A stretch of 63,985 bases of DNA, filler included, from Sluysia triapertura (lineage: Eukaryota), in assembly GCA_046118255.1 (NCBI GenBank). It is 5 parts of 5 records of this genome, joined end to end, with 100 filler letters (N's around TTAATTAATTAA, not from the genome) between each part and the next. Parts side by side here need not be neighbours in the genome. Positions count along the whole stretch, not along the records: positions 12,536 to 28,588 come from JBJNIA010211810.1; 4 more parts are not named here. One strand, written 5' to 3'. This document shows, one piece after another, positions 1 through 63,985 of this stretch. The first letter of the stretch is position 1. Each line of letters starts with the position of its first letter. The notes below the pieces were generated by a model. It ran no database searches and had not been told where the DNA came from. It saw only the letters and a list, made by a program, of their open reading frames with translations. A program made the position numbers and the translations under genes.

Positions 1-1334
1 TTAGATGTGAATTATGAGAAACCTAAATGTCGTCGAATCAGTGATTTAATGCAAATGGAGAAGTGGCAAGAAGCTCTGAAGAAAGCAAAATTTTGGTGTA
101 ACACTATCAGATACTGCGTGTTAGGATGTATATTCGGTAATAAACAGTTTTCGTTATTTCTTTTATCAGAAGAATCATTTAATTTTCTATCTGATAATTC
201 ATTGTATCGAATTGAACAAAAATTTCGTCTTCCAAATATTCAGTATTTGCCATCTGATTGAAGCAAATGTTTTAATCCAAGTTATAATTATGTATTCATT
301 ATATTGTTTAACTTTTATTTTTTTTATATTAACAAGTTTTGTTGGTTTAGTAAATTTTTTAATCTCATTATTTTCAATTGTTACAGGCCTTAAGCCTATG
401 TTGTTTAAGATAATTTTTAATAAAAATAAAAGTACAAATAATAATAATTGTAAATTTTATAAATTAAATAATTTCTCGCCCTCCACACAATCCTTGACTA
501 AAATAATTTAAAATAATTTTTAAAAAAATTTTAACGTAGTATCTATTATTAATGTTACTAATAATAGACACAATTATGATATAAACCTATGTAGTATAAA
601 AATATCTTAAAATAACATAATAATGATAATGATAGTAACAATAACAATAATATAATGAAAGGACAATAATAATAACGATAATAATAATAATAATAATAAT
701 AAAAAATACCACTCACAAAAGGTCGAATTATTTGATTTAAATAAAGATCACACTTACCGTTATTAACAAAAAATAGTAAAATAAAATGAAAATAATAACA
801 ATTGATTTAATTTTATGAAATAATTTAAAAATGTAATAAATTTGTGTATTTTATTAGATACTTAAAGAATTAAATAAATATTTAGTTCTATTAAATGTAA
901 TTGTGATATTAGTAAATTGAAAAAGATTAAAAATATGAAAATAATTGTCCTTAATATTCTTTAAGTGCTTTAGACATGCCAGTTTAAGAGCATCACAAAA
1001 TAATAATAGTAATAATAATGATAATGGCAATAATAACACATCTCAGAATAAAAAATTATAAAAATAAAAAATTGAGAGATGCAAGAAAAAGACGTTGCGT
1101 CATAATGATGACAGGATGACAATGAACGTTGTGTTTAATAAAATAATTTTTATGAAGCATGTGCAATTTTGTAAGGGTGGGTGATGTTGCGAATAGTATG
1201 GACAAAACTTGTTATAATGCAATTTTTGTGATGAGGTTTGTGTAGATGATTGTTATGATTTATGTGATGTGTAGGTAGGTGTGGACTGGACCACCACACT
1301 TTCATTTCATTTGCACAATATGAATATAAATACC

Positions 1335-2483
1335 CAAACCTTATCTAGTCATCACGTAAGGCAATCCAAGAGCCTTCCACAAACTATTTGATGTGATAAG
1401 AAAATGCATCATATGCTGAAGGGCCTCCTTCGGTCTGGAAAACTTGCCATTTAACAATTCTTTTTTCCTGGCCTCTAAAAATCAATTTAATTGTCTTATG
1501 ATCACTATATCCGCCAGAATATAGTCTATGCCCTCTGACTTTTTAATAGTCGAACAACCATAATCCGCAATCTAGCTTTACATGAAATTTTCCGAGTCGC
1601 TTCTGACAGACTAAGGTTGATAACATGTCTGATGTCCTGCTGTGCCTAAATGGTGGTAAAGCCGACAAACTCGTAAGACTTCTGACATTATGAGGAAAAA
1701 TTCGCCAATAAATCCTTAACCTATTCCGCATTATAAAATCATTGTCAGCTTCGTTTATTGTGAGAAACCATTAAACTTAATGTTAAATGCGACATCCTTG
1801 GCGATTGCGAGGTCACTTTTAATCGGCTTCATAAAGATATATCTAAGGAAATATCCAACAGCAATTTCTGAAAATCCCATGAAGTCCAAGGTCGCTTTGT
1901 CGATTTTTCATGAAAAGTCCTCTATCTGGTCGTCCTTTTCCCCCATAAGTAGGAAACCATTGTTGGACTGCAGCCAGGAATAATATCCTGAAACTTAATT
2001 TTTGTTCCCAAAACATTCGACTTAATCTTCCTCTTACCTGTCGTTGATGCGGCTTCGCCCACATACCATCACTGGCCGTACAGTAAATGTTAAATTAAAA
2101 CAAATGGGCTTCTCGGTCAAGAAAGATACACAAACCCTTCCAGTTGGAGATTATAGGCGACCTGATATTCAAGCACAAGTACTAATTCTTCGCAACTACT
2201 TCTCATAGACATCAAATCCCTTATTGATGATTTGGTGGCAGTCCGAAGATTTAGTACTACCAAGTATTCTTACCTGAGGCAAAAACTCAAAGACCAACTA
2301 AAATGTTCCGTCTCCATAAACACACTGGTAGTTTGAGTTCTTGGTTCTTGGGATCCAGAAAATCATTCTGTCCTTAAAAAGTTAGGTTTCCATAAAACTG
2401 ATATTACTGGTTTGGCACGCCAGTGCATCAAGCTATCCCTAGAATCTTCCTTTAATATCTATAAGGATCATTTCCTTCAATAA
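1335..2483 (+). mobile_element. Decayed 3' part of an RLE-type non-LTR retrotransposon (NeSL/Utopia/R2-like)
   Basis: Manual translation gives ARNNIL...TCR*CGFAH (CCHC knuckle remnant), RRPDI, LLIDIK, KY, LVV*VLGSWDPENHSVLKKLG and SFNIYKDH, ending at TAA 2481-2483. These are restriction-like endonuclease motifs, broken by many stops and frameshifts. The 5' limit is approximate. Confidence 0.85.
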
Positions 2484-3236
2484 GTTATCTTACTTTAGGT
2501 TTCCTTTTCTTTTTGTGGTGGATAATATTGTGTTTTTACGTTTTCTCCCTTTATACACTAATAAAATCCTTTGAATTTTCCAGTATGACAACAACCATAA
2601 TTATCTCTTCATTCTTTATGAATGTTTGTAAATCTTTCCATTTTTAAATTATTCCAATTTTTTATGAATGCTTGCTATATCTCATGTTAAATGTAACAGT
2701 ATTGTTTGTTATAATAATACTTTGACTTCCTTTTTTTCCTTTTTGACTTATATATTTCCTTTTCAATACATTTTAACTATATTGCTCTTTATGAATGTTT
2801 ATACACAATCTTGAACGCACTTCAATCAGCAGCAACAATAGAATCACTATGGACAATATATTTGTGATCCTGGACCAAACATTCTTATTTACATTTATTT
2901 TGATTCCTTACATATATTTATGTAATTATTGTTCATATTTCTACTAGACGTATAAATACTTGTCATAATTTTAAAAAACATCGCAATGCACTACTGTGAA
3001 ACAAAAGGTTCCATTCAGTCCATTTTATGAAGACCAACAATTAGTTTGTCTCTAATTCAATATTTTACTACCTAATCAATTTAATTCTATAATAACTATA
3101 TTCATTGAATCTTAAACACTTAATAAATGTTTCTACATTCTTCATGTTTACAGTGATACAATATTAAATCAATTCGAGTACATATTTCCACTATATTCGT
3201 TGCATATATGTTAATAAATCTTCGTATCACTTAAAC

Positions 3237-3380
3237 ATTAAAATTTATATGAAAGTTTTAGAAAGTTTTATTGAGTATAATTATTTTTGATATTTCCGTA
3301 ATATTGATTAAAATTTATATGAAAGTTTTAGAAAGTTTTATTGAATATAACAAGTTTTGATATTTCCGTAATATTGATTA
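3237..3380. repeat. Tandem duplication of a ~70-bp unit (2 copies)
   Basis: attaaaatttatatgaaagttttagaaagttttattga...ttttgatatttccgtaatattg occurs twice, head to tail. Confidence 0.9.
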
Positions 3381-3484
3381 TATTATGAGTGACAATAGTT
3401 TAATATTAGATTTGAAAAATAAGTTGTTATTTAGAAATGTAATTAGAATATATTATAATTAATATATATTACCAATATTGAACT

Positions 3485-3941
3485 TTAACCCTTTGAATAC
3501 GCTTGTCGTCAATAAGCGATCTGATGAATTGCTACAGGAACGGGTATCCGCTTATCTATGTTATGAATATCTGATTTCATTTAGACATACAGGACCATAG
3601 AAACTCACATAATTTATTATTATTTGGTCTTATTATAAAGAATTATTTCCATTTTATACCTAAAATAAGTATTGAGAAACAGTTCAAATATGAAGTTCAA
3701 CTTATGGAAGAAGGAGGACTAATATATTTTAGAGGCAAAAATATGAATTATAAAAATAAGTCGAATTTCTATTATGTACCAAAAATAACTTAAGAAAATT
3801 GTAAGATCTCAACTTACAGAAGAATGTGTTTAATTTTATTCTTGCTAAAATATTGCTCTAAAACACATTTTATTTTTATTTTTTGCTTTTTTATGTTAAA
3901 TATTTATCCTATTAAATATTTATCCGTGGTTAAAGAGTTAA
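3485..3941. mobile_element. Putative TTAA-flanked (piggyBac-like) MITE with decayed TIRs
   Basis: Left end TTAA-ccctttgaatacg; right end cgtggttaaagag-TTAA. The inverted ends match at 9/13 positions. Confidence 0.45.
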
Positions 3942-4545
3942 TTATAAATATAAATATAATAATAATGTACAATATTTAATTATATTATTAATTTAAGCTT
4001 AACTTAGATTTGCCACCTCTTATTTATCATCTAACATCATTTTAAAATTTTAAATAATTTAAACAAAATATTACTGAAATGAAGTTTCAAATACAATAGC
4101 TAGGAAATGAAAAAAGAAATATATCAAAAAATGCATTTAATCTTAGAAGAAAATAAATGAATGTGGAATATATATCTTACAATTTTTATAAAATAGAAAT
4201 GGAAAATGAATATATAAATTAATAAATTATGACTAGACTTGTAAAATAAAATTAATTATTATATAGAAAAAAATGGCCATATGAATAGAGTTTAATAAGA
4301 ACATTTAAGTCAAAAAAACCATATGGTTTTCATGGTAAATGGAGTTTTATAATATGAACACACTGTTTATTTTGAACAATGAACAATAATTAGTGTAAAA
4401 TAAATTAATAATTTCTCCATTTTTTTGTTCAAATATTCATTTTTAACGGTCTTTTATGAACATGAAAAATACAAATCCAAAACAAAAGAGAAAGGATTTA
4501 AGCATCAAAGAAATTGTTTAAATTATTTTAAATTGTTTAAATTGT

Positions 4546-5045
4546 TATCAAGTTCATTCCATCCTGTATGAATGGTTCCAGATTCAGAGAACAAGAAATA
4601 TCAGTATCATTGGTGACATATTGCAACAGAAGGCATTAGAATTGGCCGAGCACTTAGAAAATCATGATTTTAAAGCTTAATTGTTTTCTTTCCAGATATG
4701 ATATCGTCCAACAGGATTATTGGAGAATTCTTAATTTTAAAGAATTGTACACGTCAAAGTTAAAATAATATGAAATATAAATGTTTCTTATTGTGACAAA
4801 ACCGTACTATTCTGGAAATGTTCATTTGTTTATTTGTTTATGTAATAGTAATTTTAAATATGATTGAAGACACATTGAATCCTGATATTCTTATGAAATA
4901 AATATGACAGAAACAGATAATTATAAAGATGTATAAACGAAAAACTTTAATAAAGCAAACAGTATATTTATGAGAAGAAATGTATAGATTTACAACCTGA
5001 TTGTGCCTGCAATGACTAGATTCCATTGAAAATGCCTAGATTTAT
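4546..5045 (+). mobile_element. Tigger/pogo transposase remnant (CENP-B HTH plus DDE fragments)
   Basis: LYEWFQIQRTRNISIIGDILQQKALELAEHLENHDFKA* is a typical HTH-CENPB pattern. Downstream CDKTVLFWK resembles the NxDETGLFWK motif. Confidence 0.8.
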
Positions 5046-7452
5046 AACGTTGCATCAAAGTCTAAAATGTGTATCTAAAAATAATTTTATGTGAATTAGT
5101 ATGTCAAATAATATATGTGCTAAAAATAGTTTTAATATAATTCTAAAAATAAAATGTTAATTTAATCGATAATTCATTAAATAAAATTGGTATTATTATT
5201 ATTATTATTATTATTATTGTGACGTTTTATTATTAGTAGTAGTAACAAAGTGCGTTTTATTACCATTTATTGATTTTTAATAACAATATTATTGATTTAT
5301 ATTTTTAATTGGTTTTTATTTATGTTGGCAAACAATTGATTTATATTTTTGGAAATATTTTAAAATAAACTAACATAAGTATTTACTAATTTATAAAATA
5401 TTAATTAAATAGTATAATATTTTAAAATATCATTTGTTTTAAATTTTGAAAAAATTATTTCGTTTTAATAAAGACTAAGGACATTGCAAAAAAGAAACAT
5501 GTAAATACATATAAAAAATTCACTAATCACAGAAGAAAAATTTTAAACTGCAACATTTGTAATAGAGTTTTTATTGTGCAAGAACGCATTAACAATCCAA
5601 GGCTTATCAACTCTCTTAAGGAAAACTATTTCTCATTTTTCGAAGAGATACACGACCAATCAAAAGCTTACTAAAGGATTTTCTATTTGTAGAATCATTT
5701 AAAGAAAGCATTAGTTTATTTTATAGGATTAGATACTTATAATATCATACGTAAACTATACTTAAATTCTATTTTATAAAGATTTTGGAAACCTTATAAC
5801 GGTTTCTACGTAAAATATATTTAAACTCTCCTTTTTTAAAATTAACTTGACATAATAGTTAATTAGTATAAAATCCCTATTTATAACTATTGAATTACTG
5901 TATTTTAATTAAACTGTGAATATATAATTATTTAAAAAGAAGTTTTTTGTTTTTGAATAATAAACAACTTTTATAGTTTCAAAATCATAAAATGGCCCTT
6001 GCATCAAAGTTTTATCAGAATTTAATTCTGATCTCGCAAAATCAATTGATATAAATCCTTTTCATATGATTCTCTCAAAGTCGCATTATAACATTATAGC
6101 AATTTCAATAACCTCCAGATTGCATCAAGTTAAAAAAATTTTACGTCTAAGCTAGTAAGTACTAAGCAGTCTTTAATCGTCAAATAAAACTCGTTTGTCT
6201 ACAATCCAACGGCTAGCCCTAACAAGTAAGCCTAGGACTCATCTATAAGGTTGCTTGATTCTGTTAGTGTAAGATTACGAAAAAATCACGGCAGTATTAT
6301 TATAGGTGTTATTATTATTAATATTATTATCGGTATTATTATTTAATTGAAATTAATTTTTTTCTTAATTATTTTAATTTTCTAAATGTATGTCAAGGAC
6401 ACCCAAAAAAATATATATACTAGCCGACATAACATACAATCACAATTCGTGTACACCAGTTATTTAACACAATTCATTTGCTCAAGCTATTTGACACAAT
6501 TGGTAACGCAGTTTTTTAACACAAGCTATTTTAACACAAGCTACGTAGTTATTCTAATGGAGTTTCCTGTTTTTCAACGATTGTCTTGTTAAAAAGATCG
6601 TTAGTTTGATTAATTTAAGTTTTTTCTATTTTAATAGAAAGTACAATTTTACGTAAACTACTTTTCTTAAATTTCTGTCATCCCTTTGTAGAGGCGTGAA
6701 AGCATTTTATAAATTTAATATTGAAAGATTATATATTAATCTTGTTTAAACTTTTATTTTATTATGATATGTTTGTCAAATTATTATTAACGATTGTAAA
6801 TTGCTATAATATACTTTATTAAATTTGTTTAACTCTTATTTATTTTGTTGCCTAAAGTAGGGTTGCCGATTTTAATCGGACGCAAAATACAGGAAAATAT
6901 GAACTAGAAAAGTAATTTGTAATTAAGGTCACCGTTTTTGATATACGGTTGTAAATTTTACTTAAAATAATGGTTTGAGTTTTTGAGAATATTTGATAAA
7001 ATTTGAGATTGAAATATAATAATTGATAAAATTCGTATTCGTATAAAATTCTGAAAGGACTAAAATAAATACTATATAAGCCACGGTAAATCTTGCTATA
7101 CATAATTGACACAAGACAAACGTACTTGTACCTCCATATAAGTTCTTCTAAAATACTGCTTACAACTTAGCCCTTAAATGAGTAAGTCTAAGATTGTAAG
7201 AGATTCACAGCATAAGAAAATAAAATTTAAGCAAAAACTTAGCATTAGCATAACCTATCGGGATTATTAGGTGATCGACATTTCTTGACTGTCATCTTGA
7301 GTGAGCCTTGATTCACTTTATTGTTTTCACTCATTCAATCACTGTGTGATAAACCGCTTCTTCTTAAGTTTGTATTCAACAGAAATTTGAAAAACTAAAA
7401 TTATTTTTAAACAAAAAATTCTTAAGTAGAAAAATATCTTCTGTATAGAAGA

Positions 7453-8020
7453 TTAAGAAATGCAAAGATGTATATTCATCAACGTTAACAAACTCATCAT
7501 CATCGAGCATTTATTCGTTGTTGCCGTGGTTATTGTCTTCATTAACTTCCGATAGATACCTTTCAACGAAAGCTTCACCATATATATGTCAATAAGAATA
7601 ATTTGCAGAAAATCCTGCTGCATTGATTGATCTTTGGGATTACCTGCTCTTGTGTACTGAACGGAATTCGAATTCTTCCACTTTTCTAAAACTGAATCCT
7701 TAAATTCCTTATTCACTCCAATATCGCCCGCTTGAAGATATGATGTGAATCTTTTGCAAAATACAATTAGCGGACTCCACCTACTATTTGATCTCACCTA
7801 CTATTATAATACAAGGTGTAAAAAATTTTTAAAATCCACCTACAATTTGTTACACCTACCATTTGATGTCCACATACTATTTGATGTTTTCTGTTATGAA
7901 CGAGGTCTTGAAAATTCTTTATATTTTACTAAGAACTACACAACTTAATCTATAAAAAGTGTTTTCAAAAGGTCAGTTAACTTTGGAAATCGTAATCGGA
8001 CACTGATTTCTGGACCTAGC
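7453..8020 (-). mobile_element. pogo-like DDE transposase remnant
   Basis: TSYLQAGDIGVNKEFK matches TSxLQPxDxGVNxxFK, followed by YTRAGNPK. It is internally deleted and frameshifted. Confidence 0.75.
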
Positions 8021-8489
8021 GAGACAATATTATAATTTTAATTTCTACTTGCTATATTTAAAATTATTTAAAATTTGAACTGTATTTTATAATCAAAATT
8101 ACGAACAAAGTTTCATAAACTTCATTCTGAAAAAATTAGGTTAATATAAGAATAATATGAAAGTTTTGAGTAGCATCTTATCAATTCTTGATAATAGCAA
8201 TGTTATATTTATTTTATGACAATAAATTATTAATGTTTATATTTTGATTTAAAAAATATATTTTTTAAATTTTTATTTCTTTTGTTATATCGCCTATTAT
8301 CCTCTCATTGACAAATGATAGTGGTGATAAGTTAAAGTTTAATTTGAAATTGATAAAAATTGATTAATTAAGTATGGATTTCTATTATTTCATAAATTTG
8401 GGTCTTTTTGATAAGTTTATTCCTTGCTAGTTCAGCCAATCTGATTAGTTTAACAATAAAGATTTTTTCTTCCACATCTTCTACACTTT

Positions 8490-8628
8490 ATTATTGCTGC
8501 TGAGGTAAAGGCGTAAAGTACCATTTAGAATAATGATATTATAATTGACTATAATAAAATAAAATTGTTAGATGGGGCTGATAACTGAGTGGTCATAACA
8601 TCGAACTGCGCAGCTATGAAGTCTAACA
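8490..8628 (+). repeat. Degenerate copy of a dispersed repeat containing a tRNA-like module (T-arm deleted)
   Basis: It aligns with the reverse complement of 34045-34210 over the upstream flank (ttgactataataaa...), the tRNA 5' half (ggggctgata...catcgaactgcgcagcta) and the downstream ctatgaagtctaaca. Confidence 0.8.
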
Positions 8629-10110
8629 CTGCTTCTACGAATAAAATTTCTCTGGATCAGAATCAGTAATGTGAGCTGTAATCTGTACTTAATGGTGCTT
8701 CAAGATTTATAAAATGACAGTTATAAACCAATAGATATCAAGACTAAATATAAAAATATTTCAAAGACAATGATTTATCAACCATTGTACCAATTACATA
8801 GAATGGCGTTCTGAATACACTGAATATGATGACTACCTTAGTTCAATCAGCTTCTTTATTTAAATTTCAGTATATTTATAGATAATTTATATTAATTATA
8901 TTAATGTAACTTTGCGGGTATTTTGTTTTATAACTTCTGTAACTTAATAATTTCAATTCGACAGAATTATTCTTTTATCGGAAACAATTTACCTATAAAA
9001 AATCCACAAATATTTAGAATTAATTCATTTATTTATATTTTAACAACAATAAAACTAAACGACTAAGTTAAGTTCTAAAAAACGAAAAAATCAAATATAA
9101 AAATAATATCAGTGAATAATCAATTAAATAGCTGCATCAACTGAGCGATTACAAAGATGAACCTACTTAATTCAAAAGTATACCATTAAAACTTTTTCTT
9201 AATCCTTTCTGAATTTATTACGACTTTGGCTGTCAGTAAATCGGATGTAAATTAAATGGAAGAAGTTGATCTATATTTTAATATTCACAATATTGAATAA
9301 GGTATTATAATTGAATTGGGTGATTAAATTGAGATTTACAGTTGAAATTCATTAGTTTTATATCGATTTCTATCCAACCAAATTTAATGTTAATTTCATT
9401 AATGGCAATAAAATTATTATTATTATTATAAACCTATTTACTCATTTTTGTATGTAACATTAGAAATTTTATCTAAAAAATTATTTTTAATTATATCACT
9501 TTTATTATCTACTTACATTAAAAGTAGATAATATTTTGTAATTTAAATTTATTTATTATTATTTCTCTAGACGCGGTTGTGAAGTGAATCAAACATTTTA
9601 TTAATTTATTAACTTTACATGTTCATAAGATTTATAAGATAAAACTTTGTCGCTTATAGATAAAAAAATAACAGTGATAATTGTGACAATTACAGATGTA
9701 TATTTTGATATTAGCTAGTGAAAATCTACCATATATGTTTGTAAATTTTTATAATGGTCCGATTCTTAAATATCGTGTCCTTTTTAATATGTCTGTGTTA
9801 ATAAAAAGGATGTGTATGTTTTATAAATCTTAGAAATGTTTCAAACCCTTTTAGATAGATTCTTTATATTTTATTAACATAAGAAAACAGAAAAAATTTA
9901 AGAGAAATTTAATTTAATTTTTAATTCTTAATATCATTTTGCCAATATCATAATAATAGCAAAAATAAATTCTTTGTCCGAATAAATGATTATGCTTTGA
10001 TTGCCGTTTAGAATGAGTGCTTTATCTGTTAATTTTCATTTGGCGTTGCACAATTTTTAGCAAGAACTGGAACATGGAACAGCAGGCAGAACAATTGTTC
10101 GTTGACTGAT

Positions 10111-10690
10111 TTATGGATACCGGGAGAATATATGGTTAATATAAATTCGATGAGACATTTTAGGCATTCTAAGAGAAATGTCAACTAGCAATTTGTTTAT
10201 TGACGATTTATTGAATTTGAAGGTTTTAAGGATACTACTGTTATCAGGGTTCACTGTGCCAATAACCGCGAAAATTAAAGTGGAGATTTTGACCTTACAC
10301 CTGACGATTTTTTGCCAAGATTTTGGGAGAATGGTGAATATTTCGCACAGTTTTCCTTGCGAATATCTGAGTAAGTCTCGATTTTATCAAACAGTGCTTT
10401 AACATCAATAAGAAAGTAGCAAAAATTGTACCAAAATAGTAAATCAGGCCGTTGGCGTTTGATGTGATCAGAAACATCGGATCGGTTAGAAAAGAGGGAG
10501 CATTGAGCATCGCTGTTAGCGTCAATGCCATTATCTCTGAAGAGTGAAGCGACAAATCCAAGTGCTAGGTTGTGACGCAAGGTAGTAAGGCTGGAGTTTC
10601 AAGGGCAGTGGTTAAGGACGTGAGGTACATTGCCGACAGTTAGTGGGAAGATTTGCTTTTAAGTTTCTCGCAGCGAAATTTGGATACTGT
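10111..10690 (-). mobile_element. Second, divergent RLE-type non-LTR retrotransposon 3' remnant
   Basis: CRQC..PHVLNHCP zinc knuckle, RHN, RPDL, FLIDVK, KY, IGTVNPDN and C-terminal SHRIYINH. It is frameshifted. Confidence 0.85.
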
Positions 10691-12435
10691 AGTTAATTTA
10701 ATATGAATTCTTAGATCTAGTGAATACTTTTACTTCTGAAAAAGGTTTTCCTATTTAAATTGCGTAAATCAAATTCCCAATAATCCAACTTTATAAATTG
10801 TTTTTCATTTACATCAACATTAAGTTTATTTGTATTCATTTATCATTTCTATTTTATTAACATCTCGATTATTTTTATTTTACCTGTTTGTTTGACCCGT
10901 GGAATTTTGTGCTAATTAAGTATTCTCAACTACATTTTTGATATCCTACTCTTATCTTTTTTGAAGAATTTATTTTACAAACTTCAAAGTTTAACAGGTG
11001 TGCTAAAGTTCCAGTTACAATTTTTATTGTAATTTATATTTTTAATTTTTAGATTTAAGTCTCACAAAACATATAAATAATAATACTTATTATTATTACT
11101 ATAAACATTTTTTATTAAAATATTGAATTAGGAATCATGTTTCGATATCTAATAATACATAAATAAACAAAGTTTTCAAATAATTACTAAATAATTAATA
11201 ATAATAATAACAATAATTTCTATTTCCAGAATATTAATTTATAAAAATATCAAAATAATATTCAAAACTAAAACTTCTTAATTTTAATGAAACATATTTC
11301 TGAGACATTACACATAAATATGAACACTAAAAATGCTAATAAAATCAAATCTAGTGTAATACTTAAATTTAGAAAAAGTACTTTTATATGAAATGTACTT
11401 TTTTAATACATTACATGCCATGTCATTCATATATGCATGACAGTTAAAAGGAATTTAAAAAATACATCTAAAGTTAATAAAATTATAAGCGAAATTAATT
11501 AAATCATACCTTTAAAAATAAATCTATCACGTGACAATTTTTTATATGTCATATATCAACAGTTAAATGAGATATTCTGATTTTTCTTCATAAGAAATCA
11601 TATTAACTCATTTTCTGGTTTTATGAGATAGAGATTATAACAGAATATAGAATGTCTAGGAAATATGTACTGAAATGGCTCCATATAGAAGTTATATAGA
11701 AGTTATACGAAAATGTTAAATAGAATGATAAAATGATGTACTACAGTTGATATTAGAATTTCTAATGAACTGAAATTAAACCTGATCGATATTCTGGAAT
11801 ATAGAACAATTTCATTTATGTAACTTGAAAAACTTATAATAAGACTATCACTATTACGAATCATTACAATAACTTGAACGGTATTGAGTTTGAACTTATA
11901 TTTTTGAACGTATCTGTGATATATGTTAAAATAATCATTGATAGCTTTCTGACAAAGATTTTTACTTATGAGTTGCATTCTTAACATTACTTGAAATGTA
12001 GGACTAGTGCCATAATTTAATTCCGTTAACTAACTTCATACAATATCCACTTTATGCTCACTATTATATTTATATTGATTAAAAAATATTGATTTATAAT
12101 ACCGTCCTTTAAAACGATCTTAAAATTCAATAATTCCAACTATAACGACATTATTTAGATACTAAATTTAAATTATTAATGATCCAATATGACGAGTTAT
12201 GATTTCTCAGTAAAAACTAACACTTTTGTCTTTTATTGAATTAATTTAATACAATAAATTAATAAAGTTTGCTCCAATGAAATATGAATTGGCAGCTAAC
12301 ATAGAAAATTCAGATTTCATTGGTTTGCCAGTACAAATTTTAATTAAATTAATTTGCTACAATTGTGACAATATTAATAATTATGAGGCTTGGATTTGGC
12401 AATTAGCTTTATTATTATTATTATTATTATTATTA

Positions 12436-12535
12436 NNNNNNNNNNNNNNNNNNNNNNNNNNNNNNNNNNNNNNNNNNNNTTAATTAATTAANNNNNNNNN
12501 NNNNNNNNNNNNNNNNNNNNNNNNNNNNNNNNNNN
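12436..12535. other. Artificial scaffold-joining linker (N44-TTAATTAATTAA-N44)
   Basis: Six-frame stop linker in a 100-bp N block. The same structure recurs three more times. Confidence 0.97.
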
Positions 12536-13810
12536 TATTATTATAATTTATATAATCTGACTGTAGTTTTGATATTATATCAAATATACTGAGGTTTTGA
12601 GTTTATTCAATTATTGATTTTTGATTTAATAGTCTGGGAAGGTTAAAAAATATTAAAAGACACAACAATACCATATTTGTCCAGTCTGTAGAAACTATTG
12701 CATAATTCCGATCAATAAACCGCTTGCAGTAACGCAACATCAAATTCAAATTTCTGGGGCTTCTACATCAACAATTAATACTCCGATTCCAGCTAAATTA
12801 ATTTTTTCAAATTTACAACACCAGTTCAAATAACAATAACAATTGCATCACCGATATTGATAACATAATCGACAAAAGTGATGACGAAAGTGATAGCAAA
12901 ATTATACAAAGTCATAATTATTGTGAAAATAGTGTTACTACACAACATACTCATTCATTCACTTTCACATCTAATAATTGTACTAGTCCAATATTTTTGG
13001 CTACTACTAACAATATCAACAATTTCCATATCATATCTACACATAATCAAGCTCCACTATCTTTAAGTCGACAGTTAAGAACATCAAATAATTCAAATAT
13101 TATGAGTGGCTTTGTTAAACGAGATAATACCGTGATAGGTCATCAGTTCACACAGTCACCTATAATTCATTATCACGGTCAACGGAACAATTAAAACAGA
13201 CATGCAGTGATATCCCATCTCCTATCAATACAGACGATAAACCAGATATACTAGTCATAATCATAGTTCCCACCTGGTGGATTTTGATCTTAGGTCTTGA
13301 ATTTGATGATATTCCTTTGGAATGAACTATTTAACACTGATTTCACATTTGATATTTTATGCGCACTCATTCAACTACCAAACTGTAAACAAGATTTATA
13401 GAGTAAATGTAATTGATTATTGAACATTAACTAACCTCATTTATTACGTTTCATAAATTATTATAAACATTAAATATAAAATATTCAGATTATTTATTCC
13501 ATTATTATTTACATTTACATATCTACTTTGTTATTTTAATTATAAGAATTTGTCATACTAAAACTTTTATATTAAAGTACCTTTATCACAAAATCTATCT
13601 AATATTGATTTATAAAATGTAATTATATTAAGTAACTTCCTAAGATTATTAAGAAATGTTTATAAAATTCTTTTTGCCTAAAATATTGAAAATTTCAAAA
13701 GATAGCAACGTAGAATTTCTTAATTTAAATTTTCAATATTTATTCTCTACCAAATTTAGAAACATAAATAAGTCTAGTTATTAAAAAGAATTAATTAAAA
13801 ATGCGGGTCA

Positions 13811-14503
13811 ATGCATTTTTATGACAAATCAATTAAAGTCAATGCTGATAATGTTGTCAACGAGCAATTACAAAATATTCAAAGACTTTTAAGAGCTAGT
13901 GTGGAAATAAAATTTAGTAAAAACACTGATGAAATTAGTAGTAAGTGATCTGATGGAGGCTGATTGTATGACAATGGTTCCTCATTTTCATAGAAGTGTA
14001 GAGATTATTTTTATGAATGGAGATTTGTGTGTTACATCTGAAGTTATACGTAGTCAAAATGATCATGCTCTAGCCAGAGTCGATGCAATTGCACCAAAGC
14101 TACTTAATATAATATATAAAATAAGTGAAATAAAGATGGACACCGAACCAAATCTATCAAGTGAACAATTCAAAATGCCAGTTAATGAAAGAAAGCAATA
14201 TGACAAATCAGTAACTTTCAATGCCGATAATGTTACAGTGAGAAATTACAAAATATTCAAAAACCTTTAAGAGTAGTAAATGATCTAAAGAATGATGGTT
14301 GTATGTAAATGGTTCCTTATCTTTGTGAAAATGTTGAAATTATAATTACAAATGGAGATTTGTGTGACATAAATGATGCAATGGTACCAAAGCTAATTAA
14401 TACAACATGTAATGCAAGTGAAATTAAACTACTAGAAGGTGCCAAATTGAAACTGTCATTTGTCACACCGTATCTGATCAGATTGCAAAAAAGATCAAAG
14501 TAA
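13811..14503 (+). pseudogene. RPLP0: Tandem pair of degenerate uL10 (60S acidic ribosomal protein P0) N-terminal domains
   Basis: Copy 1 reads YDKSIKVNADNVVNEQLQNIQRLLRASVEIKFSKNT/MK...MVPHFHRSVEIIFMNGDL...HALARVDAIAP. This aligns with P0 [39 protein letters not shown]...LLPHIRGNVGFVFTKEDL...AAARAGAIAP. Copy 2 starts at 14199. Both carry frameshifts, deletions or stops. Confidence 0.8.
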
Positions 14504-15312
14504 GAGTGGTCATTAATTCTATTTTTTGTGATTTGATCTCTTATACTATTAAATGTTATGTCTATAAAACCTTTATGTATTATCTTTGTTTGTTTTCATC
14601 CTCCCTAATTTATGGGGTAACACCGTTGGAAATTCTAATTCCTCAAAATTTAAATTTTATAACTGTCATTTAATAAATAATCAAATAAATGATAAGTCCG
14701 TAATATTAACCTATAACATATCACTAAATAAATGTTTCATAATTATTATTCAATAACATATTATCTCCAAAATAATCATCTTCGGATTCTGGTGTTAGAA
14801 TTATCAATTAATATACGAAACAAGGACATCGAAAATAGAATAAACTTCTTATAAATACATAAACATTTCTCATCTAATTGGAAATAGTTTATTTCCACAC
14901 CATGAAATTCTCATAATAGAATTTCATTGTATAGTAGATTGTCCAAAATTATAATAGGTAATTAAATTAGCTTATCGTAGAAGTAAGACCTGAACTCTTC
15001 TCTGATGATAACTCTGTTTCTATATTCAAATCTCTATTCTCAAAAACAAATTAAAAGCAACTTAATTTTTAATTTTAGTAGAATTTATTTTAATTAATCC
15101 AAATTTTAGTTATTGTACCTAGAATTTATTATGAATTAACAATTAACTATCAACTAACAATTTAACCAAATAATCAAACTTAAAATAGTAAAAATTGTAT
15201 CAACAATTTATAGTAAATTAAGTATAGAAACAATTATATTAATTGATTTGTACAATTTTGAAAGACAAATGTTTTCCAATAATTTGTAATTAGCAATTTT
15301 TAATAGTCAAAT

Positions 15313-15600
15313 GAATAATAATAATGATAATAATAATTATAAAAATAGTAAAACTAATAGTAATAATAATAGCAAAACTAATAATAAAACTAATAGTAAT
15401 AATAATAATAGTAATAATAATAATAATAATAATAATGATAATAATAATTATAATAATAGTAAAACTAATAGTAATAATAATAATAGCAAAAAACTAATAA
15501 TAAAACTAATAGTAATAATAATAGTAATAATAATAATAATAATGATAATAATAATAATAATGATAATAATAATAATAATGATAATAATAATAATAATTAT
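15313..15600. repeat. Compound (AAT)n microsatellite with an internal higher-order duplication
   Basis: The block agtaaaactaatagtaataataat...aactaataataaaactaatag occurs twice within the AAT array. Confidence 0.9.
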
Positions 15601-16369
15601 CATAAATAAGTGTCATAAGTGTCATCAAATAATCAGCATTATAATCATTATAGTCACTAAGTAGTGACCTAGTAGTTTCCAATGAAATGTGAATTGGCCA
15701 TAACTTCATTTGTTGATGCCAGACTTAAAATAATACATAAAATGACGATGAACAAACCAACGTAATACAAATCATTTAGTACGTCATATTCAAAGTTTAA
15801 TTAAGCACTAGTAATAATAATCACGGTAAAAACAATAACAATCATTTAGTTAAAAATAATGTTCAGCTCGGTAATTCTGAATTTTATAAACAAAAATGTC
15901 TGCAAAATAAATCGAATGTCCAAGATGTTACTTAAAGTAGATGTATCACACACTAATCACAGTCAAGGTTATTGATAAAGATTTACAAAGTTGTAAAGGA
16001 ACATTGAATGAAACTAGATGTAACATTCATTATCCAGATTCTAGCTTAACAATGAAAGCGTCAAGCGAAACTTTATATTCTGATTCTTCCGCAGCATCAT
16101 TGTTAGAGATGTTTAGATTCGTTGTTTCATTTAGTATCATATTTAATCTTAACCTCTACATTATTTCTACTATAGTTCTCAAATTGTTTACAATTATTCT
16201 ATTCAAATCAACTTTATAATAATCCATACCTTTTGGGAGCAGTATTTTAACATTTAGATTGGTGAGAATCAGGCTTACCCTAAACCAAAAATAAAACGAT
16301 CCAACATTTAACGAATAAATTTCAACAAATAAATAAAAATAGCCAACATAAAAATATGAAAGTTCTTCG

Positions 16370-16880
<511 letters not shown>

Positions 16881-16890
16881 AATTTTTTAT

Positions 16891-17087
16891 TTAACCACTT
16901 GCCATATACTGACAATTGATATGTAGGATTGTATATTGAATGTTTCAAAATATATCATACTAAAACTACTTATTGAGTAAATTTATTTTAATTAATTATT
17001 TGTATTAATAAATGTAGTCCAATAAAAATACAAAGGTGACAATTTTTTAACACTTTCCTCAAAAACATTCGACTGTTAAGTGGTTAA
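16891..17087. mobile_element. TTAA-flanked MITE
   Basis: TTAACCACTT ... AAGTGGTTAA perfect inverted ends, sitting at the 5' break of the kinase fragment. Confidence 0.5.
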
Positions 17088-18527
17088 GAAAAAATATGTT
17101 TGAACCTTGTTTTGACAAAACAATCAAAAAAACAGTCAAAATTTTAATTGTTTTATTATCTTTATCAGCACAATAATTGCCTTTACATAAATTCACGAAA
17201 TCGCAAAATGATAAATATCAATAAAACACCCACGCTCGAATTATTTCGAGTGTGTGCAGTATGGCTTGTTTAGCGCGCTCGAATTAAGGGTTTAAACTAA
17301 TTAATCATTTCTGCATGATTTTTTCTTTATAAAAACTTCATGAAATTTTCTTTTTAAAAAACTTATCAAACTTCTTTTTGAAATTCTTGAGAGCCGCTTT
17401 AACAAGTGCAATTTGAAGGACCAATCAAATTTAATACCTATGACTTATGATATTATATTTTAAAAACTTTCTGCTGCACAATGACAATAAAAATAATAAA
17501 ATATGTATATTATGTTTGTTTTGTTGAATAATGTAAAAGTACAATTTGGAAAACTTAAAAAATTCATTATTTTCTGACATAATTTTGCCCAACATTTTAA
17601 ATTCATAATCATGAAACATGAATGGTCTATAATCAATCATTGATTATAACTACGTAATATGTATAAATCATTATTCTAGAAGACATTTGTTTTCTCTTAA
17701 AGATATTCAGAACTTCCATAGAATAAGTTATTCTCATAATTTTGTATTCTATTATTTATTTTATTGATAATCAGTGTAATTCTTTAAAATATTTACTTTT
17801 TGTTTGACAAATTATTCAGTATTATTTCCAACATGCTTTCTTATTCAGTATATTATTGAGTGTATTAAAATATTTATTATTAGTTATCAACAAATACACA
17901 ATGAGATCTATCGTATATTTATTAATAAATTTTCAAATAGTTGATATTCTTTTTAATTTGTATTTACACTTTTTGACAATACAATTAATATTTTTGTCCA
18001 AGTACATTTTGGAATTCTTGTAGCACCATATATTTTGTAGTTTTAGTTTCATACTTTGTTAAATCAATTTTTGAGATTCATTCTACAATAACTACTCTAT
18101 AGCTAATTTTCTTTACAATTTAATCTATTCTATGATCAATTTCTGTCCATATTGACCATAATAAATAATAGTTATATAGTGTGTTATAATTCATATGTAC
18201 ATTCATATACATTTATTTTCTAGTTATTTATTTTTCGTTTATAGATTTGTTTAAAAATTAAATTTTAATCTTGCTGTCANNNNNNNNNNNNNNNNNNNNN
18301 NNNNNNNNNNNNNNNNNNNNNNNNNNNNNNNNNNNNNNNNNNNNNNNNNNNNNNNNNNNNNNNNNNNNNNNNNNNNNNNNNNNNNNNNNNNNNNNNNNNN
18401 NNNNNNNNNNNNNNNNNNNNNNNNNNNNNNNNNNNNNNNNNNNNNNNNNNNNNNNNNNNNNNNNNNNNNNNNNNNNNNNNNNNNNNNNNNNNNNTATATT
18501 TATTATCATTAATTATTTATGTTTTAG

Positions 18528-18835
18528 GAAATAAGTCAGATCCTTACATTGTAAGGTATAAATTGTGGGCAGAACGCGGTGCAAAATGTCATGGTATATT
18601 TCAACGTTTAATATGTATATTTTCAATGAAAGATGTACCTGATATAATCGATATTAAAAATAAAAATTTATTCGCAAATAAATTTGTGATAGGAATTAAC
18701 GAAAACGTATTAGAATTTATGGAACAATGGTTTTATAATAGAACTAAAATCGTTTATGCTAACACTACTGCCAACCCCTTTATCGATTTAAATTTTTATC
18801 GTAACCTAGACATAGTTAAAAATCATTATAAGTAA
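18528..18835 (+). CDS. Terminal exon of a GT14 core-2/I-branching beta-1,6-N-acetylglucosaminyltransferase (GCNT-like)
   Basis: ttttag acceptor, then RYKLW...CHGIFQRLICIFSMKDVP...LFANKF...WFYNR...FYRNL*. This matches the GCNT C-terminal RxxxW..CxG...RxxCxxGxxDL...LFANKF pattern. I did not find the upstream exons; a gap lies just 5'. Confidence 0.8.
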
Positions 18836-21800
18836 CTATTGTTTTTGTATTATATTACTTATTTGTTTTTGAGAAAATAAATTTAAAAAAAGTATTATTA
18901 ATTATTATTATTATTATTAATTATTATTTGTGTACCTACCTCCACATTACGAATATCTACGTTTAACAAGTACACATTATGTTTTATTTATGTAATTATT
19001 ATGAAAATAATCGGTATTATATTTGGTATAATAATAAAACGTTTTCGGTTTCTATTTTTAATAATTTGAAATGTTATGTTTGTACATCGTTTTAGAAAAA
19101 AATGTTAATTATGATTATTTTATGAATTATAGATTAATTTTATTAATTATTCTATGGAGAAAATAAATAATTTTAATAGAATAATATATATATATATCTA
19201 CATTTCTACAAAAAAGATGTACTAATTTAAAATTATTAAACGGAAACTGAAGAGATTCTAATTAATGACAAATAAAAATTAAAATATTGTTAATACTAGA
19301 TATTTACACAACGTATATAACTATTTTTACTATATTAAAGCTTAAAGTTTACAATTATTATTAAAATAACTATGAAATATTTTTCTGAAAGTTTTTTTTC
19401 TTTTTTTTGTTTATAAAGGTGCTTATAATAAAAGTTATGTTTTTTTTATTTATATGTTTTAAAATAAAAAAAAATAAATTATTAAAAAAAGATTGATTTT
19501 GCTAATATTTTTCTGTGAATAATCTTCCATATTTTCTGTTTCCAAAAATTGAAGCTAACATTACTTAGTAAAACCTTAAATGATCTCTAAACGAATAAAA
19601 ATATAGAAATAAGGTCTTGCCAGTAGTTTAAATTATGTGGTGATAAATCTTTATCTTCACAAGATATCAGTTACTTAAAAGTTTTATTTAAAAAGAGATG
19701 ACACTAAAATATAAGGTTTTATTAACATAATGTTTCTCTAAACTGCAAAAAATAAAAGAAAAGTTTTATCCGGAAATGTTTTGAAAACCTTATAGTAATT
19801 TTACGTAACTACGTAAAATAAAAATTAAAAGAATATTTTTGTTAATTTATCAAACTTATTTTATGTAATAATCAAATATATTTTTATTTTTTAAATATAA
19901 TTAAAAGCCCTTAATTGTTTTTTAATTTAATAATAATAATAATAATAATAAAAGTAGAATAAAAGCTTTATTTGCACAAGTATGACTAGTTTAAAAGATT
20001 ATTTATAATATTATTAAATAAATTAATTATTTAATATGGTGACTATTACAAAATAGCTAGTGACAAATTTAAAGCCAGATCATCTGTAATTATTAACTGT
20101 TATACTAAATACAATAAATGAAGTATCTTTGCGTTTTTTTCAGTATAATTTAAGATCGTCCATGTTACTATAATTGATAGTAATTTGAAATAATATTAAT
20201 CAAAATATATTAAACTATAAATAATAATAAAAAGAAATTTAANNNNNNNNNNNNNNNNNNNNNNNNNNNNNNNNNNNNNNNNNNNNNNNNNNNNNNNNNN
20301 NNNNNNNNNNNNNNNNNNNNNNNNNNNNNNNNNNNNNNNNNNNNNNNNNNNNNNNNNNNNNNNNNNNNNNNNNNACTTAAAAGCGTTCATTTGTCAATAT
20401 TTTTGAAATAGAAAACAAATTCCCTTTATAATTCTCATTGTACTTTATGATTTGTTATTAACTGATAACTAATTGTAGATTGTTGAAAGGTTTACAACTT
20501 ATTGTTATGCTTTTGTATTCTGCATTGTTATTTTGTATCTTTGTTAAGTTTTTATTCGTATTTTGTATTATTCTGTTTAATGGTGCTGTATTTATGTTTC
20601 TACTTTGTAATTTACACATCGTAAATAACGATTTGTTGTCATTAGTACAATTTATTATCCCGTTAGGTATTTTTACTTCACTATTATTACACATAGAACT
20701 AGCTATTCTTATGTTCATCTTTTCTTGATTGATCTTTGATTCTGTAAATATTATTCGTTCACGCAGGCATAATATACTTACTTATACTTAATAACCATAA
20801 AGGTTCATCTAAAATTATGTCGTCATTGTCTATTGTTCTCTTAAAGTAATTATGCATTAAATTTGTTTCATCAAAAGTCGAATATTGTGATATAATATTC
20901 ATTCCCAATAACATGATTCTTAGTTTAACAAATTTATTACATTACATCAACTATATTTATTGCGCTTTATGTCATTAGCCCCTCTAGATGAGATAAATAA
21001 TCTGCAAGACCTTTTAATTCATTATCACTACAAATGTGGAAATTATTCGTCTTTTTGTAAAGATGTTAGCCATTAGCTTATTTGCACCATTATAGTTTTA
21101 ATTAGCACAAATTGTCATATAAACTCTACATTGTGATGGTGATGTTCTTCTTCATCTTTGTCTTCGTTTTCTTTATTTTCGTATTTCTGTATTGTTTGTA
21201 GAGCTAATATATTTATTTTTGAGTTTGCATGGTCATAAATGTAAAACAACCAATTACTAATTTTCACATGAACCATGAAATATTATAAATATATTTAACC
21301 GAAAATACTCGAAATATTATAAATCATGTTACCTTGATTATTATATAAACACCATTTGGCCCAAAAATTGTCCTCAAACCAAAAAAACTACCCAGTATTT
21401 GTTTTAATGTATTTCATGCGGCTTTTTGAAAGTGGCAGGGGCTAATAACATTTCAAAATTTATTTGACCATCTTTTCCTACAATTGTTTTATCAAGTATA
21501 TTTATTAATACTTTTGATCTTTTTATGGGAAACAAGATTTCTCGCCATGCGTCTTGATGGCATCATCTGTATAAATCCCTGAATGTGGTATGTTTTTTGG
21601 CTATGCATTTTAGTTTAACGTGTAATTATATTAAATCTATAACTTCAGATCTCTTAACTTGATATCTATGCGGTACATAAATCCATAAATTATTTTACTT
21701 ATACGTTATACGTGACTTATATATTCTGTTTGAATGGTGTATGGGTTGTGGCTTAATTTTGTTACTCGGAAATATTATTCGAATTACTGGTTTCAAGTAG

Positions 21801-22194
21801 GTTTGAATTTTACGTATGTTGTGTCTTTTAATACTGTTATTTTCCAAAATTATTAAATTAAAACTCAATAATTAAATAAATTCAAAATCTCAATATATTC
21901 TCCACGTTATCGCAAGATTACAACTAAAATATTCTTTTAACAAATTATTCTTTATAACAGTATAAAATATTAACCAAGGGTGACACAACTTACTTAAATT
22001 TTCGCACCCGTATTAATACAAAATATATTCATTATAAATCACTAACTGTAGATCCTCTAACTCTAAATCAATTATTAAAGAATAAGCCTTTATGTCACCG
22101 TTAACCACAAATGAATTAAGACAGCGTCCCTCAGCTAGAAAGTTTTGTTATCTTAACTCTAAGTAAAAGTATAACTGCTTATATATCAGTTTTA

Positions 22195-22505
22195 TGTTGC
22201 TGTAGAAAATTAAAATTAGAAATTGAACAAGAGGGAAATTAAAGCCGTCTATTCTCTTTTAGTCGGTAATAAGCCAACTAATTTTACTGAGTGAATTTCG
22301 ACAGCAATTTTCGTCTGTGTTCAAATTCATTCTCATTTTAATTATCTAAAGATAATAGTATTTATGGTAAACAATCTCCTTATCTTTTCAAAATCATCTA
22401 ATTAAAATTTAAAATCATTGTTACAGTGCTTACTTTTATTTATTTTCATTTATTTTAAATTCTCTTTTAACTTATTATTTATACACTAATTGGGCAATTG
22501 CAACA
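22195..22505. mobile_element. Possible solo-LTR relic
   Basis: TGTTGC...GCAACA termini. The last ~55 bp are similar to 37628-37686. No clean TSD. Confidence 0.35.
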
Positions 22506-24233
22506 ATGTATCTAACGGTAAATACAATCCATCTAAATAATAAATAAAATCATGTAGATAAAAGTAAAAATATCATTCATTTAATAAAAGAAATGATTTA
22601 AGTAATATACAAAATATTGTAATATTAGTCGAAATAAACAACAAATAATGAAAGAATATCTATTGTGGAAATATTATTGTTTTAAGTAATACTATTGTTT
22701 AAAATTTTAATAATTAATATCAAATTGAAAAAATAATTGAAGTTTAAGTTATCAGCTAATCAGTAATTTAAAGAACAATTGAAATTTCAACAATGAAATT
22801 ATAGATATATTTCAGGATTTTGATATTAAAAATAGGGCTTTATTTATATTGCTTTAATTGCTTATCTTTGATTTAAATATAAAGCCAGTTTATGGCTTGG
22901 CGAAACTATGAATGCATATTTAAATGGTGATTGAGCCAAAATCAAACACAAAAAGAATATTGTGAATTCTATAACAGAAATAACAAATCTAACAACGTTC
23001 TAGAACAATTGTTTGTAATTGTTTTATGCAATATCGTTTAATTCGTTGTTAAAGAATTATGCGACCTATTGATTATACGCGTCTTAAGCATTAATAAAAA
23101 TCCGAAATATTTGAATAGATTTGTGGTGCTTTTTACTAACACATCTAACTATTTCATTATTATAATGCTTAACGAATTTAGTCAAGAAATTCTTGATTTT
23201 TTTTGTAATCACAATTAAACCTTATGCACGACAATTCGTCATTAATTAACATTACAGATGTCGCAGAATAGTTTGTTTGGTTATTATCTATTGAATCATA
23301 GTTATTGTTTCCTTATAAATGCAATACTGAATTAAGTTTTAACGCTATCAACTAAAACGATGCGCTACTAAACAAGATTCACAAATCATTAATTAATTTT
23401 AATTATTTTTTCGTATTATAAAATAATAATACTAATATGATGCAGAAACATTTGATAATAATCGGAATAACATTTCTTGATTTATATTGTTTTTAATTTA
23501 TTAATATAATTCATTGTCTTTGTGAAGCGTTTTTAATGACAATAAAAAAATAAAATAAAATAAAAATTACAAAATTTACAATTTTAAACTTATTTTCAGA
23601 ATAAGAGATTACAATTAGCACGAATAGAATACAATTAAATTTTACAATTAAGACTGTAAGAGTCTAATTGTTTTCTGTAATATTTAAGTGTAGTTCAAAA
23701 TACTATTAATATTGCATTACAAAAACAGCTTATATTACACTTGCTTTGCAATGAGAAAAGCTGGTTCTGATAGATTTTTACTACTAAATTTGGATAACAC
23801 TGAAACTTACGATAAATTACCATCTGAAAAATAAACAATGTAGCGTTAAAAACAGTGATAAGAGAATTTTCATTTTTCGAAAAATAATCTTTTTTGGATA
23901 ATCCGAAGATGATACATTTGAATAAGTTACATCCTTAGATGTCAAAGATAATTACCACTCAAAATACCGTTAAATTAACTTTCCTGAGGAAATTAAAATG
24001 TAGCATACACTAATTTAATAGTGATAATATTTCATGTGCAAGAACAATTATTAAAACATTTCAAAACTTACACATTTACGAAGGAGCTAACGTTCTAAAA
24101 ATTCACAAAAATATTACCAAAATTGCATACAATATATAATAGTGACGATAAAACTTAAGCAAGAATTCACTAAAGGGCCAATACATAGATTTGCAGCGTC
24201 AATAAAAGAATGTAGAATTGGAAGTTTATTGTC

Positions 24234-24647
24234 GGTTATACGTTTTACTTAAATATTCGTAGTTTCCTAATAAAGAATTTGATATAACTTGTTTTATTAC
24301 AATAATAAGAAGAAAAAATGTAATATAATTATTTATTAAAAACACAAAATGTCAAATCGAATACACAAAAATATTTTAGTATTGGTTTATAGAAAAATTG
24401 TCAAACTTAATAATGTTAGTGCTTATAAAACGTTAAATCAAATACACAAAAATTATATATTACAATATTAAATTTAACACATTATGAGCGGGGCGGGTAT
24501 TATTACCTGTTTTATGTACTGTCACTTAAGAATACCCGCTCATAATGTGTTAATACAAAAATGTCAATGTTATACTTGTTAAATACTTATTATAATCATA
24601 CAAAATATTACATAGAAATTAAGTACTCGTTCAATGTTTATACTATT
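24234..24647 (+). pseudogene. Decayed 5' exons of the vasohibin-like gene
   Basis: Three peptides occur in the correct order: GYTFYLNIRSFLIKNLI* (cf. GVPFFVNRGGLPVDEATW), TLNQIHKNYILQ (cf. RLEAVQRYIRELQ) and YNHTKYYIEIKYS (cf. YNHTGTQFFEIKKS). They contain stops and the splice phases are unclear. Confidence 0.55.
24474..24553. mobile_element. Micro-MITE, 72 bp between TTAA target duplications
   Basis: TTAA-cacattatgagcggg(gcggg)tatt ... aatacccgctcataatgtg-TTAA. Confidence 0.85.
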
Positions 24648-26782
24648 GTAATCAGGATAAATATTTAATAATATTAGTATTTTGTTATCAAAATTTTACA
24701 AACTAAATTTATATGGTAGATAAACTTGACTGAATTTTAATTTGATTTTAAGTAGAGTTTATGTTATTTATTTAAAGTCAACTTAACAAAATAAAAACTA
24801 ACGATTAGTTTAAAACTTCAAAATATTTATTTGATTCCAGCGAGACTCAAATTAATAATTTCTAGTTAAATTCAGTATAATCGAATCAAAATATCTATCT
24901 GTTGTCAAAATAATTTCTTGAAAAATTGATACAGTTAGTAAATTTAAAACAATGTATTCAATCAAAATATAAACTTTATTCTATTGTCGTTGTTATAGTT
25001 GTGAAGTCTTAAACGAAATCTAATTGTTTTTATAGTATTTCTCGTTATTATGTATTATTGTAAACAAATGATAAACAATGATATAAGTTTTTTTACATAA
25101 TAATAATATTTTTTAAACAATTATAATAATTTTGTTTTTTAAAATATTTCGATTTAAATAATAATTTCGATTTAAATAATAATTTCGATTTAATTTAATA
25201 ATTATTATTTATTACATGAAATTACATTTTTATTACATGTTGAAATTGAAATTATACACTTACAAATACCTTTGTGTGATCCAGATGCATGGCTTAAGAT
25301 TGCTACATGATTGGTTATGTAATAGTGTATCTAAACAGCGATAATCATAGTAATAATAGAATCATCAAGATAAGTAATGCGTAATATTATGTATCATATT
25401 TTTGTATAAAATGCGTGTCTGGTTGATAGCAGACCATAACAGATGTTGCAATGACACATGACTCATGTTTCTGGTTAACTAACCATTAAAATCGATTTCG
25501 ACTCCTTAAATTACATTACTCATAGACTCTGTCAACCAAAAAATCACTTCCAAATTTAATATAATACCACATACACTCTAACGAAAACTAATACACTGCA
25601 ATCAACCAATGTGTCCGCGCTAAATTACAAATCAACATATGTTTAGCGCATATATTCATCTATCTTAGTTTCCGAAAATATACAGGGAGTGTCCCATTTT
25701 TATCGAAAAACAAAGTTGTAAAGTAGAGAATTGCTAAATATATACAAAAAACATGAAAACCGATCTTCGTCGTCCTCTGTAATGTCTTGCAAGTCACACT
25801 GGATTCCAAAGTTTATGCAGAGTTTTCATTATTTACGTCATTCTTATGGATATTGTGCGGCAAAGGAGAAATGAATCAAAATCAAAATCTTGTTATAGTC
25901 AGTCACAGTCAGAAAGTGAACCAGAATGCTTTTACAATGAAAGTATCTCAGAATATATTGTAATTTAAAGCTAATTGTGCTCTTTAAATACGGAAGTAAA
26001 TGCTAAAGAATGCATTTAATGCCGTCTCAAGCCATTCATTAACTTTTATTAGGTGTATTCTAATCGACTATCAACCAGGGCTTATTTTCGGGCTTGGTCT
26101 TAAATTAAAATCATCCTGAAACACGGTATTACTGGTGTTGAGTTAATTTATTCATTATTCAAACAGTAGATGCAACTTTAATTGAGCATGAGAAATGTTT
26201 TATGTTTGTATTTTATCTCCTATGTGCAAAAGCACGTCTTTCAATGGCTGAAATATTAAATTTTTGTAATTATCCAATTTTATTGGCCAATTTTACTATG
26301 AAATGTTTATTAAAAAAACGGACATATTGATAATGTTTTGAATTTATTTTAGATACAATTATACTGGAACTCAATTCTTCAAAGTGGAAAAACTGCGATC
26401 AATTAATGAGTAATATTTGTTTTGAAATAATATTTGAAAAACGCCGTTTTCATCGAAACATTTATTTTGATTAAGTATCATTAATTGTATTTCATTTTTG
26501 CATTCAATTACGTCGAAAGCCATCCAAGAATAAGCTCTCATTAGGTCCATTTTCGTCAACTCTCAATATGTAATTGAAACACATTGAAATATCATTTGAA
26601 ATTGAGACCAGACCTTTTGAAACTTGGTCTTTCAGTTTGATCTTGAAATCAACCTTCTTATACCTTAATATTCAAACTTAAATGGCGTTCTGTTGAAAGC
26701 CAACTTGTTGACCATCCTTGTTATATATCAACAGACGAAAACAGCGTTTTTACCTTAAACCTTATTTATTATTGCTATTCAG

Positions 26783-27287
26783 TTTAATGAAAATAGCACA
26801 AAATGTCAAAAAAGCAAAATTACCATTAAAAAGTATTGAAGGAGTTATATTAGGAATGTAATTTTATTAATATTAAAATTTATACAATTTAAGTTACTTA
26901 ACAAATCCAATTTTAAATGTAGAACGTTTTGTTATAACGTTTCAATCTCATCAATTCAGACATATGGTTTTAGGGTTATTTAATCATGAAACACGAACTT
27001 TTGGAACAATAGGTATTAGTAGACGATCGAATTTGATGTACAAACCATTATTTTATGAGGTTAGTGTGATATTTAAAAATATCGTTTTTATAATGTTTAT
27101 TAGTTACTTGTAAATAAAAACAGTATATTAATTATTAAAATTAATTATTGATTATTATTATTTTCAGACATTGTATGATTTGATTCAAGAATTTAATGAA
27201 TCATATTCAATAAATGGTAATAGTTTAGTAGAAGTTCATTTTAGTGATCCAATTAGTAGACAAAAAAATGGTACTTTTAATTGGGCA
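26783..27287 (+). CDS. VASH: Vasohibin-like (tubulin carboxypeptidase family) internal exons 26783-26857, 26894-27059, 27168-27287; catalytic Cys replaced by Ser
   Basis: Spliced at GT-AG sites: LMKIAQNVKKAKLPLKSIEGVILGI|YLTNPILNVERFVITFQSHQFRHMVLGLFNHETRTFGTIGISRRSNLMYKPLFYE|TLYDLIQEFNESY. VASH1 reads LMDLAKEMTKEALPIKCLEAVILGIYLTN...ERF...FRHIVLG...GALGMSRREDLMYKP...TLSELV. The 3' end is uncertain (read-through stop at 27306-27308). Confidence 0.88.
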
Positions 27288-28588
27288 GTTAGTAATTTAA
27301 TTACCTGAAATATGACTATTTAGTACTTCATTTTAAGTCAGTGTGCCATTTGTGTTTTTTTGGTTTTAGTAAAATGTTGGTGTGCTAATTTGCTAATCCA
27401 ATGGTAAGAAAAAATCAATAAGACGAAATAATATTGCGTGTGATGTTAACGAGATTAGAGAGGTGATTAAATTAATAATGCAAAGTTATTTGAAATTTTC
27501 AATTAATATTGTACATGTATGAGTCAAAATGTCTTTAAATTGTAAACAATTTATACATAATCTACAGTGAATGAATGTTTATAAATTGTTTCAAAAATAT
27601 TCAACCAATTATAAGACAATGATACATTACTGAAATATTATGAAATGCTCTTATTAATTTACATTTATTTGGAATATATTCAATGATCGAAAAACGAATT
27701 TGTTTACTCGGGATATATTTCCACTTTTAATTTATGAAGTACCATTAGCATATCCATATTTGGCAATTCCTGGATTAACCACTTATCTTCCTGTTTTTAT
27801 TATAACTAAACATAGAAAACGGCAAGACCTTATTTAAGTCAAATAATATCTGAGTAATAATACTACTATTTATCTCCGGTTTTTCAAAATGTAGTCGATT
27901 TACTCATTGCTTTTTACTATTCAATTGTTTACTATATTTAATTTATTCAAATATTTCTAGAATTATCAATGATTTTCTGGGTGAAAATATGCACAGGGAG
28001 AATATGTTGCCATCAGTAAACAGTCAATATAATTAGAATTAAAACTTTAAAATCATTTTAAAAATATTTTAAAACTTCCTAATGATTAAAAAATATTTAT
28101 TTTCCTATGACATGTATGTAAACTAACATTGGTTCAGTATTAACGCACAATAAAATTGCTACAATTTTATTATCACAATTTATTTTAAAACAAAGGCAGG
28201 ATCTCATTTTCGTTTTATCAATTCATCCTTTATTAATATAAGTGTATTATTACAATCTCAATTAGTTTATCGACACAGTTTCCTTTTAAAATTTAGATTC
28301 AAAACAGTTTATTGGTTACAATTTTACAATTTAATTCAGGATAGTTCCCATGGCTTATTACTATCATTTTATTTGTTATTTGGCAAGCTTTATTATTGTG
28401 AGGAGGTTTCAACCTAAAACATTGAAACATAAAATACACGTAAATTAATTTAAGGAACTTTCAAAACCCCGATCTATTGGGAGGAACGTTTATAAATTAA
28501 AATTACATATATCAAAAAATCAAAGATCTACCAGATTTTGATTTTAAATTAATAGACATTTTTAAAGCTTGATTTAGTCATTGATTTT

Positions 28589-28688
28589 NNNNNNNNNNNN
28601 NNNNNNNNNNNNNNNNNNNNNNNNNNNNNNNNTTAATTAATTAANNNNNNNNNNNNNNNNNNNNNNNNNNNNNNNNNNNNNNNNNNNN
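28589..28688. other. Artificial scaffold-joining linker
   Basis: N44-TTAATTAATTAA-N44. Confidence 0.97.
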
Positions 28689-29879
28689 CATTATTATTAT
28701 CATTATCATTATCATTATTATCATCATCATCATCAAATTAACAAGTCAACTGATTGTATCTCCGACACAATGGTGTTTAGTACTTCATTTTACAATCAAA
28801 TAACTTCTCTTTCAACCGATATCTTGTGATCTCACAAAAGCATGTTTATTCAGAAATGTTTATCGATATCAGCAGTTGGCATCAGTCGAAAAAGTAATAT
28901 AATTTTTGATAACTCTCATTAATAAAAAATACAAATACATGAGCAATTATTATTATTTTTGAAATATAAATATATATAGTTTTAATTTGATACAGCTCTG
29001 AATTATAATAACTGAATTAATAATCTTATAATCATTAAGTTATATTAGAAATTCAATAATAATTAATATAATAGTAGCAATAATAATGATAATGGTAATA
29101 AATGTGATAATAATGATAATAATAATAATAATAGTAAGAATAATAATATTAAAAATAATAATATTAATAATAATGATAATAATAGATTAATAATTATTTC
29201 ATATAACATGACCACTGTGACTACTACCAATACATCATAAGATGTTTCTTTAAATATCTAAAACAGCACACATAACAAGGTGTCATCAAGTTCAAACGTG
29301 ATATAATAATTATTTATGCTCTACTGACATCTCATGCCAAGTACATGTTAATACATGTTGTTGAATCCATGTATCATCACTAAAATTATTTATCATTTTC
29401 TATACAGACTCACTACTTTCTGCTGACTACTGAAATTATGCAACTATAACTGGCATCATTATGAACAATGACTCATCATCTAATCACTCGTACATACAAA
29501 CACATCGAAAATAAAATCGAATGCTCCAATCAGTATTCACATAAATATACTCAAAAATTATGCATTTGACTTCGTACTAATACCCTTCTTCCATCAAGGT
29601 CAAGTGTCGACAAATCAAATTAAAGAATGTATTGTACATATGCAAGACCGCGCGATATCAACGTATTGACTTTCAGAATTGAATTTGCTCCTCAATCACA
29701 CTCGGACCACAACCAACATAACAGAATCGTTAATACTTATTACGAATAGAGACGGTGATGATTATTTTTATAGTAATAATTACTTTTCATAGATGATTAA
29801 ATATTTTTAGTAATTTTCGCATAAAATACATCGAAAATATTTTTTAAAAATAAGTGTTTTGGAAGCAAATTATTATTAT

Positions 29880-29973
29880 TATTATCATTATCTTTATCAT
29901 TACCATCGTCATTATTATTATCATTATTATTACCATCGTCATTATTATTATCATTATAATTACCATCGTCATT
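29880..29973. repeat. 30-bp minisatellite built on ATT repeats, running into a gap
   Basis: attattattatcattattattaccatcgtc, about 3 copies. Confidence 0.85.
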
Positions 29974-30505
29974 NNNNNNNNNNNNNNNNNNNNNNNNNNN
30001 NNNNNNNNNNNNNNNNNNNNNNNNNNNNNNNNNNNNNNNNNNNNNNNNNNNNNNNNNNNNNNNNNNNNNNNNNNNNNNNNNNNNNNNNNNNNNNNNNNNN
30101 NNNTTATTACAGTTTTGCAAATAATTTATTAAATATATAAAATGATCAAATATTTATTCAAAAAGTTGAAAATTAATAGTAGTCCTTGATCGTGGTGGTA
30201 CATCAAAATGAACCCTTATGTATAATGAATGAATGTGCATCAGAAGACAGTGCGCAATAATGAAAAATCGATATTATTAACACGAATTGTTTTCTACACA
30301 ACGTAGTCATAATACATCACACACAAATCACCCTATATTGCGGCATGCTACTAATTCGTAAATAATTTCGATCAATCCTGTTCTTTGTGTTTATGTTTAT
30401 CTTTATGTTCAAACTTTATCGATATTTTCATAAAATTTTTTCTCCTTGTAATAATAAATGATCGACCAAAATCAATTAAAAGTTCCTCTACTTATTCAAT
30501 ATATG

Positions 30506-30963
30506 TACATGGTAACCGAACTGCAAATTTAAATAAAAATTAGATATCGAAAACAACAAATTTAATAAGCATATTTAGTATTTACAAATGTTCAAAATGT
30601 CCACCTTGAACTTCAATACAAGCACGACATCTTTTGACAACACTGCGACAAGTTTCCTTTGAAATTTGGTTCCATTCGTGCTGAATACTTGGTTTTAGTT
30701 GATCAATTGTCCTGGGATTTTCAGCATAAACGAAGATACGTTCATTTAAATCTAAAGTCCTTCGCTGCATTTTTAAGAATGAGGATCCAGAAGCGCACAC
30801 GGAACAAAATCAAGCAACAAAAGTCATTCCAAAGATTACTATTCTCAGAAATAGTAGCGAAGGTAACACACAAAATGACATAAAAGAAGAAATTACATTT
30901 GCCGTTTTTGATATCTCATTTTTATTTACGTTTGTGGTTCAGTTACTTTTGGGACACCCTGTA
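30506..30963 (-). mobile_element. Internally deleted Tc1/mariner element with ~60-bp TIRs and TA flanks
   Basis: One end reads TA-CAGGGTGTCCCAAAAGTAACTGAACC (revcomp at 30963), matched by a degenerate copy at 30506. The transposase C-terminus reads VYAENPRTIDQLK...KRCRACIEVQGGHFEHL*. Confidence 0.85.
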
Positions 30964-33900
30964 TATATTAAAAGAACAATTTTATATATATAGCAACAAT
31001 TATTTTTGTAACGAACAGTATGCATGTTCAAAAAGTATATGTAAAATAAAAACAAACAGCAAATTTACGAATTAGAAAACGAATATAAGAATATTTAATA
31101 TTTATTTAATATTATAATATTAATTTATTAATGCTAATATAAAATAAAATTTATTTAACCAATAAAGAATACATAAATTGAGAAATATAGACAAAACATC
31201 ATCTTTAACCAATGATCGCCCACTTCTCTCTTCATCATAAACAATGAATTTTGCAATTTCTCGCAGAAACAGTACCAGGGTTAATCTTCTCAATTGTTGG
31301 CACATCATTCCATCTTTCCACAATAAATGTCAGTTTTTTCAAGTCGCTTCGCTTAAATAATATTTTTAAAATGATATCTCTCTGAAACATTTCAAAAAGG
31401 ATTTAATAATGCATTTAAACTAAACATATTTCTTCATAAAACATTGACGTTTTTTAGATTTACAGACGGTTGATGTTTTGTTTATATTTCCAATTTATAT
31501 ATTGTCTTTATTAGTTAAATAAATATTATTTTCTATTATTATATTGTATTGTAGATTACGCCACATGGAAGAAGGTATATATCATAAAGACAAAGAGGAA
31601 TTAAGTTTAACAAGGAATGATGATGCGAGATGTTGATGATAGATTATCTATGTTAACAATTTCAATATGGTCCATCGAATATTAAAATATTTTTTAAGAC
31701 AAAAGAACAATGAACAATGTGGTGGTTAGATTGCATTTAAACACGTAAAATGAATATTAATAATATTCGACTTCAATTCGTAATTTTATGCACATTCTTT
31801 TAAAAACAGTGCACTAAAAGTAAATAATTCGTTTACACCCTTTTGTTTTTTAAACAATTTATTATTATTTTAAAATAGTCTTCATTCATTCATTCATTCT
31901 CATTTGTCAACGATCGTGGAATTTAATAGTCACAAATATTTCTAATTATTATTATTATCATCATCATTTTTATAAAAACACAATTTAAAATTAGATTAAT
32001 AAATTTGAATTTGATGAGTCATTAAAAACGAATCATTTGATGACATTTAAGCTGCAAATTAGCCAATGTTAATTCGTTGTGTTTTGAAAAAAAGGATTAT
32101 CGCTATTACAGATTTGATATTTAAAATGAATGTCAATTAAAACAATTTTAAAAGAGAATAAGAAATTATAGTGACATCCATGATTTGAAGTTTGTAACTA
32201 AATTGATTTTAATGAATATTTTTGGGCATATTGAGATAGTCGTTTTGAGATGTATCTATTTTTATACGTTTTATAATAACCGCACTTGCACATTAACATT
32301 CCAATTTTATATGGTAAACATGTATTATTTTATTAAAATGTAAGTTCGTGTGTCAACACACACACAATTTGAAATTGGAATAATTAATTGATGAATAATT
32401 AATAATTTTTTTAGAAATTTTATATATTTTTTGTTTTTTCGTTTCCTTTTAATATTATCATCGTTGTATTTGATGTATTACTTCAATTCTTCTTTATGTA
32501 TTGTACGTTTTATATATATTTGGTTTTCATTTATTGTTTATTAAATAAAAACAAATGTTTATTTTTGGTTTGTTTTTGAATTACCTTTTTGAAACTGATA
32601 TTTACTTTAGTGATAACTTTCAGTCGAACAATGATGTGTCAGTGATTAACTCTTAATAACTGTGGCGGATCAGTCTGTATTAATATGTATCATATTATAT
32701 TAATAACATCACTTACAGACACAAACTTTATCATAAAAACGTTTCACTTATACCATCACATAACATGCCATCAAATCTCGTAACTTCACTATTACATCTC
32801 AACTCCAGACAAATAATAGAATTATAAATTATCGATTAAAATTAAATTCTAAGTTAATAATAATAATGCTTCCGCACTTCAACTCTTACAATAAATATAA
32901 CCATCATTGTTATCATTTTCATACTGAATAAATTTCCATCGAGATCGTATTACAAATCAAGATTGGAATCTTGATCCCAAGCTATAATTCTGCGCACCAA
33001 ATAGTTGTTTGTTATTTTATGCAATGTGTCATTAAAGCCAAAGAATAAAACATAAAGAAATTGTTTAATTAAAGAACATAAATAAATAAATTTAAAAATG
33101 TACCAAATAAAAAATCGACCTTGGTACTATAGTTAGAATTATGGAGATATGACATAATGTTATTAACTTGGTGATGTCGTGATAAAATCTTTTACTTTTA
33201 TTTAAAATGTGAAAATTATGATTATTAACATTTAACAAACATTTATTGTAATTTCTTCTATAATTTCTATAGTTTAAGTTATGTTTATTCAAAATCGAAT
33301 AAAAAAGATAATGTAAACAATATATATATTGAAGTTGAAATTTAATGAAATAATAACTGAAAAGTTTAATTATTAAAAATACTGACATGTCGCTGAACAT
33401 ATCTCAGGCAGGACTTTACATTGACTAACATGCGAATCAATGCTGTTTAAAAGTAAAATAAAATGAGAACTAAAATAAAAATATCGTACATAAATTAAAT
33501 CTGTATATCTAACGTTAAAATTGATGTTTCGAGACGTTGTTAATGAAATCGATGTAACATATCATCCCCAATAGTAGTTTAGGAAGCCGGTGGTTTTAAT
33601 TGTATGACATTGATCTTTAAACATTACATCGGTAAGGATCACAACAATATATTAATATATCTTCTTAACATATTTGACTTTATATTGAATTTAAGATTTA
33701 TAGATACTTGATAAACTAACAATGCAAATGCATTAATGACATCGAACTTGTTATAAAAACTTTTATTAGATTTAATATAGTTTTCAATATTAAATAACCT
33801 CACCATGAGTTTAGGTAGAATTATATGATCCTTATCATTTTATTAGATGAAGTTAAAATTTCCTTTAAAAATCGGAGGTCATGCAAGTCAATGATACCAA

Positions 33901-34061
33901 ATTTTATTCTAAATTTCGTAACTGATTTTGTAAAATCGAATCTAAAATTTCTGCCAATCTATAACGTATGGAACTTCATCTCTAAAGTAAAAATGACTAA
34001 TTACGTAAATTAATGTATCTAATCTTGAGGATAACTTATAATAATGTTAGACTTCATAGAA

Positions 34062-34133
34062 TAGACTGACCGGGGATCGAACCCGGGACCTCTAGCTGCG
34101 CGGTTCGATGCTCTACCACTGAGCTATCAGCCC
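34062..34133 (-). ncRNA. 72-nt tRNA-like sequence (SINE/pseudo-tRNA type; nominal anticodon GCG, anticodon stem unpaired)
   Basis: GGGCTGA TA GCTC AGTGGTA GAGC A TCGAA CCGCGCA GCTAG AGGTC CCGGG TTCGATC CCCGG TCAGTCT A. The A and B boxes and the acceptor, D and T stems are intact; the anticodon stem does not pair. Confidence 0.8.
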
Positions 34134-35070
34134 CTCCTAAAAATTTTAATTTATTATAGTCAATGATACTGTAATGGCACTTTAGGCCTTTTTAACCCAA
34201 CAATAATAATGATCATTTTCCATTACTGTTGTGGTTATTCTTAATATTTTGTATGGTAATTATCACCATTTGAATGAATATGTTTTATAGGTTCATGCGA
34301 TGATTCTAAATCGAGTAATATTGATGATAAAATTGGTAACATTACTGGTCGCATTAAGCCATTCATGACCACAGTGTAAGAAGTGAGTCGGTGCTTTTGA
34401 ATTTATTCTGTGATACTTCTGCTTAATAGAATTAGTACTGATTGTTAACATAAATTTCATTGCGTCGTTTATAATCATATCAATTAAACAATCTGTATTA
34501 GGACCATTGCCAAGAGCATGTTTTGAGTTCATCATTATTTTTCAATATAAAAGGTATCTTTAAAGATGGATTGACATTAAATAATCATGGATGACTATAA
34601 TTTCATTATTACGATTTTTAAAAATGATTTTGAATTATGATTAAATTGTTGAGTAGCAATAGTGACTAAAATTGTGTCGAAAAAACTCGGTTTTAAAATT
34701 ATGAATTGTGATTAAATTTTTTGTTAATTTTTTGATTATCTGTAAGCCAATTAAAACCACGTATAATGCTGAACAGATTTCAACAACCAATAAAAGCAAC
34801 TGTTTTGTTGCTACAGTTTAATTTAAATTTTAATTTAAATTTTAATAAAGACGAAGCTGTCTGTTAATGACAGAAAATAATTACAGAATGTATAATGAAA
34901 ACTCTCAGAATTGAAATATTAGTGGTGATATTTGAAATAATGATAATGATAATTAATAATAATAATTACAGTAATGATAGTAATAATTAATAATGGTAAT
35001 AATAATGATAATAAAAATGTCTAAAAATACTAATACTAATAATACTAATGATGATGATAATAATAATAAT

Positions 35071-35115
<45 letters not shown>

Positions 35116-35159
35116 CAATAAAGACGAAACTAAAATGCATAAATATCTCTAACATGAAT

Positions 35160-36165
35160 TTAAAAATCTTTTTCTTTAAAGTTCTTCATAATACAAAAGG
35201 CTGTAATTACGTACATTAATTGATCAATCATACTTTCTTCGTGTTCATTGTTTGGTGTTAAATGATTTGAAATTATTTTTAAGATTTTATTATTATTAAA
35301 TATTTGTTTAGAATTAAAATATGTAAAATTATAAAAATTTGCTGTTTTATTACAAAAGGAATTTATTAAATTTAATTTGAAAACTTCACAATTATCTTTA
35401 TTATTTACTAAATTAATCAAATAAAGACACAAAATTTTATTACTACACACATAAATTCTAATTGTTACATCGAAATATGTGAAAAATTTTATTCCATCTA
35501 TATTTCCATATGTTGCTAATAAGTTTGTTTGTGGAGTCCTAAAAAATAAATGATAGAGATAAAACCTATGTTCATGAAAAAACAAAATTACAATTACTTT
35601 CAGTCTTAGTTTATCAACTTGATAATAGTCATTATCTTCGTGCTGGAAACGAATTTTGAAACTGCTGAACTTCTGTTTGTTGTCAAATTGACTGGATTGT
35701 AACGATGTCAATAAACTTTGCATGTGTTCGTCTATGTCTCGTTCATTGCTTTTCCATTTCGAAGACATTGTGGTAAAAGCGGCAGGATGTACCGAATTTG
35801 ATACATATTCCAAATGCATCTAATTGAGATGGGCATTGTGCCATACATTTTTGAGTGGGCAAGATAACGTTAACAATAGGTATAAAATGAAAATAATCTT
35901 TAACGTGCACTTGACAATATGTAACACCATTCAACAAGAATAAAATCAACTTAATACGTCTCTCCTTTAATGTTGTAGACGATGTAGTTGCTTTTGCAAA
36001 GCGATTCAATATAGTCTGTCTGCTCTTAAAATCTTCTAAATGCATAACATCAGACTTTGCCGATTCTTGAATATTTTGTTTTAATAGAAGTATTAAATGT
36101 TTGCATGTCTGGCTTAGATAATAGAAATGACACAACTCGGTTAATAACAGCTTTATCATAATCAA
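35160..36165 (-). pseudogene. Two overlapping out-of-frame ORFs of unknown identity (possible frameshifted or spliced gene)
   Basis: 140-aa and 219-aa ORFs overlap at 35743-35819. GC is raised over the flanks and there is a GT..AG intron-like segment at 35539-35597. No family recognised. Confidence 0.3.
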
Positions 36166-37022
36166 TTCGAGATATTGGATCCTAAATCGATATGTCGTAC
36201 GTCGTTAGATAAAAGTTTTGAGACTAATGTAATTTTTCTTATTTTTAGTCTCCGACTTAGTTGGAGTGCCTCATTAAGTTGGAGTCTTAGTTTTACAAAA
36301 ATTCTTTAAAAGTATTAACAACTTATGAAAAATAAACTAATGAAATAATAAAAATATAAAGATTGTTCGATCCAAATTATCGTTCAAGGACTTCGACTCA
36401 AAGAACTGTGATTTAAATTTTTGTGTGTTTTGTGTTGAAATTGTATTTTCTTTATAATGATTTTAATCGTCCTTGAACGACTTTAGTCAAAATTTAAAAT
36501 TTATGCGATTTAAACAAGTTTATTAATATTTATAATTAATTATATTTATATTAATTATATTTATTATATTAAAAAGAATTTAATTATAAATCCAAATAAT
36601 TAAAATGTTATTGAATCTACCAAATCAATAATTAAAATGTTATTGAACCTACCAAATCAATAATTAAATCAATAATTAAAATGTTAAAAAATTAGTAATT
36701 CATAATCAACACATAAATGAATATACACAATACAGTTATAAATATTATAAATATAAACATTAAAATAACAATTATTATTATTGACATACTTAAGAATGAT
36801 GAATTTAACTTTAATTTTGCAATTTAATTAATTTTCAATTATTCACTCAATTTTCTAATGGAAAATGTTTAAGGTCCTCATTTCACAAACATTTAAACCT
36901 TATTTTTGGATTCTCCTATTTCATAGCAATCATTTCATCTTTAATTCATTATCTTTTCATCATTCTAAATATCATTCTAAAATTCAACATTTTATAATTA
37001 AAAATTAATTAAAATTCGACTT

Positions 37023-37686
37023 TGTTCAATTTGGAGGCTTTCCAGACATGAGCTCGGTTGAACCATATCTTCATCGGAAGATCTTTTTTAAAACACATAT
37101 ATACAATAAAAATTTTAACATAGTATTTCTCATTATTATTCAGTATTATTCACACAAGCATAATTTCTCTTCATTATTAAGATTTAATTAATTAATTAAT
37201 TATTTTAACTTATTTTATTCTAAGTTTAAAGGTTTTATTATGGTTATAAAGTTGTTAAATACTTTATAAAGTTCGCTGATTCCTTTTCTACTTTTTATTT
37301 AAATTATTAATATATTAAATTTATCTTTAATATTATTAACCATGATTTTAATTCTTGAACATTTTACAAGGTTACTCGAAGGTCTCAAAAGTCTGCAAAG
37401 ATTCCAAAAGATCAACAAGATCTCAACTGAACCCAAGGTTCAGAAGTTCAAAAGTATCTTCATATTTCAAGACATCTTTCCAAACCTTACGCAAGTTTCA
37501 TAATAGTCTCAATACCTTTGGAACTCCAAGGTATTCTTCGATTTCAAAATGATTATAAGCATCTTACTCCTTATTATTCTTGCTCTAGGATTATTAAATT
37601 ATGTATATATTACATTTTCTTAAATATATTTTAAATTCTCTTACTTTTTAACCTATTTTCTATACACTAACTGGACAATCCCAACA
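37023..37686. mobile_element. Possible solo-LTR relic
   Basis: TGTT...CAACA termini. The terminal segment is shared with 22450-22505. No TSD seen. Confidence 0.3.
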
Positions 37687-38372
37687 TAATTGTAGAATCG
37701 TTTATGAAATATTTCGACAATAAAATAATTGATAAAATAATAAAATAATGAGCACATACTGGAGGTTAAATTTTAAAAGCAAAGTGAGATGATTTGAAGA
37801 TTTCTTAGAATATATTCTAGTTTACCTTTTTTAAAAATGATAACTTTAAAACAAATCGATTATTAGTGTTCCGCTTTATAGCGAGATTAAAATAAGTTTA
37901 AACCTTACGCACAATTATTAGGATTTCGCTACATAGTGAGTTAAATAGATATTTTACTACGGTTCTTATTTGTGACTTATACTTTAATATGAACTTAAAA
38001 TCTAAAAAGTTTAATTTTTTAAAATACAAAAGTTTTATTTATTTATTTTTAATCTTATTAAATGTTTACCATAAAACTAATTAAATCATAATAATTAATA
38101 TATGTAAATTAATATTTAGAATAATATATCAAACATTTATACCAATAATACTATAACCAAATATATTATTACACATATAAATATATAATATAATATTATG
38201 CAATATTACGTAATAAATAAAAAGCAGAAGGAAAAAATTAACAATTTAGTATTAAAATCACTAAGATCTTTAATCTCTTAGTTACTAAATTTTAAATTAA
38301 AAACTCCCCTAATTAAAACAAGTTAATAAAAATTATTAAATGGTTATTAAATGAAACTTACTAAATCAATAG

Positions 38373-38590
38373 CTTACACTCGAATTGGTACTNNNNNNNN
38401 NNNNNNNNNNNNNNNNNNNNNNNNNNNNNNNNNNNNNNNNNNNNNNNNNNNNNNNNNNNNNNNNNNNNNNNNNNNNNNNNNNNNNNNNNNNNTTCTTACA
38501 CTCGAATTGGTACTTTCTTACACTCGAATTGGTACTTTCTTACACTCGAATTGGTACTTTCTTACACTCGAATTGGTACTTTCTTACACT
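38373..38590. repeat. 22-bp minisatellite (ttcttacactcgaattggtact)n spanning a gap
   Basis: Four perfect copies at 38493-38580 plus partial copies on both sides of the gap. No spacers. Confidence 0.95.
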
Positions 38591-39250
38591 CTAATTGATT
38601 CCTTGCTAATAAGAACTCGCTAAATCCAAACAGTTAGTAATGACGAAAAATGGTATCAACAAAAAAGAGTAGAAAAACAAAATGGCTACTAAATTACGCT
38701 GATACTAGTTTATATATACCAGTTATCAGCCAATAAGAATCGATTGAATCTATTTTTCTTTTGAATGATTAATTTCCATTGATTTGGTAGTTCGAAATGG
38801 TTATGATGACAACGTACCAATAATAAAGATATTACAAATATTTGTTTTTTTTGTCAAACGTTTAACTGAGATATTATAGATCTATTTAAAATGGTCTTGA
38901 AAATTACTAATAGTTTAACTATGTGCAAACTTAACAACAAAATCTAACGTAATAGCACTTAATTATGTGGAATTATTTCAAATTCTTTGACTAAATTGGA
39001 ATTGTTCTAAGATAAAGTATGAATTTCTAATTTATAAAAATATTATTAATAAAATTATACTTTCGATTATAAATTTAAAATTGTTTTGTGCTACTAAGTG
39101 AATTACTATTTTTAGGTAAACTGTAAGTACTAATAATAATGAGTAAGTAATCAATGAATAAATTATTCAGACCATTAAAATATTTATTGTTATTATTGTT
39201 TTACTTTTGGTGGGTATCTTAACTCAAGTCTAAATGTGTTTGTCTACCAT

Positions 39251-39773
39251 CAAGACCGGATCTAGGGTTTTGAGCTCCCTTTCATACAAGAATATACAAA
39301 TTTACTGCGAATTAAAAAAATAGTAAAAAATCCAAATTGCACAATAAAGAACTGTGTAAAAAATTTATTTATTTAAGAAAATAATACAATAGTTATTTAC
39401 TTACAAACGATACAACATATGAAATAACATAACAAGCGCATGTGAAGTTTGAGCGACGAAGTTATGCTATTCCTGTTACATACGTGTGACATACAAGATT
39501 TTTTGTAATGTTATTTGTCAAAAATTAAATTAATTTTTTTGAAAATCAGTTTGTAAACAGTTTACAATGTTAACATAATTAGCACATTGTGAGACCTTTA
39601 TTCGGTATTATTAAAGAAAACAATTTATTGCTTGACAAAAAAATCGATGACTCATGAAAAATGATCGATTTTAATTTATAAAATCTAAAACAATATTGTA
39701 CTTGTTATATCAGCGCCTCAAAATGTGGCACCCCGGCCCGTCGCCCGGCTTACCTAACCTTTACATGGCGTTG
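39251..39773. mobile_element. Possible decayed non-autonomous hAT element
   Basis: CAA...TTG ends with GC-rich subterminal tracts. The 8-bp flanks tctaccat and cctatgat match 5/8. Confidence 0.3.
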
Positions 39774-40812
39774 CCTATGATCTAATCTAATTGCGTAATT
39801 ACGGGTTAAAGAATTGGGGTTAAAAAAAATCGACGGAGGTCGTTTAGCTCCATAAAAACTTTTAATTTATCGGTTAAGTTTGTTAAAATAGATACTTAAT
39901 AAACGACTATGAACAGTAAACAACTATTATTATCTTGCATTATTATCTCTTTTATTCATCAAAATATTTCATCCATTAATTAATATTTTTATTTACTCAG
40001 CAAAGTATTATATCCATTAGTGGAAATTAATAATTAATAATTAATTCATAATTAATTCATAATTAATTGTATTTATTCATTAATGGAATTTTGATTTATA
40101 ATATTTCTCTTTCATACTTTTATTAATTTTGTTGTGTTTTATATCAACCTACACTAACAATTATGAAAATATCTTATGGGTTCGTCTGTAATTTGTGATT
40201 TATTCCCTATGGAAGACACAATTACAGGTGTTAGAGTGCTGATAGCAAATGTGGTATTTATAAATATTTATGTGATTAGTAAATTTGTCTATTTATATAT
40301 ATTATGTAAAATTTTTTATTTTTAATGTTTTATATATTAATGTTTATACATTTATATTTAATATAAAAATAAAATTAAACAAAAATTAGTAAATAATTGC
40401 AATAAATAAATAGGGAATTTTGTTATAATAATAGACAATAATTTTTAACATTCAACAAAAAGTCAACATCGGGTCTAATCAATCAAAAAGACGATCCATG
40501 ACGCAGTAAGTCGTTTTTTGATGAGTTTTATACTCTTACTGTAAGTTAGAAGAGTTAAAATCCACTTAAAATTATTTTTGAGGTACGCCAGACTTTAAAC
40601 ACGGCTAGCTAAACTTTAAACTAAAATATTTACAATTAATATCAGAAAAATATTCTGAATATTAATATTAAAATTATATTGTTATTATATTTTATTTTAT
40701 TTACCTTGTTTATTAAAATGCTAAATAAAAGTTCAATCGTTACATTAAATCTTTTTATAAAAATTATTAAATTATTTCGATTAAAATATTAAAATATACT
40801 GACACTCTAGAC

Positions 40813-40882
40813 CAGTGATTCTCAGCCTTTTTTTGTTGCGGCACTATTTTAAAGATTTCAAAATTTGGCGGCACAGTTTAAA
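40813..40882 (+). mobile_element. hAT (Charlie/Buster-type) terminus at scaffold end
   Basis: CAGTGATTCTCAGCC-(T)n preceded by ctctagac, an nTCTAGAn target typical of Charlie/Buster elements. Confidence 0.65.
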
Positions 40883-40982
40883 NNNNNNNNNNNNNNNNNN
40901 NNNNNNNNNNNNNNNNNNNNNNNNNNTTAATTAATTAANNNNNNNNNNNNNNNNNNNNNNNNNNNNNNNNNNNNNNNNNNNN
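40883..40982. other. Artificial scaffold-joining linker
   Basis: N44-TTAATTAATTAA-N44. Confidence 0.97.
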
Positions 40983-43900
40983 AGTAAACATGCATTGAAT
41001 GCACATGGTGATGCATGTAAATTTATCGTGCTTTATGGTGTTTAAAATGTAGTTATACGAAAAAATGATCATGGAAAGTAGTGGTGAGCAACGATTAATG
41101 TTTGTAAAGACCTGCTTAAGCCGAATCTACTTAATTACTCTTTAACCATATCTATTAGAACAAAAAAAGGTTAGAAATGAGAAATTCTATTCTAATGTAA
41201 TTTTGACTTTCGGAGTCGAAATTTTAAAATCAACCTAAACATTTATTTCAATACTTTTCCTTAAACCCGATTGAATGTGAGAAAAATTCATGTGTAAAAT
41301 CTTTAGAACTTAAATTAAATGTCCAAATGGCTTTAATTTTAAAATAATTTCTATTGGTGTCTAATTTTAGGTTTAGTTAAGGTGAAGTAGATATAAGGAT
41401 TGTAACTTATGGTATAAGAATAAAGTAAGTATTATTGAAAGAATAAAACAAAACTTATGAATTGTGTTCGTTAATGGAATACGTATATAAAATATTTAAA
41501 TTAAAATAAAACAGGAGGAAGATACGATGAGAGAACCCTCTATAATGCCTTACTCGTTAAAATATAAAAGTACATTTATTAATTAATATAATTAACAATT
41601 GTTTAATGTTATAATTTCGTGAAAAATGTCTGTGCATGATAAAATAATATTAGATTTAGGGTGTAATGCCGAATTTCATCAGTTTTGCTAATGCTGAAAT
41701 GTTACAGATTGCGTTGGCGTAAGTAACACAAAAATTAATTTTTTAAATTTATTTTTATAATCTAAAATTAAGTTTACAAATGTTGCAATACCTGTGTACA
41801 ATCATAATTTATATTAAATTGATGCTCACTAAGATACTAATTCAAATAGGTAATTGAACTCAACATGTAGAGTATGGCTGAAGTATGATATTATAAAAAA
41901 AGGAAATTATAGAAAGGAAATTTGGCATTTAATTAATTTTAAGTTGATGCATTACTGGAATAGTAAACATTAGTATGATAATGATATTAAATTTCGATTT
42001 TGTTAAGTTAATAATAAAAGGGAATTGTTAGTTACAAATTTCAGTATCTTTGGGTAATTGCGGGTGATAAGAAATTGGAAGCTAACAAAAATTATCGTCG
42101 AAGTTTAATTATTAAAATTGGTCGGCTTACAACAAATTCAAAGGAATGAATAATTATATGAAGTAATTATTTTTATTTTCCAAATTTTAATCATCTCAGA
42201 ATTTACCAAACTTATACTTAAGCGATCGCATTTTTGTTAAAATTAGAACAAAAAAGATATTGGACATGTAAGAAGAAAAAGAATAAAACTTCACTTCCAA
42301 TAAAAGAACTGCCTCAGCACACCTGTGATAAACATTGTGCTTGAGTATTTGTCTTTAGCAACTGAAACAGCCTTATATGCAACATTACTATTGCGATTAG
42401 TGATCCACGTTCTTGTCATTTTATTTTGTTTAATACGGGCGTCAACATTTTTCGTGTTGCGTCACCTGTGGATTTTTCTTTTATTGATTTATAACTTTGA
42501 ATTTGTATATTGATATTAAGAATAATCGATAATTTGTCATTTTTGTGATATCTGAAATACATTGTGATTATGCGTTAATTTAATTGTTGAGATATCATTG
42601 ATACTTTTGATTTAAGGACAGTATTATTAAATATCTTTTATCACTTATATTGAAATTTTTCTTTATTTGTAAAATTTTGTTTAATATAATTTATAAATCG
42701 AGTTTTATTTTATAGTTGTTTTTGTGATATAAATGAATTAAATTAATAAAAAATTAAAAAATTAACGGAAGCTTGGTAGACCCTCTATACATATCTAGTC
42801 ATAAACTGAGAGAAGTTACGGGAGCTTTAAGATTAATATAAATTTTTACATAGAATATTATCATTTTAGTTACAGGTATGTCATTTACACGTCGTAATAT
42901 AGCTTGATCCTGCTAAAATTTATCTGGCTGTAGTTTAAGAAAAAGCCGCAGCATTATATATAAGTTTCGAAATAATCTTGGTTCTTTAATGCTAACTTAT
43001 TCAAATAAAGAGTCAAACAAATTATGTCTACATTATGTTTGGTTGAAGGAAATAATTTAAATAATAATAATTTTGAACAGTTTGTAAACTTAATTTTGGT
43101 TTCGTGATTTAGTGTTCCGATTTTCTGTTAGATTAAAAAGGGTTGGATTTATCACATTGGGTAAAATTTTCTCTAGTGTCGATGCCAGAGAGTTTAGATC
43201 GGTCACAATTTATGTCGAATGCTATAACCGAAATTGTTTCGCAAAATATTTAGTTTAAAAATCTCAAAGAATATTAATTTTTTCTTATCATTATATAAGA
43301 AGCATTTATATAAAAACATCACTATTTTGCATTTAATATAAAACATATTGGTTTATAATTACAGACACGAAAATCTTCCATTATTTCTTTAAGCAATAAC
43401 TCATAACGGAAGCTCTTTACTAGAGTATTAGATTGAGATTCATAAAAATTAAAACAATTACAATAAAACAGCATTAATAAAAAGTACTCACATAATTCTT
43501 CAATTATTTTACTCGTAAGTTTCACATTTCTATAAGCACGAGAATATTCATTAAAATTAATAAATACTTAGCCTTTTAATCTCTTTCTTTGTTCTGTAAG
43601 TCCAATCGAATCTGTAATAAATTTAATTCTCAGTGTTTTTTTAGAAATTTCGAACGTACAAAATTTCGATTAATTGTATAATTTCTTCACTAAATTCTAG
43701 TTCTGTTTCGAATCACTCTAATTATCTAAATTCAACTGCAGTTAATTTGTATTGAAACTCGAGACATGTATTTCTATCGTTATAGTTTTGTTTTATGCTT
43801 GTTTTTATGTGAAATTTTTTTTTACAAAATTGTTTCAAAAGTTTATTTTGTTAAACTTTGCATCTGTATAATTATTTATATTTTCTATCACATGATATCT

Positions 43901-45906
43901 ATAAATACAATATGAGAATATTGTTGTGTTTTCATTTTTTAATATTCTTTAAATTAATAGCTATAATTGTAAAACACAATTAAATGAGTCTAAATCTCAA
44001 TTTATTGTAACTATATCGCAATATATTACAATAGAAATCAAACAATAGTTAACTCAATATAACTCAGTCTTTCATGGCACTTTAAATAAATCTCAGAATA
44101 ATTTAATTAAATGAAAATCAATTATATTATTCAATCACACGGGGTTACACAACAGACATAAATGTTATTACCCAAAATACAATAATTAAACAATAAAAAC
44201 TCAAGACCTAACTAATTACAAATAAGTTGGCTTAAAGATAAAATTGTAGTCATTTTCAAAGATTTGTTTTACATTGAATCAGCTGTCTTACAGCAAAAGT
44301 ATTAACTGTTATATAAATTTTATTTGTGTGCAATGATAGAAAAATATGGTTCTTAGTACTTAGATAATTACTAAGAAGTCGGGAATTCGACTTAATTATT
44401 GAGCATGTCTTTGGGGTATTGTGTTTAACTTTAAATTTAATTAATAAAATAAAATTAATTGATTTATTCCATTTCTTTAAAAAAATTTTTAATATAACAC
44501 ACTAAACATGTATTAACGGAAAAACATTTATATATGAACGACTAAAAATTTGCTTAAAATCATACAAATATAATAAATAGAAATAATAATTTACGCTTGA
44601 ATATGCCACGATCATCACATTATAAATATAAATATAAACATTATCATCATCAAATACTAATTGTAAGATAAAATAATTTACCTTAAAAAACTTTCGTTAT
44701 CATAAAAGGGTCATCGTAGTTCGTCAACTTCATGTGCATTCTCCGTTTTTGATACATTGACCAGTATCGATGTACCATACAAACATTGTCCCGTTGTATA
44801 GTAAAATAATTGATTATGACGTACTATATCTTCAGTGTTTGGATGAAAATATACTGGCAAACTATTTTATTTAGACAATGTTCCGTGTTTTCATTGTATG
44901 AAGTATTTTGTTATAAATTTTAATTCATTAGAAATCGTATTCAAGAATTGGTTAACTCCATCATATGACTTAATTTGATCGATTTATACAACGATCAACA
45001 TTATCCAAATTTGTGTATTTCATCTCTTGACTTGATTTCTTGAACCATAAAACCTCCTATACAAACTTCTATAAATACATAAATTTCTCTTTCTTTCATA
45101 AATTTATTTTTCTTTAAAATTAAAATTCTTTTTCTTTAAATCTTTTAGTTCTTTTACTATTCTTTGATTATAAAATGAAAATATAAAGAGAATTTAAGAA
45201 GAAATATGAGAAGTATTATTGCAATAAGCAATAAAATGTTTGTCGGAGGAAAAGTAGTACATTTTTCTAAAATAAAAGAAGTACAACAAGAAATGAGTGA
45301 AGCTGGAGATGTTAAAAGAAATTCCTAAATTTATTATTATATTTTGAATTCTACTTACAAACTTAATGATTTGTGATGGAATAAATGGTTAAGATGTTGT
45401 AAAGTTACAAACTTTTGTGTATTATAATGTGATAAAATTTTAAATGATAAGGTTGGCCACCACAATGTCAATAAGGCATTCTAATTTTTTTAGAATAGGT
45501 TTTATGCCGACAAATTTTATTTAACAAATTTGAAAATTAATTTCCGTCGAATTTCTGTTTTAATATTATCTAGAAATTATGAGTTTTGTGACTAACACTC
45601 TTTTCTTTTCAAAATAATAAAATTTAAATTTAGGATCATAGTTATAATAATGCTTTCACTTAAATTGAATATAAATCTAATCCAAATATAAAATTTATTT
45701 ACAATAACTTTTAATACAACACGCGACAAGTTAATGGTTCGTCACTTTAACGTCAATTTCAATAAAATATTTAGATTGAACTCTTAATGAGCATTAATTA
45801 CATATGGACTTTTATTACATATACTCATTATAATACATAGAAATTTAACTTTATTAAATTAAAACTTATGATTTTACATTATCTATGTTGATGTGTTTCG
45901 CACTAC

Positions 45907-46128
45907 CTTGGAGTCCGTAACCCAGATATTTTTAATAATTGCATTGTATTATATGTGATACCAGGTCCTATGCAAATATCATACGAAAAGATATTAAAAT
46001 TATTTTCAAGCAATTTTAATTACATTAATTAATATTTATACTTATAAATTTTTGTAAAACTCTAGAAAATATTGATCCATTTACCTTCAAGCTGTGATAT
46101 CCTTTCAATCACTTTATCTTCTGACGAC
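45907..46128 (-). CDS. Two putative micro-exons (46128-46085, 45967-45907) of an unidentified gene
   Basis: Canonical AG/GT borders and compatible phases give SSEDKVIERISQLE-G-PGITYNTMQLLKISGLRTP. Confidence 0.3.
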
Positions 46129-49100
46129 CTTAACAATAGTATTCAGTTCAAAATTATTGTTTATTTTTCAAAATAAATATATTTTTATACTTAAATATGT
46201 ATAAATATTAATTTTAATTAAATAAGAATTGATTTTTCAGTGTACATTTCTGGAAAACTAATCCTATAAAATTGATTATATATTTAAGTTCTTTCTAAAT
46301 TTTAAAGTTTGATATAAATCATCTAGTGTCACATTTGGTCGATCCGAAATAGATCACCCTTTAAAATAACTAAAACACTAAATAATCTTCGATTAAGCTA
46401 GAATTGAATATAAATATTTATTGATAAAAACATTTACACAAATCCTACGACAAGGATTCTTTATAGTTTAAATTATTTTTTGATTAATGATTTTACTTTC
46501 TTTAACTGTATGAAAAACAATGTTAACTTTTGAGAACGATTTATTATACACAAAAAAAGAATTTTTTACAATAACTAATAATAATAATATATTTTGCAAG
46601 AATTACTTTCTGTAATTCTGAATGATAATAAATTTAGAAATGATTTTTCAGTAATCTATTACAAGATCACAAAAATTACTTAATAAAAGATTTTAAGTGG
46701 ATTTTTCAATTATATTTAACAATATCCTACCTTAAATAAAATAAACTAACGTTTATGAAGAAAGAATTAATCAGATTAATGTGCAAAATGCTTTTCGGTT
46801 AATTGCTCGTCCAACGATTATACTTCGCCAATTTACTAGTCGACAAATAAACTTGTTTTCAAATGAAAGTATTGAGAAAAATATGTATTTGTGGTTAATA
46901 TTTATATCTTTTTGCATATTAACATTGAAGGTTAATTTAAACAAATTAAAATAAAAGTTTAATTATTTAAACAAAAATTAAATTAATAAAAGTTAAAAAT
47001 AATTTTAAAACTCACTATCTAAATTGATATAAATTGATATTAATATAAATCACAAAATGAAATTGTATGAAATAAATGTTAAAAATAAATTAGAAAATAA
47101 AATTGATAATAATAAAATTAATAAAACTAATAATAAAACAATAGTGTATCTTTTTAAACAAGTAATTTTAAACATTAAAATCATAATATTTAACTTTGAC
47201 CACAATCAATAATTGTTGTAATAATATTCTTTGACCTTGATAGTAAAAATATATTTTTGGAATTCTGTGAATTTGGTAATATTTGTCTTATTAATTCTTT
47301 TGTCTTAATCTACATCCGCTAGAATTGTGTTTGGTAGAAATTTGTAAAGTAAACACTTGTTTGTAAAAAGAACATTTGTTAAGTAAACATAAACATGTGT
47401 AATATTTTCTATATAAATTGTAAATAAATAGGATTTGTAGATATTTTTAGATTAATTAGTAATTATTTTAAATATAATTAGAATAATTAAATAAATTAGT
47501 TTAAAAATTTTAGAAATAAAATTTACCATTAAAACTTTATTAATTAAAGAACTTAGAAAAGAAAGTTTATTATTTATTAATTTATAATACTCAAATTATC
47601 ACATTAAAAAATAATTATCGTATTCTTACTAGTAAATTATCACATTTTTATTAGTATATTTCGTTTTTTATTACAATTAATGAAGATATAAAAGGTATCT
47701 AAAACTATTAATTTTCTCACAAGGTACATTGTTAAAAAGTTCACAACAGAGTCATCAGATTTCGACAGTATCGTCAATTTAGGATAACAACAAGAATAAA
47801 TAAAGATTTTTATATTCATGCTAAATCGTTGAGACATGTATTACATTGGTCGATTAACAAACTCGTCAAACCGAAAGTAGTCTTACAGTTTTAATTGAAC
47901 GTCATTAAGGAAAACATTATTTGAGAAAAGAAGGTTGCATTTTTTTAAATAACTTGACTTTCACGAAAATTAACAAATAATTGAGAGAAACGATAATGCG
48001 TTACTAAGATTAAAAAATATGTTTAAGAAAATTAAACTGAAGGAAAGATTGTAACACATTATAACACATTGCTAAGATTAAAAGCATATTTATTATTGGT
48101 AAAAGGAAACTAGTTAAAAGAAAAATCACATTAAGAATAAGGAACTCTTTATCTTAGAATTTGACAGCTAAAACGTGGAACAATGCTTTCTTTGCATATA
48201 AACCGCTGATTTCAAACGGACCCAAATAATTTAACTCTATTTGCTGAATCGTATTTAGGTAAAAATCGCAGCAAATTACTCCTTTTCGGCATATTATTGA
48301 TTGAATTCATTGTCATGACGCAATCCGGCAAGCAGTTAAACCGACTGGTTTCAATACGAGAAAAGTGATTCATATTAGTTTCGAGAACGGTGAATATCTA
48401 ATAGTCTATAAAGCGATACCCAAAATTTGTGTAAAGTTTTCTATAATTACTTGGTCGTGTACAATCAGAAGTATAATTTTTAATTGCATTAATCTGTAAA
48501 GTTAGAATTTAATATAAAGTTTAGAATTTAATTTTTGAAATTACTTTATTTTGAAATTATCAATAAATTTATATAAATTATTATTAAATATATCAATTAT
48601 TATTATATATTATAAGATAATATATTTAAAATAATAAAACAATTATTATAAATAAAATAATAAAATAGATATAGAATTATTATTATTATAAAATATGAAA
48701 ATTATTTAAAATTACTTATAAAATTAAAATAATTATTATAAAATATAAATTATTTAAAACAAAGATCTCCATGGTAATAAGTGTTTGTAAACAAAATATG
48801 TGTATATAAAGACAATAGAATTTTATAGAAGTTTATAATTAAGTTCATACAAAAATTTTTTGTTTGTAAAATTTATATTGTTTGGAAAGAAGAATATTTA
48901 ATTACATTATAATTCGGAAGGACGAATATTTCATTTATTTGTTTGTAATTTGATTGGAAAAGTTAATCGTTAGTCTATTATTTTATAAGAATTGATTTTA
49001 AAGTAATATAAATTATACTTAATCATCAATTAAATTATTTAGTAATTTTTCATTACAATATAAATTCACTATTAAAAATAAAAATATTAAATATTAATTG

Positions 49101-49863
49101 AGAAAATTAATATTGCTAAATATCATAACTGACATACTATATTATATAATAATTATATTATATAATATGATAATGATCTGCCAGAGATAAGAATTTTTAT
49201 AAAGCAGTCAACAAGGATGTTTTTTCTAAATACAGCTATTGGAAAGATTGATCAGCTCATATGGATATTTCCCTACTTTATCCTTATGAAACGTAGCATT
49301 ATTGTCACCAATGATGTCGTTGCATCTTTATTAATAAGTTTTCTAATATGTGATAATCTCTTTTATTGGTAATTATGTTTCTCAAAATACAATTTATACA
49401 TTCATTCATGTTCAATATAAGATCATATATTGCGTAATTTTAGTTTTATGTTCAGCATATTACCATCTTAACTAATTTTGATTCATTTATTTTAGCAATG
49501 TATCTACTTTTATTATTAGAATTTTTTATTTTTTATAATTGTTTCTAAACAAAAAGAATATCAAAATATAAATATTTATCATTGAATATTTGTTAATTTC
49601 TTTTTTCTCATATAAAGTAAGAATTTGTGAATGCGCACTTATATAACAATTCTGATTATATTCTGATAATACATTTAGAATTATAACATAAAATAATATT
49701 TTTTCAATAAAATTTGCAATATTTTAATTCAGAAAAGTTAGCATTATGTTCCATTTATTTAATATCACATTTTAATATTACAAATAAATTAATTTTTTGT
49801 TTATCTCTTTTGAAACCAAGGTATTTTCGTAAAGCATAATTAAAAGTTCTTATATTGAAAATA

Positions 49864-51742
49864 ATGTCCATTGCAACACCTCAGTTAAAATATGCATTCG
49901 GCTTAAGAGGCGGACTTAATAGTACAATCGCCTATATAAATGAACAAACTATTGTTTATCCATGTGGTTCTAATATTGTGCTTTACAATATTGATCAAAA
50001 AACTCAAAAATTCATACCCGGTTATGAAAAAACTCAAAAGATGACCTCTTTAGCAGTTAGTCCAAATCGTCGTTATGTGGCAGTAGCTATAATAACAATA
50101 GAAGCAAAACTTATGGTTGTAATTTTTGACTTGAATTCCATGAAGAAAAAGAAAGAATTACATTGTTCAGAGGGTATTCAAGCAGATCAATTTGTGAGTA
50201 TCGTATTTTCTCCAGATAGTAAATATCTAGCTACACAAACTGATGGTCCAGATTGGCAGTTGGGTTATTGGGCATGGGAAAAAGCTAAGTTATTAGCACA
50301 TGCGACTATGGCAACACCATTACCTGAATTTTCTGTCAAACAAGTAAATTTAAACAATTTAATTGTACTAAAAAATATTCAAAAAATATATCTATTAACA
50401 CTTTATAATTTATTTTTTGAAATATTTTGAAATTAGTAAATCTATTTTATTATGTGAAACATACTAAGAAAATTTATAAGCAATTGTTAAACTGGTTTGA
50501 TCACTCCATTCTTCGAGTCTTGGCCAGTCTATTAAATATTAATAATTTCAAATATTAATATTTAAATTGAAATATTTTTACAATTAAATTTTATCTACAA
50601 AAAAACAGAAAAACAAAGAAAAATATGGAAAGCATAGAAAGCATATAGGCTACGTTTTACATACTTTATATGTAAGAATTGCGAATACATATAATAGATT
50701 TAATAGTTTAATGTTTTTGGTCTTTGTTCTCTTTGTAACAGAGTTTTATAATGATACTTTAAAAAAACAGTTCACGATTTTAAACTTTATCAATTTAATT
50801 ATCAATTTGATTATGACATATGTTTGGCCGATGTGGAAGTATAATAATAAGCATAATTCCAATCTAACGTCTTCTGTGTTACTAAGTAAATAAGGTATTT
50901 AAACTAAATTAACCTCTTGTCGCCCGAATTAATTTTCAAATCTAATAAAAAATTTTCGAAATTACTACTTTCGAAATTACTTCCGGTAAATTGTTGTAAT
51001 GAAAAGCTATTCAGTACCAGCTAAATATGTAGTATTAAATGAGTCGTAAACGCTACAGTGGGCTATAAGGGAATAAGTAAAGGCATTTGTTCAATAAATT
51101 ATCTTTGGCAAATGAACTGTATTATATTCAAAAACTTTAGAAGATTTTATTTTAATATTACACCTACTGATTTGCAGATGTTTTTACGTGCTAATTAAAT
51201 ATGAACAATTATTCATGTTTTTTTTAATTTCTTGTTTTCATTATGTTTAGCGGTATTTCTGTGTGTTTTGGTGTATTTTTTGATGATTTTAAGTTTTAAA
51301 GTAGTTGTCATACATTTTCTGTTATTTTATATTATAATTTCATTTTAATATTATATTATATTATAATTTCATTATTCTTTTTATTAAAATCGTTATTTAA
51401 AAATGTTTCAAATGAACAAAACCTCGATAATATATTTCTTTTTGAATCTTAGATATCTTTTAATCCTCAAGACAGTACTCAAATCTGTGCAATTGGAAAT
51501 AAGTTCTTTAAAATGTTTCGTTATTCGGAAAATAATTTGAAAAATTATGGTATAATTAAAGTTGAATCACAAAATTTTCAATGTCATTGTTGGGTGTCGC
51601 CTGATCGTTTAGTTATAGGTTCTGAATCTGGTAAATGGATTTTGGTCGAAAATGGAGAATTGAAATATGAATGTTCTTTAGTGTCTGAGAAAGAATCCAG
51701 TGGCGCAATTTCGAAAATTGAAGATCAAAAAATAACAAGACC

Positions 51743-51796
<54 letters not shown>

Positions 51797-52044
51797 TTAT
51801 TGTATTATTACTTTATTATTATTGTAGTAGCACGGAAACTAATGATAATGCAGTTTTAAGTAATAATTACAATAAAATAACAGCAGTGGCAGCTACAAAT
51901 AAAGGATTGGCATTAAGTTGCGGAATGGGTAAAGTACATTGGTTTGAAAAATTAGAAGATAATAAGTTGTACTATAAAAAAGCTCGTGAAATAATTATTC
52001 CTAAATCATCAAGCACTATCGATCAACTGGAACCGGCAGAACAG
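49864..52044 (+). CDS. CFAP57: Cilia- and flagella-associated protein 57 (WDR65), first three coding exons 49864-50343, 51453-51742, 51828-52044; truncated by scaffold end
   Basis: YAFGLRGG...YNIDQKTQKFIPG.EK...LAVSPNRRYVAV...FSPDSKYL...WAWEK|ISFNPQDSTQIC...|...KGLALSCGMGKVHWFEK...REIIIP is collinear with the CFAP57 N-terminal WD40 region. The introns are GT-AG with consistent phases. Confidence 0.93.
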
Positions 52045-53039
52045 GTTACTTTTTAAATAAGTTTATAAAATTCATTTAGTGAAGTATTTTTAATGTGTCC
52101 TGTTAATTGCTGAAATAAGAATATTGTAATACATTATATTAGATTGTATATTCTGTATAATATGTAAAAATTTTAAAATGGGTTATGTGATTCTTTTAAA
52201 AACTTGCGTATGATGATTTTTATTTTGTAGATTTTGTATGTGCTTGTAAAATGAACTCTTATTTTTAGTATTAATCTAAATTTTTTGTATAAATTTTATT
52301 CTTCAATAATAGTCTAAACTTCTTTAATAATATTCTCAATTTATGTTACTACTTGGATTTGACCGAGATACCATCTTTTGCAAAATTTAAAACTCTCTAA
52401 TGTAAAAATTTTTTACTCGCTTTACTTTAATAAAATTCAAAATTTTATATGTTATATCTATATCTTTCAATTAACTTCTGAGTCTAAGTTTTATTTTAAT
52501 TAGTTATACGAATTGTCTGGAGTTATAAATTTGTATACTACTCGTGCTAGTTGTTCAGAATAGAAGTGCCATAACAAAAATTATAATTCCTTAAAATTTA
52601 TTTATTCTAATGCTTTTGTATGTGTTCTGATATTATTAAAGAAACTATTCCAATTTTTAGAACTAAATTTATCTAATTTACTTTATAAAGTCTTATTCAA
52701 TTTTAAATTCCTTAATATATCTTATGATATCTTTAACTTTGTGGTGTCTATCTAATCCTGGTTTCTATCTCCAATACCCTTTATTTAAGCAAAACTAAAA
52801 AGAAAACTTTTTTATTTAAATAAATTAAAATAGTTATTTTATTTAGTTATATTACGAACACTGCTTTAATAGATTATATTAATGCTCAGCTTTAGCCTAA
52901 TTCAATATCAATTAGTTTGATATCAGCTAGAATATTTGATCTCCAACCGAATTATGTTATACTGATCAATATATTAACCCGTAAACGTCCGACCTTACTT
53001 TTAAGAAATTCTGTGTCTGTTTTATACTGTTTCCATTTA

Positions 53040-53139
53040 NNNNNNNNNNNNNNNNNNNNNNNNNNNNNNNNNNNNNNNNNNNNTTAATTAATTAANNNNN
53101 NNNNNNNNNNNNNNNNNNNNNNNNNNNNNNNNNNNNNNN
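53040..53139. other. Artificial scaffold-joining linker
   Basis: N44-TTAATTAATTAA-N44. Confidence 0.97.
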
Positions 53140-53206
<67 letters not shown>

Positions 53207-56200
53207 TGATGATGATATGAAAGAAATTTTATGAATATTAAATGTAAAAATTTTATATTTATGCATATTAAGTGTGATAATAAAAATAACCATGAAGAAA
53301 TAAAGAATTTATGAATCTTGTAGATTTTATATGCATTTTAAAAATTTTATGAATTTTTGCGGACTAATTGTGAGAGAAAAAAACATAAGCATTTAAACAT
53401 AAGATTTTAAAGAGAAATACACAAAATCACAAAAAGAATTTAGAGAAGAAATTCATATTCCGATATCTCCAACAAGCACTGTCATATTTTTTACTATATC
53501 AGAAAATTTCCTATTCATTAAACAAAAACTTTGATATAGATAAAAAAAATTATTTTGATACTGTTAGTTTTTCTACTAGTAAGTTTTTGTGCATTTAAAA
53601 TCATTTTCTTTAAGATTTTTACGAATCAATATTAAAATTCATTGTGATAATTACTGAAAGATACGATTCTTTAAATAAATAAATTATTGTTTTATTTTAT
53701 GCCTAAATATGTACATGTATATAATTGAAAAATAATAATGAGATAATAAATTAATAATAAATAAAAATGTAATGTAATATTAAGGATGTAACAACGATAT
53801 TTTCAAATATGCACTTTTATTTTTATGGCAAAACGCCTATGTCTAAATTAATAATTGTTTCAGCTTAACATTAAAGTGTGCATTAACGCAAGATTTCAAC
53901 TCACAATAAAACTCTATGTGATTCATAAATTCAGAGTAAATTTATTTAATTTATAGCATTTATAACATTGGCGGAAATAACTCGTTCGCATACAATATAA
54001 ATTAGAAAGTTAGCAATGACAGACACAAATATTTGGTATCCTAAAACCAATTCGAATACAAGTTTGATCCATGTTCCAGCTCATTTCGTTTAAAAATCGT
54101 TATTATTTTGTCAATACGATCCTAAATTAAGCAAATCTCTATTTGCCAAATTAACCTACAGAATTTCATATATCTTTTTCTATTTATTAAGTCTTGTTTG
54201 ATTCAAGACTTAAAATCTACTTAAAATATCCAACAAATTTGCAATATTTTAACTCTATGCATAGAATTTTTGTCAACAAAAGAAAGACGTGTTGCATTAG
54301 TTAAACAACTTTTCGGAGAAATAAACTGCTTTGTTGAAAACCTGCGTTCTTTGATTGCAATATTCTTTACGTCATTTTAACGGTTAAACTAAATTGATTT
54401 TAAATAGTAATTAAAATTGTAATAAATAATCTACATTTATACTGATAATTAATTCTACAAAATCATTAAGTAAAATTAAAAAATGTAGATCACTTATTTA
54501 ATAGTACATAATTATTAATTTTAAAATAACTAAATGAAGCAAGAATAGTTATTTCATGTTAAGTTCACTTATAATGAATCTGTGAAAATTATAATACTGA
54601 TTTTACATTGTAAAAAGTCACACTGCTTGAAATAATACATTTGTGACTTAAGTTATGAGAAATATTTATTAAAACTTTTATACGATTGAAACAATTATCA
54701 GTTAGGTTCCACTTCAATAAATACCTAAAATATAAAGTCAATTTCACATCTCTGAATATCAATTTAAGGAATTACTGCTTTTTATACATATTTGAATGTA
54801 ATAAATATTTAATTTAATTTGAAACGTTAAATAACAATAAATTTAATTTAGTCATATTGATATCCAAATTTTAATGTGAACTGCACACTTAACTTTTCAA
54901 ATAAAAACATTAATAATATTTCCACGATTCCCATTTTGTTTAGCACGTATACTCCATTAAGGATTCACTTTAAATCAGACATCTTTTATAGCCAGTTTTG
55001 GTTACTTAAAATGAAAATAGATTGTCTTTAATTATATTTTAAGTAATACTAGGCGTTTTTGACCACTGCACATTTATTTGAGTAGTAAATATTTAAAAGA
55101 AGCGTTAAAATATTATTAATAATATAACGCAATAGAAAATTTATTGCTTAACCTTTAGTGTACCAATTTATAAAAACTGCTGCTTACTTAAACCATTTTT
55201 TTATGAACAATCCTACTGTTCACATTACGTTTTGATATATATAACACTTGTTTATTGAATTAAATTTCATAAATTTCATAGACATAATATTCGTCTATTT
55301 TGACCATTAATTTAAATGTTAGATATATCTAACATTCGTACATTAAAGGTTAAAAACAAATTACTTGAATTTTAATGAAAATTACTCTTTATTAATGATT
55401 ACTTCCCAGAATGCCGTACGCATATTTATCCCATATATTTTACTTGTTATGTTGCCATTACAACTATTTAAAATCATAAATTTTCGAAAACAAAAAAATC
55501 TAGAAAATTCTAGAAATTTACTCTTTTGTGATTGGCTACTGGTTTGTATATGTATATGTGATTAGTATATACATAATCACAATTAGTAATTAAGTCTGTT
55601 TAGTTTTTCGTTCGACTCAATTTTATTATCACTTTTTTACATGCCTGAACAGCCATATTTTATAAATATAAAATGAATTAGTAAGTTTTTTTAATGTTAA
55701 GGTGGTTTTGCTTACAATAAATTCCACTTAAAATATTTTTGTTAATGTTTTTCACTCCAATGATTTGAAAAGTTATTTAAAATTAAAAGACCTGATAGGT
55801 TTTAATTTTAAAATCTTATAAATCATTATACCTTCTCTATCCGGTACCATAATTTTATTGTATTTTATTCTTTCTGCATAAAATTTTTAGTTAATAAGCA
55901 TTAGTAAAAAATTGTTTACTTGTTAATTTTGAGATAATTATTATAAGTTAATTGAAAATGGAATTAACATTTGCAAGTTTCGCAAACAAAATAGACCCTC
56001 ACTAAAATATAATTTTTCTACTAAGTAAATCGGAACGAATAAAAATTGAGGATTTAACGTATTCAAGAATCTGTAAAACAATTCTTTCAAACTAAAAGAC
56101 TCCATGAAAAACTGAAGTTGTAGTTTAGTTAAAGCTAATCTTACTGGAAGAGATGCATCTGTTGAAATACTTTCGCCATATCGTAGAATCTTTTAGCCAA

Positions 56201-57576
56201 ATGAATGTCATTTTCTGTTAGATTTTTCTGACCACAAATGTGAATCTTTTTTAGTAGATGTGTAATGATCATCATCATTTGATGGACTATTTGATAAGTT
56301 TTGTTTCTGATCTTACGTAGAATTTCATCAAAATAATTCTATTAGTACTAGATTGATTTGTTTTATTCATAGCAATTTCTTCCGATGTCTTATGAGTCTT
56401 GATATTGTCTGCTTTGAGTGTATTTGGATTAGTTTTTGTATTTTCATGTTTATTAGGTGATTTCAAAACACGATCTTTATGATATTCTGTACCAAATTTA
56501 TCGTTACACAGTGATGGATCGAGATCGAATATATCATGTAGTATTGGAAAGGAAATGTTGGGAAGAAAGAAAAGAATAAAAAATTGATAATAATAAGGAT
56601 AAAAGAAATGAATATAATGATAACAATAACATGGTTATTATACTTATTAATACTGAAATGTTTATGTTGAAATTTATTATGAGAATTATAAAAGTTATTA
56701 TTTGATTTTTATATTATATAACAATAATGACTATAATTATTATATATGTATATTGTTTAATACGATTTAACTTGTAATAATAAAAGCTGTAGTTCAAGAT
56801 AATTAGATTCGATGATCATGTTTGTTTTTTGAATGAGTTTAGTAATTCGTTTAATAATTTGTACACATGTGAAGTGTTTTTATGTGATGAAGTATGATGA
56901 ATTTTGTGTGATGAATTCCCTACAGTTGATTATTCAATTAATTGCTGAAAATTATTAAAGTTAAACCTTACTATTTCAAATTACAAAAATCATTGAGAAA
57001 TCAAATTATTTTAAATTCAACAATTTTTTTATCGAACGATCGGTTATAAGTATCGAGAATTGTTAATATTTAAATTAAGAAATTAAAATTGATTCTAAAA
57101 ACTTTTTGTGGTTCTATTAAGTCTTATACTTAAATGTGAACAATTTAAACTCAATAATTAATAAAAGTTCATAGAATATTTGTTTTTCTGATTTAGAAAG
57201 GTGAATTTGAGGACTCTGATACAATACTTTTAAAAATAAATTTTTCACCATTTCACCAACAGGGGCGAATTAAAGAGACCAATCGGCGGTATAAAACAAT
57301 GTTAATATTTAACGTTCAGGATTAAACTTGATTAATATTAAATTAATCAACAACACTATTAACGTTTATAATTGTCAAAATTTTAACGTAAGTATGTTAA
57401 TTTTGTACCATTAAATTGTAAATCAAGGATATGTTTATTACAAAATAATAAAACATTTATTTATTCCTATTGTGGTTATCATGGTTTTTTATTTTATGTA
57501 ATACGAAACAAGCTTGTTTATTTTATAATTGTCTTTTGTAATATATCTATATCACGTAAATTTTATTAAAATTCAG

Positions 57577-57769
57577 ACATCTAAGCAGAAAAATAGTTCT
57601 GTTAATGAACTCACAAATCATAACCGTACACCTATCAAACCGTCCAATCAAAATCTACTGCCAGAAGAAACTACTTCAACTAATCAAAAAATACATACGA
57701 CTAGTTCTAATATCAAATGTCACCACCATTATCACCATCTTCATCACAATAATGAACATAGTAGTCATG

Positions 57770-57834
<65 letters not shown>

Positions 57835-58038
57835 TCTTACACGTTTTCTCATCAACGTTTACATTTACTGGAAGTGGAAATGTCTGAATTGCGTAATCAA
57901 ATTACAAATTTAACTCATAATCTTTCCGAATGTCGATCTCAGGTTGGTAAAGAATTATATTCAAAATCTGTTTCAGATTTAGCATCACCATTGCCTTCGC
58001 TGCTTTATCAACATACAAATGTTAATGATTTTCTTTGA
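57577..58038 (+). CDS. Probable terminal exon: low-complexity His-rich/poly-Asn segment followed by a short coiled coil
   Basis: attcag acceptor and an open frame through an (AAT)21 tract, then heptad-like RLHLLEVEMSELRNQITNLTHNLSEC and a stop. Confidence 0.55.
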
Positions 58039-58610
58039 ATTTTGTTTATTTCTTTCCCGTATATTTAGTTGTTGTAGAAGGGGGTTCTTACTGAATCATT
58101 CATTTTTCCTGCAACGTTACTAATAAAATTACTACGATTTTATTTAGTTTTTATACAATTTTTTTTATTAAATCCTAATATTTTTATTGAAGACATTTAC
58201 GAAATTTTTATAAAACCTTGTGGTTAATTAAATGTAAAATAATACCAATTTGGTGTTCACTTTCAAATATCTTTTGATCTTAATTTATTTGGCCACGAGT
58301 ATTATTCTGACAACTCAAATGATGACATTTTCTTATGATACATATTTAACTGAAAAAGTCACTATTTCTTTAGAAACATTTTCATTTTCATAAAAGATAA
58401 TAAACAAACAAAGTGTAATAAATAATTCGTGGGTTTTATTATTTTTTCTTTATTAATTGGATTTTATTTTTATTTTTATTTCTTTAAAACTAGTGTAACT
58501 GTAATCACTTTACACGAAAAGATTTATATATCTACCTATTTGATAATTTGGTCGTTTATTAAAATTGGTTGGTGGGTGCTTATCTTCAAAATTATTTTCT
58601 ACAAATTTGT

Positions 58611-59160
58611 TTACCGATTAAATGATATAATAATAATAATGAAGTCTAAAGTTTTACCTTCTTTAACTAATCTTTCAATTTCTATATTTTTATCAATATC
58701 AGTGATTATATCACTCCCACTAATATCACTACTTACATCATTAATTACAATTTTAGGTAGAACTAAATATGGGTTTTCCAACTTGAAATTAAGATGATAT
58801 TGGTTAATGTCATCATTAGCTGATTTCACTATCAGCAAAATCGATTAATAAGTTGCCGTTCTTTGTTTTTTGTAATTGTTTATCCTGGAATTTTTAAAAA
58901 TGCCCTTGAAATCTAGAACACTTTCGTTGTTTTTATCTTCATCCTTTATTAAAACCATCTGAGATTCTTTGTTAACGTTCTTTAATTTTTTATTTGTAAT
59001 TTTGATTTTTTCGTCCTTTCCATCCTCAGTATTTTCAGTTTTAGATAATTCTTCAGCCAGTGTTTCTAATTCTTTATTAGCAGAAATGACTTTCCATTTG
59101 CAGAAACTTATTCTGTTTTTGAATTACTCTTTTTTCCAAAACATAATTCACGAAAATTGT
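58611..59160 (-). mobile_element. Gag-like ORF1 remnant of a non-LTR retrotransposon
   Basis: MVLIKDEDK...KNSRINNY/KTKNGNLLIDFADSE/..ENPYLVLPKIVINDVSSDISGSDIITDI resembles the pre-zinc-knuckle region of LINE ORF1 proteins. It is frameshifted. Confidence 0.5.
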
Positions 59161-60133
59161 AAATTATCTTCATTGAATTATCTAATAATTCACACATACC
59201 ACTAATTTTTAATAACAAAGTATCCTTTTCATTTTTTAACATTATATATTTAACATTTATTATACTTTTTATAACATTTTATAATACTTTCAATGTCATT
59301 ACATTTATTTTCAACCGTTAAATTCTTCATTTAAGCATTTATTATTATCTAAAGCGTTATTATTATTAGATTTATTATTAAACATAAAGCTTTAACCATT
59401 CCCTCGTGTCAAGTCAATTTTAGTCCTTAACGCTTTTTAAAATTTACTCTTAATGATACCAAACTTAGAGACTTTTAGTAAATTTTCGATCTTTGTATTT
59501 CTTCAATCACTATTATGAATATTGATTCTTTATAAAAGAATCCTAATTGTTAAACTGATAAATTTTCACTTAATTTCTTTGTGCAATATTTTAAACTTAA
59601 TTTATTATATATCTTCTTTATAGAGTTCGATACTCGTCTCTGTGGTTAAAAATTGCTGTACCTAATCAATAAATTAAGATCATAACTCTTTAAACCTTAT
59701 TCCCCAATCTCATTTTATAATAAATTAAATGCACACCTTTATTTAAATAATAATAAAAAGAAAACTTTTTGACAAATAAAATGTTAATAAAACATTTCTT
59801 TAATTATGTAAGTTTTAATAATTTACAAGAGATGAAATTTAATTAAATTATTATACAAAATTTACTTAATTTAAATTTAATTTAGGCTTAAATTTAATTA
59901 AAATAATCAATAATCAATAGTCTCAATTGTAGGTCAGTTTTTGACAAATGTACTTCTAAGTCAGACAGAAAACATCAGTATTTTCCTTGAGTAATCGCTG
60001 CAAACAAAATCGTCGTAATTTCTTGTGCTATTTATACTTAGATTAAATTCCACAAATAATAATTTAATATAGAACCAAGTTTATTAAATTCGACAAATTA
60101 TGTAAATTAAATTCATTTTATTAATACAGAATG

Positions 60134-61183
60134 TTATAGATAGATCATGGACTTAGAAATATTTATTATATAGTTATTTATTAAATAATACATTTTCTTA
60201 GTATTAAAATCAATCAGATGAATTTGAAACATATCGTTATAAATTACATACTTTGTAACTAAGCTTTTGTTATTTATTGTACAAAGATAATGAATAAAGT
60301 CTGATTTATTTTCAATGAAAATTGACACCGAACACATTGAGAAACAGTTAAAAGTCAAAGACAAAGAATGAATGTTAATAACAGAATCAAAAATTTACTT
60401 CGTTATATGAACAGCATAAGTTGGTATCAGACTTCCCTTTTGTAAGCATATGGATCGATAAATAGAAGATGGAAAACATAACTTTGTTGAAACATATAAA
60501 TTTTCTACAATGTTGGAATTCTTCTATTATATTAACTATTTTTTATTATTCTTCGTAAACCAATTGATAGTTTAAAAACTGAATTTCTTCATAGACTTGA
60601 TAAAGTTTAGAAACATCAACGTTGTTAAATTGAATTACTTTATATGAAACCAATTTATCCATTGAATCTCGTATATTTATCACATGAACTTCATTTCTAA
60701 TATACTTAATGATTTCATGAATGAGTTTCAATTCACTTACATGAGCTCCACTTATGATAGACTTGCTAACTTCGTAAAAGAGTTCCATCCTGTTTAAAGG
60801 TAGCTATCTTCGAATGATTTGGTGAGTTCATGACCAAGCTGTATTTTATTTACATAGACCAAGTTAGATTTAATAATTTCACGAATTAGCTTTGAATTAT
60901 TTACATAAGCTTTATTTAAGATAGAATTGTTAACTTCGTAAAAGTGTTTTATTTTGTTAAAAATGGAGCTATCTTTGAACGATTTAGTGAGTTCATAACG
61001 AAACTTTATTTTATTTACATGAGCTTTATTTATGATCAGTTTGATTACTTTATGGATGAATTTTGATTACGTGATAAATTTATTTATACATTCCAATAGA
61101 TCAGGAGCAAAAACGTACAAGTCGAAATTGTAGCAAGTAATGTCCATAGCTGAGTAAATTGCCGTTATAAAAATTTTTGTTCA
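60134..61183 (-). pseudogene. Frameshifted gene for an unknown protein with seven ~19-aa tandem repeats
   Basis: Repeats such as KFIHKVIKLIINKAHVNKI, KHFYEVNNSILNKAYVNNS and ELFYEVSKSIISGAHVSEL. There is a 1-nt deletion near 60796 and there are in-frame stops. Confidence 0.6.
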
Positions 61184-63973
61184 TTATATTGAGTTGAGTA
61201 CTAAATTTAGGAGCATGTAAAAATAGACAAACAGAAAATTTGCAACTTAATACGTTGCAGTAAGCTAATATATGATTGGCAAAATAATATGATATTTAAG
61301 ATGTAATCACAGAGCGTGGTATTCATCATATATCTAAAGATGAGTGCATTAAGTTAAGACATGATCAAAATATTATAAGTTCAACATTAATTAAACCATG
61401 TGATAATAGGATGACTAATGCTTTTACATATTCAACAATAAACATTGTGGAATTTTAATGCTATCAATTTATTATTAATATCTTTTAAATCATTGTGAAA
61501 TATAAGCAAGAATGAATATACTCTTGTTTTAATGAATGATATCCAATGTTTCATTCTTGATGGAGAAGGTGAGTCTTGAAAACAATTTGATAGGTTTTTA
61601 TCTATGATACCTATTTGCAAAATTATCTTAATTCAGATTCGCCTATATTATGCGGTTTACTAATGATGTACCTATAGGATTCTTTAACAATTAATGTGCT
61701 GCGTATTTTGTGTTAAGTTTATCCTTAATTCAAATTTAATAACTTCTTATCACTGAAGTATAATAATATTAATTCTATCTTAATATTTTCTTAATTGTCT
61801 ATTTTAAGTTAACGTTAATATAATTTTATTTCTTAAACAAAATAATGAAATGAATTAATTACAGGAATTTTTATTATATCAAACAATTTACTAAATTCGA
61901 AATAACATAATATTATAACAATAGAATTACTTCTAATGAAAAAGCTAATAAATAATTTAACAATGATTTTATAACTGGCTTAAGCCAGCGCCAAAGTTAA
62001 ATGATTTTATTTTTACAAATATTTTATGTAATTCCAGATTTGAAATTATTATATTAACTCTGTGTTTCCATAATATAATGATCTAGTTGAAAAAATGTTT
62101 TGAATATGAAATGCCCAAGTGTTTTACAAATTGTACCAAAAATAGCACAAATCGTGATGAAGAAAAGAATTACTTTTCTCTCAAATTTTTGTCTATTTAT
62201 AACAGTAAAATATTCAATCCATTAATCTTTTTTCCATTAAAATAATTTGATGCAGTAATTGATACGTAACTGATAAAATAAATCCATCAAATAAATAAAA
62301 TTGATTGAATACATAAATTAATTCACATGTATATCCGTTAATTTGGTGTTTTCATTGAAATGAAATATTTTGTCTAATTCAATTTACATTTTTTTGTATT
62401 AATTAATTAAATATCCATTAAAATATTTTTTAAGTAATGGTTTTTAATTGAAATTTTATTTCCAAATTTAATTATATTAATAGAAAGATTTAAACTATTT
62501 ACAAAATTTTGTTTTTCAATGCATAATATTTACCATCTGAAAAATTAAAGGCAATTATAAATATTAATAAAGATAGAACTAATATGATTTTTTTCATCCT
62601 ACGTTTAATGAGATTAAGTACAATAACTAATTTTATATTAAAAATCGAACTGGTAATGAATATTTTTATGATCTTATGTTTAACAAAATTAAAGTAAACA
62701 TTGTATTTTATGCCGCAATAAAATATATTAAAGATCTAACTAATAATGAATTTTTTTTGGGGTACATCTAATCCTGGAATTAATTAATAAAACTAAGATT
62801 CCAATGGTTATAAGAATCGAAATAAGGTTGAAATAAACTTTAACCTTTTTACTCTATTTTTAAATGTAAGTACACTCAAACATAAATTTTGTTTATGTAA
62901 ATTGAGGTAAGACAAACAAATGCAATTCTAACTTTAACTTAAATATATTTCAAGAAATTAAAATTCAGTCCAAACCATCTTCCAACTTTCAGTCAATGGT
63001 CAACAGTAATCTTGATCTTGAAGCAAATATATATATATATATATATATATTAAATTTTATATTAAAATTAAATCAAATCTTGACCATCTCAATACCTTAA
63101 AATTAACTTGTCACCGCAGTAGACAATTCGTAATTTTCAAAATTTTTTCAATGAAAATTTTTCACGCCTAATCAAACTCAATGTTTTTCTTGATTTACAT
63201 TAGAAACTAGATCCACTTGCTAGTATATACTTGACTACATTAATGGTGAATCCCCAGTCATGCAAACTTCTTTTATAATTCGTATTTCTTTTGGTCTACA
63301 GATCGTTTTCTAGTACCTCGACATACTCCAAAATTTCTTTATCAGAAAAAAAGCACTTATTCGCGTAGTAATATGTAATTCAATATCAATAATAAAATAA
63401 AATCGCGATTTATATATCCAAGCGAGCAATCGACGTTTAAATTTCGATAACCAATTCCAAATTTATACAATTTAAAGTCGTTTTATTGATCTGATTCAAG
63501 CGAGCTTAGGACGATTCGATTTAAAAAAATTTTGTTTAAGTTTCGACAATCAATTCACTTGTGCTAACCAAATTTTAAAGCGGCAAAATTTTATGTACCA
63601 AATTTCTGCAATCAGTTCTACAATAAAATATTTTTATTTCCTTCTGGTGGAAAAACACCTTATATGTCAATGATTTCTCAAAAATAAATTTCTTTCTATA
63701 GTTAGCCTCGTTCTTTGGCCAACTTTTAATCTATCACTATAGATACATTTTTCTAATTTTCTATATATTCTCATTTATTTGGCATTTTCTTTCATATGAT
63801 GTAATAATGTAATTCACATTCCATAATGTAATTATGTTTGTCAAAAAATTCAATAGGAAATTTACATCTGCCCATTACATGTACATTCTTAAATTTTACT
63901 TACATACAAATTTAGTATAAGTTATATTATATGCATACATGTGGAATTTTTCGTGCATATTAATTCTATAGAT

Positions 63974-63985
63974 CAGTGGTGTCAA
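63974..63985 (+). mobile_element. Probable hAT (Charlie-type) TIR start at window end
   Basis: ctatagat followed by CAGTGGTGTCAA; only 12 bp are visible. Confidence 0.35.

What the first reader, a model, noticed from the sequence alone, without database searches (positions are those of the whole stretch)
26783..27287. Vasohibin homologue with catalytic Cys->Ser but an otherwise intact active site
Seen: three open exons with canonical splice sites encode LPLK-S-IEGVILG (AGT at 26832-26834), FRH (CAT at 26961) and GISRRSNLMYKP. Known: VASH1/2 detyrosinate alpha-tubulin using the Cys in LPIKC and the His in FRH, and Cys mutants are inactive. Inference: this is either a natural pseudo-enzyme (a possible tyrosinated-tubulin binder or dominant-negative) or a Ser-nucleophile variant. 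It could also be a young pseudogene, since the 5' exons look decayed. An in-frame ATG at 26787 could start a truncated product. The loop before FRH is 4 aa shorter than in VASH1. The ORF track misses this gene because the exons are short.
Basis: partly seen in the sequence, partly recalled or inferred. Interest (0 to 1): 0.75.

Follow-up and report, generated by a model that had tools for sequence, protein, structure and literature searches.

The report
Vasohibin paralogue with serine at nucleophile
A diverged extra copy of the tubulin-trimming enzyme vasohibin in a very AT-rich, short-intron animal genome really does carry serine in place of the catalytic cysteine; it looks more like a retained inactive copy than plain decay, but expression and its first exons are unproven.

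Summary
On the + strand there are four (not three) open, GT-AG-bounded vasohibin exons: 26353-26409, 26783-26857, 26894-27059 and 27168-27287. The nucleophile codon is AGT (26832-26834). The His, the Ser-Arg-Arg motif and the substrate-contact Tyr and Lys are kept. A contig from another public run shows the same AGT.

The same genome has two Cys-bearing (TGT) paralogues and several intronless decayed copies. All 87 outside relatives that cover this column have Cys.

This copy (W) is an old duplicate, 53% identical to its nearest paralogue. Pairwise dN/dS is 0.32. Its excess change is confined to the Cys-helix exon and the last exon, while the His/Ser-Arg-Arg exon is as constrained as in the active-looking paralogue (Fisher p=0.001). 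Of its 5 departures from family-conserved columns, 4 sit within the 8 conserved columns at the nucleophile (p=0.005). Simulation suggests a neutral copy would gain a stop within about 0.1 substitutions per site.

Best reading (0.45): a retained, catalytically dead vasohibin. Main rival (0.33): a recently dead gene.

Unresolved: no RNA data, no orthologue, and no N-terminal exons within 13.8 kb upstream. A high-copy repeat lies 230 bases before the first exon found.

The parts
26353..26409 (+). Exon a. It starts in phase 2 after the acceptor ttttag and encodes the YNYTGTQFF motif (Tyr134 equivalent; Lys146 and Arg148 equivalents kept). Donor is gtaata at 26410.
   Evidence: family HMM 24.7 bits; VASH2/VASH1 chains, E 0.008-0.04
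26410..26782 (+). Intron of 373 nt, GT..AG. The same intron is about 40 nt in paralogues A and B.
26783..26857 (+). Exon b, the nucleophile helix. It reads LPLKSIEG where the family has LPIKCLEA. The internal Met codon is at 26787.
26832..26834 (+). AGT (Ser) at the position of catalytic Cys169 of VASH1. The codon is TGT in paralogues A and B and in the retro-pseudogene, so a single T-to-A change separates them.
26858..26893 (+). 36-nt intron (gtaatt..aag), at the same position and of the same size as in paralogue B.
26894..27059 (+). Exon c: YLTN..ERF, FRH (His204 equivalent, CAT at 26961), GISRR (Ser221/Arg222 equivalents) and LMYKP (Leu226 equivalent). It has a 4-codon in-frame deletion before FRH.
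   Evidence: VASH1, E 2e-7; 65 bits
27060..27167 (+). 108-nt intron (gttagt..ttcag).
27168..27287 (+). Exon d, a diverged C-terminal core segment that ends in ..NW-A. After it comes either a donor (gttagt at 27288) or read-through to TGA at 27306-27308. The 3' end is not determined.
   Evidence: E 4e-7 to paralogue B exon d; 20.7 bits
25678..26123 (.). High-copy dispersed repeat (more than 1,300 candidate copies) ending 230 nt upstream of exon a. It is not part of the gene, but it bears on whether the 5' part is intact.
   Evidence: (depth in the thousands)

Best explanation
The locus is an intron-bearing, old and diverged paralogue (W) of the vasohibin tubulin-tyrosine carboxypeptidase family. 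A single T-to-A change has turned its nucleophile Cys into Ser. The rest of the catalytic and substrate-binding apparatus is kept: the Tyr134, Lys168, His204, Ser221, Arg222 and Leu226 equivalents. Most likely the protein no longer detyrosinates tubulin, because the same change (C169S) kills human VASH1. Selection appears to retain it as a pseudo-enzyme that still folds and still offers the tail-binding groove, for example as a binder or competitor for tyrosinated alpha-tubulin tails. Shown here: the sequence, the splice structure, the residue pattern and the uneven constraint. Inferred: loss of activity, retention by selection after the Cys loss, and the binding role.
For: Pfam match of 61 bits. 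Four open exons with six canonical splice sites, with intron positions shared with the paralogues. AGT is confirmed in a contig of a second run. The best PDB match of exon b is the engineered C169S VASH1, 6j8o. C169S, C169A and H204A abolish VASH1 activity (PMC6937246). Cys is invariant in all 87 relatives that cover the column, and W departs from only 5 of 36 family-conserved columns. Four of those 5 lie in the 8 conserved columns around the nucleophile (p=0.005). NG86 dN/dS between W and B is 0.32 overall: about 0.2 in exons c and d, 0.96 in exon b. At sites where A and B agree, W changed 3 of 28 in exon c and 2 of 10 in exon a, against 8 of 16 in exon b and 9 of 18 in exon d (Fisher p about 0.001). 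The B lineage is even across exons. Both indels are in frame. In simulation, the frame stays open with under 5% probability after 0.10 neutral substitutions per site. A real retro-pseudogene of B, at 10.6% nucleotide divergence, already carries stops. The genome holds three intact N-terminal exon sets with phase-matching GA|GT donors and three intron-bearing cores.
Against: No RNA run exists, so expression is unknown. No orthologue with Ser was found anywhere, so the age of the Cys-to-Ser change is unknown; it needs only one mutation. The N-terminal third (Pfam positions 1-73) is absent from the 13.8 kb upstream, although the same HMM finds it in the paralogues. A high-copy repeat sits 230 nt upstream of exon a. 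W evolves about twice as fast as B at the protein level (Tajima 22 vs 10, p=0.03). W has also lost a 97%-conserved His in exon d. The family has several dead copies in this genome.
Confidence: 0.45

Rival explanations
1. W is a recently dead gene. It was a functional, diverged, Cys-bearing paralogue for most of its history and is now a unitary pseudogene. It was inactivated by the Cys-to-Ser change, by loss or disruption of its 5' exons (the repeat insertion upstream), or by both. Too little time has passed for stops to appear in exons a-d.
For: No N-terminal exons in 13.8 kb upstream, although they are detectable in the paralogues. A repeat ends at 26123, 230 nt before exon a. The lesion is a single nucleotide change. 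The protein rate is faster than in B, and a 97%-conserved His is lost. No orthologue and no RNA evidence. Other family members in this genome are decayed.
Against: The exons are open, all splice sites are canonical and the indels are in frame, which bounds any neutral phase to under about 0.1 substitutions per site. Exon c is as constrained as in B. Three further substitutions at 89-100% conserved positions flank the Ser, while the other conserved columns are nearly untouched. That pattern suggests the active-site helix was released from constraint well before the rest. Paralogue B also lacks N-terminal exons within 2.7 kb upstream, and the count of three N-terminal sets to three cores fits a long intron rather than a truncation.
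Confidence: 0.33
2. W is an active hydrolase that uses Ser as its nucleophile with the retained His. The flanking changes (Ile to Leu, Leu to Ile, Ala to Gly) and the 4-residue shorter loop would have re-tuned the site, possibly for another substrate.
For: His204, Ser221, Arg222, Leu226, Tyr134 and Lys168 equivalents are all kept. The substitutions clustered around the nucleophile are all conservative, and dN/dS in exon b is about 1, which could reflect adaptation.
Against: C169S abolishes activity in human VASH1-SVBP (PMC6937246). None of the 87 relatives uses Ser. The triad lacks an acidic third member that would help activate a Ser hydroxyl (general enzymology; inference).
Confidence: 0.1
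3. The Ser codon is an assembly or sequencing error, or the locus is a mis-joined artefact.
For: The assembly is very fragmented (263,945 contigs) and the contig contains N gaps.
Against: A contig of run X1, which differs from the window at two other places, reads the same AGT and is collinear over 26099-27600. No second near-identical copy exists in the assembly.
Confidence: 0.03

Closest known systems
Human VASH1 / VASH2 (tubulinyl-Tyr carboxypeptidases, Pfam PF14822), including the engineered C169S mutant (PDB 6j8o)
   Same: Same domain. About 50% identity over the His/Ser-Arg-Arg exon. The Tyr134, Lys168, His204, Ser221, Arg222 and Leu226 equivalents are present. The nucleophile helix reads like the laboratory C169S mutant.
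   Different: The Ser is natural, not engineered. The loop before the His is 4 residues shorter. The last core exon is diverged enough not to hit VASH1 on its own. The N-terminal SVBP-binding part and the C-terminal tail were not found.
Cys-bearing paralogues A (C206421 + C3507) and B (C169847 + C210299) of the same genome
   Same: Same exon-intron layout, including the 36-nt intron after the nucleophile helix. W groups with B (53% identity).
   Different: A and B have TGT (Cys) and depart from 2 and 0 of the 36 conserved columns; W departs from 5. W's a|b intron is 373 nt where theirs is about 40.
Flatworm vasohibins already described (Schistosoma mansoni SmVASL, PMC2194728; Echinococcus granulosus vasohibin 1, UniRef A0A068WPM3)
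   Same: Vasohibin-domain genes of invertebrates. SmVASL also has an N-terminal coding piece about 2 kb upstream and variable C-terminal ends. The Echinococcus protein is among the hits.
   Different: The Echinococcus protein keeps the catalytic Cys (it is not among the proteins listed without the Cys motif). SmVASL's catalytic residue was not examined here. No Ser variant is reported in the papers searched.
Pseudo-enzymes in general (for example iRhoms, pseudokinases, inactive protease homologues)
   Same: A paralogue of an active enzyme that lacks the nucleophile but keeps the fold and binding residues, with constraint shifted away from the catalytic site.
   Different: Neither expression nor any function is shown here, and no conserved orthologues are known.

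Membership tests
Vasohibin family (Pfam PF14822) | Significant match to the family profile | tested here: met
   61 bits against a cut-off of 24 for positions 93-178, plus position 74-94 for exon a. My own family HMM matches all four exons, covering positions 95-239.
Vasohibin family, as an active tubulin carboxypeptidase | Nucleophile Cys (Cys169 of VASH1) | tested here: not met
   AGT = Ser at 26832-26834. Cys is present in 87 of 87 relatives.
Vasohibin family, as an active tubulin carboxypeptidase | Catalytic His (His204) and the third triad member (Ser221, with the Leu226 backbone) | tested here: met
   FRH, GISRR and LMYKP align to VASH1. The triad is as described in PMC4866520 and PMC6937246.
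Vasohibin family, as an active tubulin carboxypeptidase | Substrate and active-site network residues Tyr134, Lys168, Arg222, and the basic patch Lys145/Lys146/Arg148 | tested here: met
   Tyr, Lys168 and Arg222 equivalents are present. Lys146 and Arg148 equivalents are present. The Lys145 equivalent is Glu, a position that also varies in paralogues A and B.
Vasohibin family | N-terminal helical region that binds SVBP (Pfam positions 1-73) | tested here: inconclusive
   Not found in 13.8 kb upstream, which includes N gaps. Two orphan intact N-terminal exon sets lie on other contigs.
Vasohibin-SVBP system | An SVBP partner gene in the genome | tested here: inconclusive
   The only PF15674 match above cut-off is a vertebrate-like exon on a 778-base contig of GC 0.35, probably foreign. 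The other hit is low-complexity sequence.
Vasohibin family, as an active tubulin carboxypeptidase | Detyrosinating activity | not testable with these tools
   Needs a biochemical assay.
Pseudo-enzyme (retained inactive homologue) | Purifying selection acting on the copy that lacks the catalytic residue | tested here: inconclusive
   dN/dS is 0.32 and exons a and c are strongly constrained, but the branch cannot be split into before and after the Cys loss. No orthologues are known.
Pseudo-enzyme (retained inactive homologue) | Expression | not testable with these tools
   No RNA run holds the locus.
Plain pseudogene | Stops, frameshifts, lost splice sites, or loss of introns | tested here: not met
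   None in exons a-d, and the introns are retained. By contrast, the intronless copies C9719 and C29206 carry stops.

The most novel reading that the evidence does not exclude
This is a naturally catalytically dead vasohibin kept by selection in a probably parasitic flatworm. It would act as a reader of, or competitor for, tyrosinated alpha-tubulin tails and so restrain detyrosination by its active paralogues. Alternatively it has been put to a non-enzymatic role. It would be the first pseudo-enzyme of the vasohibin family.
Probability: 0.3. Interest if true: 0.7.

Novelty: new variant of a known kind. Interest (0 to 1): 0.42.

Why it matters
Vasohibins are the main enzymes that remove the C-terminal tyrosine of alpha-tubulin, and C169S is the standard dead mutant used to trap substrate. 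A natural copy with the same change and an otherwise kept binding groove would be a ready-made substrate trap, and a candidate regulator of the tubulin tyrosination cycle. No pseudo-vasohibin turned up in the papers searched. If it is only a dying gene, it is ordinary: one more decayed member of a family that has several in this genome.

Tried and rejected
1. Exon split by the repeat. Weak matches to the paralogue-A exon that precedes exon a flank the repeat, at 25669-25692 and 26125-26166. I dropped the idea. Other copies of the repeat reach to about 25678, so the left match lies inside the repeat. Neither match is significant.

2. Using the retro-pseudogene C9719 to learn which N-terminal exons belong to paralogue B. 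Its homology to B starts only at exon b, so it is 5'-truncated and says nothing on this point.

3. SVBP. The only good match is vertebrate-like. The second hit is low-complexity sequence.

4. Downstream C-terminal exon. I found no conserved piece among the three paralogues' downstream DNA and no HMM hit.

5. Searches for close relatives or further copies of the locus gave nothing. The word search with exon c found no candidates. The exact-protein look-up of the exon c ORF found no record.

I redid it from coordinates.

8. No structure prediction and no search with the spliced protein. All searches were done exon by exon.

9. Contigs C68639 and C104722 look vertebrate (GC 0.35-0.37; VASH1-like and SVBP-like exons that are not identical to the human sequences as I recall them). 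I took them for foreign, probably host, DNA and did not search them further.

Full report
**What is there**

Only places 12536-28588 of the window are real sequence (contig C211810, GC about 0.25). On the + strand I read four short exons bounded by canonical GT..AG introns:

- exon a, 26353-26409
- exon b, 26783-26857
- exon c, 26894-27059
- exon d, 27168-27287

Translations are and the DNA. It put the start of the His exon too far downstream and missed exon a. The b|c intron is only 36 nt (26858-26893), so the YLTN..ERF stretch belongs to exon c.

Exon a begins in phase 2 and has no ATG of its own, so coding exons further upstream are required. After exon d there is either a donor (gttagt at 27288, the same hexamer as the exon c donor) or read-through to TGA at 27306-27308. 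Paralogues A and B have gtaatt at the same place.

**Is it vasohibin, and is the Ser real**

A whole-genome six-frame scan with Pfam PF14822 gives 61 bits (E 2.4e-14, cut-off 24) for this locus.

- Exon c matches human VASH1 chains at E 2e-7, with FRH on His204 and GISRR on Ser221/Arg222.
- Exon a matches VASH2 and VASH1 at E about 0.01.
- The best PDB match of exon b is 6j8o, the engineered VASH1 C169S, because the window reads LPLKS where VASH1 has LPIKC.

The codon is AGT at 26832-26834. It is TGT in both Cys-bearing paralogues and in a retro-pseudogene, so one T-to-A change is enough.

The only public run that holds the locus (X1; kept as contigs; kind not on record) has a 1,966-base contig over 26099-27600. 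It differs from the window at 26152 and by a 6-base deletion at 26637, but not at 26832. No second near-identical copy exists in the assembly.

**Family in this genome**

The assembly (619 Mb, 263,945 contigs) holds the following:

- Paralogue A: C206421 for the N-terminal exons and exons a-b. The exon c/d pieces on C3507 are assigned to A only by elimination and by their higher similarity to outside vasohibins, not by any link.
- Paralogue B: C169847 for exons a-c and C210299 for exon d. The two contigs are tied together by the intronless copy C29206, which joins them at 92-93% identity.
- This copy, W.
- Intronless decayed copies on C9719 and C29206, with stops, and a fragment on C202656.
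- Two orphan N-terminal exon sets, on C16063 and C82145.

A and B both read LPIKC.

Two contigs of GC 0.35-0.37 carry vertebrate-type VASH1 and SVBP exons (C68639, C104722). I take them for foreign, probably host, DNA and left them alone.

Among the named outside relatives is Echinococcus granulosus vasohibin 1, and a Schistosoma vasohibin is described in PMC2194728. Together with the 36-nt introns and the AT-richness, this suggests a parasitic flatworm. That is my inference and was not tested.

**How unusual is Ser**

I ran a profile of the exon c pieces against 1.84 billion representative proteins. It gave 555 hits at E up to 0.001, and 150 were returned. Aligned to a family HMM, 87 sequences cover the nucleophile column and all have Cys.

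There are 36 columns conserved at 85% or more that W covers. W departs at 5 of them, paralogue A at 2 and paralogue B at 0. Four of W's five departures lie in the 8 conserved columns around the nucleophile: Ile to Leu, Cys to Ser, Leu to Ile and Ala to Gly. The hypergeometric p is 0.005. The fifth is a 97%-conserved His in exon d.

The equivalents of Tyr134, Lys168, His204, Ser221, Arg222 and Leu226 are all present. According to PMC6937246, C169S, C169A and H204A abolish VASH1-SVBP activity, and these residues form the active-site network.

**Dead gene or retained copy**

W is an old duplicate. It is 53% identical to B and 46% to A over the core, and it groups with B.

Codon counts were made exon by exon and then summed. 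They give dN/dS of 0.32 for W against B, with dS about 1.2. By exon the values are 0.32 (a), 0.96 (b), 0.21 (c) and 0.20 (d).

With A as outgroup, W has 22 unique residue changes and B has 10 (Tajima p=0.03). The excess is not spread evenly. At sites where A and B agree, W changed:

| Exon | Sites changed in W |
|---|---|
| a | 2 of 10 |
| b | 8 of 16 |
| c | 3 of 28 |
| d | 9 of 18 |

Fisher's test for exons a+c against b+d gives p=0.0009. The B lineage is homogeneous (p=1).

In a simulation with the genome's base composition, exons a-d stay free of stops with 21% probability after 0.05 neutral substitutions per site and under 5% after 0.10. The retro-pseudogene of B, at 10.6% nucleotide divergence, already has stops. 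Both indels between W and B are multiples of three.

So any neutral phase has been short. That is the pattern expected of a copy that lost catalysis and kept its fold and groove. It does not date the Cys-to-Ser change, which could still be recent.

**The weak points**

- No RNA run is available, so expression is unknown.
- No orthologue or close relative of W was found.
- The N-terminal third of the domain is absent from the 13.8 kb upstream, although the same HMM finds it in the paralogues at 24 to 41 bits. The upstream stretch includes two N gaps and a weak Rap-GAP-like ORF pair near 13929-14503.
- A dispersed repeat with more than 1,300 candidate copies ends at 26123, 230 nt before exon a.

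Against reading this as a truncation:

- B also has no N-terminal exon within 2.7 kb upstream.
- The genome has exactly three N-terminal exon sets for three intron-bearing cores.
- All three N-terminal sets end in GA|GT, the phase that exon a needs.
- The Schistosoma gene has its N-terminal piece about 2 kb upstream.

No worm SVBP was recognised, which is inconclusive for so short a protein.

**Verdict**

- Retained, catalytically dead vasohibin paralogue: 0.45.
- Recently dead gene: 0.33.
- Ser-nucleophile enzyme: 0.10.
- Artefact: 0.03.
- The remainder is left open.

The finding is a new variant of a known kind and of moderate interest. It becomes notable only if expression and fixation of the Ser are shown.

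All searches were run exon by exon by reference.

Noticed in passing
window 25678-26123; also L002 (C3507) about 590-1090: A dispersed repeat of about 450 bases, with more than 1,300 candidate copies in the assembly and read depth in the thousands. Copies share a sharp right end and have variable left ends, as a 5'-truncating retroelement or SINE would. One copy also lies next to the exons assigned to paralogue A.
   Followed up: partly
L004 (C68639) and L017 (C104722): Short contigs of GC 0.35-0.37, against 0.20-0.28 elsewhere, carry vertebrate-type VASH1 and SVBP exons. This is probably host or other foreign DNA in the assembly. Not searched further.
   Followed up: no
L003 (C9719) 1509-1738; L015 (C29206) 1084-1239; L016 (C202656) about 2001-2180: Intronless, stop-bearing copies of paralogue B, i.e. 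processed pseudogenes. C29206 joins exon c to exon d and so shows that contigs C169847 and C210299 belong to one gene. C9719 is 5'-truncated at exon b.
   Followed up: partly
L008 (C16063) and L013 (C82145): Two intact vasohibin N-terminal exon sets lie on contigs that carry no core exons. Each ends in a phase-2 GA|GT donor. One of them may be the missing 5' part of the window's gene.
   Followed up: partly
window 13929-14270 and 14309-14503 (+): Two neighbouring ORFs that resemble each other. The first has a weak match to the Rap/ran-GAP domain (E 0.06, below cut-off). They may be exons of another gene upstream.
   Followed up: partly
window 15311-15709: An Asn/Ile-rich low-complexity stretch (AAT-type repeats), open on both strands.
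   Followed up: no
L002 (C3507), exon c assigned to paralogue A: This exon c reads FNH where the family has FRH. The His is kept and the preceding Arg is lost.
   Followed up: no
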